Assembly (NCBI RefSeq): GCF_004010195.1
Contig: NC_057718.1
Coordinates: 99,229,430 to 99,293,429, forward strand
Length of the DNA stretch: 64,000 bases
Reading direction: 5' to 3'
Origin: Chiloscyllium plagiosum
Taxonomy: Eukaryota
The position numbers and the translations under genes were made by a program. Shown one piece after another: positions 1-64,000 of the stretch. Numbering within the stretch: position 1 is the first letter of the stretch; each line of letters begins with the position of its first letter. The notes beneath the pieces are model-generated. The model had not been told where the DNA came from. It made no database searches and saw nothing but the letters and a program-made list of their open reading frames with translations.

Positions 1-362
1 TTCCGGCTAGGAATCCTCCAACCACAAGGGATGAACTCGGGTTTCACCAGTTTCCTCATTTCCCCTCCCCCCACCTTGTCTCCGTCTAATCCATCGAATT
101 CAGCACCGCCTTCCTAACCTGCAATCTTCTTCCCGACCTCTCCGCCCCCACCCCAGTCTGACCTATCACCCTCACCTTGACCTCTTTCCACCTATCACAT
201 TTCCGACGCCCCTCCCCCAAGTCCCTCCTCCCTATCTTTTATCTTAGCCTGCTGGACCAACTTTCCTCATTCCTGAAGAAGGGCTTATGCCCGAAACGTC
301 GATTCTCCTGTTCCCTAGATGCTGCCTGACCTGCTGCGCTTTTCCAGCAACACATTTCCATC
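1..362 (+). mobile_element. Penelope-like element (PLE) 3' region, young copy, cut by the window start
   Basis: End of the GIY-YIG ORF, pyrimidine-rich UTR, then CCTGAAGAAGGGCTTATGCCCGAAACGTCGATTCTCC and the GATGCTGCCTGACCTGCTG tail. Near-identical to 56897-57205. Confidence 0.85.
268..305 (+). ncRNA. Minimal type I hammerhead ribozyme motif (PLE family A)
   Basis: CTGAAGA (273-279), extra A, stem II GGGC-TTAT-GCCC, GAAA-CG-TC. Predicted cleavage after C300. Stem I is weak (CATTC/GATTC). Confidence 0.6.
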
Positions 363-496
363 TGTGGTAACATATCTCAGGTATCTTCACTAACATCACT
401 GCTTTTTATGATACGTTTTACTGACCTGAATTGATTAGACAGGGGCTAAAGTTTGGAAATGGCATACAAATTGGGCAAAAATATAGTGTATGCAAT

Positions 497-826
497 GGGC
501 AGCATGGTGGCTCAGTGGTTTGCACTACTGCCTTCCAATGCCAGGGACCCGGTTTGATTCGAGCCTCAGGCACCTGTCTGTGTGGAGTTTGCGCATTCTC
601 CCTGTGTCTGTGTGAGTTTCCTCCGGGTGCTCCGGTTTCATACCACAGTCAAAAGATGTGCAGGTTAGGGTGGATTGGCCATGGGAAATTGCCCATAGTG
701 TTCAGGGATGTGTAGGTTAGGTGCATTAATTAGGGGGAATGTAGAGTAATAGGATAGGGAATGGGTCTGGGTGGGTTACTCTTTGGAGGGTCAGTGTGGA
801 CTTGTTTTCACACTTTAGGGATTCTA
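497..826 (+). mobile_element. HE1-like tRNA-derived V-SINE
   Basis: A-box GGTGGCTCAGTGG, B-box-like GGTTTGATTCG, central TGTGGAGTTTGC..TCTCCC..GGGTGCTCCGGTTTC, CR1-type tail ..CACACT..AGGGATTCTA. Confidence 0.9.
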
Positions 827-907
827 TAATGATGATGGAATGTAGCCATAGAGACCGGGAGGGCATATACATGCTGGTGGAATGGGTGGACACATCCCAG
901 ATGAAGT

Positions 908-1015
908 TTGAAACCAAAAGATAAAATGCTGGAAAATTTCAGTAGGTCTGGCAGCATCTGTAAGGAGAGAAAAGAGCTGACGTTTCGAGTCTAACTGACC
1001 TTTTGTCAAAGCTGA
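908..1015 (-). mobile_element. PLE terminal fragment with hammerhead-like motif, U3:A8 core variant
   Basis: Reverse complement of 975-1013 is AGCT-TTGACAA-A-AGGTC-AGTTA-GACTC-GAAA-CG-TC-AGCT, followed by the GATGCTGCCAGACC tail. Confidence 0.65.
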
Positions 1016-1647
1016 AGTTTTATGCGGTGACACAGTTTTGTAGGAAGAACAATCTGATACAGTATAAGCTGAGCGATACAATTTTCAGTTTGTGATTATA
1101 TGCACAAGTCATTTGAAAGTAGTGGACAAATCTGAGAAGGTTTTCTAAACAAGTACAAAGTGTGAGGCAAGGAGATTAGTTAAATTTTTATAAATCTTTG
1201 GTTGGGCCCCTGCTGGAGTATTGTAGAAAGAAATGGGGCAATAGATTTTAGGCGGAGTGTCCAGATGTCAGTGCGAGTGGCGAGGGGACTTTTAGAATTG
1301 GTACCACAGAGTTCCCCTGACACTGAGTCAAAAGCTCTGCGTTTGAAATATTTTTTATTCACTCAAGGGAAGTGGATGATGCTGGTTGGCCAACATTTAT
1401 TGCCCATCCCAAAATGGAAATCAACACGCTAGGAAAGTGTATTCATAACAGGGTTAGCATTGGCCGGTAAATCCTTCCAACACACACCAGTAGTAAGAGC
1501 AGGACAGATTTCCTGGTCAGAACATCATCGAAAGAGTGTTAAAGCCTCTACCACCCAAATCTCCGACGTGTTTGTAAATGTCGCCACCACAACTCAACTC
1601 CCTGAATGAACTGTGATATGTCACCACAAAGGTAGCATCTATGCCAT

Positions 1648-1890
1648 AGCACGGTGGTTCAGTGGTTAGCACTGCTGCCTCACAGGGACCCAGCCTCGAT
1701 TCCAGGCTTGAGCGACTGTTTGTGTGGTGTATGCCCATTCTCTGCGTGGGTTTCCTCCCTCAGTCCAAAGATGTAAGCGAATCAGCTGTGGGAAAATGCA
1801 AGGTTAGAGGGTGGGTCTGGGCTGCTCTTCAGAGGGTTGGTGTGGACTCAATGGGCTGAAAGTCTTGCATCCAGTCTGTAGGGATTCTAT
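1648..1890 (+). mobile_element. HE1-like SINE, internally deleted
   Basis: GCACGGTGGTTCAGTGGTTAGCACTGCTGCCTCACAG head and GTAGGGATTCTA tail. Confidence 0.85.
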
Positions 1891-1914
1891 GAAAGGAAGC
1901 ACCTTTGAGAGACT

Positions 1915-2255
1915 TGAACTTGTCTGCCTCAGTGTAGAGAAGGTTAATGGGTGATTTTACAGAGCTGTCCAAAACCATCAAAGGTTTTGACAGAACAGTT
2001 AGAAAGATAGCTTCCAGGAATAGAATATAACCAGAGGAGACAGGGAAAGAACTGAGAGGGAACATGAGGTAGAAAAAAAGTTTCATAATGTGGAATGTAC
2101 AGACTGGAAGGATGGTAGATGCAAATTTGATTGTAATTTTCAAAAGGGAATTGGGAAAATTCTTGAAGGACAATGTTTGGCAGAGCAATAGGGAAGAAGA
2201 GCGATTGAATAGCTCTTTCAAAGATGCAGCACAGACATGATGGGCAGAATGGCTA
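1915..2255 (+). mobile_element. Old CR1-type LINE 3' fragment
   Basis: Degenerate RRLRGDL..V.KI.KGFDR and VWN.L..MVDA motifs; GACATGATGGGCAGAATGGC 3' end. Confidence 0.6.
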
Positions 2256-2317
2256 CCTTCATTGGAGTAGCCTTTGAGGGTTCATTCTAGTGTCTTCATG
2301 TCTCTTTTAGTTGCTCT

Positions 2318-2826
2318 CAGCTTGCTTGAATGGGTGCACCTCCAACAACATTCAAGAAGCTCAACACTATCCGGAAGAAAGCAGCCCACTTGATTGGCAC
2401 CAAGTCCACAAAACAACCACTCCCTCCACCATCACATATAATATTTTTTATTCACTATGGGATGTGGTTGTTGCTGGCTGGCCAACATTTATTGCCCCCA
2501 CTCAGTCCGTGCAGTGTGTTCCATCCGCAAAACGTGCTTCAGAAATTCACTCAGGCGCCACACCCATGACCACTTCCAGCCAGAAGGACAAGGGTAGCAG
2601 ATACCACCCCTCCCCCCTGCAAGTTCTCCTCCAAGCCACTCACCATCCCGACTTGGAAATATATCAGCGTAGCTGGGTCAAAATCCTGTAACTCCCGTCC
2701 TGATGGGTTCCCTGTTGCAAATGGATTGCAGCGGGTCCAGACGACAGCTCACCACCACCTTCTCAAGGGCAATGTGAGATGGGCAATATGAGTTGGCCAA
2801 GTCAATCCCACATTCCGTGAGTGAAT
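2318..2826 (+). mobile_element. L2/CR1-group LINE 3' end
   Basis: APPTTFKKLNTIRKKAAHLIG motif; tail CACCACCTTCTCAAGGGCAA..GATGGGCAATA. Homologous to 4655-5120 and 54570-54930. Confidence 0.75.
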
Positions 2827-4654
2827 TTTAAAACAAAAATATTCTGCGAAGTTAAAAAAGCAAACAAATTTAAGGATTTAGCCTGTCAATTTTGAACAAG
2901 AATACTGCAGCTTATGTTCCAGCTTGTTTTGAACTCATTAAAAAGCAAACAAACTCATAATTACTGTATGGCCTGATGAAAGGCAGCCTCTGAAGCATTT
3001 CACTGAGGCAATCAGTTTGATACGTACAAAGAGATTCTTCATGGTCCAGTGGCAAATTGAGACATCCGGAAATGAATCAAGCAGTTGCGTATTTTTTTCA
3101 GAGTTTTATTCAGAGTGGTAACCCTTGATACAGTAAGAACTCACAACTTTAGCAGCCGGAGTTTGTCCCTTGGAGGTCGGGTTGGGATTGTGAGGGTGGG
3201 GTTGTGGGGGAGGGGGTGGGGTGGGGGGCGTCAGATGTTGGAGCTGGTCTTAGGTTCTCTGTCTAATTAAAGGGTGAGGTCTGGAAGCTGGCAAACCAAT
3301 CAGTGGTCCCTTTCCAACTCGGAAGTTCGAACTGCCCAAAATGGAAGGTGAGGAAGAGAGAGGCTGTTTCAAAATGAAGTCTTATTGTCAACTTTCATTA
3401 TCAATAAGAGCTGAGATCAAAAACTTGCTGGTCAGTCCACCAATGAAGTTGGGGATGGAAAGGTGAGGCAGGTTTTGGTATAGGGTGGGGAGTCTTAGAG
3501 TGGTCAGTAATGCACCTCCAGATGGGTGGGGAAGCCCTGTCGGCCTACCTGAAGTGCAAAGCCTCCATTTCCATCCCTCCCTCCAGACAACTAGCCCAAC
3601 CGCCATCGTCAATGGGAACCTGGAGACCAATTGGAAAATCCCACTTTAATTGGATTCAGTGAAGCTCTAAATGAGCTGTATTTGTTACCTGCCGCTTGTA
3701 GGCCACAAATCTATCAACTCACCATCACCGACCTCCTCAAATGTGTCCCAGAGCCAGAGTGGAGTTGATGAGTTGCGGACTGACCAGCGTGCGCTAACTT
3801 TAGCCCTTACCCACTTTGTACTCCCAGCCGGAGGGAAATGCATCCTACATTGGGCTTTCGAGATGGGGGCGAGGACAAGTGAGTAAATGCCCTCCAGCAG
3901 ACAGTGGAATGCACAAAGGAGGCCATTTTAATTCGGCTTCTGTCAACTGGTGTATTTCATTCCCCTTTACCGTGCAATAGGTCTCACTTTCATCATTAGA
4001 AATTTTGGTTAGTGAGGGGAAAAAGAAATGACATTTTGTTTTCCTAAAAGTTAACTCAATTCTTTCAATTTCTGCCCTCCCTTTTGATAGGTGCTGTACA
4101 TTTCTCACAGACAGTGGTTACTTGCAATGCAAAGAACACTTGAAAAATTATCTAGTGTGTGTCGATTTATTTCCTGTGTTTACAATGATAGACTTTCCTT
4201 GCTATTGGTAGCCACTGAGTGAATTTTTCCCTCATGTTGGCAGATGATGTTTGAGACTGTCAGGTATGGTGTTAACATTATATATGAGAATAGTTAATGG
4301 CGGGAGTATACATGCTTGTATCAGTTTTACAGCTGTTTCTAACACTCTTGAGATATTATTCAATTCCATCCCTTCTGGACAGGGATTTACATCGCAAATA
4401 AAAGGTTTTATAATAGTTTTGGTTCAGATTCTGCCCAGATACAACAAAACATACATTTTTGATTGGTTGCTGGGTAACTTTGCTAATAAATCTGGAATGA
4501 GATATTAGTCTCATTAATATTAGGCATGAACTCAAAGGATTGTTGTTAAAAAAAAACCCATTGGTTCCACTGATATCCTTTAAGGAAGGAAATCTGCCAT
4601 CCTTTATTGGTCTGGCCTACATGTGACTCCAGACCCACAGCAATGTTTTTTTTC

Positions 4655-5120
4655 TATCCATTTGTGGGACTTGGATGTCGCTGGCTGGCCAGCATTGATA
4701 GCCCATCCCTAGTTGCCCCTTGAGAAGGTGGTAGGGAGCTGCCTTCTTGAATCGGTGCAGTCCACTTGCTGTGGGTTGACCCACAATGCTGGGAGGGAGG
4801 AAATTCAAGGATTTTGACCCAACGACTGTGAAGGAACAGCGGTATATTTCCAAGTCAGGGTGGTGAGTGTCTTGGAAGGGAACTTGCAGGTGGTGGCTTT
4901 TCCAAGTACCTGTTGTCCCTGGATGGTAGTGGTCGTGAGTTTGGGAGGTGCTGTCTGAGGATCTTTGGTGAATTTCTACAGTGCACCTTGGAGACAGTAC
5001 ACACTGCTGCTACTGAGCACCGATGGTGGAGGGACTGAATGTTTGTAGATGTGGTACCAATCAAGTGAGCTGCTTTGTCCTGGATGGTGTCAAGCTTCTT
5101 GAGCATTATTGGAGCTGCAG
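4655..5120 (-). mobile_element. L2/CR1-group LINE 3' end
   Basis: ORF 4855-5106 reads LKKLDTIQDKAAHLIGTTSTNIQSLHHRCSVAAVC; same 3' tail as 2318-2826. Confidence 0.8.
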
Positions 5121-5169
5121 TAGTAATTGACTCTTAACTACCTTCTGAAAAACTAGGGTGTGGGGCAGT

Positions 5170-5400
5170 TGGGAGATGGTTAGCTCAGTTGGCTGGACAA
5201 TTGGTGTCTGATTTAAAGTGATATGTACAGTGTAGATTCAATTCCTGCACTGGTAGAGGTTATCATAAAAATCTCTCCTTCTCAACCTCTCTTGTAGCCT
5301 GAGGTGTGGTGATCCTTAGGTTAAATAGTCACCAGATGTCTCTCTCTCTCTCTCTCTCTCTCTAATGAGAGTGTAGGACTATGGTGACCTTAACTTTACC
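5170..5400 (+). mobile_element. tRNA-head SINE, unassigned family, containing a (CT)n microsatellite at about 5339-5363
   Basis: GGTTAGCTCAGTTGG A-box, GATTCAATTCC B-box, tail GGACTATGGTGACCTTAACTTTA. Relatives at about 9640-9860 (-) and 55330-55540 (+). Confidence 0.65.
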
Positions 5401-5579
5401 ATTAACCGTCTGAAATGGCCAACTCTGTTGCATTAAAACATCACAGGTGAAAGAGTACCGTGGGTGTACCTACACCACATGGCCTATGGTGGTTCAAGGA
5501 GACAGCTCACCACCACCTTCCCAAAGACAGAGACCAGCCATGAAAAGCTGGTCTTGCCAAGTTTGACCATACTCCCAAT

Positions 5580-5872
5580 GGGTGTCACGGTGGCTCAGTG
5601 GTTAGCACCGCTGCCTCACAGAACCAGGGACCCGGGTTCAATTCCAGCTTCGGGCAACTGACCATGTGGAGTGTGTGCATTCTCCCCTGTATCTGTGTAG
5701 GTTTCCTCCGGTTTCCTCCCACAGTCCAAACATGCAGGTCAGGGTGGATTGAGCATGGGAAATGCAGGGTTACAGGGAGAGGGTAGGGGTGGGTTTGGGT
5801 GGGATGCTCTTCAGAGGGTCGGTGTGAACTTGATGGGCCGAATGGCCTGCTTTCACACTGTAGGGATGCTAT
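5580..5872 (+). mobile_element. HE1-like SINE
   Basis: Full head with GGTTCAATTCC B-box, central domain and CACACTGTAGGGAT tail. Confidence 0.9.
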
Positions 5873-6719
5873 AATTCATGCTAATCTCAACTCCCTCCAC
5901 TCTGAGATGGCATACCACTAGGGCATTCCTCTCCAGGGTAGTCCTACCTGTGTTCCTTGCCCAAACTCTAGGCAACAATCTTTGATTGGACTGCACAATA
6001 ATGCAAGGGTTTCTACTCATTGATTGAAATAAGCACAATTCATTTGTCATTTGCATTGATGTTGTTAGAAAACAGATGAACAATCAGGGCAGTGTTGGAA
6101 TGCATAAAAGGGCTTTCATGAGGGCTCCTCTGATTTCCCACGTTTACAATGGATCAATCCTGTCCCCAGTGAAAGATCACAAAAGGCTAGAAAGTGTAGG
6201 ATTTCCATCCCATGGTCTAGTGGACCATATTCTAAAAACATTCAATCACCAACTTTATCCCAAATAAATTAAATAAAATTGCTTACAGCCTTGGGAGGTC
6301 ATCATATTATGGGTCCACTTGCATCGAGATGATGAAAGGTAAATGTTTCGTCCCGGTTGGGGACATGTAAAAACTTGCTCTTGAAAAAGCTTCCCCGAAA
6401 TGGTTTTGTTGTTCAGCGTACTGATCTGTGTGGATCAAGCGAATTCCAAATATAATCCCCAGCCTGTATTGACATAATAAAACCGAGAGATTGGAATATG
6501 CAAATCAATCCAATTTGTGTAATCAGTGCATGTTGCAGATGGTTTGATACCATCTTGAACATTCCCTCTATGGACAAAGCCATAGCATACAGATTCATCT
6601 CAAGCAGGTTGTGTGAAGTTCAAGATTAAGATCTGGAGTCACAAATGTCAGTGGGTGTGCCCTTGTAAGGCAATCTCCACTTAAAGAGATAGCTAGCGCA
6701 AAGAGCTTTTGAATCATAT

Positions 6720-7020
6720 CATGAGTCCAGAACTCGAGGGCATAGGTTTAGGGTGAGAGGAAAAAGATATAAAAGGGACCTAAGGAGCAACTGTTTCATG
6801 CAGAGGATGGTGTGTGTATGGAACGAGCTGCCAGAGGCAGTGGTGGAGGCTGGTACAATTACAACATTTAAAAGGCATCTGGATGGGTATATGAATAGGA
6901 AGGGTTTAGAGGGATATGGGCCAAGTGCTGACAAATGGGACTAGATTAATTTAGGATATCTGGTCAGCGTGGACGAGTTGGGCTGAAGGGTCTGTTTCTG
7001 TGCTGTACATCCCTATGACC
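6720..7020 (+). mobile_element. HER1/CR1 LINE 3' fragment
   Basis: RGKRYKRDLRSNCFMQRMVCVWNELPEAVVEAGTITTFKRHLDGYMNRKGLEGYG is a CR1 ORF2 C-terminus. Confidence 0.9.
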
Positions 7021-7463
7021 AATAAACGAAGATAATGAGCTGAGTCTTGCACTTTTTGGCTAAATGGGAGTTGTGTTGAGTCTTTTGGAGGGGCTCTAGC
7101 TGTACCCTACCAAACTCTCCTCATTGACTACCCACCGCCCGCATTATGGAGCTCCTCATGGTGAATTCTAACCCCATCTGGCCGCTTCCCGAGACAACTC
7201 ACCATCCATCAGACATCCAGTGATAGACTCTGGTGCTCATGCCAACTCTAAAAGGCTGGTATGGTGAAGCTGACCTGGCCTGACCCGTGTATGATGGGGA
7301 AGGGGAAATGGTGCCGTGATTCTCCGAGAGGGTCCTGATCAAAAGGAGAGGAGTCCCCTTCTCTGAGGACCAGCAGAGGATGCTGCTCTGGCAGCCTGAT
7401 ATAAAGGTGTTGCCTGGGTCAGTGCCAATTTCACATTGCGGTTAGAGGTTGAGGCCCATCCCA

Positions 7464-7804
7464 ATCATAGAATCACTACAGTGTGGAAACAGGCCCTTCG
7501 GCCCAACAAGTCCACACTAACCCTCCAAAGATTAAGCCAGCCATTACCCTCTTACCCTCTTACCCTCTTACTCTACATTTATCCCTGACTAATGCACCTA
7601 ACCTACACATCCCCGAACACGATGGGCAATTTATCATGGCCAATTCACCCTAAGCTGCACATCCTTGGATTGCGGGAGGAAATGCACGCAGACATGGGGA
7701 GAATGTGCAAACTCCACAGAGACAATCACCCGAGGGTGGAATTGAACCCGGGTCCCTGGCACCACGAGGCAGCAGTGCTAACCATTGAGCCACCGTGCCG
7801 CCCC
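7464..7804 (-). mobile_element. HE1-like SINE with an internal (TTACCCTC)n expansion
   Basis: Ends CTAACCATTGAGCCACCGTGCCGCCCC; 8-bp tandem at about 7544-7573. Confidence 0.9.
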
Positions 7805-8039
7805 AGTATGCAGGAACAGTTCTGAACTGTCAACCTGATATGATATCAAAACCATAACCTTGTACATCTCGACCTAATATAGCATCAGCGTCTTTATTTC
7901 TTCGTTTCTCTGCATTTATATTCTATGCTTTGGTTTATTTTTCTGTGTTCTAAGATGGTGCAGGACAGGAGCAACACAATACAGCACGTCTCACTGTATT
8001 TTGTAACAAGGTACACGCAACAATAAATAAATCAAATAG

Positions 8040-8575
8040 GAGAAAATGACTGCAGATCCTGGTATCTGTACTGAAAACAGCAAATGCTGGAGATCACAGC
8101 AGGTCAGGCAGTATCCATGGAGAGAGAGCAAGCTAACGTTTCCAGTCTTGATGATGTGAAGTGTGGAGGGGAGGGGGGAGTTTGTATGCTATAGCAGAGG
8201 GGGTTTGGAGTGCTGGGGGATAAAAGATGTTGATGGTTCAGATTAAGTGATTGGAGTGTGAGAATGGCAGAATAATGGTGTCAAAAAGTGTGGTGCTAGA
8301 AAAGCACAGCCAGACTCAATGAACTCCTGATGAAGAGCTTATGTTCAAGACGTTGATTCTCCTGCTCCTCGGATGCTGCCTGACCTGCTGTGTTTTCCCA
8401 GCACCACACTCTTCAACTCTGATCTCCAGCATCTACATTCCTCACTTTCTCCGAGAACAGTGGTGTGTCTAACTGCCAGACTGGAAAGAACAGACAGTCC
8501 CATTGGAATGTGGGGAGGGCAGAGAGGACATGGTGACAGGGAATTTAACAAGCAAAGCTAAAAGAGAGGAAAGGA
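8040..8575 (-). mobile_element. PLE fragment with a nested inverted PLE tail insertion (about 8281-8452)
   Basis: ACTGCAGAT..CACAGCAGGTCAGGCAG terminus; the nested insert is flanked by AGAATAATGGTGT / AGAACAGTGGTGT. Confidence 0.7.
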
Positions 8576-8579
8576 ATCT

Positions 8580-8998
8580 GCAGGCAGTCAGTCCCTGTCA
8601 CATTTTATAAATTCCTACTTTGGAAATAGAACCAGTCTGACTCAAGAGTGGGATACAGACAGACTCTCACCTTTAATGCATTGTCTGAGCTGAGATGTCA
8701 CTTTTTAAAAATAAAACCTTAAGCTATCTCAAGAAAGTGACTCAAAAAAAGTTCCGGGATTTACATTTTAATGAACCGAAACCTACAACCCATTCTAAAA
8801 GATGAAAAGACTTAACAGCAATCTAGGTTTGTTCAATGTCTCGTATCAGTTGTATGACACTGTGATTTTTTGCTATAAATTCTGTGTCTTATGATGCCAT
8901 TCCACAACCACCTGATGTAGGAGCAGTGCTCCGAAAGCTAGTGCTTCCAAATAAACCTGTTGGACTATAGCCTGATGTTGTGTGGCTTTTAACTGGGT
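8580..8998 (+). mobile_element. PLE family B 3' region with hammerhead-like motif at 8909-8943 (A9 mutated)
   Basis: CAC-CTGATGT-A-GGAGC-AGT-GCTCC-GAAA-GC-TA-GTG, then AATAAACCTGTTGGACTATA. Homologous to 40066-40280 and 9880-9972. Confidence 0.7.
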
Positions 8999-9930
8999 TC
9001 ACATAAACTTCCTTCAGTCCGAGGAGAATATAACAGCTCCAAACTAACCCATCCTTTTGACCATTTAACTCCAACAACCCTTAAATCTTGTGGCAGCATT
9101 GAACCAGTCAAAATTACCCAAAAGAGTTGGATTTTGACTAAATCATTTGATTTGGGTACAAGGCTGGAGATCTGAGGAGTTGCGACCACTGCACTGTGAA
9201 CAGAAAGGATTCAGCATTGCCCAGTTCAAAACACAAGGCTTGAAAATGAAAAGTTTATCGGAAATCACTTCTTTTGTTCCAGCCCAACCACAGACTTCAA
9301 TTTGCGGTTTGCGACAGTCAAAACTGCTGTGGACAATATATAATTTTCAGTCTACATTTTGACCACAATGGCAGAAATGGGAATTAATAAAGAAAGTTTT
9401 AGTTGCTTAGGAGACTAATGCCGTCCCATTCCTCTTTGATTGTGTGCAACAAGGGAACGTCACTGTCTGCTGCTCGAGCTCAGCATGAGAAGCTGGCCTT
9501 GATCATGTCTCTGTAACAGCCCGTAAAATGAACAAATGGCAAGTTCTGCTTTGCAAATGTGAATGATGCAACAGGCTGCCTTTAAAAATGAATGACGTGG
9601 GAAATTTCCGTTACAAATTGGCCGGGAGAAGAGCGGTCTTTATTGTGATACAGATTAGGTCCCCAAAGTCCTACCAGACCATAGGGCTGATCTCTATATT
9701 ACATAGAGGTGACTGGGGATGGTTTAACCTAAGGGTCACTAAGGCTCAGGCAAGGGGAGAGAGACTGAGAAGGAGAGTTTTTCATGCTAACCTCAGTTGG
9801 TGCAGAGAGTGAACCCTAAACAGTTGGCAGCACTGTGCATAGCCATCCAAGGTAACTAACTCCTCTCTTTATTGCACAAATTTAAAAATCACACAACACC
9901 AGGCTATAGTCCAACAGGTTTAATTGGAAG

Positions 9931-9965
9931 CACTAGCTTTCGGAGTGCTGTTCCTTCATCAGGTG
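9931..9965 (-). ncRNA. Minimal type I hammerhead ribozyme motif (PLE family B) inside a short PLE tail at 9880-9972
   Basis: Reverse complement CAC-CTGATGA-A-GGAACAGCACTCC-GAAA-GC-TA-GTG: intact core, stem I CAC/GTG, CUA cleavage triplet. Confidence 0.6.
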
Positions 9966-10194
9966 GTTGTGATATGACAATATGTCATAAGCAATCTCAT
10001 TCAAATTTCAATATTTTTTTCCATCTTCCAAACCAGAAATGCACTGTTTACTTAATTTCTTCTGTGTGAACTGGGCAGTCAAAGCTGCTAAGGCCGTATC
10101 CATGAATAAAAAGGCTGTTTCGAGTGACAATCTCTCAGGTCAGTGGGCGTTCCCAGTTTAAATTTTTGTACATTAACAGTTCATGGTTTTTAGC

Positions 10195-10504
10195 TGTGTG
10201 GCACTGAAAAAGCCCAGCAGGTCAGGCAACATCTGAGGAGCAGGAGAATCGACATTCTGGGCATAAACCCTTCATCAGGAATGTGGGATGGTGGGGTGGG
10301 GGGGGTGTGGGTAGGTGGACAGGAAAGGGGCTGAGAGATAGGTAGGAGGAGATGGGGCTGGGGGAAGGTAGCTGGGAAGGTGATAGGTAGATGAAGGTGG
10401 GGGTAATGGTGATAGGTCAGAGAGGAGGGTGGAGCAGATAGGTGGGAAGGAAGATGGACAGATAGGACAGGTTAAGATGGCGATGCCGAGTTGGAGGGTT
10501 GGAT
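10195..10504 (-). mobile_element. PLE family A 3' fragment
   Basis: CAGCAGGTCAGGCAACATCTGAGGAGCAGGAGAATCGAC..CCCTTCATCAGGAATG plus purine-rich UTR. Confidence 0.85.
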
Positions 10505-10765
10505 AGGAGAAAAATTTAAAAAGGAACTAAGGGGCAACATTTTCACACAGAGGGTGGTACGTGTATGGAATGAGCTGCCAGAGGAAGTGGTGGAGGCTGC
10601 TACAATTATAGCATTTAAAGGACATTTGGATGGGTACATAGATAGGAAAGGTTTAGAGGGATATGGGCTGAACTCAGGCAAATGGGGCTGGTTCAGTTTG
10701 GGAAACCTGGTCGTCATGGATGAGTTGAGCCGAAGGGTCTGTTTCCGAGCTGCATAACTCTGTGC
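10505..10765 (+). mobile_element. HER1/CR1 LINE 3' fragment
   Basis: GEKFKKELRGNIFTQRVVRVWNELPEEVVEA. Confidence 0.9.
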
Positions 10766-10804
10766 CTCTACGACTCAGAAAGAACTGTGGTTTAGTGCCC
10801 CTTC

Positions 10805-10935
10805 CAGGAGGCAGTACCTCTGACAGTGCTGTATTCTCTCACTACTGCACTGGAAGTACAATTAGTTTTTGTGGTCAAGTCATGAACACACAATCTTCTG
10901 ACTCAGAAACGAACATGCCGCCAACAGAGCAGCAG
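10805..10935 (-). mobile_element. Old Deu-domain (SacSINE1/AmnSINE-like) SINE fragment
   Basis: Reverse complement resembles CCAGTGCAGTA.TGAG.GA.T.C.GCACTGTCAGAGGT.C; a second copy lies at 51240-51420. Confidence 0.5.
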
Positions 10936-11149
10936 GCATTCCAGACCAGAGAGATTGTATGGTAAAAGTTAAATACGATGGATGCTGGAAATCTGAAATA
11001 AGAACACAGAATGCTGGAGAAACTCAGCAGGTCTGGCAGTAATTGTGGAGGAAGAATCAGAGATAATATTCCAAGTCCAGTTTGACTCTTCTTCAGAACT
11101 GAATGGGGGTAGGTAATGATGGTTTTTATGCTATTGACAGATGTGTGGA

Positions 11150-11957
11150 CTACCGTTCCCTCTGTGACTACCTGGTCAGGTCCACGCCCCCCTACAACCC
11201 ACCCTCCCATCCTGGCACCTTCCCCTGCCACCGCAGGAACTGTAAAACCTGCGCCCGCACCTCCTCCCTTACCTCTATCCAAGGCCCTAAAGGAGCCTTC
11301 CACATCCATCAAAGTTTTACCTGCACATCCACTAATATCATTTATTGTATCCATTGTTCCCGATGCGGTCTCCTCTACATTGGGGAGACTGGGCACCTCC
11401 TAGCAGAGTGCTTTAGGGAACATCTCCGGGACACCCGCACCAATCAACCCCACCGCCCTGTGGCCCAACATTTCAACTCCCCCTCCCACTCTGCCGAGGA
11501 CATGCAGGTCCTGGGCCTCCTTCACCGCCGCTCCCTCACCACCAGATGCCTGGAGGAAGAACGCTTCATCTTCCACCTCGGAACACTTCAACCGCATGGC
11601 ATCAATGTGGACTTCAACAGTTTCCTCATTTCCCCTTCCCCCACCTCACCCTTGTTCCAAACTTCCAGCTCAGCGCTGTCCCCATGATTTGTCCGGACTT
11701 GTCCTACCTGCCTATCTCCTTTTCCACCTATCCACTCCACCCTCTCCTCCCTGACCTATCACCTTCATCCCCTCCCCCACTCACCTATTGTACTCTATGC
11801 TACTCTCTCCCCACCCCCACCCTCCCCTAGCTTATCTCTCCACTCTTCAGGCTCTCTGCCTTTATTCCTGATGAAGGGCTTTTGCCCAAAACGTCAATTT
11901 CGCTGCTCCTTGGATGCTGCCTGAACTGCTGTGCTCTTCCAGCACCACTAATCCAGG
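11150..11957 (+). mobile_element. Penelope-like element: GIY-YIG endonuclease C-terminal ORF plus 3' UTR, 5'-truncated
   Basis: ORF 11103-11687 contains C..C.TC followed by FTCTSTNIIYCIHCSRCGLLYIGETG..LAECFREH and PVAQHFN. Degenerate hammerhead at 11867-11897; TGGACTA on both flanks. Confidence 0.9.
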
Positions 11958-12099
11958 CATATGGACTAGCCATGTGGAGGGTTTTGACAACAATAAGAAA
12001 TTTAGAATTGAGCTCTTGTTCGCTCGATAAATGGTGGCAATCAAAGGCTGTAATAAAAATAATCCAATAACACTACTCAGATGTGGGTAGGGAGTTACG

Positions 12100-12645
12100 G
12101 AAACATAAATAAATCAGTGCAGGAGTAGGCCATTCGGCCTTCCAGCCTGCCCCACCATTCAATATGATCATGGCTGATCATGCAATCTCAGTATCCCACT
12201 CCATACCCTTTGATCCCTTTAGCTGCAAGGGCCAATTCCAGCTCCCTTTTGAATCTATCTAATGAACTGGCTCCAACAGCTTCCTGTGGGAGAGAATTCC
12301 ACAGCTTCACAACTCTCTGAGTGAAGACATTTTTCTCCTCTCAGTCCTCCATGGCTCACCCCTTATTGTTACACAGTGACCCATAGTTCTGGACTTCCCC
12401 AGCATCAGGAACATTCTTACCGCATCTAGCCTGTCCAGTCCCAGCAGGATTTTATATGCTCCTATGAGATCCCCACCCCCCCACCCCAATAAATTCCAGT
12501 GAGTAAAAGCCCAGTCGATTCAGTCTATCCTCATGTGCCAGTCCTGCCATCGCAGGAAACAGTCTGGTGAACCTTCACTGGATTCCCTCAGTGGCAAGAA
12601 TGTCTTTCCTCAGACTGGGACACCAAAACTGCACACAGTTCTCTA
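12100..12645 (-). mobile_element. CR1 LINE 3' fragment (second subfamily)
   Basis: GDLIGAYKILLGLDRLDAVRMF..GKSRTMGH on the minus strand; AGGAGTAGGCCATTCGGCC 3' end. Confidence 0.8.
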
Positions 12646-12747
12646 GTTCAGGCCAGCCTTCCTCAACAGGACAGGATAATTGGATATTTAATCACTAGTA
12701 TAGACACAAGGACTCAAAGGGTCTCTTTATCAGCTGTGCAAACTCTT

Positions 12748-13005
12748 AGAGTCATGGAGATGTGTAGCATGGAAACAGACCCTTCGGTCCAACTTGTCCA
12801 TGCCGACCAGATATCCCAACTTAATCTAGTCCCATTTGCCAGCACCCGGCCCATATCTCTCTAAACCCTTCCTATTCATGTACCCATCCAGATGCCTTTT
12901 AAATGTTGTAATTGTACCAGCCTCTATCACTTCCTCTGGCAGCTCATTCCACACATGCACCCACCCTCTGTGTGAAAAAGTTGCCCCTTTGGTCCCTTTT
13001 AAATT
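12748..13005 (-). mobile_element. HER1/CR1 LINE 3' fragment
   Basis: Reverse complement of the same family as 6720-7020. Confidence 0.9.
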
Positions 13006-13295
13006 CTACGCACTTCAGTGCTTCCTCCAGGGCAAATAGGGATGGGCAATATATACTGGCCTAGGCAGCGATGTCCACATCCCGCAAATGAATAAAATCA
13101 GACTCTCTGCCTGCTCATTCATTTGATATTTGTGGAAGTTTGCTGTGCACAAAGTCACCTTAATGATTAGCATCCAGCCAGCTCCTAAACCTGTTGGAAT
13201 TCATGAGCCGTCGTGACAAAAGCGGAGCTGAACTGCACCACGCCTCTTAGGCCTGAGGTGGCCCACATCCCACGTGGGTCCCTGGCTCACACTGT

Positions 13296-13652
13296 CACAG
13301 AGTCATAGAATCACAGAGATGTACAGCACGGAAACAGACCCTTCGGTCCAACCCGTCCATGCCGACCAGATGTCCCAACCCAATCTAGTCCCCCCTGCCA
13401 GCACCCGGCCCATAAACCTCCAAACCCTTCCTATTCATATACCCATCCAAATGCCTCTTAAATGTTGTAATTGTACCAGCCTCCACCACGTCCTCTGGCA
13501 GCTCATTCCGCACACATACCACCCTCTGCGTGAAAACGTTGCCCCTTAGGTCTCTTTTATATCTTTCCCCTCTCGTCTTAAACCTATGCCCTCTAGTTCT
13601 GGACTCCCACACCCCATGAGAAAAGACTTTGTCTATTTATCCTATCCATGTC
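13296..13652 (-). mobile_element. HER1/CR1 LINE 3' fragment
   Basis: WESRTRGHRFKTRGERYKRDLRGNVFTQRVVCVRNELPEDVVEAG. Confidence 0.9.
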
Positions 13653-14062
13653 CCTTTGTCACAAACGGTGCGGTAATTGCAGCTTCTGAACTATCGCGAA
13701 ACATGAGCCACCTCACAAGGAGGACAAACATTGGCTTGTGGTCTGAGGCAGATCGTGGGTAGCATTTTGACTGCTCTTTAAGAGTAAATTATTAAATGCA
13801 TTGAAGACCTTCACGGATCAAACCAAGTGTGTTTTTAAAAAAAAACCTCCAAAGGTTTAACAACTTGTAGGGACACGATTTAATTAAGCAATTAAAAAAA
13901 CAGACGTCTGTTGTAAATGACCTTCTGAATAATATTCTGTAGGAGTGTGTCGGCTTTGATGAACTAATTGTGCTAGTGCCTGAGAGCAACTGTTTTAGTA
14001 ATTTCATAACAAACCACAAAAGCTAATTCAAAATGATTTTTTTGCTAGGGAGATTTAAATGG

Positions 14063-14372
14063 AATAGAACATTGAACAGTACAGCACACTACAGGCCCTT
14101 CGGCCCTCGATGTTGTGGTGACTTCTTATCCTATTCTAAGCAGCATACCCTTCATTTTACTATCTTCTCTGTTCCTACCCAAGGGTCGCTTAAAATGTCC
14201 CTAATGTATTTGACTCTACTACCACTGTTAACAGTGCATTCCACACACCCACCACTCTCTGAGTAAAGAATCGACCTCCATCATCTCCCCTAAACCTTCC
14301 TCCAATCACCTTGAAAATATGCCCCCTCGAGCTAGCCATTTCTGCCCTGGGAAAAGGTCTCTGACTATTCAC
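14063..14372 (-). mobile_element. CR1 LINE 3' fragment
   Basis: SQRPFPRAEMASSRGHIFKVIGGRFRGD..GRFFTQRVVGVWNAL. Confidence 0.85.
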
Positions 14373-14904
14373 TGGTGCTTTGTAGCACAATTCTGACCCA
14401 GAAACTGGGAAGAAACTATAGGTGCCTTTTAAAATAAAGTCTGCTCTATTTTTCTTTTAAATGAATTGCCCAGCTCTCTCTGTGACATCGAAATAATGGT
14501 TGAGGATTCAGGCAGCTGAGCCTGACAGAGGGTCTGCCTTTGATTAAACCGCAACAAACTGGCACCTAGTTTCTCTGGGACTTCCTTGTGTCTCCCAGCA
14601 AAAGAGATTCTCCACAGGAAAATGGGGGAGAGGTGATCATTTAAAATAAAACCGATCTTGTGGGGACAGAAATCTACTCACCCTCAGCAGACCTCGTAGA
14701 CCTCATTATGTCAGCCAAGCTAATCTGAGGTTGCTTCATGGGATATGGCAGGGTGGCGGTTTCCCCTCTGAACAAATATTTATTCGAAGTGTATCATGTA
14801 GAAACGTAGCAAATAGAAGCTGGAGTGGGCCATTCAGCCCATCGAGCCTGCACTGCCATTTATTAAAATCGTCACTGGTCATCCAACTCAATAGCCTGTT
14901 CCTT

Positions 14905-15250
14905 CTTATTCACAGGATGAGGGTGTCACTGGCTGGACCCGCATTTATTGTCCATCCCTAACTCCCCAGAGGGCAGTTAAGAGTCAACCACATTGCTGTG
15001 GGTCTGGAATCACATGTAGGCCAGACCAGGGTAAGGATGGCAGTTTCCTTCCCTAAAGGACATTAGTGAACCAGATGGGTTTCCCCCGATGATCTGAATT
15101 TCAGACTCTTAATTCCAGGTTTTATTTTTAATTAATGAATTCAAATTCTGCCATGTGCTTTGGTGAGATTTGAATGTGGGTCCCCAGATCATTATCTGGG
15201 ACTCAGTTTGAAAGTCCAGTGATAATATGCTTGGCCATTTCCTCCCCTGC
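14905..15250 (-). mobile_element. tRNA-derived SINE with an L2/CR1-group-type tail (second abundant SINE family)
   Basis: GCATTTATTG.CCATCCCTAA..AGAGGGCAGTTAAGAGTCAACCACATTGCTGTGGGTCTGGA..GTAAGGATGGCAG..GGACATTAGTGAACCAGATGGG. Other copies near 4490-4650, 20860-21430, 29430-29650, 30565-30770, 36125-36440, 38330-38690 and 57590-57975. Confidence 0.75.
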
Positions 15251-15984
15251 CTTTCCTGAACATCATTTGATCCCTCTAGTTATATCCAACTTGTTTTTGA
15301 AATCATACAACGTTTGGCTCTGGAGTGCTTTCTGTGGCATAAATGCCACAGGCCCACCACCCTCTGGGTGAAGACATTTCTCCTTATCTCAGTCCCTTCC
15401 CCTATCCTTAGACCATGTCACAGAGAGCAATCCATGGAATATACAGCACAGAAACAGCTAGGATATTGGACTCAATTCATCAATGCTGGCTTCAATGTGC
15501 TACTGCTCTGCACTGCTCAGCCAAGTCAAGCAGAAAATAACTTCCATTTCTTTCCTCCTCATCTTCTTATCCAGCTTCTTCTTAAATGCACCATTTTCTT
15601 TAACCCCTCCCTGTGATGGCAAGTCCCACAATCTCCCCCTTCTCTGGGTGAAGGAGTCTCTTTTGAATTCCCAATTGGATTTCCTGGTGTCTCTGTTACT
15701 TCGTGTTTCACTGTTTGCGATGAGGCTGCGTTTCTCTGTTCAGTCGTTTATTGATTTGTTCTTCCTCGATTTACAGGATGAACTTTGACCCTGCGAGAAT
15801 AGTGAATCCTCTTCTGAAGAAGGATGGCGAGACTCTGTTTTTCTCTCGCTGGACAGCTGCTGAGTTTCTCCAGCAATTTTCTAGTTTTGATTCGGATTTC
15901 CAGCATCTGCAGTTCTTTGTCTAATTTAAGAATGGGAAATGTCAACCAAAAACTGCTGCAGAATTACACAGCTTGAGGCAAAAT

Positions 15985-16490
15985 AAAAAGCCTGCAGATG
16001 CTGGAATCTGAGGTAGACAAGCAGGAGGCTGGGGGAACACAGCAGGTCAGGCAGCATCCAAGGAGCAGGAAAATCGACGTTTCGGGCAAAAGCCCTTCAA
16101 CAGGAATGAGGCAAGGAGACTCCAGGGTGGAGAGATAAATGGGACGGAGTGGGGCTGAGGAGAAGGTAGCCAAGAGTGTAATAGGTGGATGGAGGTGGGG
16201 ATGAAGGTGATAGGTCGGAGAGGAGGGTGGAGTGGATAGGTGGGAAGGAAGATTGGCAGGTGGGGGAGTTGAAATGTTGGGCCACAGGGCGGTGGGGTTG
16301 ATTGGTGCGGGTGTCCCGGAGATGTTTCCTAAGGCGCTCTGCTAGGAGGCGTCCCGTCTCCCCAGTGTAGAGGAGACCGCATTGGGAGCAACGGATACAA
16401 TAAATGATATTGGTGGATGTGCAGGTAAAACTTTCATGGATGTGGAAGGCTCCTTTAGGGGCCTTGGATGGAGGTGAGAAGGGAGATGTG
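15985..16490 (-). mobile_element. PLE with GIY-YIG remnant, internally deleted
   Basis: Minus strand encodes FTCTSTNIIYCIRCSQCGLLYTGETGRLLAERLRKH; PLE tail with a mutated hammerhead core. Confidence 0.85.
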
Positions 16491-16629
16491 CCCCACCCCC
16501 TCCATTATCTTTCTAAACCCCATTGAGTACAGACCCAGAGTCCTCAACTGCTCTTTGTATGTCACACCCTCGAGCCTCCCTACTCTCCTATTCAATCTCT
16601 TCCCAGCTTCCCACAAAATTCTGGGAAAT

Positions 16630-17075
16630 ACCTGATCAGGTACAAGGAATTAATTCACCGTTATGCTTTTTAAGACATTCAGTACCTCCTTCTCTGTAGT
16701 ATGAATACTTTTCAAGATATCACTGTTTATTTCCTCCAGTTTTCCAGTTTCCTTATCCTTCTCCACAGTAAATACTGATGCAAAGTATTTGTTTAGTTTC
16801 TCACCCACCTCCTGGGGTTCTAAAGATAGGAGGCCTTGCTGAACCTTCAGGGGCTCCATACTTTCCCTCGTTACCCTTTTGCCTTTAAAGTAGGATCTCT
16901 TTGGATTCTCCTTAACTGGACTTGCCAAAGCTATCTCATGTCCCCTTTTCTGCCCTCCTGATTTGCCTCTTGAGTGTACTCCTCCAACCCTTATACTTCT
17001 CGAGGGATTCGCTTGATCCCAGCCGTCTAGACCTTCCATATGCTTCCTTTTTTTTCTTGACCAGTTGAGTCAACA
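16630..17075 (-). mobile_element. CR1 LINE ORF2 internal fragment (endonuclease-RT linker)
   Basis: SLEKYKGWRSTLKRQIRRA..GHEIALA..KENPKR..LNKYFASVFTVEK. Confidence 0.85.
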
Positions 17076-17894
17076 TCTTCAGTCTGGGAGTGCGTGAGAT
17101 GGGGGGGAGGAGGGACAGAGGATGGGGAATATTGCAAAAAGAAAACAGAAATCGTTGTGACTTGGAAAACTCTGCGTTCTTGCTGTGAGGGGCCAGACAG
17201 GCAAATGCTTTCTGTACCTCAGTCTGCCACAGAGACACTGGGGATTGCCAATGCAAGACTGTGTTTATCGTAGAGATGCTGTGCAATTCTCAGTGTCTTG
17301 CCTAGGACAGGGAAATAAGGTTAAGTATGTATCAACAAACAGGTCAGTCCTAGCCCATGGGGAGGCCAATTAATTGGCACTGATTTAGCTTCTTGGAAGA
17401 GTTTCTGAGCTTAAACAGACTGACTGAGCCGTCACTGTCCATAGATACAACAGCTCCATACTTTTGACTCCTCACAACATCGTGGGAGACCATTTTAAAC
17501 TGACAGCATTCTTACAGTGAAATCTTTGTATTTATGGACTCAATGGCCATCCACACTGGGTTCTGGACATAGGGGGACAGGGCCTAATGGAGTGGAATCA
17601 CATTTATAAAGGTTGCAAGTTCGCCAAAAGAGTTTGCAAAGTTATGGCAAGGACACAAGTTGAGAGAAAGCCAGGGAAATGGATTGCATTTCCTCTCTGC
17701 GTGGGTAATGGCTGTACAATCACGAAACTGTTGAGCCCATCAAGTCAGCCCTAGCACTCTTAAAGAGCGATCCAATTAGTCCCATTCCCTTGCTATTTCC
17801 CCATAATCCTACAACTTCTTTTCCTTGCTGATTTCCGATTGGAATTTGCTACTGTGTCTCCTTCTCAGGTAGGCAAGAATTGTTGTGAAAGTTT

Positions 17895-18250
17895 GGGGCA
17901 GCACGGTGGCCCAGTGGTTAGCACTGCTGCCTCACAGCACCAGGGATCCGGGTGTGATACCAGCCTCGGGCAATTGTTTGTGTGGAGTTTGCATGTTTTC
18001 CTTATGTCTGTATGGGTGTCTTCCGGGTGCTCCTGTTTCCTCCAGTTTCCTGTTCCGAAGATGTGCAGGTTAGGTAAATTGGCCGTGCTAAATTGCCCAT
18101 AATATTCAGAGATGTGTAGGTTAGGTGCGTTAGTCATGGGAATGCAGAATAATGGGGTAGGGGAATGAGTCTGGCTGGGTTACTCTTCAGATGGTCGGTG
18201 TGGACTCATTGGGCCAAACGGCCTGTTTCCACACTGTAGGGGATCCTATG
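17895..18250 (+). mobile_element. HE1-like SINE, full length
   Basis: GGGGCAGCACGGTGGCCCAGTGGTTAGC head; GGCCTGTTTCCACACTGTAGGG tail. Confidence 0.9.
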
Positions 18251-19149
18251 AAATCTATAATAGAAGTCAACAAATTAGTCATGTGTCGATGGCGAACTGC
18301 AAACCAGAAGGCCTAAGACTGGGCATCAGGCCTCAGTTCAATCATTTACTCAAGACGCTGATGCTCAACTGTCAAGCTAGCAGCTCCTCTATTCCAAGAA
18401 GAAGAGTTTTGAGTCAACCCTTTCAACTCAAACTGTTCGATGGGTGTCGAGGCCTCTTGCTAGGCCCATCCAGGCCCTGAAAACATGAGAGAACTGGACC
18501 TGAGAGAGTAGGTTGACCACCGCGTCTTCAGGTTTGTTGAAACCACAGTGAAAGGGCAGGGAGATTTTCTGCTTTCTCAAGTCATGCTTCTTGCTGCATC
18601 TTAACACCTGGCTGGCTGGGGCCTTTCTGCCTGTGAAGGAGGGAACTCTTTACTGCAGAGGCCTGTCGAGCCTGGGTCATTGAGTCTATTTAAGGCTGAG
18701 GCAGATTTTTAATCAGTAATGAAATCAAGGGGTATGGAGAAAAGGCAGGAAAAATGCAATTGGGGATTATCAGATCTAATTGAATGGTGGAGCAGACACA
18801 ATGGACTGAGTGGTCTACCCTCTTACACTTTGTCATATGTTCAATCATATGTTTCGGGGGATTTCTTCCTAGGCCTGGTCATTACCTGTTGTCCCCATTT
18901 CTAGTGACGGTGACTTATTCTTCCTTTACCATTTCACAGGACGTCACTGAAAAGGCCAATGGTTGTCGCTGACCTCTATTTGCCCTCAAATAAAGGACGA
19001 CAGTAAGTGAAGTGGGCCTGGTGTCACATGTAGGCCTAACCAGGTAAGGACAGCAGATTTCCCTCCCTAATGGGGCATTAGTGAACTTGATGGATTTTAC
19101 AACAACTAAAAGTTGCCGTGGTCACCATTCCTGAGAGTCAATTTATATT

Positions 19150-19510
19150 TTGTAGAAGAAGGAGAGGTAATCTTATTGAAAAATCACAGATTCTTAAGGG
19201 GCTCGACAGGGTGAATGCTGAGAAGACTTTTCCCCTTAGAGGAGAGATTATGACCAGAGAGCATAGTCTCACAATAAAGGGGCAACAATTTAAGATTGAG
19301 ATGAGAAGGAATTTCATCTTTGAAAGGGTTGTGAGATTTGGAATTCTTTGCTACAGAGAGCTGTGGGGGGTAGAGTCCTTTGATGTAATTAGGTTCTTGA
19401 TCCATCAGGGAATCCACAGGAAAGTGAACACGATGAATCTCGGATCAGCCGTGATCCTATTGAATGGTGGAGCAGACTCAAGGGGCTGAATGGCCTATTC
19501 CTGTTTTCAT
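19150..19510 (+). mobile_element. CR1 LINE 3' fragment
   Basis: RRRRGNLIE..ILKGLDRVNAEKTFPL..TREHSL.IKG..FKIEMRRNF. Confidence 0.8.
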
Positions 19511-19614
19511 TTCTCATGGACACTCCAAAAGTATTCACTGAACTTCAATTCCATCAAGTGACATGGTAAGATTCAAACTCCCTTCCCCAGGGCATTACCT
19601 GGATCTTTGGTGAC

Positions 19615-19975
19615 AAATGAAGCAGATGGATAGGGTGGATAGCCAAGGTCTTTTCCCCAGGGAAAGGGAGTCCAAAACTAGACTTCAGAAGTTTAAGGTG
19701 AGAGGGGAAAGATTTAAAAGGGACCTAAGGAACAACGTTTTCGTGCAGAGGGTGGTGTGTGTATGGAATGAGCTGCAGGAGGAAGTGATTGAGGCTGGTA
19801 CAATTACAACATTTAAAAGGCATCTGGATGGGTATATGGATAGGAATGGTTTAGAGGGATATGGGCCGGGTGCTGGTAAATGTGACCAAATTAATTTAGG
19901 ATATCTGGTCGGCATTGACGAGTTGGACCGAAGGGTCTGTTTCTGTGCTGTACGTCTCTGTGACTCTATGACTAT
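19615..19975 (+). mobile_element. HER1/CR1 LINE 3' fragment
   Basis: MDRVDSQGLFPR..KVRGERFKRDLRNN.FVQRVVCVWNEL; (GACTAT)-like tail. Confidence 0.9.
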
Positions 19976-20499
19976 GTTTCTAAATGAACTGGGACTGACG
20001 GGAGGCCATTCAGCTCCTTGAGCCTGCTCTGCCTTTCAATAGGATCATGGCTGGTCTGACTGTACCTCACATTCACATTCCCATTGACCCTAATAATCTT
20101 TCAAGCCCCTTGCCAACCAAGATTGTAACCCTCTCTGCTTCCATCACTTTCTCAGGAAGAACTCCAAAGACTCACGCCCCTCTGAGAGAAAAGAAATGCA
20201 GAGAGTGGTGATGCCACATAACACTTTTCACTGTGTTTTATAACAAAATGCATGTGACAATAAATCAACTCAAATCAAATCAATAAGCAACTCTTGATTT
20301 TTAAACAGTGACCCCGAATTCTCAATGCTCCCACATGAGGAAACATCCTCTCCGCGTATATCTTGTCAACAGCCCTCACGAATTTATATATTTTAATCAA
20401 ATTACCTTTCATTATTCTAAAATCCAGGAGATATTAACCTCGTCTCTCATAAGGCACCCCACCCATCCCAATGCATTTCTGCATTAACAGGATGTGGGT

Positions 20500-20860
20500 A
20501 GAAGTGAGGACTGCAGATGCTGTAAATCAGTCTAAATTAGTGTGGTGCTGGAAAAGCACAGCAGGTCAGGCAGCATCCGAGGAGCAGGAAAATTGACGTT
20601 TCGGGCAAAAGCCCTTAATCAGGAATGAAGGCAGGGAGTCTCTGGGGTGGAGAGATAAGTAGGAGGGGGGATGGGGTTGGGGAGAAGGAGGCCAAGAATC
20701 AGGGCAGAGGAGATAACTTGGGGGTTGCAGTGAGAGAGAGAGAGACTCACTGAGATTCTTGTAGAGAGAGAAGAACTTCTTCAAGGTAGGCATCCTTGCA
20801 AGAGGATTCGCAGTAAGGTTAAAATCAACTAGGTCTAAGTGAGGACTGCTGATGCTGGAA
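20500..20860 (-). mobile_element. PLE tail fragments in a partial-tandem arrangement
   Basis: AAGTGAGGACTGC(A/T)GATGCTG at both 20502 and 20837, with the family A tail between them. Confidence 0.75.
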
Positions 20861-21036
20861 TGTGGGTATCCCTGGTTAGGCCAGTATTTACCACCGGACA
20901 GCAGTTAGGAGTCAACACCTTGCTCTGGGTCAGGAGTTTCATTGGAGGCCAGACTGGGTAAGGATGGCAGATTTCCTTCTTTGAAGGACATTAGTGAGCC
21001 AGATGGGATTATTTTACAACAATTGACAACAGTCAT

Positions 21037-21272
21037 TGAAATAACTCCGCAGAGGTTGGTATCCCGTCACCAAGTCACCCTTTATTCACACGTGCATAAT
21101 ACTAGTCATTGGTCAGGCTCCCTCAGAGCCAGCTCTCAGAATGAGCAGAATCTCTGACCCTCCTGTTTATATCTGTCAGCCAGGGCTCTCTGTTTGGACC
21201 AGATTAACAGCCCCAATCTGGGAACTCACATTCTAAGAGGTCCACCTGGCTGACCTCATTACCATCACTACA
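21037..21272 (-). mobile_element. Solo LTR (236 bp, TG..CA, 5-bp TSD GTCAT), probably Gypsy-type
   Basis: GTCAT at 21032-21036 and 21273-21277; the minus strand has GATATAAA and AATAAA; it interrupts a SINE. Homologous to 43519-44359 and 46425-47845. Confidence 0.85.
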
Positions 21273-21480
21273 GTCATCATTAGACTAGCATTTAATTTCA
21301 ATTTATTTTTATAAAAGCAAATTCAAATTTCATCATCTGCCATGATGTGATTCAATCCCCCGTTGGCAGAGCATTGATCTCAGCTTCTGGATTCTGCTCT
21401 AGTGACATGACTACAACACCGCTGCCTCCCCTCGATAATTCATAACCTTCCTTCCTTTCTCATTCCTGCCTTCTCCCTAA

Positions 21481-21793
21481 GGGTGGCACTGTGGCTCAGT
21501 GGTTAGCACTGCTGCCTCACAGCGCCAGGGACTCAGGTTCGATTCCAACCTTGGGTGATGTCTGAGTGGAGGTGGCACATTCTCCCCGTGTCTGCGTGGG
21601 TTTTCTCTGGGTGCTCCGGTTTCCTCCCACAGTCCAAAGATGTGCAGGTCAGGTGAATTGGCCATGCTAAATTGCCCATAGAGTTAGATGCATTAGTCAG
21701 AGGGAAATGGGTCTGGATGCGTTACTCTTCAGAGAGTCGGTGTGGACTTGTTGGGCCGAAGGGCCTGTTACCACACTGTAGGCAATCTAATCT
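21481..21793 (+). mobile_element. HE1-like SINE, full length
   Basis: Intact A and B boxes (TGGCTCAGTGG, GGTTCGATTCC), central domain, tail ending AATCTAATCT. Confidence 0.9.
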
Positions 21794-23099
21794 TCCTTAG
21801 ATAAGGTGACTAACACTGCGCACAGGACACCAATGTGGTCTCACCAATGCCTAACCGCTCTACTTTTGCCCTGTAATAAATGATACGAATCTATTAGCTG
21901 CTCTAATTATCTGTACCTGCAGACGGACCTGTTGTGATGCGTACCCATGGTCACTAAGCCACAATTTGCCCCACTGGCCCCTGTTGGCTGTGGCTAACGT
22001 TTTGATTCTTGTCAAGATGCTAATGGCAATTGCAGAACTCCAATGCCCTACCTTAGTTCAAGTGGAATATACAAAGCCCCCCAAAAAACAATAACTAAAC
22101 TAATCTTTATGGCTCGGTAGCTCAGTGTTCTTACCAACTGAACTATGTAAGGTATTGTAAATGATATTAATGTTCGGTGCAAGCAGAAATATTCCTTGAC
22201 TACAAATGTTGATTCCCTTCTCAGGATAATATTGTTCCAGCACAAGGTAAAGTAAGACAGATAGATCAGCCACGCAATATATCAAAATATGTTTTTCTGC
22301 ATCTGCTTTTTATTATGAGCTGAGGCAAGACAACGAGGTTCTTTAAATTGTATGGTCAGTGGTTGAGATTACACACTCTGACTGGAGCCTTAAAAGTCAG
22401 TGTGGAAAGAACAAAGAACAAGTGAACAAAGCCATTCAAGGTCCATACAGTTTATGTGTCACTCTGACCTGTGACCATTCTCCCAGCCTTTTCATGGGTC
22501 CAACTAACATGCTCCTTCCCCGTCCACTGGGACCAACATGCTCCCACTACATTTACAATGGAGTGGGAGGACTAAGAAGTGGACCACTTTGTGAACATTT
22601 CCAAGTATATCATGGACAGAACTCAACGTGTCCCCAATTCTGAACTGCAAGTAGGCTTTCTGAGAAAGAGAAATTTGTCATTGCTCCCCACTTGCTGCAT
22701 TTTGCAAATGTAAAGCAGATTCCAAAGCATACAACACACAGAGGGTGATGTGCACTCACCCATACATACTGCTGTGGTGTCCAGCATATTAAGGTAAGCA
22801 CTAAAAGTGGTTTCCATGTCTTGATATTTACACAAGCAGCCTATCATTTGGATTAACCTCTCCTCCCATAAGCTACTCATCATTTGAAAGAATTTCTTAT
22901 ATCCCTTCATACAGTATCCTCATTATCCAAGCCATAGTTTATGCCATGGTATCGCTATGCGGGCAAGGTGGGAGATAATTCCAAAAACCACATACAGACA
23001 GTATGATGACTGAACCCACGTACTCTGTATTATTCTGCCACCCGAACAAACTCAAGCAAAGGGACCTATAAAAAACAGCAAGCTGGTTTCACATCTCTT

Positions 23100-23790
23100 T
23101 GGATTCATAAATTCAAAATTTAGATTCCAAAATCTAGAATACAGAGGACTGGAGTATGAAGATGCAGAAGTTATGCTGTAGGCAGACAAAACCCTGGTTA
23201 CATGCCAATTGGAGTGCTCTACGCAGATCTGGGCACCACAGCGTAGGAAGGATAGATTGGCTGTGGAAAGCATAAAACAAGAATGATATTTGGACTTTAG
23301 GGGTTAGGATCTGAGGAGAGATTGTACAAATTAGGCCTGTTTTCATAGAATCATAGAATCCCTACAGTGTGGAAACAGACCATTCAGCCCAGCAAGTCAA
23401 CACCGACCCTCCCAGACTGTTGAAGGTTAAGGGGTGATCTGATTGAAGTCTTCAAGATATTAACAGGAAGAGAAAGGGTAGATAAAGATTAACTATTACC
23501 ACTGGCTGGGCATTCTAGAATTAGGTGGCATAGTCTGAGAATTGGGGCCAGACCATTCAGGAGAGATGTGAGGAAGCACTTCTCCTTACAGCGGGTGGGA
23601 GAGGTCTGGAACTCTCTTCCACGAGTGGCAGTGGATTCTGGATCAGTTGTTAATTTTAAGTCTGAGAAAATGTAAGGGATATGGTCCAAAGACAGGGATA
23701 CAAAGGGAGTCCGAAGATCAGCCATGATCTGATTGAATGGTGGAACAGGCTCGATGACTCTGAATGGCCTACTCTCGTCCCCATGTTTCA
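23100..23790 (+). mobile_element. CR1 LINE 3' fragment interrupted by a SINE tail (23344-23415)
   Basis: KTLV..QLEC..QIWAP..RKD, then RLRGDLIEVFKILTG..SRIRWHSLRIGARPFRRDVRKHF. Confidence 0.8.
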
Positions 23791-24887
23791 ATGAAAGCCA
23801 TTCACCATCCCAACTTGGAATTCCATCGCCACTCCTTCCAATGTCGCAGGTTCAAAGTCCTGGAGCTCCTTCCTGAAGGCACAATGGGTGTCCTTACATC
23901 TCAAGAACAGCAAGGAATCAACTTCTCAAGTTAGGTTTGGGTAATAACTGCTGGCCCAGCCATCGATGCCCACACTCCATGAAGGAACAAGGAAAGAACC
24001 TTCGCACTGTGAATCATGTCAAAGCATTTCTTTCGGTATTTTCGAACACTCATGTTATACCTGACCCTAAGCGACAAGGATTGAAAATTATTGGAACTTC
24101 AAAACGCACTATAATCGACTGAATTTACCTCATTCTACACTGAAGTCGAAGTTGAAAGCAGAGCTCCACTTTTGGATGAAGCTTTTTAAAACACTTACTT
24201 TCCATGAAAATGCCATTAGCTCAAATCCAAATCTCTTAAGCCAGTAAAATAATGTCTTGCAACAGAATGGGACCCAGACAAATTCCTGAGGTTTTCTTTA
24301 TCTGTCATTATTTATGCTCTCTGATAAGCTCAGAGCTTTTTTCAGGGGGCCTATTCTTAAGGAAAAGATCTCCCTCCAGCATTCAGGCACAAATTGGAAT
24401 TTTTTCCTACATGCAGTCGGCTTACTCACTTCAATGTTAACATCGTGACTTTTGTTCATACGGGTGCATGTAAAACAAAATAAAATTAGCTCCATTTCAA
24501 GGGGGAATGTATCGCCTCTATTCTGTCAGACATCATAGTGGAACTGCGCCATGGATTGTCTTGTAGACAAAAACATTGATGAGAAAATTGTCCTCAGGCC
24601 TCGAGATTGCAAACTGTGCCTCAAACAATATCCATAATGTCTTTTAATTACTTCATATCCACTCATTGTGTTAGTATTGTTACTCAAGAGTCCGTACAGT
24701 CTCCAATGTGTACATTGCATGCAGAGTGTAGTTTGTTGTGACATTTTTCTAATCACCGAACCGCAATATCAATCTTTATCCAAACTAGAGTAGTCAACAT
24801 AACTAAATAAAATAGAACTACATCCTCTAGCACACAATATTGAATTCCTCACATTCGGTGCCTTATCTCTGTTGCTTGATCTCTGTT

Positions 24888-25455
24888 TAGAGTTATAGAG
24901 CTGTACAGCATGGGAACAGAGCCTTCGGTCCAACTTGTCCATGTCGACCATATATCCTAAATTAATCTAGTCCCATTTGCCAGAGTTTCGTCCATATCCC
25001 TCTGGACCCTTCCTCTTCATATTCCCATCCGGATGCCTTTTAAATGCTATAATTGTACCAGCCACCACTTCCTCTGGCAGCTCATTCCATACACGCACCA
25101 CCCTCTGTGGGAAAAAGTTACTCTTTTTGTATTCACCTTGTCCATGCCCTTCATGATTTTATAAGTCTGTATAAGGTCCCTTTTAAATCTTTCCCCTCTC
25201 AACTTAAATCTCTGCCCGCTAGTTTTGGACTCCCCCAGGGAAAAGACCTTGGTTATTCACCCTATCCATGCCCCTGATGATTTTATAAACCCCTATAAGG
25301 TCACCCCTCAGCCTCCGATGTTCCAGGGAAAACAGCCTCTCCCTACAGCTCAAACCATACAACCCTGGCAACATCTTTGTAAAACTCTTTTGAATCCTTT
25401 CAAGTTTCACAACCTCCTTCCTATAGTGGGGAAACCAGAACTGAATGCAGAATTC
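24888..25455 (-). mobile_element. HER1/CR1 LINE 3' fragment with an internal duplication
   Basis: EFCIQFWFPHYRKEVVKLERIQKSFTKMLPGL..RRLRGDLIGVYKIIRGMDRV. Confidence 0.9.
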
Positions 25456-26414
25456 CACATTCTTTCACATCTTTATTTCTCTTCCAACCCAACGGGCCAC
25501 TCTTCTGTCTTTTGTACTGCCCCCATCCAGCACACCTATTCCTCTGGAAAACCACCATTTTCCAGCCCCCTTTGAGTTCTGAAAAAGGGTCAGGATACTA
25601 ACTCTTTCCTCCTCCATACAGGATGCCAGAGCTGCTGAGTTTCTCCAGCAATTTCTGTGGTTGATACTGATGATTATCAATGGGCCAATACTCTTTGGAG
25701 TTCAGATGAATAAAGATGACGTCATTGAAATGTTTTGAGCTGATAATGAGTTTTGTCATGATTCAGAAAGGATTGGTATCAAAGTTGTATTCGCTCCAAC
25801 CAATCCAAGGATGTCACACAGTGGAAACAGAGAATTCCATGCTAGCCTTTGCAGGGAGTAGATTTATTCTACTCAACTCCTGAGAGTCCTCAGTAATTAG
25901 TATTTCATAATTGGTATTGTACGTTGTACCTATTGTTAGCATGTAACAAACCTGTTTCCTTAGACAAGCGTCTCTTCTGTTTAGACACACCACTAATCTA
26001 ACCTCCAGATAGGCCATGGAAGCAGTATAGGCAAAGGAGGTGATAGTGAGCTATCTCAAACAATGCTTACCCTAGCTGTGCTGCTTACTGGCAGCATTGG
26101 TAGATACAATGGGGCACCAGCAGCAACAGTCAGGACAAATACTACAGGGCTGGAGTGGGTAGACACCTAAAGATGTCCCCAATGTCCTTAGGGCCCTGTC
26201 AGGTGATCGCTTCATACAGGCAGACATCGTTCTACCTAAGCTGAGGACCTCCACAAAAGGATGCTGGCAATGTGGAGAAAGAAAGAGTTAATATCTTGAC
26301 CCTTCTTCAGAACTGGAAGGGAGCTGGAAAATGTTTTTTTATATACCTTTGATAGAGGCAAAGGAGAGATGAAGGGAACAGATGTGAGGATGGGGGGACA
26401 GTACAAAAGACAAG

Positions 26415-26981
26415 TTCTTCTGGGCCTACTCAATTCTATGCTGCTGGGCCTACTCGGGTCCGTGCTGCTGGTCCTACTCGAGTACACCCTGCTGGGCCTA
26501 CTCGAGTATGTGCTGCTGGGCCTACTTGAGCCCACGCTGCTGGGCCAACTCAAGTACACACTGCTGGGCCTACCCGAGTCCGTGCTGCTGGGCCTACTCG
26601 GGTTCGTGCTGCTGGGCCTACTCAAGTACGTGCTGCTGGGCCTATCCGAGTCTGAGATGCTGGGCCTACCCGAGTCCATGCTACTGGCTGGGCCTACTCG
26701 AGTACACCTTGCTGGGCCTACTTGAGTAAACGCTACTGGGCCTACTCGGTTTCATGCTGCTGGACCTACTCGAGTACATGCTGCTGGGCCTACCTGAGTC
26801 TGTGCTGCTGGGCCTACCCGAGTCCATGCTGCTGGGCTTACTTAAGCACATGCTGCTGGGCCTACTCGAGCACATGGTGATGGGCATACACAGGTCTGCG
26901 CTGCTGGACCTACGTGAGTACACACTGCTGGGCCTACCCGAGTAAGCGCTGCTAGGCCTACCCGAGTCTGTGCTGTTGGGC
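26415..26981. repeat. 24-bp minisatellite, about 23 degenerate units
   Basis: Consensus GCTGCTGGGCCTACTCGAGTACAT, seen as the 8-aa repeats LLGLLEY(T/V/M) and SRPSSVYS in the ORF track. Confidence 0.95.
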
Positions 26982-27272
26982 CCACCTTCTGCTCCTGATG
27001 CCATCACTGCAACTGAGCTCTTCACCATGAGGTAAGTAAAATAAATTAGAAGAGAAGAAAGAATGAGAAAAGCGAGAAAAAGAAACAAAATGAAAAGAAA
27101 AGCAGATGGAGTAGACAAACACCAGGCTCAGAAGCCCTACTCCACTACCATCCCAGCCAGACAGCTTCTAGATATTCCAGATTCTGTGAACTGGTTTCAA
27201 ATACCCCCCGCTGCAGTGATGGGATTTGAATGTAGATCCTCAGAACAGTTGCCTGGGCCTCTGGATTTCTAG

Positions 27273-27624
27273 TTAGAGACAAAAAAAACTGCAGATGCTG
27301 GAGTCCAAGATAGACAGGCAAGAGGCTGGGAGAACACAGCAAGGCAGGCAGTATCAGGAGGCTGGGGGAACACAGCAAGGCAGGCAGTATCAGGAGGCTG
27401 GGGGAACACAGCAAGGCAGGCAGCATTAGGAGGTGGAGAAAACACAGCAAGGCAGGCAGTAAGCCTCCTGATGCTGCCTGGCTTGCTGTGTTCCCCCAGC
27501 CTCCTGATACTGCCTGCCTTGCTGTGTTCCCCCAGCCTCCTGATACTGCCTGCCTTGCTGTGTTCCCCCACCCTCCTGATGCTGCCTGGCTTGCTGTGAT
27601 CTTCCAGCCTCCTGCTTGTCTACA
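27273..27624. mobile_element. Palindromic PLE-tail insertion with 36-bp tandem repeats in both arms
   Basis: About 4 copies of GGAGGCTGGGGGAACACAGCAAGGCAGGCAGTATCA, then about 4 reverse-complement copies. Flanks TCTGGATTTCTAG / TCTGGATTCCTGG. Confidence 0.85.
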
Positions 27625-29654
27625 TCTGGATTCCTGGACAAGTGCGATGGCCAAGACACCACTTTGTCCCTTAAAATAATGTTTCATCACACCAAAGGTT
27701 GAATAAATTCAAATTAGCTTTGTTGTTACTGGGGCTTTATAAATGTAAGCAGTGTTCTAATGGCAGGTAATCTTCAAACACTTCCATCATTACAAATCTT
27801 GTGAATGAGCATAACATCTCTCATGACTGATAACAACTTGTCAAAGATTGTTCCTGCATTTCCTAACTTCAGCCTGCCTCCAGTTCCTTGAGGAATAGTT
27901 GCCCAGGGGGTGCAAAAAGCCTTTGTGGAGGGCGTCCTGAAATCGAAAAGAAACATTAGCCTTCAAATGACTTTGAAAGGATGTAACGCTTAAACTCTAT
28001 CAGCTAGATGGATGTAATAGGAGTACTTGTAAAATGCATTAAGGACAGAGTTAGGATTGAGGTAGAGCAGGTGGTTATTTTAGCTGGATGATGACTGGGG
28101 ATGTTGATAGATTCCTTTATAGGACTAGGACAATAAATAAACATGAAGAGAGAAGCGCTGTTACACTTCATAGCTTTGCTGAGTGATTGGAAAGTAGCAG
28201 AGCTTAAATAAACTGTGCTGCTCATTTGCCAGTCATTCTGTACTGAATATTTTCACTACTCAACGTGTGGGAATGTGATTTTTCAGGAGATTTGCATTTA
28301 CTGGCCGTTTTGTGCTTCTGCGTTCTCATTTTCAAGTCAATTGTTTCCCTCTTATTTTCAAAGCTCTAAAGCACAATGACATCTTACCATGTGGATGAAC
28401 ACAGGTAAAGTTAGGCCACAGAGGATACGTCCTGCTAGAGTCAAAAATTGATTGAATTAAGATTAATGGGGTTTGGAAATTTGTCAGTTATGATTAAATG
28501 GCGGAGCAGACTCGATGGGCCGAATGGTCTAATTTCTGTTCCTATCATTTAAAGGCTACCCACATTGCCTTCACTGTCACCTTCACAAATGACTATATTC
28601 CAACATCTCAATTTCAGACCAAGATGGTTTTCCAACATTACCAATCCAAATGGGATCACTCATGTGGTATCTGCATCTCTCTAGCCTCCAGCTGATCTCT
28701 GACCTCCCTCAGTGAAGGAGACCACTATAATTTGCTGGCACCAAGCAAAAATATTAAACAGAAAAAGACATCAACTTGTACTATGGTAAAGCCTGTCTTT
28801 TAGCTTAACGTTTTCATTTTTAAAAAAGGGGGCTGAACATTTAATCATGTTCCTGCCACGTATACTTCAAGTGGCTTAGGGGTTGGCATTTAAAAATCAT
28901 TCTATTTGTCATAAAGTTACATAAATCCACCCAATATTCACTCTATCATCATCTACATGCATCCAAGAATGGGACACACCTAATTGGAGAGTTATACTTC
29001 AGTGAACCAAGCCAGCGTGATGATTTTATTTCGGGGACTTGGTTTGACATATATGCGATGACGGATTTCTCTCTCAGTACTGCCTGGCATTCGAATAAAC
29101 CAAGTGATGAGATTCCTCAATCCTGGGCCAGGCCATTAAGCGAGGCATCTGGGAGAAGTAATGTTTCTTAGGAGGGGATGCAACACAGTGTCAGATTTCC
29201 ATTGGGATGATAACCGTGGGAAAGGGAGAAGGAAAGGGAGTGTCTTAATCCTTCACTCAAGTTGAGATTGCTGCAGTCTCAAGAAATTAAAAAAATATTG
29301 GTCAAACAGTGGAATTGACACAAGTTGCTAAACAGAGACGGGACAGAGATGTTAAGTGAGGGCAGTGGGTGAAGAGTTCAAATGTTTAAAATTCACTCAC
29401 AATAACAAAGGCTACAATTATATATTTTTAAATTCACTCATAAGAGGTGGGCCAAACCAGCACTTATTGCCCATCCCTAATTGCCCAAGAGGGCAGTTAA
29501 GAGTCAACTACCTTGTTGTGGGTCTGGAGTCACATTGTAGGCCAGACCAGGTAAGGATGGCAGATTTCCTTCCCTAAAGGACATGAGTGAACCAGATGGG
29601 TTTGTCCCGAACAATTGACAGCAATTTCACAACCACCATTAGACTCTTAATATT

Positions 29655-30155
29655 ACAAACGGAAAACAGTAAACAGGAGCAGGCCCTTCGGCCCACCAAG
29701 ACCACACTGTCACATGATGCCTTTCTAAATTAAAAATATTTTACCTCGGCAGAACCGGTCTCCCTTTAATTTCTGTCCATTCAGGTACCTGTCAAGGTGC
29801 CTCTAAAACGTTGCAACTGTATCTACCTCCACCACCTCCACTGGCAACACATTCCAGGCACTTACCACCCTCTGGGTGAAAAAACTTGCCTCTCACATTT
29901 CCTTTAAACCTACCTCCTTATTTCTTAAACCGATGTCCCTCAGTAATTGACATTTCTACCCTGGGAAAAAGACTTTGACTATCAAATTCTAGCCATGCCT
30001 GTCATAGTCTTGTAAATTTCTGTCAGGTCAGCCTTTATCTTCCTATATTCAAGCAAAAACAAACCAAGTTTGTCCAAACTCTCCCCGAAGCTAATTGTCT
30101 TCCAAGCCAGGCACATCCTAGTAACCTGATTCTGCACCCTTTCCCAAAGCCTCCA
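29655..30155 (-). mobile_element. CR1 LINE 3' fragment
   Basis: CAGGCCCTTCGGCCCACCAAG 3' end and degenerate RVVSAWNVLP and RFKGNVRGKFF on the minus strand. Confidence 0.8.
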
Positions 30156-30175
30156 CTTCTTTTTTTTTTCTTAAC

Positions 30176-30516
30176 AGAATCCCTACAGTGTGGAAACAGG
30201 CCTTTCAATGCAACAAGTCCACACTGACCCTCCGAAGAGTAACCCATCCAAATCCATTCCCCTACCCTATGTTTGCCCCTGACTAATGCACGTAACCTAC
30301 ACATCCCTGAACACTATGGGCAATTTAGCATGGCCAGTTCACCTAAACTGCCCATCTTTGGATTGTGGGAGGAAATCAGAGCACCCGGAGGAAACCCACG
30401 CAGACTTGGGGAGAATGTACAAACTCCACACAGATAGTCACCCGAGGTCGGAATCAAACCTGGGTCCCTGGCGCTGTGAGGCAGCAGTGCTAACCCACTG
30501 AGCCACCGTGCCACCC
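30176..30516 (-). mobile_element. HE1-like SINE, full length
   Basis: Runs from GAATCCCTACAGTGTGGAAACAGGCC to CACTGAGCCACCGTGCCACCC. Confidence 0.9.
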
Positions 30517-30989
30517 CACAATGTGGCAACCAGAACAGTACACAATAGTCCAAACATTCTGCTATCGAATTCAAATTCCACCATCTACCATGACAGGACT
30601 TGAACCCATGTCCCCAGAACATTACCTGTGTCTCTAGATTAATGCTGCCTGACCTGCTGTGCTTTTGCAGAGCCACACGTTTCGGCTCTGACTCTCCAAC
30701 ATCTGCTATCCTCCCTTTCTCTGGATTAATAGTCCAGTGATAACACCATTGGGCCAACACCTCACCATAAGCAATGCAGTCTACTCACTTCCTTTTGGTA
30801 ATGTGGTTGTTCATATGCAGGAGGCTGACCATCTCAATTTCTTTAAGTGTCACCCATTATGTTCACAGGACATTTCTCATCTCAATTTGGGTTCCTTTTT
30901 CTCCATGTAGCATTTTGTTTAGATCGTCACTGCACTGTCGTGGTAGACATGTTTGAAGAGGTCTTCTGGTGTTGTCAGTGTATGGACAC

Positions 30990-31540
30990 AGACATAGAAA
31001 AGTACAGCACAGTACAGGCCCTTTGCCCCACGATGTTGTGCCGAGGTTTAATCCGAATGTAAAATATAATAACATAACCCACGCACCCCTCAACTCACTG
31101 CTCTCCATGTGCCCGTTCAGCAGTCGCTTAAATGTCCCTAATGACTCTGCTTCCACCACCACCGCTGGCAAAGCATTCCATGCATTCACAACTCTCTGTG
31201 TAAAGAACCTACCTCTGACGTCTCCTCGATACCTTTCCCCTAATATCTTAAAACTATGACCCCCTCAATCCTGCCCTGGGGAAAGGTCTCTGGCTATTGA
31301 CTCCATCTATACCTCTCATTATCTTGTATACCTCGATCAGGTCTCCTCTCTTTCTCCTTCTCTCCAGAGGGAAAAGTCTGAGCTTTTTCAACTTTTCTTC
31401 ATAAGACAAGCCCTCCAGACCAGGCAGCATCCTGGTAAACCTTCTTTGCACCCTTTTCAAAGCCTCTGTATCATTCCTTTAGTAGGGTGACCAGAACTGG
31501 ACACAATATGCCAAGTGTGGTCTCACCAGGGACTTGTAGA
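30990..31540 (-). mobile_element. CR1 LINE 3' fragment
   Basis: KRVQRRFTRMLPGLEGLSYEEKLKKLRLFPLERRRKRGDLIEVYKIMRGID; NAWNALPAVVVEAESLGTFKRLL. Confidence 0.9.
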
Positions 31541-31819
31541 TGGAGATGTGCAGGAGTAACGTGTGTGGATATATATTGTCTGGTGGGTAGTTAGCTGGCT
31601 CAATAATGAGCCCAAGGATCAGATTATAGTAAGCAGTACTGAGTTTGATTGCCAACTCAACTTAGGTAGAATCTGGATCTACGTCTTCAACCAACCAATA
31701 GTGGAATCCATGGCTCTCAGTCATGAGTTTGCATAAATAATGGCCAAGGACCTATTTTTGGGCCAAGAATTGAAGAAGATATGAACCCAAACTGTCCAAG
31801 AAACAGCAATACTGTGTGG

Positions 31820-32145
31820 AGTTTAGAGGAACGAGGGGAGAATTTCATAGAAATCCATAAACATCTAACAAGACTAGACAGAGTAAATGCAGGAAGGATG
31901 TTCCTGATGAAGAGGGACTCTAGAACCAAGGGTCACCATCCAAGGATTGGGGTAGGCCACTTAGGACTACGATGAAGAAAAATGTTTTCACCCAAACAGT
32001 GGTGAACCTGTGGGATTCTCTGCTAGAGAAAGTAGTTGAGGCCATGCATTGGATAGTTTAAAGAAAGAGTAAATATAGTTCTTAGCAACAAGTGGATGAG
32101 AGGGGAGAGAAAGTGGAAACAGCTACTGAATTGGATGATTGCCAA
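31820..32145 (+). mobile_element. CR1 LINE 3' fragment
   Basis: IEIHKHLTRLDRVNAGRMFLM..DSRTKGH. Confidence 0.75.
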
Positions 32146-32712
32146 TCCAACTTAGGCCCTGATGAAGGATCCTGACCTGAAATATCGACTCTCCCGCTCC
32201 TCTCTTGCTGCCCAACCTGCCGTGGACTTGCCAGCTCCATTTTGTGTTGACACTGAATTGGTCAAATCAAATGGGGGAGCAGGCTCAAAGATCTACTTAT
32301 GGTCCGATTTTCTATGTATTGTCACTATGTGTGAACATTCTGCCAACCCAATACTTTTGCTCTTTTCCTCTGGGGCCTTCTGATTAGGATTCTGAAATTA
32401 ATGTGTGGCTTGGTATTTGGCAGGAAGCTGTCAGATGAGAGAGCGCCAAAAGGGGAGTGCAGATTAGTAAACAGGGCGAGGAGGGCTGGGTAACTGAGGC
32501 CATTCAGGGAGATACACATGTCGGGTTGGATCGAGTCACAGTGATGGTCCAGTCATGTTTGGGAGATTGCGGGGTCAGGGGATAGTTGAGTCGGGAGGGG
32601 GTGCAATTGGGTCAATAAGGGAGGTAGTTGATGATTTGGATTGGGTTGATTCCGGGGGTGGGTTAGCTGAGTTGAGGTGAAGGGTGAAGTTGGGTCTGTT
32701 TTGGGCTGGTTG

Positions 32713-33548
32713 TGTCACTGCGATAGCACAAAGGAAATCAATTCCCTCTATTCCCAGAGGGATCATAGAAATTGAAAATTTTACAAAAGCAGACAAGTTT
32801 CCCCAATTTATCCACCTTTCAGGCAAAAAGCATGGACCAGGTCTCAGTCCTTTACAAGAATTGCTATCTGTTACAAATAACCTCTAGTTCCAGGCAAACA
32901 ATTATGAATCATAAAGTTGGTTACAACTTAGCTAGTTAACACCCTTATAAGACTCTCCTGATAAACACATTCAGGCAGATTGACAAAACAAAATGTTAGT
33001 GTTTCTCTCTCTCTCTCTCTTCCCTCTTTCTTTCTCTCTCTCTCGCTCTCGCTCTCGCTCTCCAAGTGTCTTTCACTTCCTTGCAGGATGCACAGAGCAA
33101 TTGGTTCACAAATGATAAAATCTCTAACATGTTGGCTGAAATAGTTTACAGTGAGAAAATAAACTAGCTTCCATCAGGCTCTAGCAACCTTTTACTGAGG
33201 AGAAAGGACAGGACCTCTGAAGGCTTCTGGTTATATTGTTTACACCCACAAGCTGCTTAGCTCCCTGGGAGCCAATCACATCTTTGTTGGCAGGCAGAAG
33301 GCTTATCTTCGACAACTAGTTATCACTCCACAGACCAATCAGCTGCTTGATGCCAGCTGAATCTAATTTTGTACACACTCCCTAGTGCCAGTTCATCTGC
33401 AACTATAGCTCTCCCATTAGTTGAGCAAACAACACTCACAATGAGTGTCACGTAACTTGCTTTCAAAAAGTGTTGCAATCTTTTCTACTATTCTTGGTTT
33501 TTAAAACAGCCCTTTTCTTATTTCAGTCCACAATCAGAAATGCAGACA
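32713..33548 (-). mobile_element. Possible old solo LTR, with (CT)n/(CTCTCG)n at 33004-33062
   Basis: TGTCAC..CAGACA ends; shares GGAGCCAA, ACCAATCA and CAACACT(C/T)ACAATGAGTG with about 59130-59790. No TSD found. Confidence 0.35.
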
Positions 33549-33967
33549 ATAGTCAGATACAATCTTTTCTGCTGTGTTGAGGGGGGTTAGCAGGCAGTTA
33601 TGTGGTCAAGCATTATCAGGTCAGATTACATCAGGGATGGGTAGCCATTTCAGTGAGCTAATTGTGTCAGGTCTGAGAGCTCTTCAGGTGGTCCAGGGTA
33701 GTCAGGTAGTTGTGGGGTTTAGTCGGTTAGAGATAGTTAGGGATTTAGGATAGAATCAGGTATTCAGCAGTTTAGTTGATTTGGTTTAGCCCTGGAATAT
33801 CATGGGATATGGTGAGTTGGGGGATGAGGGCGGTGACTGGGTGATGATAATTGGTTTTCAGGGTAATCAGGTGATGAGGGAGCAGTGAGGTAATTTGGAC
33901 ATTGGGTTTTCAGGTATTTGGATGAGTTGGGGACAGTCAGAGGATTGGGGGTCAGGAGGTGACTTTG

Positions 33968-34098
33968 AATGTGTGTGTGCATGTGTCTGTGGCACATGAC
34001 CAGATATTGTGTAAGTGTGTACGTGTGAGTATCTGTGGGCGAACATTCTTGTGTTGTGCGTGTGTGTGTGTGCGTGTGTGCATGCACCTGTGTTTGTG
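33968..34098. repeat. Degenerate (TG)n microsatellite
   Basis: TG/CG dinucleotide runs. Confidence 0.8.
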
Positions 34099-35139
34099 CA
34101 GTGGAGGGGTGTGAAGTTACCAGGTGATAGACCAGGTTTTAAACAGTTTCATATTTCTATCATTTCCTGGGTAAGTATCAAGCTGAGTCACTTCGATCCA
34201 GCCTCCACTGGGACGAGATCCTGGGCAGAGGTGAATTGTCCGTTGGGAGTTTGAACTTCCTGGGTAACTCCTTTGGGGGGGCCTGAGGTAAACCTTATCA
34301 GTTGGAGGTGGGAAGATTTGGGCAATTGCGTGTGTAATGAAGCTTAGATTGAGGAATTCTATTGCAATTGGCCCACAAAAGGATCCTTTGTGATTTCCAA
34401 TCACATGAATGTGTCATTAAAGCCTGGAAGACCTCGTTAGGATGACGTGGACAACACTCACCCATAGATCATTCAAATGGAAGAAATAACTCGGAGAAAC
34501 AAACTCTGGAGTCAAGTCTGCAATAAAAATACCGACATGCCTATCCAGAATTACTTTCTGAGGGGAAATGAGACATATAAATCCATTACTTGACAGAAGG
34601 ACTCTGGCCTCAATCACAGGGAGGTTTGGAGAGGAAGAGAACACAAACTGATCCTGGAATGTAATACACATTGTTGGCATTAATTATTGGTGGATGAAAT
34701 TACAGGCTCAAAGACCTCATCATTTGCTGTGGCCACTATTTTGTGTTGCTCTGTAATTTTCTTGACCGAGTTCTGGTCAGCTCCTTCAGGGACTGAGTCC
34801 AGCTTTAGTGCAGTGTGTTAATAAGATTGTCTTTCTGATTGGCCTGGAGTTACTGACTGAGAATTATGTGAGACTAAAGGTGTATAAGGGAGGGGCAGGG
34901 GACCACAAACTTGGAACTTTGGGTTTGTAAGGAACTTACTGGGTGCTTAATACACAAAGAACACAGTACAGTACAGCATAGGAACAGGCCCTTCGGCCCA
35001 CCAAGACTGTGCCAACACATGGTCCCTTTCTAAACGAAAAACCTTTACCTCTATATGGCCATATCCCTCTATTTCCTGCCTATTCATGTATTTGTCAAGA
35101 TGCCTCCAAAATGTTGCCATTGTAGCAGCCTCCACAAAT

Positions 35140-35436
35140 TCTCCCTTCCACTCCACCTACTCACCCTTGCTACTAGCTTCCAACCGGATTCATCCCTCCC
35201 ATCGACCAACCAGGTCATACCCACCACCTACGTTCACCTATCACTACCTCACCATTCCACCCTGCACTCCATCCCAAATGCCATACCCCCTCCTTTTACC
35301 TGCAGCTCCCCTTACATCCACCCCAACTCCTGAAGAAGGGTTACAGCCAAAACATTGACTTCACCTCCTGATGCTGCCTGGCTTGCTGTGTTGGCCCAGC
35401 CTCCTGCTGATCTACCTTGGATTCCAGCATCTGGAG
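35140..35436 (+). mobile_element. PLE 3' fragment, preceded by a minus-strand CR1 3' end at 34950-35140
   Basis: CTCCTGAAGAAGGGTTACAGCC..CCTCCTGATGCTGCCTGGCTTGCTGTG..GGATTCCAGCATCTG. Confidence 0.8.
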
Positions 35437-35721
35437 CAATGGTTTCATGGTCATCATTAGACTCTTAAACTCAGAATATTTTTTATCAAATTTAAATTCC
35501 ACCATCTGTGGGATTTGAACCTAGGTCCCCAAGAACATAAAGGGGGAAGTCTCTGCATTAATAGTTTAGTGAAAGCACCTTCAATCATCTAGGCCCTAAA
35601 CTCTGGAAACCCCTCCCTAATTCTCACTATTTCCCCTTTTGATCAAGCTTTCGTCACTGGTCTCACTGATTTATTTTTATCATTAAGTCCAATATTTGAA
35701 AAACTAACCAAAGTGCTTTTT

Positions 35722-36117
35722 GCAAGGTTTGTGAAGGTTTGTAGCTCAGGTTGAGGTTGAGGGTGTAGGTTTGCTCGCTGAGCTGTAGGTTTGATATCCA
35801 GACATTTCATTACCTGACTAGGTAACATCATCAGTGGCGACCTCCAAGTGAAGCGAAGCTATTGTCTCCTGCTTTCTGTTTATATGTTTGTCCTGGGTGG
35901 GGTTCCTGGGGTTTGTGGTGATGTCATTTCCTGTTCGTTTTCTGAGGGGTTGATAGATGGTATCTAGATCTCTGTGTTTGTTTATGTGGTTGGAGTGCCA
36001 GGCCTCTAGGAATTCTCTGGCATGTCTTTGCTTAGCCTGTCCCAGGATAGATGTGTTGTCCCAGTCGAAATGGTGGTTTTTCTCCTCCGTGTGTAGGGCT
36101 ACGAGGGAGAGAGGGTA
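35722..36117 (-). mobile_element. PLE family C: GIY-YIG C-terminus and 3' region with hammerhead motif at 35798-35837
   Basis: SLVALHTEEKNHHFDWDNTSILGQAKQRHAREFLEAWHS; reverse complement CCA-CTGATGA-T-GTTACCT-AGTC-AGGTAAT-GAAA-TG-TC-TGG. Confidence 0.85.
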
Positions 36118-37237
36118 CTTTTTCATTTGTGCTTGGGGTAGGGGGTGTCACTAGCTGGGTCAACATTGATCGCCCATCCCTAATTGCCCTTTGGCTTGAA
36201 TGACATTGCTGTGGATCTTCTATTGACCAAGCCAGGTAAAGATGGCAGATTTACTTCCCAATGATCTTTGACAACAGAAGTCACATGGTCACCATTAGGT
36301 CAGTTTTTCCCTTTTAATTCCACATGTTATAATTGAATTTCACTATCTGCCATAGTGGGATTTGAAACCATTGCTCTAAAGCCTGGGGTTTGTTGGATTA
36401 TTAATCCAGCGATGTTATCACTACACCACCGCCTCTCCCACAAATGAAATGGTTGCCTAATAAAGTGAACCCTTTGTGTATGTGGCATTGGGCTTGTGTG
36501 GAAAGTTTTATATACCCATGGACAAATAGATTTTCTTATCTTATTTACAATTAGTCTACAATTTGTCAAACTAAAATCAAAAAAGAAGAGTAGTTAACAA
36601 AATAGTTGCAGGAAGCAGAGGTGCGTCTCAAGACACCTCCTGACTATCTCAGATGAGTCACTTAGCCATATCATAAAAGAGGGAAGCCCTTTTGTGATGG
36701 TTAAGAAATAGAACTGACATTTTTGCTGATTTTTTAATGAAGATTTAGACTTGGGATCAAAGTTTCATATCTAATCGTTAGAAGCAATATAAACACATTT
36801 TTTTCTGGCTGTTATCAGCTCATCAATATTCAAGAAATCTTTGACATTACTCTAAAGATAGTAATGGTAGACTGAGATAAGGGGGATAGTTTAAAAATGT
36901 ATGCAGACATGATGGTGCATGTGTTTCTAAAGATTCCAGGGAGAGCACAAAACAGGGACTATGTTTACAATTTTGCGAAAAATACTAAACAGAGGATATC
37001 CTCTTGAAGGAATTTACATAGTTAAAGGTAGCGTGCATACATTGCATTCCTCTGACTGCTATCTGAATGTAGGCAATCGCTTGTTTATTGCCAATGGGTG
37101 AATGTCTATGTTGGTTCAGGCACTAAGCTACGCAAAGGCAGGAAAGTGGAGTTACTTCTTATCAGATCAGTCAAGATCTCATTGAATGACAGAACAACTG
37201 GGCTGAATGGCCTACTCAAATGTCTTATGGCCTTTGT

Positions 37238-37471
37238 AGACAAGCAGGAGGCTGGAAGGATACAGCAAGCAACAGGAGGTGGAGAAGTCATCGTTTTGGG
37301 TGTAACCCTTCTTCAGGACTCACGTCTGAGGGATGCAGAGAACTTCTTCAAAATGGGTATCCTTTGAAGACAGTTCGCAGTCCACCTCCTGATGCTGCCT
37401 GGCTTGCTGTGTTCTTCTAGCTTCCTGCTTGTCTACCTTAGATTCCAGCATCTGCAGTTTTTTTTTGTCTA
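37238..37471. mobile_element. Inverted PLE-tail dimer with an 11-bp TSD
   Basis: ATGGCCTTTGT at 37227-37237 and 37472-37482; arms AGACAAGCAGGAGGCT.. and ..TTCCTGCTTGTCT. Confidence 0.85.
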
Positions 37472-39287
37472 ATGGCCTTTGTGGTTTATCATTGGGAGAG
37501 TCCATTTGAAAAGCTAATAACTCTGCCACTCCCTCTTTGTACAGGAGCACCATGATTTCAAATTCCTTTCCAATTTCGAAATGACTGTGCTTGTGAAGCT
37601 ATCTGGCTGACATAGATGGGGTCCTGGGCCACCATAATCCTGAAATGATATAACCTACACTGAATCTACGATGATGTTTGAGGCTTTGGTTTGATTTATT
37701 ATTGTCACATGTATCTGCATACAGTGAAAAGTTTTGTTTTATCAGCAGTAAAAGGACATACAGATCATAGGGTGTTGAGACTGAGCGAGGGATGTGAGGT
37801 TGCATAAGAGGCTGAAGATGGTGTGAAAGACACACATAAATGCAACCTTCAACTGGCTCAAAGTCAGAGACAGCATGAATGGTGTATTGACTTGATCAAT
37901 ACCACTGTCTGATTGATTTGCCTATTGCTCTAACCCAACAACTGAATGAAAGAAAGATTGACATGTGCATTCTCTCATGTCTCCAGCCCTTGGGATGTCT
38001 CTGTCTTCTAAGACACCCTCCAAGGTACTTTACCAACTCAGTAACATGCCTTATCTCCATCCTGCTGCTGATACCCTTTGCCCTCAGTTTGTAAAACCCA
38101 ACTATTCCAAACTCCATTGAGCTGGATTCTCATAGTCCACCCTTCATAAAACTGCACTCATCTGAAACTCTGCTGTCCATATCTAAATTGATATCAAATC
38201 CCTGCTTTGGTTGACTTACAGAGGCTCCTGCTCCACCAATGCCTTGATTCTAAAATGCAAAATTCTTCAGGTCCTCACCTTGTTGCATCAATTTTTCAAT
38301 TGAGGTCAAAGGAAAGTTGCAGCGTTACCTAGCATTGGGGTGGTACTGTGACCATACTAGCAAGGCAGTAACCACACGCCACATTGATGTTAGTTTATGT
38401 CCCAATGCAGCAGTGGGTGCAAATTCAACAATTTCAGTTTTCAGATTTCATTTAAAATCGGAAATTGAAAGTTATGTCTCAGTGTTGGTGACAAGCAATG
38501 ACCGTTGCTTTTAAAATCCATCTAGCTCAGTAATATCTCTTTGGGGGTGGGGGGAAGCAAATCTTCTAACCTTACATAGATTGGCATACGTATGACTCCA
38601 GATCCACAACGATATTGTCCTAACTGGCCTGTCAGCTCAAGGTCAGTTGGGATGGACAATAATGCTGGCTTTTTGAGAGATGCTCACATTTTTAAAAGAA
38701 TCTTCATTCTTCCCAGCTTAAGCTCCTGTTCAGATCATCTTCAATTAATGCACTATATTGTAAAAATGATAAAGCAATCTTTAAGTACGTTAGCTCCCAT
38801 TCCATAAAGTAATGACACACTTAGATCTTTTTTTCTTGGCTAATTACTTAGAATGTTATTGATCATCAATTACCCTGGAGCCACATGTTCAGGGTCTAGC
38901 CATCAGCATTCAGAATTCTGCGGCTATTAATGGCTAGAAGAGATTCATTCAAAATCTAAAAGCTTTATGACAGAAATATATTTCTTTGCTGCATAGTATA
39001 CTGTGTAATGTTATCACTTAATGCTCATCTGTATTCCTTAAATCATCACAATGCAGCAGTGGGTTGGTCAGTGTGATTATATCAGTGACCTACTCTGATT
39101 GTGGAGATTGGTCACAGGGAACATTCGAGGTGCTTCATGGGACACATCGTAATGTGCAGCCTCGGAATATGCCTCGGTAAAAGCAGAAATAAAATCACTA
39201 TTCAATTAAACGGACTTAGTTTGGAAGGACAGCACTCGTACGTGCACTATCAGATTCCTCTAAGGTTGGACCAGCTCCTATTTTAGT

Positions 39288-39380
39288 GTCGCGAGTGTGG
39301 TGCTGGAAAAGCATAGCAGGTCAGGTGGCATCTGAGGAGCAGGAGAATCAACGTTTCGGGCATAAGCCCTTCATCAGGAA
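39288..39380 (-). mobile_element. Short PLE family A tail with an intact hammerhead core
   Basis: Reverse complement CTGATGA-A-GGGC-TTAT-GCCC-GAAA-CG-TT at 39350-39377. Confidence 0.75.
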
Positions 39381-39532
39381 GTCATCACCAGTGCCTATTT
39401 TAGTTGAGACCTGGTGTGGAATTGGAAGCAGCTCAACTGAGGCATTGAAAAGTGAACCAGATGATTATTTGAAAAGTGCACTTGAGAATGTAACTTTTAA
39501 CAAACGTTTTGCGATTTACATATGAAAGAACT

Positions 39533-40045
39533 GGGTTGGGTACGTTTTGGCGCCCCCCCCCACTTTTGGCACTCATTACTTTGGCGCTGAACTGTTTCGG
39601 CGCCAATTCAGAATTTAAAAAAAGTCTTGTTTGGCTAAAGAAGCGAGGATGACTAACAACCCGATGTAATTTTCTCAACCAGCAAGAGTTGATAGTCAAA
39701 GCTGTAATGACCCGCTGTAGATTCAAATCTCGTTTTGTAATCATTTTCTCATTTAACAATTGTTAATAGTCATCTATTGCCTTGATGATATTTAAGCGCT
39801 TCTGTCTTCATATTGGAAAGCTGTAATACAATTTGGTTTCTATTTTCTTGTAGAGCCCATACCAGAAATGGCTGAAAACATTCTAAGCAAGAGACACAAA
39901 CCAAAATTTTCACACAATGGTTATCTATATGTATTGGCACCAAAACAGCCCAGCGCCAAAGTAATGAGCGCCAAAATAGTTTAGAGTCAAAACAGCGGGG
40001 CCAAATGATCGGCGCCAAAAGGGTGGTGCCAAATAGTCCCATTCC
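39533..40045. mobile_element. Non-autonomous DNA transposon, Mutator/foldback-like
   Basis: Imperfect TIRs GGGTTGGGTACGTTTTGGCGCC and (reverse complement) GGAATGGGACTATTTGGCACC; subterminal TTTGGCGC repeats in opposite orientation; TSD-like TGAAAGAACT (39523-39532) / AGAAAGAGCT (40046-40055). Confidence 0.75.
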
Positions 40046-40065
40046 AGAAAGAGCTGATACCAACA

Positions 40066-40280
40066 TAGTCATTCTAAAAGATGAGAGACTTAAAAAAACA
40101 ATTTGGGGCTTTTTCAATATATAATTTCAGTTACATCACACTAGAAACCTTTGCTATAAATTCTGTGTCTTACAATCTCATTCTCCACAATCACCTGATA
40201 AAGGAGTAGCACTCTGAAAGTTAGTTACTTCCAAATAAACCTGTTGGACTATAACCTGGTGTTGTGTGATTTTTTTAACT
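40066..40280 (+). mobile_element. PLE family B 3' fragment with a degenerate hammerhead
   Basis: Collinear with 8790-8998. Confidence 0.75.
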
Positions 40281-41402
40281 TTTTATTTGAAAAGGAACAG
40301 TGTGCAGGGACTTTCAGGGAAGGCAGGGGAATGGCACTGTGTGAGAGAGAGCCAGTGCAGACATGATGGGCCAAAGGTCCTCCTTATGCTCTGTAACAAT
40401 TTGTTGGTTCTGCAACTAAGTGGTGAGCCTTGCTGGACTCAGTGAGAGTGCCTGCTTCTCCTACTTTGACTGGCAATTGGGGTGAGTTACTTTCATAAGT
40501 TAGTCTGTACCCTGGAGTCACACAAGCATTTCTTGCCCAATGTAAAAGAATAATCAATCAGACTCAACTACAACAACTGCAATGGCATGGACAGTTATGG
40601 AAGGAGAAGTCAAATACCTCACAGTCTAAGGACTACTGCAGGAGAAGAGACAGTGACAATCTCCATACTGCCTGGTGAGATAGAAAGTACTTCAAATTCT
40701 TTGAGTTCAAGTAACCTGTTTGGTGGTGTTCAAAGAAAACATATTATCTACACACAATCTTCAAATGCCACAAGCTATCTGCAAATGCTGCTGCTTTTAA
40801 AGATGGGGACAGATTGAATGTACACGAATTGGAGACTACAACTGAGTGCAGGTTCCACTTCTCATTTCAAGCATCACATTGGACATTAGCACTTTTTAAA
40901 GTCAGAAAACAATGCTTTTAAGTTTCATCTAGTGCTGGCTAAGAGGCCGTCGCTATCTATAAACAGTGTCAGATGATGCCTCACACATTTCACTTAAGAA
41001 ATCCTATGCCTGATAGTGCCTTGACCTCTGAGGTTATGCGGGTTGAACTTTATTGTGTGTCTGTATGTGTTTTAATGTGATGCTGAGCTATTAACTGACA
41101 GGAGTCAGTGTGAAGCTCTTTATCACTGGCAGTACTGGCCTTAACTAAATGGATTGTCGATGTGTTTTGGAGAGAGACAAGCTCAACGGCATCAGCACCG
41201 GTTGATAAAATGCAGAAAACATAAAATGTTCGATACACATGTGAATGCTTATTAGCAGGGAGCAGAAGACAGGTCTAACGAGCCATTCCTGTTCAACATA
41301 CTTAGAAAGGTTGGACACTTCATGTCCAAATTCATTCCTGCACATGGATAAAATGCTACTTTGCACATATCCTATTGTGGCCTTATGGGGCCTATTGTTA
41401 TG

Positions 41403-42250
41403 AACTGAATTGAATTGAATTTATTGTCACGTGTACCGAGACACAGTGAAAAGCTTTGTCTTGTGAGCAATACAGGAAGATCACAGAGTTAAGTAGCGTA
41501 GAGAAGTAAGTAATAGGTAAACAGCGGTAAAAACAAAAACACAGGTACAGGTGAATGTTAAGAGTTTGTAAGTCCATTCAGTATTCTAACAACAGTAGGG
41601 TAGAAACTGTTATGAAACCGGCTGGTGCGTGTGTTCAGACTTCTGTACCTTCTCCTCGATGGTAGAGGTTGTAGAAAAACCTTGCCAGGGTGGGATGGGT
41701 CTTTGAGAATGCTGGCAGCCTTTCTTGACAGTGGGCCTGGTAGATGGATTCTATAGATGGGAGGTTGGCCTTTGTGATTGTCCGGGTCGAGTTCACAACT
41801 CTCTGTAACTGTCTCCGATCTTGAATGGTACAGTTGCCATACCAGGTAGTGATACATCCAGATAGAATGCTCTCGATGGCACACCTATAAAAGTTGGCAA
41901 GGGTATTCACCGTCATGCCAAATTTCCTCAGCTGCCTGAGGAAGAAGAGACATTGTTGGGCCTTTGTAACCAGTGCGTCCACAGGAAGAGTCCAAGAAAG
42001 CTTACTGTGAATGACCACTCCCAGGAGCTTGACACTCTCCACTTGTTTCATCTCAGTGCTGTTAATGTGTAGGGGGCATGAGTAATATCCCGCTGAAAGT
42101 CAATAATGAGTTCCTTGGTTTTGCTGGCATTGAGAGCTAGGTTGTTCTCAGTGCACCATTTTTACAGATCGTCCACCTCCCGTCTGTAGTCTGTTTCGAT
42201 GCCATCTGAGATTCAACCGACTGTGGTGGTGTCATCAGCGAACTTGTAAA
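41403..42250 (-). mobile_element. Rex1/Babar LINE 3' fragment (RT C-terminus), (TTCAA)n tail
   Basis: KFADD..; VESVKLLGV.I..KLSWT..KAQQCLFFLRQLRKFGM..LANFYRCAIESILSGCITTWYGNC. Confidence 0.9.
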
Positions 42251-42331
42251 CATACTGTGTAGAATTCTACTGTCCATACCGCATGAAGGATGTAGAAGAG
42301 CAGGTAGAAAAAGGGGGATTAGATGACATGA

Positions 42332-42625
42332 TAGTATTGTTGCCTCACAGCGCCAGGGATTCCAGTCTTGGGTCAGTATCTGTGTGGAGTTTGCACGTTC
42401 TCCCCATGTCTGCACAGGTTTCCTCTGGGTGCTCCAGTTTCCTTCTGCAGTCCAAAGATGTTGAGGTTAGGGTGGGACTGGCCATGCTAAATTGCCCCAT
42501 AGTGCCCAGGGAGGTGCAGGCTAGGTGGGTTAACTATGGTAAATGCGGGATTACAGAGTCTGGGTGGGGAGCCCTTTGAAGACTCAATGGATCGAATGGC
42601 CTCCATCTGCACTGTAGGGATTGTA
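42332..42625 (+). mobile_element. HE1-like SINE
   Basis: TGCCTCACAGCGCCAGGGA..TGTGGAGTTTGCACGTTCTCCCC..CACTGTAGGGATT. Confidence 0.85.
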
Positions 42626-42632
42626 TAATTCC

Positions 42633-43028
42633 ACAGCTGTTTTCCCTGGAGCGTCAGAGGCTGAGGCCTGACCTTATAGAGGTTTATAAAATCATAAGGG
42701 GCATGGAAAGGGTAAATAGACAAGGTCTTTTCCCTAGGGTGGGGGAGTCCAGAACTAGAGGGCATAGGTTGAGAGTGAGAGGGGAAAGATATAAAAGAGA
42801 CCTAAGGGGCAACTTTTTCACACAGAGTGGTATGTGTATGGAATGAGCTGCCAGAGGAAGTGGTAGAGGCTGGTATATTACAATATTTAAAAGGCATCTG
42901 GATGGATATGTGAATAGGAAGGGTTTGGAGGGATATGGGCCAAGTGCTAGCAAATGGGACTAGATTATTTAGGATATCTAAGTCAGACCGAAGGGTCTAT
43001 TTCCATGCTGTACATCTCTATGACTGTA
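42633..43028 (+). mobile_element. HER1/CR1 LINE 3' fragment
   Basis: DLIEVYKIIRGMERVNRQGLFPRVGESRTRGHR..RDLRGNFFTQ. Confidence 0.9.
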
Positions 43029-43285
43029 TAATTGAGGATCTATGTCTATCAATAAAGAATGTAAAGAGTTGTCAGATTAGAGTGCTTTCCACAAGATGGA
43101 AGAAGGCTTCAGAAAGACCTGACAGAGACCTTCAAAGTTATGAAAGGATTCAACAGGGTAAACATTAAGAAAAATGCTTCTTGTTTTCGGTGTTCACATC
43201 CAGGGGTTATCAATATAAGATAATGCTCGATTAAATCCAATTGTAAATTCAGACGGAAACTCTTCGCCCAGGAACGTGGAACTTA

Positions 43286-43418
43286 CTCATTCCTGATGAA
43301 GGGCTTATACCTGAAAGGTTGACTCTCCTGCTCCTCGGATGCTGCCTGACCTGCTGTGCTTTTCCAGCGCCACACTCTTTGACTCTGACCTCCAGCACCT
43401 GCAGTCCTCACTTTCTCT
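43286..43418 (+). mobile_element. Short PLE family A tail
   Basis: CATTCCTGATGAAGGGCTTATACCTGAAAGG..CTGCAGTCCTCACTTTCTC. Confidence 0.8.
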
Positions 43419-43518
43419 CACACAGCACAGAGTGGTTGGGTGAATAGTATCAATGGGTCTAGGACCAAAGGTAGGCAAACGTGAAGATGAAAGGATTCGG
43501 ACGATATGTTGATGGGGT

Positions 43519-44359
43519 TGAAAGATACTCCACAGAGGCCAGGTATCCCATCACCAAGTCACCCTTTATTTACACGTGAACAGTCCTCGACTTTAATACT
43601 GCCCCATTCAGAGTCAGGTACCAGAGTGTCAGCATCCCTGATACTCTTGTTTGGATCTCAAAAAGTGTGGTGCTGGAAAAGCACAGCAGGTCAGGCAGCA
43701 TCCGAGGAGCAGGAGAATCGATGTTTCGAGCATAAGCCCTTCATCAGGAATGTTGGGGAGAGGAGGTAGTGCCCAGGGGGCTGAGGGATAAATGGGAGTT
43801 GGTTGGGGGGAATGTAGCTGGGAATGCGATCGGTAGATGAAGTGATAAGTCACAGAGGAGGGTGGAGCGGATAGATGGGAAGGAAGATGGACAGATAGGA
43901 CAGTTTAAGAGGGTGGTGCCGAGTTGGAGGGTTGGATCTGACATAAGATGGGGGGAGGGGCGATGACCCTCCAACCTGGCACCCCCTCTTAAACTCTCCT
44001 ACCTGTCCATCTTCCTTCCCACTGATCTGCTCCACCCTGCCCCTGACCTAACACCCTCAACACCACCTCCATCTCCCTATCACATTCCCAGCTACCTTTC
44101 CCCCAGCCCCACCCCCGTCCCATTTGTCCCTCAGCCCCCTTGCACCCTCACATTCCTGATGAAGAGCTAATGCTTGAAACATCGATTCTCCTGCTCCTCG
44201 GATGCTGCCTGACCTGCTGTGCTTTTCCAGCACCGCATTCTTGACTCTGACCTCCAGCATCTGCAGTCCTCAGTTTTTCCTCCTGTTTCTGTCTATCAGC
44301 CAGGGCTCCCCAGTCATATCCTATGAGATCCAGCTGGCTGACCTCATTACAATTACCAC
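43519..44359 (-). mobile_element. Solo LTR (family of 21037-21272) split by an inverted PLE dimer at 43653-44279
   Basis: LTR halves match 21037-21168 and 21160-21272; the insert is flanked by CTCTTGTTT (43644-43652) / CTCCTGTTT (44280-44288). Confidence 0.85.
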
Positions 44360-45115
44360 CGAGTTAGATGAAGAAGGGTTGAAGGACCCCTTGTCACTGT
44401 AATTCTACATCAGCTGTTGACTCCTGAAATCACATGGGCTTCAGCAGTTGCTCAGTTGAAGAGTTGAAGAGACTTGAGGATTGCCCCTACTTTGCCCTCA
44501 TACCCCATACATTTCAATTCAGGCAAGCTGCAGCCACCTATCAGTGGCGTTGACCTGATGGGACCTCAGCTACTTGAGTCGAAGGCCCCCAGGGATGCCT
44601 GGAGTTTTGGAGGTTGGAGGTTCTAAGGGGATGGGAGATGCGGCTGCTCCTTCCCACTCCATGACCACGGAGCTGCGGTCCTTTCCTTTTCAGTGGACTC
44701 CAATTGGAGACTCACGCAGCCCCAGACATGGTGGCGTGAACTGACTGGAAGCAACCTCTGACACCTGTCAACAAATTTAGGATTGTGGCATAAGAAGCTC
44801 ATGTCCATGAGGTCTGTATTTACTTGTTCAGCTGCCAAGGGCAGTGTGCAGAAAGGTGTGCAGTGTTCCTAGTAGTCAGGAAGATTCCAGGGCTTGCTTA
44901 CGGCTACTGCTGCTTTACACCTGATTAAATGTAACCCTCCTGTTTCTTGAACCCTTCCTATGCTCAACATCGTCTGCCCCTGATAAACCACCATACATCG
45001 CTTCCAGATTTTAATCGGAGCTTGCTGTCTAGACTGTGAAATTATGGAGTAGCTGTCGGCCCATCAGCCCGTTGGATCACAGAGCGATTACAGCCGGGTT
45101 AAAGGCACTTCAGGC

Positions 45116-45455
45116 AGAAGTGGTACTGCAGATGCTGGAGATCAGAGTTGAAGAGTGTGGTGCTGGAAAAGCACAGCAGGTCAGGCAGCATCCGAGGAGC
45201 AGGAAAATCAATGTTTCAAGCAAAAGCTGTGTCAGCTCCAATCATCACGTGTCCACCTAATTGTCACTTTCCAGCACTTGGCCTACACCCTTGTATGGGG
45301 AGAAAGTGAGGTCTGCAGATGCTGGAGATCAGAGCTGAAAATGTGTTGCTGGAAAAGCACAGCAGGTCAGGCAGCATCCAGGGAACAGGAGAATCGACGT
45401 TTCGGGCATAAGCCCTTCTTCAGGAATGAGGAAAGTTTGTCCAGCAGGCTAAGAT
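45116..45455 (-). mobile_element. Two PLE family A termini; the second is young and runs into the assembly gap
   Basis: 45299-45455 is nearly the exact reverse complement of 57090-57247; intact hammerhead core at 45396-45423. Confidence 0.85.
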
Positions 45456-45467
45456 NNNNNNNNNNNN
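45456..45467. other. Assembly gap (12 N)
   Basis: Run of n characters. Confidence 0.99.
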
Positions 45468-45789
45468 TAATTTTTAAAGAACAAGCTATTGACTCTCCAA
45501 CAGTTTTTATTGCTTCCTGTGCTGTACCACATCATATATTTATTAAGGTACAAAACAAATAATCGTATAAAACAAGGTAGGCACTGAAGTAAACTTAAGG
45601 CAAAGTTGCATCAGGCGGGAAATCATCTTAGTGTGTCATTGCTTATCGTGTGTGTAAATAATGGGTGACAGTAATGATTTGTATATCCTGATTGACAGAG
45701 GAAAAGTGATTGTAAAATCATCAGCTGACATCATAGATGTGCCAGCTCTTAGGGATAGTCCAATTAGCCACATTTCCAACTGTCCACTC

Positions 45790-46097
45790 TGGTCCAGTGG
45801 TTAGCACTGCTGCCTTACAGTGCCAAGGACCCGGGTTCAATTTCAGCCTTAGGCAACTGTCTGTGTGGAGTTTGCACGTTCTCCCCGTGTCTTCGTGGGT
45901 TTCTTTTGGGTGCTCTGGTTCCCTCCCACAATCCAAGGATGTGCAGGTCAGGTGAATTGGCCATGTGAAATTATCTCATAGTTTTTGTTAATGGTATAGG
46001 TTGGGTGGATTGGCTACATTGGGAGGGTGGGATGCTCTGAAGAGAGTCAATGCAGACTTATTGGGACAAATAGCCTGTTTCCACACGGTATGGAGTC
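45790..46097 (+). mobile_element. HE1-like SINE
   Basis: CAGTGGTTAGCACTGCTGCC..CCCGGGTTCAATT..GCCTGTTTCCACAC. Confidence 0.85.
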
Positions 46098-46537
46098 CAT
46101 CACACCTTTAATTAATTTCCCATTGAATCTGTTTCGGGTTGTCATCACAAATACCACCCCCTTCACCTCTCCTCAACACTGCCCTACATTGGCCTGACAT
46201 CCATTCTTGGGTTAACCATCACTGCCATTCTGATATGCTTGGAGTTCTTTGCTATGCATTCGCCTATATAATGTATACCATACAGCCTGTGTTCTCGTTG
46301 AGACAGGTGCCTTGATATCCATCAATAATGGTAACTATTAGAGATTAAAAACCTGTCACCTTGAATCAACAGACCTCAAAGTTTGTTTTCACAGTGGATT
46401 GTGGTGGTTTAGATTTTTTCCTGATGTTGTGGTTATAATGAGGTTGGCCAGGTGGATCACATGGCGTGTGAGATCCCTGACTGGGCCCGTTAACCTGGGC
46501 AAATCAGGGAGCCCTGGCTGACAGATATAAACAGGAG

Positions 46538-46850
46538 ACAGGGCTTCAGGGAAAGGTGGGCACCGCAGGGAGTGGAGTGCATTATTTCCCCCTTTAACTC
46601 TATTTTGATTTAATCCCTGCCCTCCCCTTCACTGTTTGATCACGTAACATTGCCCTTTGATGTGAAGGACACGGCTTATCACTGGCCACTCAGGTGTTTC
46701 CTTTCTTCCTGTTGGTGGAAACTGAATAAAGATTTTACACCTTGTGTTTCTCACTGTGTCTCACACCTGCACACACACAACATGGGTGCTGGGGGAAATA
46801 TAAGCACTACCGCAGTTAGGCGGAAGTGTGGGGGTAACAAGAAAAAAAAG
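46538..46850 (+). mobile_element. Tx1-like non-LTR retrotransposon 3' end, unit 1
   Basis: 46542-46613 encodes GFRERWAPQGVECIISPFNSILI*, resembling a Tx1-clade ORF2 C-terminus (from memory); 3' UTR and A-rich tail. Confidence 0.7.
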
Positions 46851-46885
46851 AACTATCAGGGGTTCTGAGAAAAAAGAAAAAAAAA

Positions 46886-47190
46886 GACAGGGTTTCAGGG
46901 AGAGGTGGCATGTTGGGGCGTGGAATGTTTTATTTCCCCCTCCAACTCCATTTTGATTTAATCCCTGCCCTCCCCTTCACTGTTTGATCACGCATTGCCT
47001 GTCACTGGCCACTCGGGTGGTTTGTTTCTTCCTGGTGGTGGAATATAAATAAAGATTTACGCACTTGTTGTCCTTCACTCTGTCCTACACCTGCACACAC
47101 GCTACACGGGTGCTGGGGAAAAATAAGCACAACCGCCGTTAGGCGGTGGTGTGGGGGTAAAGCAAGAGGGAAAAAAAAAGAAAAAATAAA
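46886..47190 (+). mobile_element. Tx1-like 3' end, unit 2
   Basis: Collinear with unit 1; terminal hairpins GTGCT..AGCAC and ACCGCC-GTTA-GGCGGT; A-rich tail followed by TAAACAGGAG. Confidence 0.7.
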
Positions 47191-47506
47191 TAAACAGGAG
47201 TGTCAGAGGTTCTGTTCACTCTGAGAGCTGGCTCTGAGGGGAGCTGGGTCAGTGGTGAAGGACTCTCCATTTTGTGTGAGTCTGTGCTGTCTGGACCCCA
47301 CAGCCAGTGCATCCTTCAAGGTGTTGGTCTTTCCACAAAGGAGGAGAGCTTTCCTTTTCTCTCTCTCCCTTGTTTCAGGTAGGCATTTTTGATTTTTGGT
47401 TTTCTTTATTGTTTATTGTGATTGTGTTTTTCTGGGGCTCTTTCTGCACATTTCCTTTCATTTGAGCTGTGCTCAGCTGCGCAGGCAGAAGAAAAAGAAA
47501 CAGGAG

Positions 47507-47710
47507 TCTGGTTTTCAGGGAGAGGTGGCACCATGGGGCGTGGAGTGTTTTATTTCCCCCTCCAATTGCATTTCGATTTAATCCCTACCCTCCCCTTCAC
47601 CCGTTCAATCACATGGGTATTGCCCTTGAAGAGAGGGACACTCCTTGTTCCAGGACACTGCTGTTTCTTCAGGACACATACACATACACACACATGCCAT
47701 GAGAAAAAAA
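47507..47710 (+). mobile_element. Tx1-like 3' end, unit 3 (short)
   Basis: TTTCAGGGAGAGGTGGCACC..TTTAATCCCTACCCTCCCCTTCAC; A tail followed by TATAAACAGGAG. Confidence 0.65.
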
Positions 47711-48094
47711 TATAAACAGGAGTCAGTGATTCTCCTCACTGTAGGGGCTGGCTCTGAGGTGGATGCTCACAGTCCACAACACTGTACACATGTTAATAAA
47801 GGGTGACTTGGTAATGGAGATATTGGCCTCCATGGAATAATCTCACCTGAGATTCCTTAGACTTTTCTGATGACAAAGCAAAATAAAAAAATGAACATTT
47901 TGTACTTGAAGTTAGCAAGACTCATGGATTAGATTTACTAGAGTTGAGAGTGTGGCGCTGGAAAAGCACAGCAGGTCAGGCAGCATCCGACGAGCAGGAA
48001 AATCAAAAAGCCCTTCATCAGGAAGCCTGACGATTTGATTTACTGGCTTAGTGACTGAACGATCAGCCGATCCAATTATTACCCTCAGGGTAAA

Positions 48095-48240
48095 TAATTC
48101 TGAGGGAGGGTCACTGGACCTAAAACATTAATTCTGTTTTCTCTATGCAGATGCTGCCAGACCTGCTGAGTTTTCCCAGCAATTTTCTGTTTCCGTTTCT
48201 GATTTTCAGCATCCGCAGTTCTTTCGGTTTTCTTTATTTT
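48095..48240 (+). mobile_element. PLE terminal fragment with a degenerate hammerhead-like motif
   Basis: AATTCTGAGGGAGGGTCACTGGACCTAAAACATTAATT..GATGCTGCCAGACCTGCTGAGTTTTCCCAGC. Confidence 0.65.
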
Positions 48241-48304
48241 CCTAAGTGGCCCTGATATTGATTCAGTGCTAAATTCCTGTGTCATTTCTTTCTTTATTAT
48301 TCAT

Positions 48305-48815
48305 ACTACAGGAGCTTAGTAAGAAAAGGAGGACATTAAACCCCTTGAACCTGTTCCTCCACTCAGTGAGATCATGGTAACGATCTGATCTGATAATCCT
48401 CAACTCCACTTCCTTGCCGTTTTCCCACAACCTGTGACTTCCTTACTGGTTAAAAATCCATCTGTTTCAGCCTTGAATATACTTAACAACCCAACCCTGA
48501 CAGAACTCCACAGATTCATTCCCCTCTGAGAGAAGAACTTTCTCATCATCTCTGTCCTGAACATATGGCACCTTATTCTAGGAGTATTCCCTCTGGTCCC
48601 AGACTCTCTCTTAAGACTCAACAACCTTTTGGCATCTACCCTGCCAAGCCCCCTAACTATCTTACATGTTTCAATTACTCTCTCCACATCAGAAAATCCC
48701 TGCATATCCAGAATCAACCAAGTGGACCTTCTCTGGACTGCCATGTCAGTATGTCTCCCCTTAGATAAAGAGAAAAGACTGTTCACATTATTCCAGCTGT
48801 GGTCTGACTATTATC
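48305..48815 (-). mobile_element. CR1 LINE 3' fragment
   Basis: IETCKIVRGLGRVDAKRL..ESGTRG..FRTEMMRKFFSQR.MNLW. Confidence 0.8.
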
Positions 48816-48979
48816 TTGGGAAATTCTCACCAACTTTTACTTTTTTGAAGTAAAGGCCAGATTCCCCACCATCCCTGAACTTGGTTGCTAGTACTTTATG
48901 ATTCATGCATGAGGATCCATAAGTCCCTCCCCTTTCGGCAGTCTTCCTCCATTGAAATAACATTCAGCTCTTCCAATCT

Positions 48980-49236
48980 TGTACAACCCCTTCCATGAGG
49001 CAGAAGGTACAAAAGCTCAGACAGCTTCATCGTTATTTGACTCTCTAACTGCAAATACTGTTGACCTTGTCCTCGCGCACCTCCTGGGTACTGTTACCTA
49101 TATGACCCACTGTGTCTAAACACTCTATGATCAGTATGTCCTAGATTACTATGATCTGCCTGTACTGCTCGCCATCAAAACTGTTCACTGCACTTAGGTA
49201 CATGTGACTACAATAAATCAAATCAAATCAAATCAG
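48980..49236 (+). mobile_element. Rex1/Babar-type 3' end with an (AAATC)n tail, nested in old CR1 sequence
   Basis: CAACCCCTTCCATGAGGCAGAAGGTACAAAAG..TTCACTGCACTTAGGTACATGTGACTACAATAAATCAAATC. Confidence 0.7.
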
Positions 49237-51239
49237 TGGAATGCATAACCTCACATTTTTCCACATTATAATTCCACCTGTCAGGTTTTTCCCCATTCAC
49301 TTAACCTGTCCATGTCCATCTGATAACTCCTGTGTCATTCTCACTACTTACCTTCCCATCTATTTTTCTGCTATCTGCAAACTGAGTAATGGTATACAGT
49401 ATTCACTCTCATCATTCCTATATATTGTAAATAACTGATCCCTATTGCATGTTACCATCCTGAAAATACCTCCTTTATCCCAACTGTCTGTCTTCTATTA
49501 GTTAGCCAATCTTATATCTCTGCTGATATAGTACCTGCAACATCATTTTATTAAGCAGCTTAACATGTGGCACCTAATCAATGGTGCGGTAGAAATCCAA
49601 GTAGATTACATCCACTGCTTCCCTTGTACCTTTCCTGCTTGCTACCTGTTGAAAGAATTCATGATCATTTTATCAAGCATGTTGCTCCCTTCATGGACTC
49701 ATACTGACTGCTTGATTATGTATTTATGAATATTTTGCTATTACATCCATTGGAATAAACTCAAATATCTTCCCAAGGATGTTAAGCTAGTTACCTGTTT
49801 ACAGGTTACACCTGTGTTCCTTTACCCAAATTGCAAATACCTGGAAATACATCCCAGTGGATTTAACCAAATCATATTCTAACATTGCTTCCAACAAAAG
49901 TGACTATTCTGCCTCATTGCAATTCCAAGGTGAAACTTGCCGGAAATTTTGATTCATAACTGAGCAAATCTTAAATCCATTATCCTATTGATTCTGAATT
50001 TCACAGTCTCCCATCTCCCAGCAATTAGCTTGAAGTTGAATTTGCCTTAATATACTTCAACACTTCGCAGACATTCTATGAAAACTGTAAATTGAATTTG
50101 GATCGTTTGCTCGCTTTTAAGAAAAGTGATTTATAAAATGATAGAATTCAGTAATGATGTCTAAAAAGCTGCATTCTCATATTATAAACCCTAATAGAAT
50201 CAAAATCAAATATTTTCTTAATGAAATAAGTGAGAAATAAAAGCATGTTGAATTGACTTTAGAGCAGCAAGTGCAGATGGAACATTTTGGGAGTTACGGT
50301 CTTGAGTTTCTGCAGGTGAAAAGATATAAAAATCAAATTTCCATCAATAAAATCAAATTTATCTTTATCTCCGTCGTAATTAACGTTCAGATTTTGCAAG
50401 TTTCCCAATCGACTTCTTTAGTTTTTTCTGTGGGGTGGGTGCAACAGGAACCTATTGAACATCTGCCCATGCAAAGGGGATCTAAAGATGAATTGTTTCC
50501 AGAAAATTCTGATTTCGGCCCCGAGACTATATTATGGGATTCTTCCTAGCTTGTAGCCAGCTTTCAAAAAACTGCAGATGGTGGGGAATAGCCTAATTCC
50601 AATGCCTTTGCCCCCATGCATCCACTGTCTGTTGTCCAGCCTCCTCTCTCTCACACACACACTGCTCCACTTCTTTCAAACCTTATCAATAAGCCAGTGT
50701 CCATTGTCCAGATTCTCATTATAATTTCATTACATTACATAAGCCTCGCTTTCTTCAATTCTTCCAGCTGAATATTGACTTCATGCTTGCTTTTCTAATT
50801 GAATTATAGGAGTCCGGGCTGAATGATTGCACAGTCTCTAGTGCACAGTCAGTGCCTCCCTGGCAGCTAGGAGAACAGTGGCTGAGAGACAGGGTGTTTG
50901 TTGTACCAGCAGGAACAACAGAAAGCTGTCGCCAGACCTTGCCTTGTAGAGAGTGGGAAGTAAACATGTGAAAAAGTGTGCCGCTCACTCCCAGTGCCAG
51001 CTGCTCTCGCCATCTCCCTTTTCACTTCAGAAAGGATTCTGACAAAAGCTGAACTGGACCGACACCTGCCGCAGCTACCCGGGATTTATAGGGCTTAGCT
51101 GTAATGCTTGAACAGGGTTCAACTCAATATGAACCCCGGGCAAACTGTGCTGATAGCTCACGGTAGCTTTAGTGCTTTCTTCGTTGTAAAACCAGGGAGG
51201 AATTTTCAGGAAGCCTCGAATTTAAGGGTAAAATATGGT

Positions 51240-51420
51240 CAGGAAGGCTCAGCTGGTAGTACTCTTGCCTCTGGGTTGGAAGATTTTGGGCTCAAATCCC
51301 ATCTCCGCCACAACAAATACACATCACTCCAGTGAGGGAGTGCTGCATTTTCAGAGGTGCCATCCTTCAATAAGACATTAAACCTCGAGCCTTGTTGCCC
51401 TGTCAGTGGGTGTTAAAGGT
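51240..51420 (+). mobile_element. Deu-domain (SacSINE1/AmnSINE-like) SINE 5' part
   Basis: GGCTCAGCTGGTAG..GGGCTCAAATCCC tRNA-like head, then CTCCAGTGAGGGAGTGCTGCA..CAGAGGTGCCATC..AGACATTAAACC. Confidence 0.6.
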
Positions 51421-51428
51421 AGTGAAGA

Positions 51429-51756
51429 AGGTGGCTTGGGGGTTCAGTTGTTAGCACTGCTGCCTCACAGCGCCAGGGCCCTGGGTCCGATTCTAGCCTC
51501 GGGCTACTGTCTGTGTGGAGTTTGCACATTCTCCCTGTGTCTATGTGGGTTTCCTCTGGGTGCTCCAGTTTCCTTCCAGATGTGTAGGTTAGATGAATTG
51601 GCCACGCTAAATTGTCCATGGTGATCAGGGATGTGTAGGTTAGGTGCATTAGTTGGGGGTAAGCTTAGGGAAGTGAGTCTGGGTGGGTTACTCTTCGGAG
51701 GGTCAGTGTGGACTTGCTGGGCCGAAGGGCCTGTTTCCACACTGTAGGGATTCTAT
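51429..51756 (+). mobile_element. HE1-like SINE
   Basis: Head, central domain and GGGCCGAAGGGCCTGTTTCCACACTGTAGGGATTCTATG tail. Confidence 0.9.
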
Positions 51757-51769
51757 GAAGAAGATGGTG

Positions 51770-52870
51770 GTTATAGAGATCCACAGCATGGAAAAAGACC
51801 CTTCGGCCCATGGTACCCACACCGGTCAAAACCAACCACCTAATTATTTGAATCGCATTTCCCAGCATTTGGCCCACACAGGGTGTGTGATGCACATCTA
51901 AATAGTTTGAGTCATGAAGTCATACAGTACAAAAACTTCAGTCCAACCAGTCCATGCTGACCATAACCCCAAACTAAACTAGTCCCACCTGCCTGCTCCC
52001 GGCCTATATCCCTCCAAACCTTTCCTATTCATGCACTTATCCAAATGTCTTTTAAATGCTGTAATTGTACCCAACATCCACCACTTCCTCAGGAAGTTCA
52101 TTCCACACTCAAACCACCGTCTGTGAAAAACATTTGACCCTCATGTCTTTTTAAAATCTCTCTCCTCTGTCTTTAGTCTTGAAAATAACACTATCATTAG
52201 CTCTAACTATATCCTTCATTATTTTATAAACTATTTAGGTCACCTCTCAACATGTTATGCTCCAGTGAAAAACGTCCTAGCTTATCCAGCCTTTCTTTAT
52301 AACTCAACCCCTCCATACCCAGCAACATCCTGGTAAATCTCTTCTGAACCCTCTCCAGCTTAATAATATCCTTCCTATAACTGGGCAACCAGAACTGGAC
52401 ATAGTATTCCAGAACCTTCAATGATATAAGGGTTTCTGCTTCCACCACCTTAAGTGAGCTCCAGATTCCCATCATCCTCTGGGGTCAAAAACTATTTCCT
52501 CACATCTCCTCTAAACATTCTATGCCTTACCTCAAGTCTGTGCCACTGGTTATTGATCCCACAATCAAGGTAAAAGGTTTCTTCCTGTCTATCCTTTCAA
52601 TCATGTCTCCTCTCTATCTCCTCCACACTAAGGAAAGCAATCCCAGTTTGTCCAATCTCCCTTCATAACTGAAACTCACCAGCTCAGAAGACATTCTGGT
52701 AAATCTTTGCACCCTCTCTAGTGCTTTCAATCCCTCCCACACAATACTCTAGCTGTGCTTAACCAACATTTTATATAGTTCCAGCATAACCTCCCTGTTT
52801 TTAATCTCTGTTCCTGGGTTAATAAAGGCAAGTGTCCCACATGGATTCTGAACCACTTTATTCACCTGTT
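51770..52870 (-). mobile_element. Nested CR1 LINE fragments
   Basis: LEYYVQFWLPSYRKDIIKLERVQKRFTRMLLGMEGLSYKERLDKLG.FSLE..LRGDL, sitting inside an older CR1. Confidence 0.85.
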
Positions 52871-52881
52871 CTGATACCTTA

Positions 52882-53319
52882 ATGTGAAGATGCTGTTGTT
52901 GAATTGGGGGTGGACAAAGTCAAAAGTCAAGATTAGACTGGGGCTGGAAAAGCACAGCAGGTCAGGCAGCATCCGAGGAGCAGGAAAATCGACATTTCGG
53001 GCAAAAGCTCTTCATCACGAAACCCGAAACCATTCCTGATGAAGGGCTTCATCAGGAATGCTCGAAACATCGATTTTCCTGCTCCTCGGATGCTGCCTGA
53101 CCTGCTGTGCTTTTCCAGCACCACTCTAATCTAGACTCTAATCTCCAACATCTACAGTACCCACCTCCCCAAAGTCAAAAGTCACACAACACCAACTTCT
53201 AGTTCAATAGGTTTATTTAAAATTACAAACTTTCGGAGGTGATGAAGGGACAGTGCTCTGAAAGCTTGACATTTTAAATAGATTTATTGGAATATAATCT
53301 GGTGTTGTGTGATTTTCGA
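52882..53319. mobile_element. PLE family B inverted dimer (TSD CTGATACCTTA) containing a family A inverted dimer (TSD CAAAGTCAAAAGTCA)
   Basis: Outer TSD at 52871-52881 and 53320-53330; inner TSD at 52915-52929 and 53170-53184. Confidence 0.85.
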
Positions 53320-53330
53320 CTGATACCTTA

Positions 53331-54260
53331 TTGATTGATGAATTGATTGATTGATTGACACGTGTACCGAAGTACAGTGAAAGGCTTTGTTTATGAGCAC
53401 TACAGGTAGATTGTACTCAGCAAGGATGTACAGATCAGAGACACCTAGACAGAGGTATACAGATTATATTGCACAGGGCGTGCACTAGGGGAGATCAGCG
53501 TTAGCAAGGTCAGTGTTATTTGAGGCTGAAGAGTCCGTTCATCAATAACGGCTGGAAAGAAGCTGTTCCTGAATGTGTAGGTGCACGTGTTCAGGCTTCT
53601 GTAACTTCTGCCTGATGGGAGAGGTTGTAGGAGATGATTGCCGGGGTGGAGGGTCTTTGATGTTGGCAGCCTTTCTGCAGCAGTGAGCTGTGTAAATGGA
53701 GTCCATGGATGGGAAGGTTGGCTTCCAGGATGGTCTGGGCTGTGCACACCATCCTCTGTAGTTTCTCACAGTCCTAGGCAGCCATTATGCTCCCGGACAG
53801 TATGCTCTCAGTGGTGCATCGGTAAAGATAGTGAGGGTCCTTATGGATATGCTGAATTTCCTGAGCTGCCTGAGGAAGTAGAAGTATTATTGTGTCTTCT
53901 TGAGCGTCACATGTACATGGGAGATCCAGGACAGATTGTCGGCTATTGTCAGTTGGAGGAACTTGACACTCTGTACCCTCTCCACCTCCATTCCGTTGAT
54001 GTAGTTAGGCGTGTGTTCTCCTCCTTTCTTTCTGAAGTCAATGATCAGCTCTTTAGTTTTGCCGACATTGAGAGAGAAGTTGTTCTCATTGCACCACATT
54101 ACCAAGCCTTCTATCTCCCTTCTGTATTTTGACTCATTGTTGTTAGATATCCGTCCTATTACAGTGGGGTCATCAGCGAACTTGTAGATGGCATACATTC
54201 GGAATTTGGCAACACAGTTGTGGGTGTACAGAAAGTATATCAGGGACCAGGGTACATGTA
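53331..54260 (-). mobile_element. Rex1/Babar LINE 3' fragment (RT), (TCAA)n tail
   Basis: IYKFADDPTVIGRISNNNESKYRREIEGLVMWCNENNFSLNVGKTKELIIDFRKK. Confidence 0.9.
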
Positions 54261-54569
54261 CACCACCTTTCTGCTTGCTTAAGAAACAACATTCCTTAAG
54301 CTTTGTGTATTTGCATATATATCCTTTCTGAGCAAATTAAAATGATCAAACTGCACAGAACAGAAATTGGAAATGCAAAGAAAGATGTCACAGTGGGTTA
54401 TCCTGAGGGGCTGAATGGCCTCTGCTAAAGCTAGCAATGGTAACCCATTCTTCATTGGAGGCTGACCAATCCTGGGGGGGGCATCTCGTCCCAGTCTTAT
54501 TCGATTCTTGTTAAGCTTCTTAAATTGAGTGAAAGAGGAGACCAAAACGTTAATCCTTTTGTTACTCAC

Positions 54570-54928
54570 CTATGGGAATGGGCATCACTGGCTGAGCCCA
54601 GCATTTATTGCCCATCCCTAGTTGCCCTTGAGAAGGTGGGGGTGAGCTGCCTTCTTGAATCGCTGCAGTCCGTGTGCTGTTGGTAGACCCACACTGCCCT
54701 TTGGGAGGGAATCCAGGATTTTAATGTGGTGATACTGAAGGAACAGTGATATATTTCGGAGTCAGGATGGTGACTGGCTTGGAGGGGAACTTGCAGAAGG
54801 TGGTATTGCCTTGGATTTGCTGCCCTTGTTCTTCTAGGTGGAAGTGGTTGTGGGTTTGGAAGGTGCTGTCTGAGGATCTTTGGTGAATTTTGGCAGTGCA
54901 TCTGCTGCTACTGAACATGGGTGGTAGA
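54570..54928 (-). mobile_element. L2/CR1-group LINE 3' end
   Basis: MHCQNSPKILRQHLPNPQPLPPRRTRAA; same family as 4655-5120. Confidence 0.8.
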
Positions 54929-55590
54929 TCATAATTTGGGTAAATCCAATTAACAAACTGGCAAATGAACCACCCCTCAAAGAAACAAGTGTCTTTTTAT
55001 ACTGTTTTGATTAAATTAGCCAAACAAATGAAACCAACTCATTATCAGTCCCTTAGAGGGACCCTCCATCGAGTAAATCAAACCATCAAATTAACAATTG
55101 ACTAATGAACCATCCCTTAAAATGGAATTGTGCAAAAAACAGAAAATGTAGAGAAAGTTATAAAGAAAATAAATTGAAATAAAGTTATCAGGGATATCCA
55201 CAGCCCCTCTGATTCCATCATGAAGGGCACCAGGTGTTCCCTATTCAAGGACATCTAAGCCTCACCATAGCAATGTAAGAAGGACAGGTAGTTGGATCAA
55301 ATGACCGTCTCAACCACCCATCATCTGGCCTAGAAGGCTGGATGCAGGTTTGTTATGACACCAATAGCATGGGTTCAATTCCCACATTAGCTGAGGTTAC
55401 CATGACACAGGACTTCCCTTCTCAACCTCTTGCCCTTGCCTGAGGTGTGGGGACCCTCAGGTTAAACCACCACCAGTCATCTCTCTCTCTCTGATGAGAG
55501 AGCAGCCTTATGGTCCACTAGGACTATGGCAAGTTTATTGCCCAGACCCAGAAGCAGATGAACAAAGTGGAGGTCAATCTTTATACTCTA

Positions 55591-55854
55591 ATCATGGAAT
55601 CCCTACAGTATGAAGCAGGCCATTTGGCCAACATCACCCATCCCCTCCCCATAGCATCCCATCCAGAGCCACACCCCTAACCCTGTACTCCCATTAGTGA
55701 ATCCACCCTAACCTGCACATTTTTGGATTGTGTGAGGAAACCCACATAGACATGGAGAGAATGTGCAAACGCCACACACAGTTTGCCTGCGGCTGGAATC
55801 GAACGTGGGTCCATGGTGCCGTGAGGCAGCAGTGCTAATAACTGAGCCACCATG
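55591..55854 (-). mobile_element. HE1-like SINE
   Basis: GAATCCCTACAGT..GTGAGGCAGCAGTGCTAA..CTGAGCCACCATG. Confidence 0.85.
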
Positions 55855-56489
55855 ATGTGTTCATTAAAGGAACAAGTTGACTGTTCCCTGAAGACTTTCT
55901 TTGTTCTCCTTTGAGTAAATGAGAAACAATTGAGTAAATTATCCAACTGACTGCCCCTTGAGGGGTCACTGTAATAAAAACAACTTCTATAAACCTTATC
56001 AAATTAAATGTAACTATTTTAAGTGGGAGAAGATGAATCACAGCCCCTATGGTGCCTATCAATTTTTATGTGTGTTGGTAACTAGCCAATGTGTGTTGTG
56101 CATCTCTATACAATTAACCTGAGCGTCTTTGAGTTTCTCAAAGTATCATGTGGGAAAGTGGGCTCTGGTTCTTGGGGTACTGGCACCAGGGTTTACTCCC
56201 TGTTTCAATGGTCTCCATTTGTACTCTACCACTGTTTTGGTGAGCCGCAGAACTAGGGAAAAAGAAAGGGTTTCAAACCAAATAGGTGAGCCGAGGGATC
56301 AAATTGGTGAAGAAGTGGCCAATCAAAGAATAGACACAAGACAAAAGAGCAAAAGGTATTAATACGGGAAATAATAAACAAAGCTGTTTATTCCAGACTA
56401 ATAGATGAATGGGCGAATTGTATTCTGTGGAACATTTGGACGAGCTACATTATATTTAGAGGAATTTGGAAGGATAAGGGGTAACTTAA

Positions 56490-57247
56490 TTGCAATATAT
56501 CTCCATGTACAGCGCATCATCCGCTGTCATTTCCGCCACCTCCAAACGGACCCCACCACCAAGGATATATTTCCCTCCCCTCCCCATCAGCATTCCGTAA
56601 AGACCACTCCCTCCGTGACTCCCTTGTCAGATCCACACCCCCCACCGACCCAACCTCCACTCCCGGCACCTTCCCCTGCAACCACAGGAGGTGCAAGACT
56701 TGCGCCCACACCTCCCCCCTCACCTCCCTCCAAGGCCCCAAAGGAAACTTCCATATCCGCCACAGATCCACCTGCACCTCCACACACATCATCTATTGCA
56801 TCCTCTGCACCCGATGTAGCCTCCTCTATATTGGGGAGGTTCCTAGGTGGAAGATGAGGCGTTCTTCCTCCAACCGTCGTTTTGTTGTGGTCTGACCAGT
56901 TTCCTCATTTCCCCTCCCCCCCCCTTGTCTCAGTCAAATCCATCGAATTCAGCACCGCCTTCCTAACCTGCAATCTTCTTCCCGACCTCTCCGCCCCCAC
57001 CCCAGTCTGACCTATCACCCTCACCTTGACCTCTTTCCACCTATCACATTTCCGACGCCCCTTCCCCAAGTCCCTCCTCCCTACCTTTTATCTTAGCCTG
57101 CTGGACAAACTTTCCTCATTCCTGAAGAAGGGCTTATGCCCGAAACGTCGATTCTCCTGCTCCTTGGATGCTGCCTGACCTGCTGCGCTTTTCCAGCAAC
57201 ACATTTTCAGCTCTGATCTCCAGCATCTGCAGACCTCACTTTCTCCT
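56490..57247 (+). mobile_element. PLE with GIY-YIG-region fragment, a short internal inversion (about 56840-56895) and an intact 3' end with hammerhead at 57122-57149
   Basis: LHVQRIIRCHFRHLQTDPTTKDIFPSPP..; GTFPCNHRRCKTC..TCTSTHIIYCILCTRCSLLYIG; tail CCAGCATCTGCAGACCTCACTTTCTCC. Confidence 0.9.
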
Positions 57248-58075
57248 GCAATGTATGAGATGCAGGGGAGTGCTGACAGCATAGATGTGGAGAGGATGTT
57301 TCTTCCTGTGGGAGAATCTAGACCCAGGAACACGATTGAAATAAAGGACTCCCCATTTAAGACAAAGATGAGGTAGACATTTATCTCACAGACGAGTGTG
57401 AGTCTTTAGAACATTCTTACGGAAATAGATGATGGAAGGAAAGCCTTTAAACAGATTCTTGAAACAAGGGGGGGGTGAAAGATTATCACTGTTGGCAAGA
57501 TTTTGAGGGTAAAATCAGATTTTTAAAGATTCTTCCATGTGGTCTTAATTGGCGAGGTTCCTAATTACTCAGTGAAATGAGTTTCTCACTCAGGCCGTTT
57601 ACGAAGGTCATTAAGAGTCATCACATTGCTCTGGGCCTGGAATCACATGTCGTCGAAAAGTGTGGTGCTGGAAAAGCACAGCAGGTCAGGCAGCATCCGA
57701 GGAGCAGGAGAATGGACATTTCAGGAATTGATGAAGGTATGGAATCACAAGTAGGCCAGACCACATAAGGATGGCAGATTACCTCCCTGAATCAGTTGGG
57801 TTTTATTTGAGAGGGATGATATGAACACCATTAGGCTAGCTCTTGTTTTTAAACTGTACATTTCTATTGAGTTTAGATACATCATCTCCATGGTGAGATT
57901 TGAACTCATGAGTCCAACACATCAGCCTCTCCATTATTATTTTAGTGAAATTGCCACCTTGCTGCTGTCTCGCCAGAGCAGCTGTGATTTACCAAGCAGT
58001 GGAACAGGCTTGAGGGACTGAATGATCTTGTCCTGCTCCTAGTTCAGGTCTGTGTACTGCCATGCCTGATAGGGT

Positions 58076-58680
58076 GGAGACAAAACAAACTGCAGATGTT
58101 GGAATCCAAAGTGGACAGGCAGGAGGCTGGCAGAACACAGCAAGCCAGGCAGCATCAGGAGGTGGAGAAGTCGATGTTTCGGGTGTAATCCTTCTTCAGG
58201 ACTGGGGGCTGGGTGTAGGGGGAGACGGAGGCAGGGTGGTGAGGTGGGGGATAGGTGAAGACAGATAGAGGGTGTGTCCTGGTTTGTCAATGGGAGGAAT
58301 GAATCCATTTGGTGACTAGGAGGAGTGGAAGGGAGGGGGAGGGGCTGGGAAGGGAGTTGGGGGATGGGAAGGGAGGTTATTTGAAATTGGTGAACTCTTC
58401 CCGCCTCAGGCGACTGTCTGTGTGGAGTTTGCACATTCTCCCCGCGTCTGCGTGCTCTGGTTTCCTCCCACAATCCAAAAATGTGCAGATTAGATGAATT
58501 GCCCATAGTGTTACGTGAAGGGGTAAATGTAGGGGAATGGGTCTGGGTGGGTGCGCTTCGGCGGGTCGGTGTGGACTTATTGGGCCGAAGGGCCTGTTTC
58601 CACACTGTAAGTAATCTAATCTAATCTAATCTAATTTAATCTAATCTAATCAATGTTGAGTCCTCTGGGCTATAGGATGA
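58076..58680 (-). mobile_element. PLE 3' fragment interrupted by a 5'-truncated HE1-like SINE (58398-58651, + strand, (TAATC)n tail)
   Basis: PLE terminus GAGACAAAACAAACTGCAGATG; hammerhead-like reverse complement AGTC-CTGAAGA..GAAA-CA-TC-GACT at 58169-58203. Confidence 0.85.
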
Positions 58681-58750
58681 TGCACTGGAAATCAAGCCAA
58701 GCTATTCCCAAGTCATCACAAAAGTTAAAGATTTTGTAAAAGGCGTCTTT

Positions 58751-59086
58751 GAATCCCAACAGGGTGAAAGCAGGCCATTCAGCCCACTGAGTCCACACTG
58801 ACCCTCCGAAGAGCATCCCACCCAGACCCACCACCCACTATCCCCATAACCCCACATGTTTCCCAGGGATAACCCAGCTAGCCTGCACATCCCTGTACAC
58901 TTCGGGCAATTTAGCATGGCCAATCCCCCTAATCTGCACATCTTTGGGCTGTGGGAGGAAACCGGAGCATCTAGAGGAAACCCACGCAGACACAGGGAGG
59001 ATGTGCAAACTCCATGAAGACACTCAGAACCAAACCTGGGTTCCCTGTGAGGCAGTAGTGCTAAGCACTGAGCCATTGTGCCACCC
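58751..59086 (-). mobile_element. HE1-like SINE
   Basis: GTCCACACTGACCCTCCGAAGAGCATCCC..CACTGAGCCATTGTGCCACCC. Confidence 0.9.
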
Positions 59087-60911
59087 AGTTTGACAGAAAG
59101 CGTGGACTGGGATTCTGTACTTAACAAGAATCACTATTCATTACAAAAGAAATGGATTTCAATGACAGTTACGCCATGTGACCATTGACGTGTAATCCTA
59201 CCAGTTAAAACTCCAACCTCTTATAAAACTCTCCCTCCACACACATACTCTCTCCAGACACAGGAATCATGGATAACATGGACGGAGAGAAAGACTGAGA
59301 AGACAGTTCATGACCACAGGCCTCACTGGGGTGATCCCTTGTCAGGTCCTACTGCCCTTTGATCTTCCTTTGCCAGACACTTTCACTTGTTTATAGGTGG
59401 CACAAGGTGACTGCTTCCCATGTGTAACACCTTTGACGTATTGGTTAAGAGCCATTGCTTATGGTGACTGATGAGGGAAGACAAATCAGTTTTCTTTGGG
59501 ATTGGGGGGCTTTTTAACGGCAGAGAGAAGGGCATCTTCTTCCTCTTTGGAGGTTCAATGGCTTCTGGCTATTCATTCACGTCCACAAGCTGCTCAGCTA
59601 TTTGGGAGCCAAACACACAGTCATTGGAAGGTGGAAGAACTTTGTCATCATTCCAATAACCAATCAACTCCTTGTTGCCTGCCGAAACTCCCTTCATACC
59701 CCCCTAGCCTGCCTCCAACTAGATATCCCTCCACTGCTTAAACAAACAGCAGTGTAAACAACACTTACAATGAGTGCTTGTTTTTAAAACACAACTGGTT
59801 GGAATTAGGAAAAGGTAAGATATATATGTATATGCAGAAAATGGGGGAGATGTGTGTAAGGGAGGAGTAAACAATGGGTGGAGGTGGAGCCCAGACAGAG
59901 TGCGAGAGAGAGAGAACAGAAATCGGTCAGATAATGTTGAGCCTGGGAGAAAGAATAGCTGCTGTTGGGGCTATTAGTAAGTGAAACCGAATTGGCTGTT
60001 TTGCAAGCAGCTGTGTGATAGGGTGTGGGGGTGGGGCAAGGACATGGAAGAATTATAATTATTAAAATTGCCAACGTTGTCCTGGCTGAAAACAATTCTG
60101 AAGAAGAGTTGCGGGATCCAAAATGGCGACTCTGGTTTCTTTCACAACACTACCTGACCTGTTGGCTTTCTCCAACAATTTCACCATAACTTACATCACT
60201 TTAACAGATGTTTTGATTTTGCTTTTTAATCAAAGTTAACAAATAGTATTCACAAATGATGCTTCAAATCAAACTAATGAAAAGCATGCTTTTCATTAAA
60301 CTCCGTAAAGCAGGATATTACGAGAAAACTTTCTTCCAGGACCAATCGCTAATCTTTTATGTCAAGCATTTCAGCTACTCCATGGACAACTGTCAATTGT
60401 CTTTTTGATGAAGTTCCTTTTTCATAAAGCCGGTTAATCAAAGGAATATTGGAATTTTGTTAAAACCTGATACTAGCTGACAAGAATAATTGCTTGTGTT
60501 TAGAAAGTGTGTTTGACATAGAGAAAGGAATGCTTCATAACTCTAACCTCAGTCCACATTTGGTTGGCTGGTTGCAGACCAGGACCAGATGTGACATCAG
60601 CACTGCTCCTTGATTTGGTAAGGAAGAAATCAGTCAGCATTTCACTCAGATGGTAACGCCTGTGTTTGTGTGAAAGCGGGTGAGGACAAGATTAAACTCC
60701 CCTGGCAGAGTGCCGTTCACTGTTGAGACACTGATACTGACTGAGGTTAAGGACCAGGTAAACAAACCTGTGAGGCTATATCCATGGTGGGCTAGAACTC
60801 AGGAGGAGAAAATAATAAGAAAGGAAACAATTGTGTCAGACATTGATCATGAGCTAATTTCAATTTATCTTCTGATGGAAGGATATTTCACTTGTTTTGA
60901 CTGGGCCTTAG

Positions 60912-61202
60912 GATTAGATTCCCTACAGGGTGGAAACAGGCCCTTCAGCCCAACAAGTCCACACCGACCCTCCGAAGAGTAACCCACCCAGACCCATTTC
61001 CCAGCGAATGATGCACCTAACTCTATGGGCAATTTAGCGTGGCCAATCCACCCTAACCTGCACATGTTTGTATTGTGGGAGGAAATGAACGCAGACACGG
61101 GGAGAATGTGCAAACTCCACACAGTCACCCTAGGCTGGAATCGAACCCGGGTCTCTGGCATTGTGATGCAGCAGTGCTAACCACTGAGCCACCGTGCCAC
61201 CT
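60912..61202 (-). mobile_element. HE1-like SINE
   Basis: ATTCCCTACAGGGTGGAAACAGGCCC..CTAACCACTGAGCCACCGTGCCACC. Confidence 0.9.
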
Positions 61203-61337
61203 CAATGACATGGCCATTTAAAGCACATACAGTACGCTTCCCACAGAGGCTGGCTTATGGCGTAGGTGTGGCATTGACACAACACAGTGCCATAGAGAAA
61301 TATGATCTCGACATCAGGGCAAGACTTACACAGTTAA

Positions 61338-62185
61338 TGATAAGGACCTGGGGAGTGTTGCTGAACAAAGAGACCTTGGAGTGCAGGTTCATAGTTCCCA
61401 CAGGTAGATAGGATAGTGAAGAAGGCATTTGGTATGCTTTCCTTTATTGGTCAGAACGTTGAGAATAGGAGTTAGGAAATTAGGTTGTGGCTGTACAGGA
61501 CGCTTTTGGAATATTGTGTACAATTCTGTTCTCCCCACAACAGGAAGGATGTCGTGAAACTTGAAAGAGAGTTCAGAAAAGATTAACAAGGATGTTGCCA
61601 GGGTTGGAGGGTTTGATCTATAGGGAGAGGCTGAATAGGCTGGGCTTGTTTTCCCTGGAGCCGTCGGGGGCTGAGGGGTGACCTTGTAGAGGTTTATAAA
61701 ATCATGAGGAGTATGGATAGGGTGAATGGATAAGGTCTACTTCCTGGGATGGGGGTATCCGCAAACTAGACAGCATAGGTTTAAGGTGAGTGGGGAAAAG
61801 TGTAAAAGGGACCTAAGGGGTAATTTCTTCATGCAGAGGGTGGTGCATGTATGGGATGAGCTGCCAGAGGAAGTGGTGGAGGCTGGTACAATTACAACAT
61901 TTAAAAGACATCTGGATGGGTCTATCAATAAGGATATAGTTTCCTAATGAAGGGCTTTGGCCCAAAACGTCGGTTTTCCTGCTCTTTGGGTGCTGCCTGA
62001 CCTGCAACACACTCTCAACTCTGACCTCCAGCATCTGCAGACCTCACTGTCTCCATATGAATAAGAGGGGTTTAGAGGGATATGGGCAAGTGCTGGCAAA
62101 TGGAACTAGATTAATTTAGGATATCTGGTCGGCATGGACAAGTTAGACCGAAGGGTCTGTTTCCGTGCTGGACATCTCTGACTCT
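61338..62185 (+). mobile_element. HER1/CR1 LINE 3' fragment with a PLE tail inserted at about 61933-62054
   Basis: RDLGVQVHSS..LEYCVQF..RKDVVKLER..RGDLVEVYKIMRSMDRV..RDLRGNFFMQRVVHVWDELPEEVVEAG. Confidence 0.9.
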
Positions 62186-63739
62186 GGGTTGGCACTGTTG
62201 CCAAACTGCCTGACTTTGTATCAGAGCTAAACAGCGAGGGGGCACAGAATGATTGTGAACTTTCCTAGCTGGGGGGACTCAAGAGTAAAATTGCCAGGCA
62301 AGGCAATGCTGTCGGCATCCAGGAGGGTGCAAAGTGAGTGGATGCCAAGTGTGCAGCCCTGAGATGCACTGGGTCCCGTCTCTGCGTGTAAATTGTCCTC
62401 ATGGCAGTATCGTAATGGAAAGGTGCTGGTGCATTCCAATAGGCAGCAGTGAAGTGAGGAGCCACATTGTAAGTGGATTCGTGATGTGCCATATGGATTT
62501 GGTGAGGCTGGATGCCAATGTGTGTAGACTCGCAGTCATTGCCAGTGGTGCCTGCCCTGAGATGTTACCTGTCCTATATGGAGAAGCAAAGGAGGACATG
62601 GTTAAGCTGGAGTCACCAATTATCCCCTCGGACCATCATGGTGGGAATCGTCACTGTCTTGTTTCTCTCTGGTGAGTGACAGAATAGGAAACATGAGGCG
62701 ATGTTAGTAATAATTATGTATCAATCTAGGTTAGTGCACTCTCTAGCAATAATCCCATATTGCCAATCAAACGTTGGGTTGAAAATTAGCTCTTGGTGTC
62801 TGGAAGCTTCTCTCTGGCCATTTCATGGGATTCTTCCCAACTTTCCCCTCGCTCATTGTCTGGCAAGATTCCACCCACAGGGACGTTTGTTGCAGGTAAG
62901 TCAATCAGTATGATCTATTTATGGAAAGACAATGGATTTTGTGGTTTTCAGGGAAATGAATCTGGAAGAACGTGTCAAAAGAGTTACTTAATTCATGAGG
63001 GCCAAGTAATATTTGAAAGCCTCGCAATTAAGTAGTTTTATGGGAAAAAAGATGGTCTGGTTGTTCATCAGAGAATTAAAACCTCTTATATCATAGATCA
63101 GCTCTTAAAAACAGTTTGGTTTTCCTGCTTGTGACTCTGCCAATGGTTTTGCGAAATGGAAGAGATTGTTTCCCAGGTGATTGATTGATAAGTCCTTGTT
63201 GGGAAGGATAAGCTTACTTTGGAACACACTTTAAGAGCTATCTGGCTGTTTGCAAACAAAAGGGCTGTTTTGTCTTTGACATCTATGGATATACTGTGAC
63301 AGGTAAACGCCTTCTTGGCTTTATTCTATCTGAATAGTTAAACAATACATTTCAGTCGGTTTCATCTCTGAGGAGGTAATTTTCAACTGTATCCATTTCC
63401 AAGCACACTTATACCAAGCTCACCGTGAATTGGGGGTTATGTTGCTTGCCCAGAATGATCTGTTAAGATACTCTCACACCTCCTTCCACTATGTTGGATA
63501 TCCAGTCTCCAGAATGCTCAGAGGAATCAGGTGAATAGAGGACAGTTGTGGTCCCTGATGCAAATCTATTGGGGCCTTTGTTTGAGATTTTCAGAGGCCC
63601 AGAATGAGAGGGCATAGGTTTAGGGTGAGAGGGGAACGTTTTAAAGCAATTGGCTTCCAAGCAATTTCTCAGCATGGTCTGCAATTGACAATTAATCCAA
63701 TCCCAACAAAGTAAGAACAACAGTAAAGCCTCATAATAC

Positions 63740-64000
63740 AGAGAGCTGGAGTAGGCCATTCTGCCCATCAAGTCTGTCCTACCATTCAGTCTGATCGTGG
63801 GTGGTTGAACACTTTAATGCCTTTTACATGCCCCATAAACCATGTAAGCCACTGGTAATCATAAATCTACCAACTATTGTCTTAATCGTACTCAAAGACT
63901 GAGCCTTCAACTCCCTCAGTGGTAATTTTTTCATGCAGAAGTGGTCAGTGTATGGAATGAGCTGCCAGAGGAAGTGACAATATTTAAAAGGCGTCTGGAT
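63740..64000. mobile_element. CR1 fragments on both strands
   Basis: GAGCTGGAGTAGGCCATTC (minus-strand 3' end) and TGGAATGAGCTGCCAGAGGAAGTG (plus strand). Confidence 0.7.

What the first reader, a model, noticed from the sequence alone, without database searches (positions are those of the whole stretch)
975..1013. Hammerhead-like motif with a compensatory U3:A8 core
Seen on the minus strand: AGCU-UUGACAA-A-AGGUC-AGUUA-GACUC-GAAA-CG-UC-AGCU. The usual CUGANGA is UUGACAA, so C3 and G8 have both changed. Established: positions 3 and 8 form a Watson-Crick pair in the active hammerhead fold, and U3:A8 is a tolerated compensatory variant. Stem I is a perfect AGCU/AGCU, a different sequence from the other families. 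Inference: this covariation is the best structural argument in the window that the motifs were selected as ribozymes. The first stem II pair is an A-C mismatch in this copy.
Basis: partly seen in the sequence, partly recalled or inferred. Interest (0 to 1): 0.7.

Follow-up and report, generated by a model that had tools for sequence, protein, structure and literature searches.

The report
Penelope hammerhead with swapped core pair
This is a 105-base end-piece of a Penelope-type jumping gene whose whole family carries a tiny hammerhead-shaped RNA motif with a U-A core pair in place of C-G; the swap is already published from other organisms, and the motif is only predicted to cut RNA, so this is a new example of a known variant.

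Summary
The motif (minus strand, 1013-975) opens a 105-bp insertion (1013-909) flanked by an 8-bp direct repeat. It is the end repeat of a Penelope-like retrotransposon: long copies lie downstream of reverse-transcriptase and GIY-YIG coding sequence. U3:A8 is the family consensus, not private decay: 863 of 893 genomic pattern matches, against one C3:G8. No 3/8 variant was listed in runs of five species labels. Other families sampled in this genome keep C3:G8, so the swap is likely derived, once. The A-C mismatch in stem II is this copy's departure from the family's G-C. U3-A8 is in print for Schistosoma Penelope hammerheads (PMC4209133) and other natural hammerheads (PMC3088659), and this scan noted it before on other DNA, including this genome. 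I found no sign of cutting: 933 matches begin at the motif's first base, 28 at the predicted cut site (no clear excess over neighbours), and there were no U6 joins or RNA ends there. One small addition: the canonical core would be predicted to misfold onto the cut site in this family, and A8 relieves that. New member of a known kind; interest low.

The parts
909..1013 (-). 105-bp insertion: end repeat (pLTR) stub of a Penelope-like retrotransposon family; differs from the majority of 27 long copies at 4 places (1001, 943, 938, 922)
1013..1020 (-). 5' copy of an 8-bp direct repeat (likely target-site duplication; shares its last base with the element's first base)
   Evidence: sequence
902..909 (-). 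3' copy of the same 8-bp direct repeat (shares its first base with the element's last base)
   Evidence: sequence
1010..1013 (-). helix I 5' strand; first bases of the insertion and likely transcription start (TATAAA about 31-32 nt upstream in long copies)
1003..1009 (-). core strand U3-U4-G5-A6-C7-A8-A9 (U3 at 1009, A8 at 1004)
1002..1002 (-). [quoted passage not shown]
   Evidence: PMC4209133
987..1001 (-). helix II (1001-997 with 991-987) and 5-nt loop; A at 1001 replaces the family's G10.1, giving an A-C mismatch
   Evidence: (5 of the first 100 listed share it)
979..986 (-). G12-A13-A14-A15.1, loopless palindromic helix III (ACGU, 983-980) and C17 (979); predicted cut between 979 and 978
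   Evidence: descriptor in PMC4209133
975..978 (-). helix I 3' strand
909..974 (-). rest of the end repeat, homologous to the 3' parts of the other hammerhead families; this copy lacks the roughly 30-nt tail that many copies carry

Best explanation
The 39 bases are a minimal type I hammerhead motif at the start of a short copy of a Penelope-like retrotransposon end repeat, and its U3:A8 core is the family's fixed state, likely inherited from one source lineage in which selection would have kept the 3-8 pair of the active fold. Shown: motif, family-wide U3:A8, link to RT and GIY-YIG coding sequence, C3:G8 in the other sampled families, presence in several species. Inferred mechanism: transcription likely starts at the motif's first base, about 31 nt below a TATA box. 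A lone motif cannot close helix III, so it would cut only as a dimer through the ACGU palindrome or with help from the element's protein, and slowly. The element's RT would start about 100-135 nt into mostly uncut RNA and run off its 5' end, which would give stubs like this one. The swap likely ran through the CpG made by C7: G8 to A first (a hot spot, also predicted to loosen a misfold of core on cut site), then C3 to U to restore the pair. This particular copy is likely inert: solitary, with a broken 10.1-11.1 pair.
For: 893 matches with positions 3, 7 and 8 free; 10 lack A8 and 22 lack U3, leaving 863 U3:A8, 10 C3:A8, 5 U3:G8, 1 C3:G8, 14 other. In 24 of 30 fetched C3 copies the C sits at a junction where the opposite strand reads one G plus the family's own start, so most are likely not revertants. 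No variant at 3 or 8 was listed at 5% in runs of organisms A, C, D, E or at 3% in B, while the CpG sites show heavy decay (D thinly covered). RVT_1 E 1.1e-6 and GIY-YIG E 6.6e-4, both just under Pfam's cut-offs, upstream of long copies; the motif lies about 400 nt after the stop codon in most long copies. The endonuclease tree groups 18 family rows at 99/96 with C3:G8 families outside. Other motifs in fetched DNA: 76 of 95 are C3:G8. Cross-family pairing: 94.7% of cells paired, 6 of 11 pairs with two-sided changes. The only two CpGs in the majority sequence around the motif are both in the core. 933 matches start at the first base versus 28 at the cut site. In a lizard PLE, single 3/8 mutants kill cleavage, the double mutant partly rescues it, cleavage needs the protein, and uncut RNA is the main template (PMC11167929).
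Against: No sign of cleavage in this family. Copies with unrelated flanks starting at the cut site: 3 of 28, against 3 of 17 at +4 and about 2 of 6 at -2. 0 U6-like joins among the 20 matches that could hold them. No pile of RNA ends among 131 laid reads of one run; the second run gave 0 reads. The swap is a single event. Monomer folding is no better than shuffles and is predicted to pair the core with the cut site. CpGs also persist at about half the expected rate in the endonuclease region (11-15 versus 25), so CpG retention is weak evidence. No copy with two end repeats around one ORF was examined, so the dimer partner is not shown. One search uses 9 related rows from about 6 families, so its shuffle counts are not probabilities.
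Confidence: 0.75

Rival explanations
1. The motif descends from a ribozyme but no longer needs to cut. U3 and A8 are two transitions that drifted to fixation in one source element (A8 through CpG decay), and the sequence is kept for another role such as transcription start, RT stop or protein binding.
For: Both changes are transitions and C7 puts G8 in a CpG (sequence). Copies come overwhelmingly from uncut 5' ends. No U6 joins or RNA ends at the cut. Cleavage is not needed for insertion in vitro in a lizard PLE (PMC11167929).
Against: All other core positions are intact in the family and the two changes hit exactly the paired positions (1/78 to 3/78 by my arithmetic). The same swap recurs in Schistosoma PLEs and other natural hammerheads. 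Helix I and II pairs change in compensated fashion across families.
Confidence: 0.17
2. The swap was selected mainly to escape a secondary-structure trap. With C7 and this 3' context the canonical core strand is fully complementary to the six bases spanning the cut site; A8 breaks the trap and U3 follows to restore the tertiary pair.
For: Predicted cost of freeing the core: 5.2 kcal/mol in the natural C3:G8 copy, 2.5 in C3:A8, 2.0 in U3:A8. Helix I probability 0.33 versus 0.71.
Against: Another abundant family keeps C3:G8 at a cost of 3.6, and single exemplars of two more reach 3.9 and 6.1. The model covers monomer secondary structure only. Whether the ancestor had C7 with C3:G8 is not settled: the one C3:G8 insertion has an unresolved place in the tree. 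This reading refines the best explanation and does not exclude it.
Confidence: 0.2
3. The two changes are private deaminations of this copy in a CUGANGA family.
For: None beyond both being transitions.
Against: 863 of 893 matches carry both; 1 of 893 is C3:G8. In a search whose query omitted the core strand, 23 of the 29 rows that kept the central TGA were U3:A8 and none was C3:G8 (45 rows in all, the rest truncated or changed there).
Confidence: 0.01

Closest known systems
Minimal hammerheads (min-HHR) of metazoan Penelope-like elements, including the U3-A8 variant of Schistosoma mansoni Cercyon elements (Cervera and De la Pena 2014, PMC4209133; parts 1-2 of 4 read, supplements not seen)
   Same: Type I topology, no helix III loop, palindromic 15.2-16.2, unpaired base between 9 and 10.1, 4-bp helix I, location in the PLE end repeat, mostly solitary copies, U3-A8 core (about 1,300 hits there).
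   Different: Vertebrate host; 5-bp helix II (7-8 bp in Schistosoma); the swap here is likely independent, since sister families in this genome are C3:G8. I did not compare the proteins with Cercyon.
Natural U3-A8 hammerheads in Perreault et al. 2011 (PMC3088659; passages read)
   Same: Same core covariation, stated there to be active in vitro per an earlier study.
   Different: Their examples were not checked for host or topology here; no tertiary loop contacts are evident in this minimal motif.
PAc, Poseidon-clade PLE of Anolis carolinensis (Frangieh et al. 2024, PMC11167929; part 1 of 4 and passages read)
   Same: End-repeat hammerhead, RT plus C-terminal GIY-YIG, two 3' end points (tail), insertion from uncut RNA, no RNA-seq ends at the cut site.
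   Different: PAc has C3:G8 and was assayed; the clade of this family (Poseidon, Neptune or other) was not tested.
C3:G8 sister PLE families in the same genome (for example window 273-300, + strand)
   Same: Homologous core and downstream sequence.
   Different: Different helix I and II sequences with compensated pairs; N7 mostly A, U or G, not C.

Membership tests
Penelope-like element | Reverse transcriptase with C-terminal GIY-YIG endonuclease | tested here: met
   In long copies of the family, not in the window stub: RVT_1 E 1.1e-6 (29.0 bits, cut-off 29.6), GIY-YIG E 6.6e-4 and 0.019 (below cut-off 22.6), in that order on one strand, in broken frames. 2 of 7 fragments scanned gave no family and 1 a spurious one besides those with hits.
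Penelope-like element | End repeat (pLTR) with hammerhead after the ORF; tandem repeat-ORF-repeat layout | tested here: inconclusive
   Motif about 400 nt after the stop codon; no copy with both repeats was examined.
Penelope-like element | 5'-truncated and inverted copies, optional 30-40 nt tail, target-site duplications | tested here: met
   Fold-back copies and two 3' end points; 8-bp direct repeat in the window.
Minimal type I hammerhead (min-HHR) | Core U4 G5 A6, A9, G12 A13 A14, A15.1-U16.1, H17 | tested here: met
Minimal type I hammerhead (min-HHR) | Watson-Crick pair possible between 3 and 8 | tested here: met
   U3:A8 in 863 of 893
Minimal type I hammerhead (min-HHR) | G10.1-C11.1 pair and helix II | tested here: met
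   Met for the family (95 of the first 100 listed; helix II probability 1.00); not met in the window copy (A-C).
Minimal type I hammerhead (min-HHR) | Helix I and palindromic, loopless helix III | tested here: met
Minimal type I hammerhead (min-HHR) | Self-cleavage 3' of position 17 | not testable with these tools
   Indirect tests gave no support.
Rfam hammerhead families | Match to a covariance model | tested here: not met
   No hammerhead family among 19 matches at E<=1 in the window, for this or the canonical-core motifs.
Non-LTR retrozyme | Non-coding head-to-tail tandem units running from hammerhead to hammerhead | tested here: not met
   The window copy is single; family copies seen are solitary, inverted or attached to coding sequence.

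The most novel reading that the evidence does not exclude
The U3:A8 swap in this lineage records a three-step repair: C7 created both a CpG hot spot and a six-base-pair trap locking the canonical core onto its own cut site, G8A released the trap, and C3U restored the catalytic pair. If so, vertebrate Penelope elements are under selection for an actively cutting ribozyme even though nearly all their copies come from uncut RNA, and U3:A8 families elsewhere should be enriched for C7 and the same complementarity.
Probability: 0.2. Interest if true: 0.45.

Novelty: new member of a known kind. Interest (0 to 1): 0.2.

Why it matters
Whether the minimal hammerheads of animal Penelope elements need to cut is open: activity in vitro is low or protein-dependent, and insertion works without it. 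A family-wide compensated swap at the one pair that exists only in the active fold is modest evidence that catalysis was under selection in a vertebrate lineage. The family also gives a natural four-variant set for a cleavage assay. The variant itself is published, so the gain is an added instance plus a testable folding explanation.

Tried and rejected
Rfam scan: no hammerhead match. Monomer folding against shuffles: not significant. A strict descriptor found only 7 motifs in the 56 stretches and was replaced by a relaxed one. Search for an older C3:G8 subfamily: the one C3:G8 match is a single insertion later duplicated with its flanks (three paralogs: one C3:G8, two C3 with A8); 27 of its next-best matches were all U3:A8, and its place in the tree is unresolved. 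Some tree rows include non-homologous flank (fixed 420-nt cut), giving long branches. A second C3:G8 match lies at a fold-back junction. Genomic record of cleavage: 20 of 28 cut-site matches are fold-backs that the repeated four-base helix I sequence can explain by microhomology, so they cannot be read as cuts; the simple starts equal the controls. U6 joins: none (one search excluded a T two bases before the site). RNA reads: one single-cell poly(A) run, 2% read, 131 reads laid, no clustered ends; not a sensitive test. A general extra G before the first base was not seen (13 of the first 100 listed). Lower divergence inside the motif (6 of 945 versus 66 of 3861) was not used: 17 of the 66 come from one variable site and the copies were picked by similarity. 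The competing hairpin of core with helix II that I suspected is negligible in the four family variants folded. The automatic fold-back tag was mis-registered, so I counted from the printed flanks. Przybilski and Hammann 2007 and Lunse et al. 2017 were not available, so actual rates for U3:A8 and single revertants were not seen.

Full report
Observation. The minus strand from 1013 to 975 is as described. U3 is at 1009, A8 at 1004, the A-C mismatch joins 1001 and 987, and the predicted cut lies between 979 and 978. Helix III is only the palindrome ACGU with no loop. The 39-mer alone folds no better than shuffles (z -0.22), and Rfam finds no hammerhead anywhere in the window (0 of 19 matches at E<=1).

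What it sits in. The window is G000:C9 of a 3.56-Gb genome; that the host is a shark is recalled from repeat types and stated in earlier scan notes, not tested. The motif opens a 105-bp insertion, 1013 to 909, flanked by an 8-bp direct repeat that overlaps each end by one base. Longer copies extend 5' through about 400 nt of untranslated sequence to a stop codon. The frames before it match GIY-YIG (E 6.6e-4 and 0.019) and, further up, RVT_1 (E 1.1e-6), all slightly under Pfam's cut-offs and broken. That order, with fold-back copies and an optional tail of about 30 nt, is the anatomy of a Penelope-like element. In 537 kb of evenly placed sample the family appeared as 4 arms at 2 loci, so thousands to tens of thousands of copies is a rough guess.

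Is U3:A8 fixed? A pattern with positions 3, 7 and 8 free matched 893 places, reversed control 0. Ten lack A8 and 22 lack U3, two lacking both. That gives 863 U3:A8, 10 C3:A8, 9 G3:A8, 1 A3:A8, 5 U3:G8, 3 U3:C8, 1 G3:G8 and 1 C3:G8. The pattern demands an exact match elsewhere, so it samples little-decayed copies. A search whose query left out the core strand agreed: of 45 rows, 29 kept the central TGA; 23 of these were U3:A8 and none C3:G8. Of 34 C3 matches to a looser pattern, 30 were fetched; in 24 the opposite strand reads one G followed by the family's own start, 15 of them as direct mirror fold-backs, so most C3 copies are likely junction products. The single C3:G8 match is one insertion later duplicated with its flanks. 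Runs of five coded species labels hold the family. No variant at 3 or 8 was listed in A, C, D, E at 5% or in B at 3%, while the two core CpGs decay heavily; D had only 7 contigs laid. G10.1A is a minority state (5 of the first 100 listed).

Polarity and covariation. Clustering 116 anchor hits on a downstream motif, not on the core, gave ten clusters of four or more. Seven show CUGANGA, one is this family, one is cut off in the core, and one is a derived tandem repeat. A relaxed descriptor on 56 evenly placed stretches gave 31 C3:G8, 3 C3:A8, 1 U3:A8 and 2 other of 37, against 1 in the reversed control. Outside the family, 76 of 95 motifs in all fetched DNA are C3:G8; of 3 U3:A8, two are family copies with altered tails and one is a stray hit. 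A tree of 28 endonuclease-region rows groups 18 family rows (99/96) with C3:G8 families outside, midpoint-rooted and with several long branches. The swap is therefore likely derived, once. On nine real copies from about six families, 94.7% of cells pair and 6 of 11 pairs change on both sides: three in helix I, two in helix II, and 3:8; relatedness makes the shuffle counts non-probabilistic. So 3:8 is not the strongest evidence for a conserved structure, but it is the only pair specific to the active fold (PMC3884650, passages).

How copies arise. Long copies have TATAAA about 31-32 nt before the motif's first base. 933 matches begin at that base with foreign upstream sequence (37 of the first 100 listed are mirror fold-backs, some counted on both strands). 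Only 28 begin at the predicted cut site under a similar filter. Twenty of these are fold-backs explicable by the four-base repeat of helix I, 5 are other inversions, and 3 are simple starts, against 3 of 17 at +4 and about 2 of 6 at -2. No U6-like join was found among 20 matches. RNA reads showed no clustered ends (131 reads). I infer that copies are made from uncut RNA, the RT starting internally and running off the 5' end. This fits PMC11167929 (part 1 and passages), where a lizard PLE starts RT at two internal sites, inserts from unprocessed RNA, and cleaves only with its protein and an intact or swapped 3-8 pair.

A folding point. With C7 and this 3' sequence, the canonical core strand is complementary to six bases across the cut site. 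Using natural copies, the predicted cost of freeing the core is 5.2 kcal/mol for C3:G8, 2.5 for C3:A8 and 2.0 for U3:A8, and helix I probability rises from 0.33 to 0.71. C7 also makes G8 a CpG. A path through A8 first is plausible but inferred; other C3:G8 families tolerate costs of 0.2 to 6.1.

Known context. Cervera and De la Pena 2014 (PMC4209133, parts 1-2 of 4; supplements not seen) define the minimal PLE hammerhead, report low dimer activity, and describe U3-A8 with about 1,300 hits in Schistosoma. Perreault et al. 2011 (PMC3088659, passages) report natural U3-A8 covariation. A search for 'hammerhead' with 'U3-A8' returned only the 2014 paper. 'hammerhead ribozyme', 'shark' and 'retrotransposon' returned 3 papers, none on this by listing. 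A 2026 retrozyme preprint includes one chondrichthyan and has no hit for 'covariation' or 'catalytic core' (passages). Also seen as passages: PMC7151607 and PMC6765202. Two key papers were not held, so a prior report for cartilaginous fishes cannot be excluded. Earlier scan notes record U3-A8 PLE families in this and other genomes.

Verdict. Observation confirmed; interpretation partly supported. New member of a known kind; interest 0.2.

Noticed in passing
window 1-360 (+), motif at 273-300: 3' end of another Penelope-like family with a canonical C3:G8 minimal hammerhead; 11 such descriptor hits in the window, 10 of them C3:G8.
   Followed up: partly
window about 500-810 and 1628-1890 (+): Two tRNA-derived SINE-like repeats; resemblance to shark SINEs is recalled, not tested.
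   Followed up: no
window 27334-27565: Inverted array of a roughly 35-nt unit derived from the downstream part of a Penelope end repeat; gives spurious Rfam miRNA hits.
   Followed up: partly
window 43834-44062: Long inverted repeat between two oppositely oriented hammerhead-bearing Penelope ends (motifs near 43727 and 44176); spurious miRNA hits.
   Followed up: no
window 11103-11890 (+): GIY-YIG endonuclease end of a C3:G8 Penelope family followed by its hammerhead about 240 nt later.
   Followed up: partly
L152-L180 (fold-back junctions): Many head-to-head copies have one extra G before the family's first base on one arm, creating an apparent C3 on the other; a cap origin is untested and G is not generally enriched before starts (13 of 100).
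   Followed up: partly
L195:1500-1600: A copy that starts exactly at the predicted cut site with a target duplication of about 15 bp; could be a cleaved template or a jump between the two identical helix I strands.
   Followed up: partly
L121, L122, L123: One long insertion with C3, duplicated with its flanks on a small chromosome and two unplaced contigs at 92-94% identity; G8 in one paralog only.
   Followed up: yes
L064: Short frames resembling retroviral protease and RT fragments (recalled motif resemblance, untested).
   Followed up: no

Follow-up and report, generated by a model that had tools for sequence, protein, structure and literature searches.

Stacked Tx1-like LINE insertions at one site of a Gypsy LTR often share a 5' start and are mostly separate events

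Introduction

A solo LTR that measures 236 bp when empty is 1421 bp long at one locus of the DNA stretch analysed here (64,000 nucleotides, in the following called the window). It is filled with A-tailed pieces of retroelements, and three of these begin at the same base of their element. How did this stack arise, and what fixed the common start? The common 5' junction is the most unusual feature of the stack and was absent from a preliminary description made from the letters of the window. The 5' joining of non-LTR retrotransposons and the reason for their frequent truncation are still poorly resolved.

Two elements of the picture are already known: some Tx1 elements of crocodilians target LTRs, and R1 copies stack up where their target has been duplicated. 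The crocodilian elements Tx1-8_Crp and Tx1-4_AMi prefer LTR retrotransposons, and from the same animals come reports of SINEU passengers and of transcription that may start in the target (Kojima, 2015, PMC4494074, in its accessible part). In R1 arrays of Drosophila new copies enter the target site duplication (TSD) at the 5' end of residents. There, annealing of the cDNA to the target's top strand sets the 5' joints, and target sequence at the RNA's 5' end makes them precise (Stage and Eickbush, 2009, PMC2718515, accessible text).

Results

The filled LTR

The enlarged LTR starts with TG, ends with CA and is flanked on both sides by the TSD CCTGA. Its empty relative lies on the minus strand and has the TSD GTCAT. 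The preliminary description had given the two lengths and the intact CCTGA and had placed the site (T)AAACAGGAG at 46528-46537, 47191-47200, 47498-47506 and 47713-47722; on re-reading the sequence, lengths, TSD and all four sites were found as described. It had also called three A-tailed units related, and their starts at 46545, 46894 and 47514 are the same base of the element. The parts of the locus and the empty reference copy are as follows.

46420..46424, plus strand: TSD of the solo LTR, CCTGA, 5 bp
46425..46537, plus strand: 5' part of the Gypsy solo LTR, ending in the TATA-like GATATAAA (46524-46531) and the target AAACAGGAG
46538..46544, plus strand: junction bases ACAGGGC, in register with those of the unit 2 and unit 3 junctions
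46545..46851, plus strand: unit 1, 5'-truncated Tx1-like 3' end with A-rich tail
46852..46885, plus strand: short piece resembling LTR or element head, then an A-rich tract (read from the sequence)
46886..47190, plus strand: unit 2, Tx1-like 3' end of another subfamily with A-rich tail and the 5' start of unit 1
47191..47200, plus strand: target copy TAAACAGGAG
47201..47268, plus strand: LTR-like head, element-borne, closer to other heads than to the local LTR
47269..47497, plus strand: unit X, A-tailed piece of a sister subfamily's 5' UTR, incomplete on its 3' side
47498..47506, plus strand: target copy AAACAGGAG
47507..47712, plus strand: unit 3, Tx1-like 3' end of highest divergence, A-tailed, with the same 5' start
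47713..47845, plus strand: target copy and 3' remainder of the LTR, AATAAA at 47795-47800, CA end
47846..47850, plus strand: TSD CCTGA, 3' side, 5 bp
21037..21272, minus strand: solo LTR of this family without insert, TSD GTCAT, used as empty-site reference

Between the 5' part of the LTR and positions 1-113 of the empty copy, identity is 80.5%. Unit 1 starts within the final ORF2 codons (FRERWAPQGVECIISPFNSILI, then the stop); it holds the last 22 of them, with the stop at 46611-46613, and an AATAAA at 46725-46730. Unit 3 has a deletion inside the 3' UTR, and its 3' end was also found in contigs of a related organism. Judging from similar pieces in other stacks, 46852..46885 is probably an insert of the head type, only extremely short.

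Two further DNA runs with the same organism label gave contigs which span the junctions within 47451-47563 and the segment 47570-47878. Therefore, several junctions of the stack are not assembly artefacts. No single contig from the other runs of this label crossed the whole stack. The contigs of the related organism did not bridge it either, and the order of the units could not be read from them. At 47671-47673 two other runs of the same label carry 7 extra bases, either a polymorphism or an assembly error.

The host LTR family was characterized by its surroundings. The LTR end followed by TGG had 202 matches in the genome, located before a common internal region, compared with 0 for a control pattern. 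Three two-LTR elements of 4.4-5.0 kb were found. In one of them (L302) the Pfam order was RVT_1, RT_RNaseH_2, Integrase_H2C2 and rve; these were weak matches, with only Integrase_H2C2 above its cut-off. Among the 39 pieces scanned against Pfam, 10 had any match, and six of these were to retroelement domains. By its sequence features (TG..CA LTRs, a short TSD, PBS and PPT, the order RT-RNase H-integrase) the family classifies as Ty3/Gypsy. It may resemble the Mag clade and use a tRNA-Ser primer. All copies seen were decayed.

The inserted LINE

A first look through the genome gave 3622 candidates for unit 1; the best other copies were 89-95% identical and varied in their 5' extent. The copies are truncated to variable degrees at the 5' end and have an A-rich tail and a TSD. 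For the coding part, an ORF2 piece of 916 aa (L159) aligned to Xenopus YTX2_XENLA with 51% identity over 87% of its length (877 bits). The same piece scored 202 bits with human L1 ORF2p, in an alignment running from the endonuclease through the reverse transcriptase (RT); as this score comes from another database, it is to be read as similarity only. The assignment as Tx1-like in the preliminary description was thereby upheld. RVT_1 was recognized with E=8e-33, and Exo_endo_phos with E=0.001, which is under the curated cut-off. ORF1 may carry a CCHC knuckle: at L165 there was a zf-CCHC match (E=0.0014, again under the cut-off), and a CxxCxxxxHxxxxC pattern is visible. Among named matches covering at least a third of the ORF2 query, those with the highest identity were from a ray (66%) and the horn shark (64%). 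Placed by similarity, units 1-3 are 3' ends of a Tx1-like LINE.

A preferred target in the LTR

The claim had been that a site-specific LINE targets this LTR family. Here we used two sets of copies chosen blind to their flanks, the best matches of unit 1 (28 of 29 usable) and the best matches of an RT piece (45 of 60 usable). Dropped were 14 of the 60 RT-selected loci, which lacked their own 3' end in the fetched DNA, and two flanks with N. A target was called when the motif or the 3' half of the LTR occurred within 100 nt of the 3' flank. This was the case in 14/28 copies of the unit 1 set and in 23/45 of the RT set, in total 37/73, with one miss common to both sets. Controls gave 0/36 for A-runs of the window and 3.1% for random 75-nt windows. 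When the view was widened to 1.5 kb, 41 of 73 copies had the 3' half of the LTR on their own strand, and 0 of 73 had it on the opposite strand. One sequence thus stands in more than 20% of the flanks, the level at which Kojima (2015) speaks of target specificity. The LTR side was also examined. Of 29 LTRs chosen by their 5' half and read by eye, 14 had an insert at the site, 13 were uninterrupted and two were diverged or deleted there. Truncated inserts were flanked by a duplication of AAACAGGAG plus 0-6 nt (n = 14). It is almost certain, then, that one site in this LTR family is a target of the Tx1-like LINE. Under the rule used about half of the 3' flanks were without the target; the claim of site-specificity holds as a strong preference and not in its strict form.

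Stacks are also present in the LTRs of full Gypsy elements, as would be expected if a composite LTR with LINE pieces had been spread by the Gypsy element itself. However, starts and contents of the stacks are different at every locus. Furthermore, in both informative elements among 12 fetched the 5' LTR was filled and the 3' LTR empty. The inserts therefore postdate the Gypsy insertion, and such hitchhiking is extremely improbable.

Unit X and the element heads

The fourth A-tailed unit (about 47270-47497) had been described as unrelated to the other three and as a possible 3' end of a second family. Among 29 homologues of 47262-47492, LTR positions 105-156 nearly always stand before the unit. 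Four of the homologues continue into ORF1 and ORF2; the other 25 end early. These four identify unit X as 5' UTR from a sister subfamily, hence as a 5' end of the same LINE family which is truncated on its 3' side and A-tailed, and both parts of the description had to be given up. A script flagged 23 of the 29 as A-rich at the end, and none of these had AATAAA or ATTAAA just upstream. End-calling strayed into the downstream LTR in 5 of the 29 loci, and these ends were read by eye. The short X-type copies probably derive from RNAs which were broken or tailed too early and which the same machinery inserted. As a source of unit X the sequence fits premature tailing as well as a template jump and cannot tell them apart.

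The segment in front of unit X had been taken for a repeated piece of the local LTR (47201-47269). Yet, over 47201-47268 identity to the local 3' LTR is 76.5%, compared with a median of 87.6% and a maximum of 96.3% for 20 other heads. This closer match indicated that the segment came with the element as its LTR-like head. Interpretation as a long TSD was rejected for this locus by the same comparison. Later mutation of the local LTR confounds this kind of test, and only loci with the other LTR type are informative. Local LTR copies of 32-38 bp do occur in a few loci (e.g. L180, L299).

Among the 60 RT-selected loci 9 had an LTR-type head, 11 a head consisting of the element's own 3' part, three another head and 11 a partial 5' UTR; in 26 none was in view. 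The own-3' heads contain the ORF2 end and 3' UTR and show several junction variants. In two copies they extend over at least 560 nt, and they join at unit position ~150-165, just before the AATAAA at 181-186. Downstream of the target two LTR subtypes exist which match versions of the LINE or passenger heads (seen in six loci). This suggests repeated capture of heads or co-evolution.

Could the LTR promoter drive the stack? Transcription from the TATA box would produce a local RNA, which by a template jump would act as second template for heads and shared starts. Full-length 5' ends in fact begin at the target with either an LTR-like head (9/60) or an own-3' head (11/60), and the latter joins before the poly(A) signal, as read-through would need. 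A TATA-spaced transcription start is expected roughly at +19. In loci with the other LTR type, however, head-specific bases start already 9-14 nt after CAGGAG, upstream of such a start. RNA data did not contribute to a decision. In one single-cell poly(A) run 1259 reads on a full-length copy were piled at 3' UTRs without any starts, a picture which priming at genomic A tails would also give, and a second such run had no reads on this copy. For SINEU, co-transcription from the target was proposed (PMC4494074, accessible part). We consider the promoter as driver of the stack very unlikely. Nevertheless, use of the LTR promoter is plausible and can coexist with the explanation preferred below.

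Other passengers

The preliminary description had considered that possibly two families were involved. As unit X belongs to the same family, this does not hold for the window. A second family does use the site outside of it. This family C is A-tailed, unrelated to the LINE, represented by 2154 genome candidates and absent from the 64-kb window. Reading by eye placed its end at the same target in 20-22 loci out of 25. The 5' end was seen in five long copies, all starting right at the LTR target, and four of these span ~1.8-2.0 kb. A coding LINE was ruled out, as the five long loci had no ORF of at least 200 aa and no tblastn match to Tx1 proteins. Inside the element no Rfam match was found in the three copies scanned (L295-L297), the single tRNA match lying outside; by this, family C is not a tRNA-, 5S- or 7SL-headed SINE. 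Its head is of the same type as that of X-like LINEs (LTR-like/Tx1). At ~1.9 kb it is non-coding and internally repetitive, and its use of the target is stricter than that of the LINE. Family C is a real second passenger at this target, a non-coding retroposon.

In a third LTR copy of the window (43519-44360, minus strand) the site is occupied by another element, unrelated, of ~620 nt and with inverted arms. This element is flanked by AAACAGGAG and AAACAAGAG and belongs to an abundant repeat family of the window. This repeat was also seen after the target in two other loci (L126, L198) and may be another passenger.

Shared 5' starts and the independence of stacked copies

Between loci the 5' starts of 72 motif-flanked copies ranged from -740 to +240. 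Within loci, the start was the same to within 4 nt for 33 out of 104 adjacent pairs, which came from 26 of the 57 loci, whereas 3.1% were expected by chance; loci selected by their junction are outside of this count. The remaining 71 adjacent pairs had no common start. These pair statistics leave out the self loci, L031-L060, which were re-fetched at greater length, and the identical array L115-L118. A search with the junction pattern gave 38 matches, many of them clustered with identical junctions.

Such common starts might reflect a microhomology hot spot, i.e. the local LTR resembles one point of the LINE, and truncation occurs there independently without participation of a resident. The target CAGGAGTGTCAG does resemble the LINE sequence CTGGAGTTGTTCAG at the start point of the units in the window, 8 of the 72 motif-flanked starts fall into the 20-nt bin just 5' of this point, and microhomology joints are frequent in R1 and R2 (PMC2718515, accessible text). 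But the common starts are specific for the locus, from -309 to +183, though the LTR target is similar everywhere. The chance of coincidence between loci is 3%, and rare variants are common to neighbours 20-99 nt inside the unit. A hot spot is therefore quite unlikely.

Alternatively, slippage or an unequal crossover from one TSD to another may have duplicated one insertion locally, with later divergence of the duplicates or their gene conversion by other loci. Junctions within loci are identical, as this would require. In addition, same-start partners are closer to each other than random copies (median at the 14th percentile), and 6 of 74 pairs have no diagnostic difference. A locus with four repeats of a 728-bp Tx1 3' end plus LTR remainder at ~100% identity (L115-L118, G000:C100758:28042-33383) reflects either real tandem duplication or an error of the assembly. 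Reciprocal best matches made up 4 of 105 pairs; together with the closeness of partners this means that some pairs are duplications. For the majority the data speak against it. Median identity was 0.91 within a locus, 0.90 for a typical pair from different loci and 0.95 for the best match at another locus. Same-start pairs had 384 subfamily-diagnostic differences (common-allele, non-CpG) compared with 70 expected from duplication, and 51 of 74 pairs individually deviated from duplication at p<0.05. The 3' ends were more than 15 nt apart in 46 of the 74 pairs. Units 1 and 2 of the window have 13 diagnostic differences as against 2.0 expected. They are 83% identical over 232 aligned sites, while each has a match of 89-92% elsewhere (for unit 2 the best match at another locus was 88.8%). 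The preliminary description had named local tandem duplication of a single insertion as something that would refute its view, and these differences speak against such an origin of the stack. The different 3' ends and the age polarity reported below also speak against duplication, which would require frequent conversion sparing the 5' part alone. Local duplication is thus an unlikely source of the stacks, and same-start stacked pairs are mostly separate insertions.

The sharing between neighbours is graded along the unit. Rare variants of the downstream unit recurred in the upstream unit in 13 of 44 cases at 0-19 nt, a bin which may contain target bases, in 23 of 180 at 20-99 nt and in 11 of 346 beyond 100 nt; the difference between the last two bins is significant (p=5e-5). 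The upstream unit had fewer private variants in 31 loci and the downstream unit in 12 (p=0.005).

Discussion

Proposed mechanism

We propose, with a probability of roughly 70%, that the stack consists of separate Tx1-like insertions at AAACAGGAG and that the cDNA of a newcomer pairs with the resident and copies its front end. The APE endonuclease would nick the bottom strand, likely in the T-run opposite TATAAA, as suggested by the junctions and by standard target-primed reverse transcription (TPRT); the A tail then would prime reverse transcription. Each insertion duplicates the site (AAACAGGAG plus 0-6 nt) and would leave fresh targets, and newer copies tend toward the TATA side. For the 5' joint the cDNA probably relies on homology to the sequence immediately downstream of the nick. 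When the LTR is empty, the element's own LTR-like head of ~60 nt would supply the pairing. In an occupied LTR the first bases of the resident would pair instead, and the newcomer would be cut off at the resident's start. The TSDs extend past CAGGAG by just 0-6 nt (n = 14), and a simple overhang of this size would not yield the longer stretch that neighbours share. The scheme therefore has to assume either strand invasion or a second cut whose position varies, which counts against it. Probably the same machinery inserts 3'-truncated, A-tailed 5' ends and the ~1.9-kb non-coding passenger.

In the window, unit 3 was likely first. It is likely the oldest because it is the most diverged and its 3' end is also present in the related organism. 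Units 2 and 1 would have followed on the TATA side, taking over its junction. Unit X and the short head would have entered at internal target copies. As unit X sits between units 2 and 3, this order requires insertion at an internal site, which counts against our explanation.

That a newcomer adopts the truncation point of the resident appears probable to us. We found no published description of it; a literature search covering sources other than Repbase Reports and most subscription papers gave no publication on inherited truncation points or on LTR-targeting Tx1 elements in sharks. More speculatively, one may imagine that the 5' joint of this LINE is set by whatever occupies the site, that later copies adopt the truncation point of the locus, that heads evolved to match an occupied target (the own 3' part without poly(A) signal) and that a guild of passengers uses the LTR promoter. 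As a whole this picture is tentative and may well not hold.

If this picture is true, thousands of loci would be a natural record of second-strand completion in TPRT. As the truncation point appears to be dictated by the neighbour, the homology model is open to large-scale tests, both in genomes and with engineered systems for insertion by TPRT. For the latter, truncation of the cargo is predicted upon re-insertion at an occupied site. As regards annotation, stacks of this kind mimic tandem duplications, yet they record separate insertions in rough age order.

Comparison with known systems

With Tx1L from Xenopus laevis (YTX2_XENLA), identity of ORF2 is 51% in the N-terminal 800 aa and 40% in the C-terminal part. 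The target of Tx1L is the piggyBac-type Tx1D, not an LTR. With the present LINE it shares the habit of targeting another transposon (PMC4494074, accessible part). The crocodilian Tx1 elements likewise prefer LTRs by the criterion of >20% of flanks; they belong to another animal lineage, and the accessible text makes no mention of common 5' starts (PMC4494074). The known targeting habit of Tx1 is herewith extended to a probable cartilaginous fish.

R1 resembles our system in its stacking. Its target is the 28S gene, and the target sequence it carries is from upstream of the cut, here from downstream; truncated newcomers which inherit the truncation point of a resident are not described in the accessible part of that study (PMC2718515). 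Family C looks analogous to SINEU. Both are non-coding and have head type and target in common with a Tx1 partner, but SINEU is shorter than ~500 bp with U1/U2 heads, whereas family C has ~1.9 kb and an LTR-like/Tx1 head (PMC4494074, accessible text). Finally, TART from Drosophila telomeres is telomeric and belongs to another clade; as far as the accessible description goes, it forms head-to-tail non-LTR arrays and has non-terminal repeats, in which the 11 copies carrying their own 3' part as head resemble it (PMC5537684).
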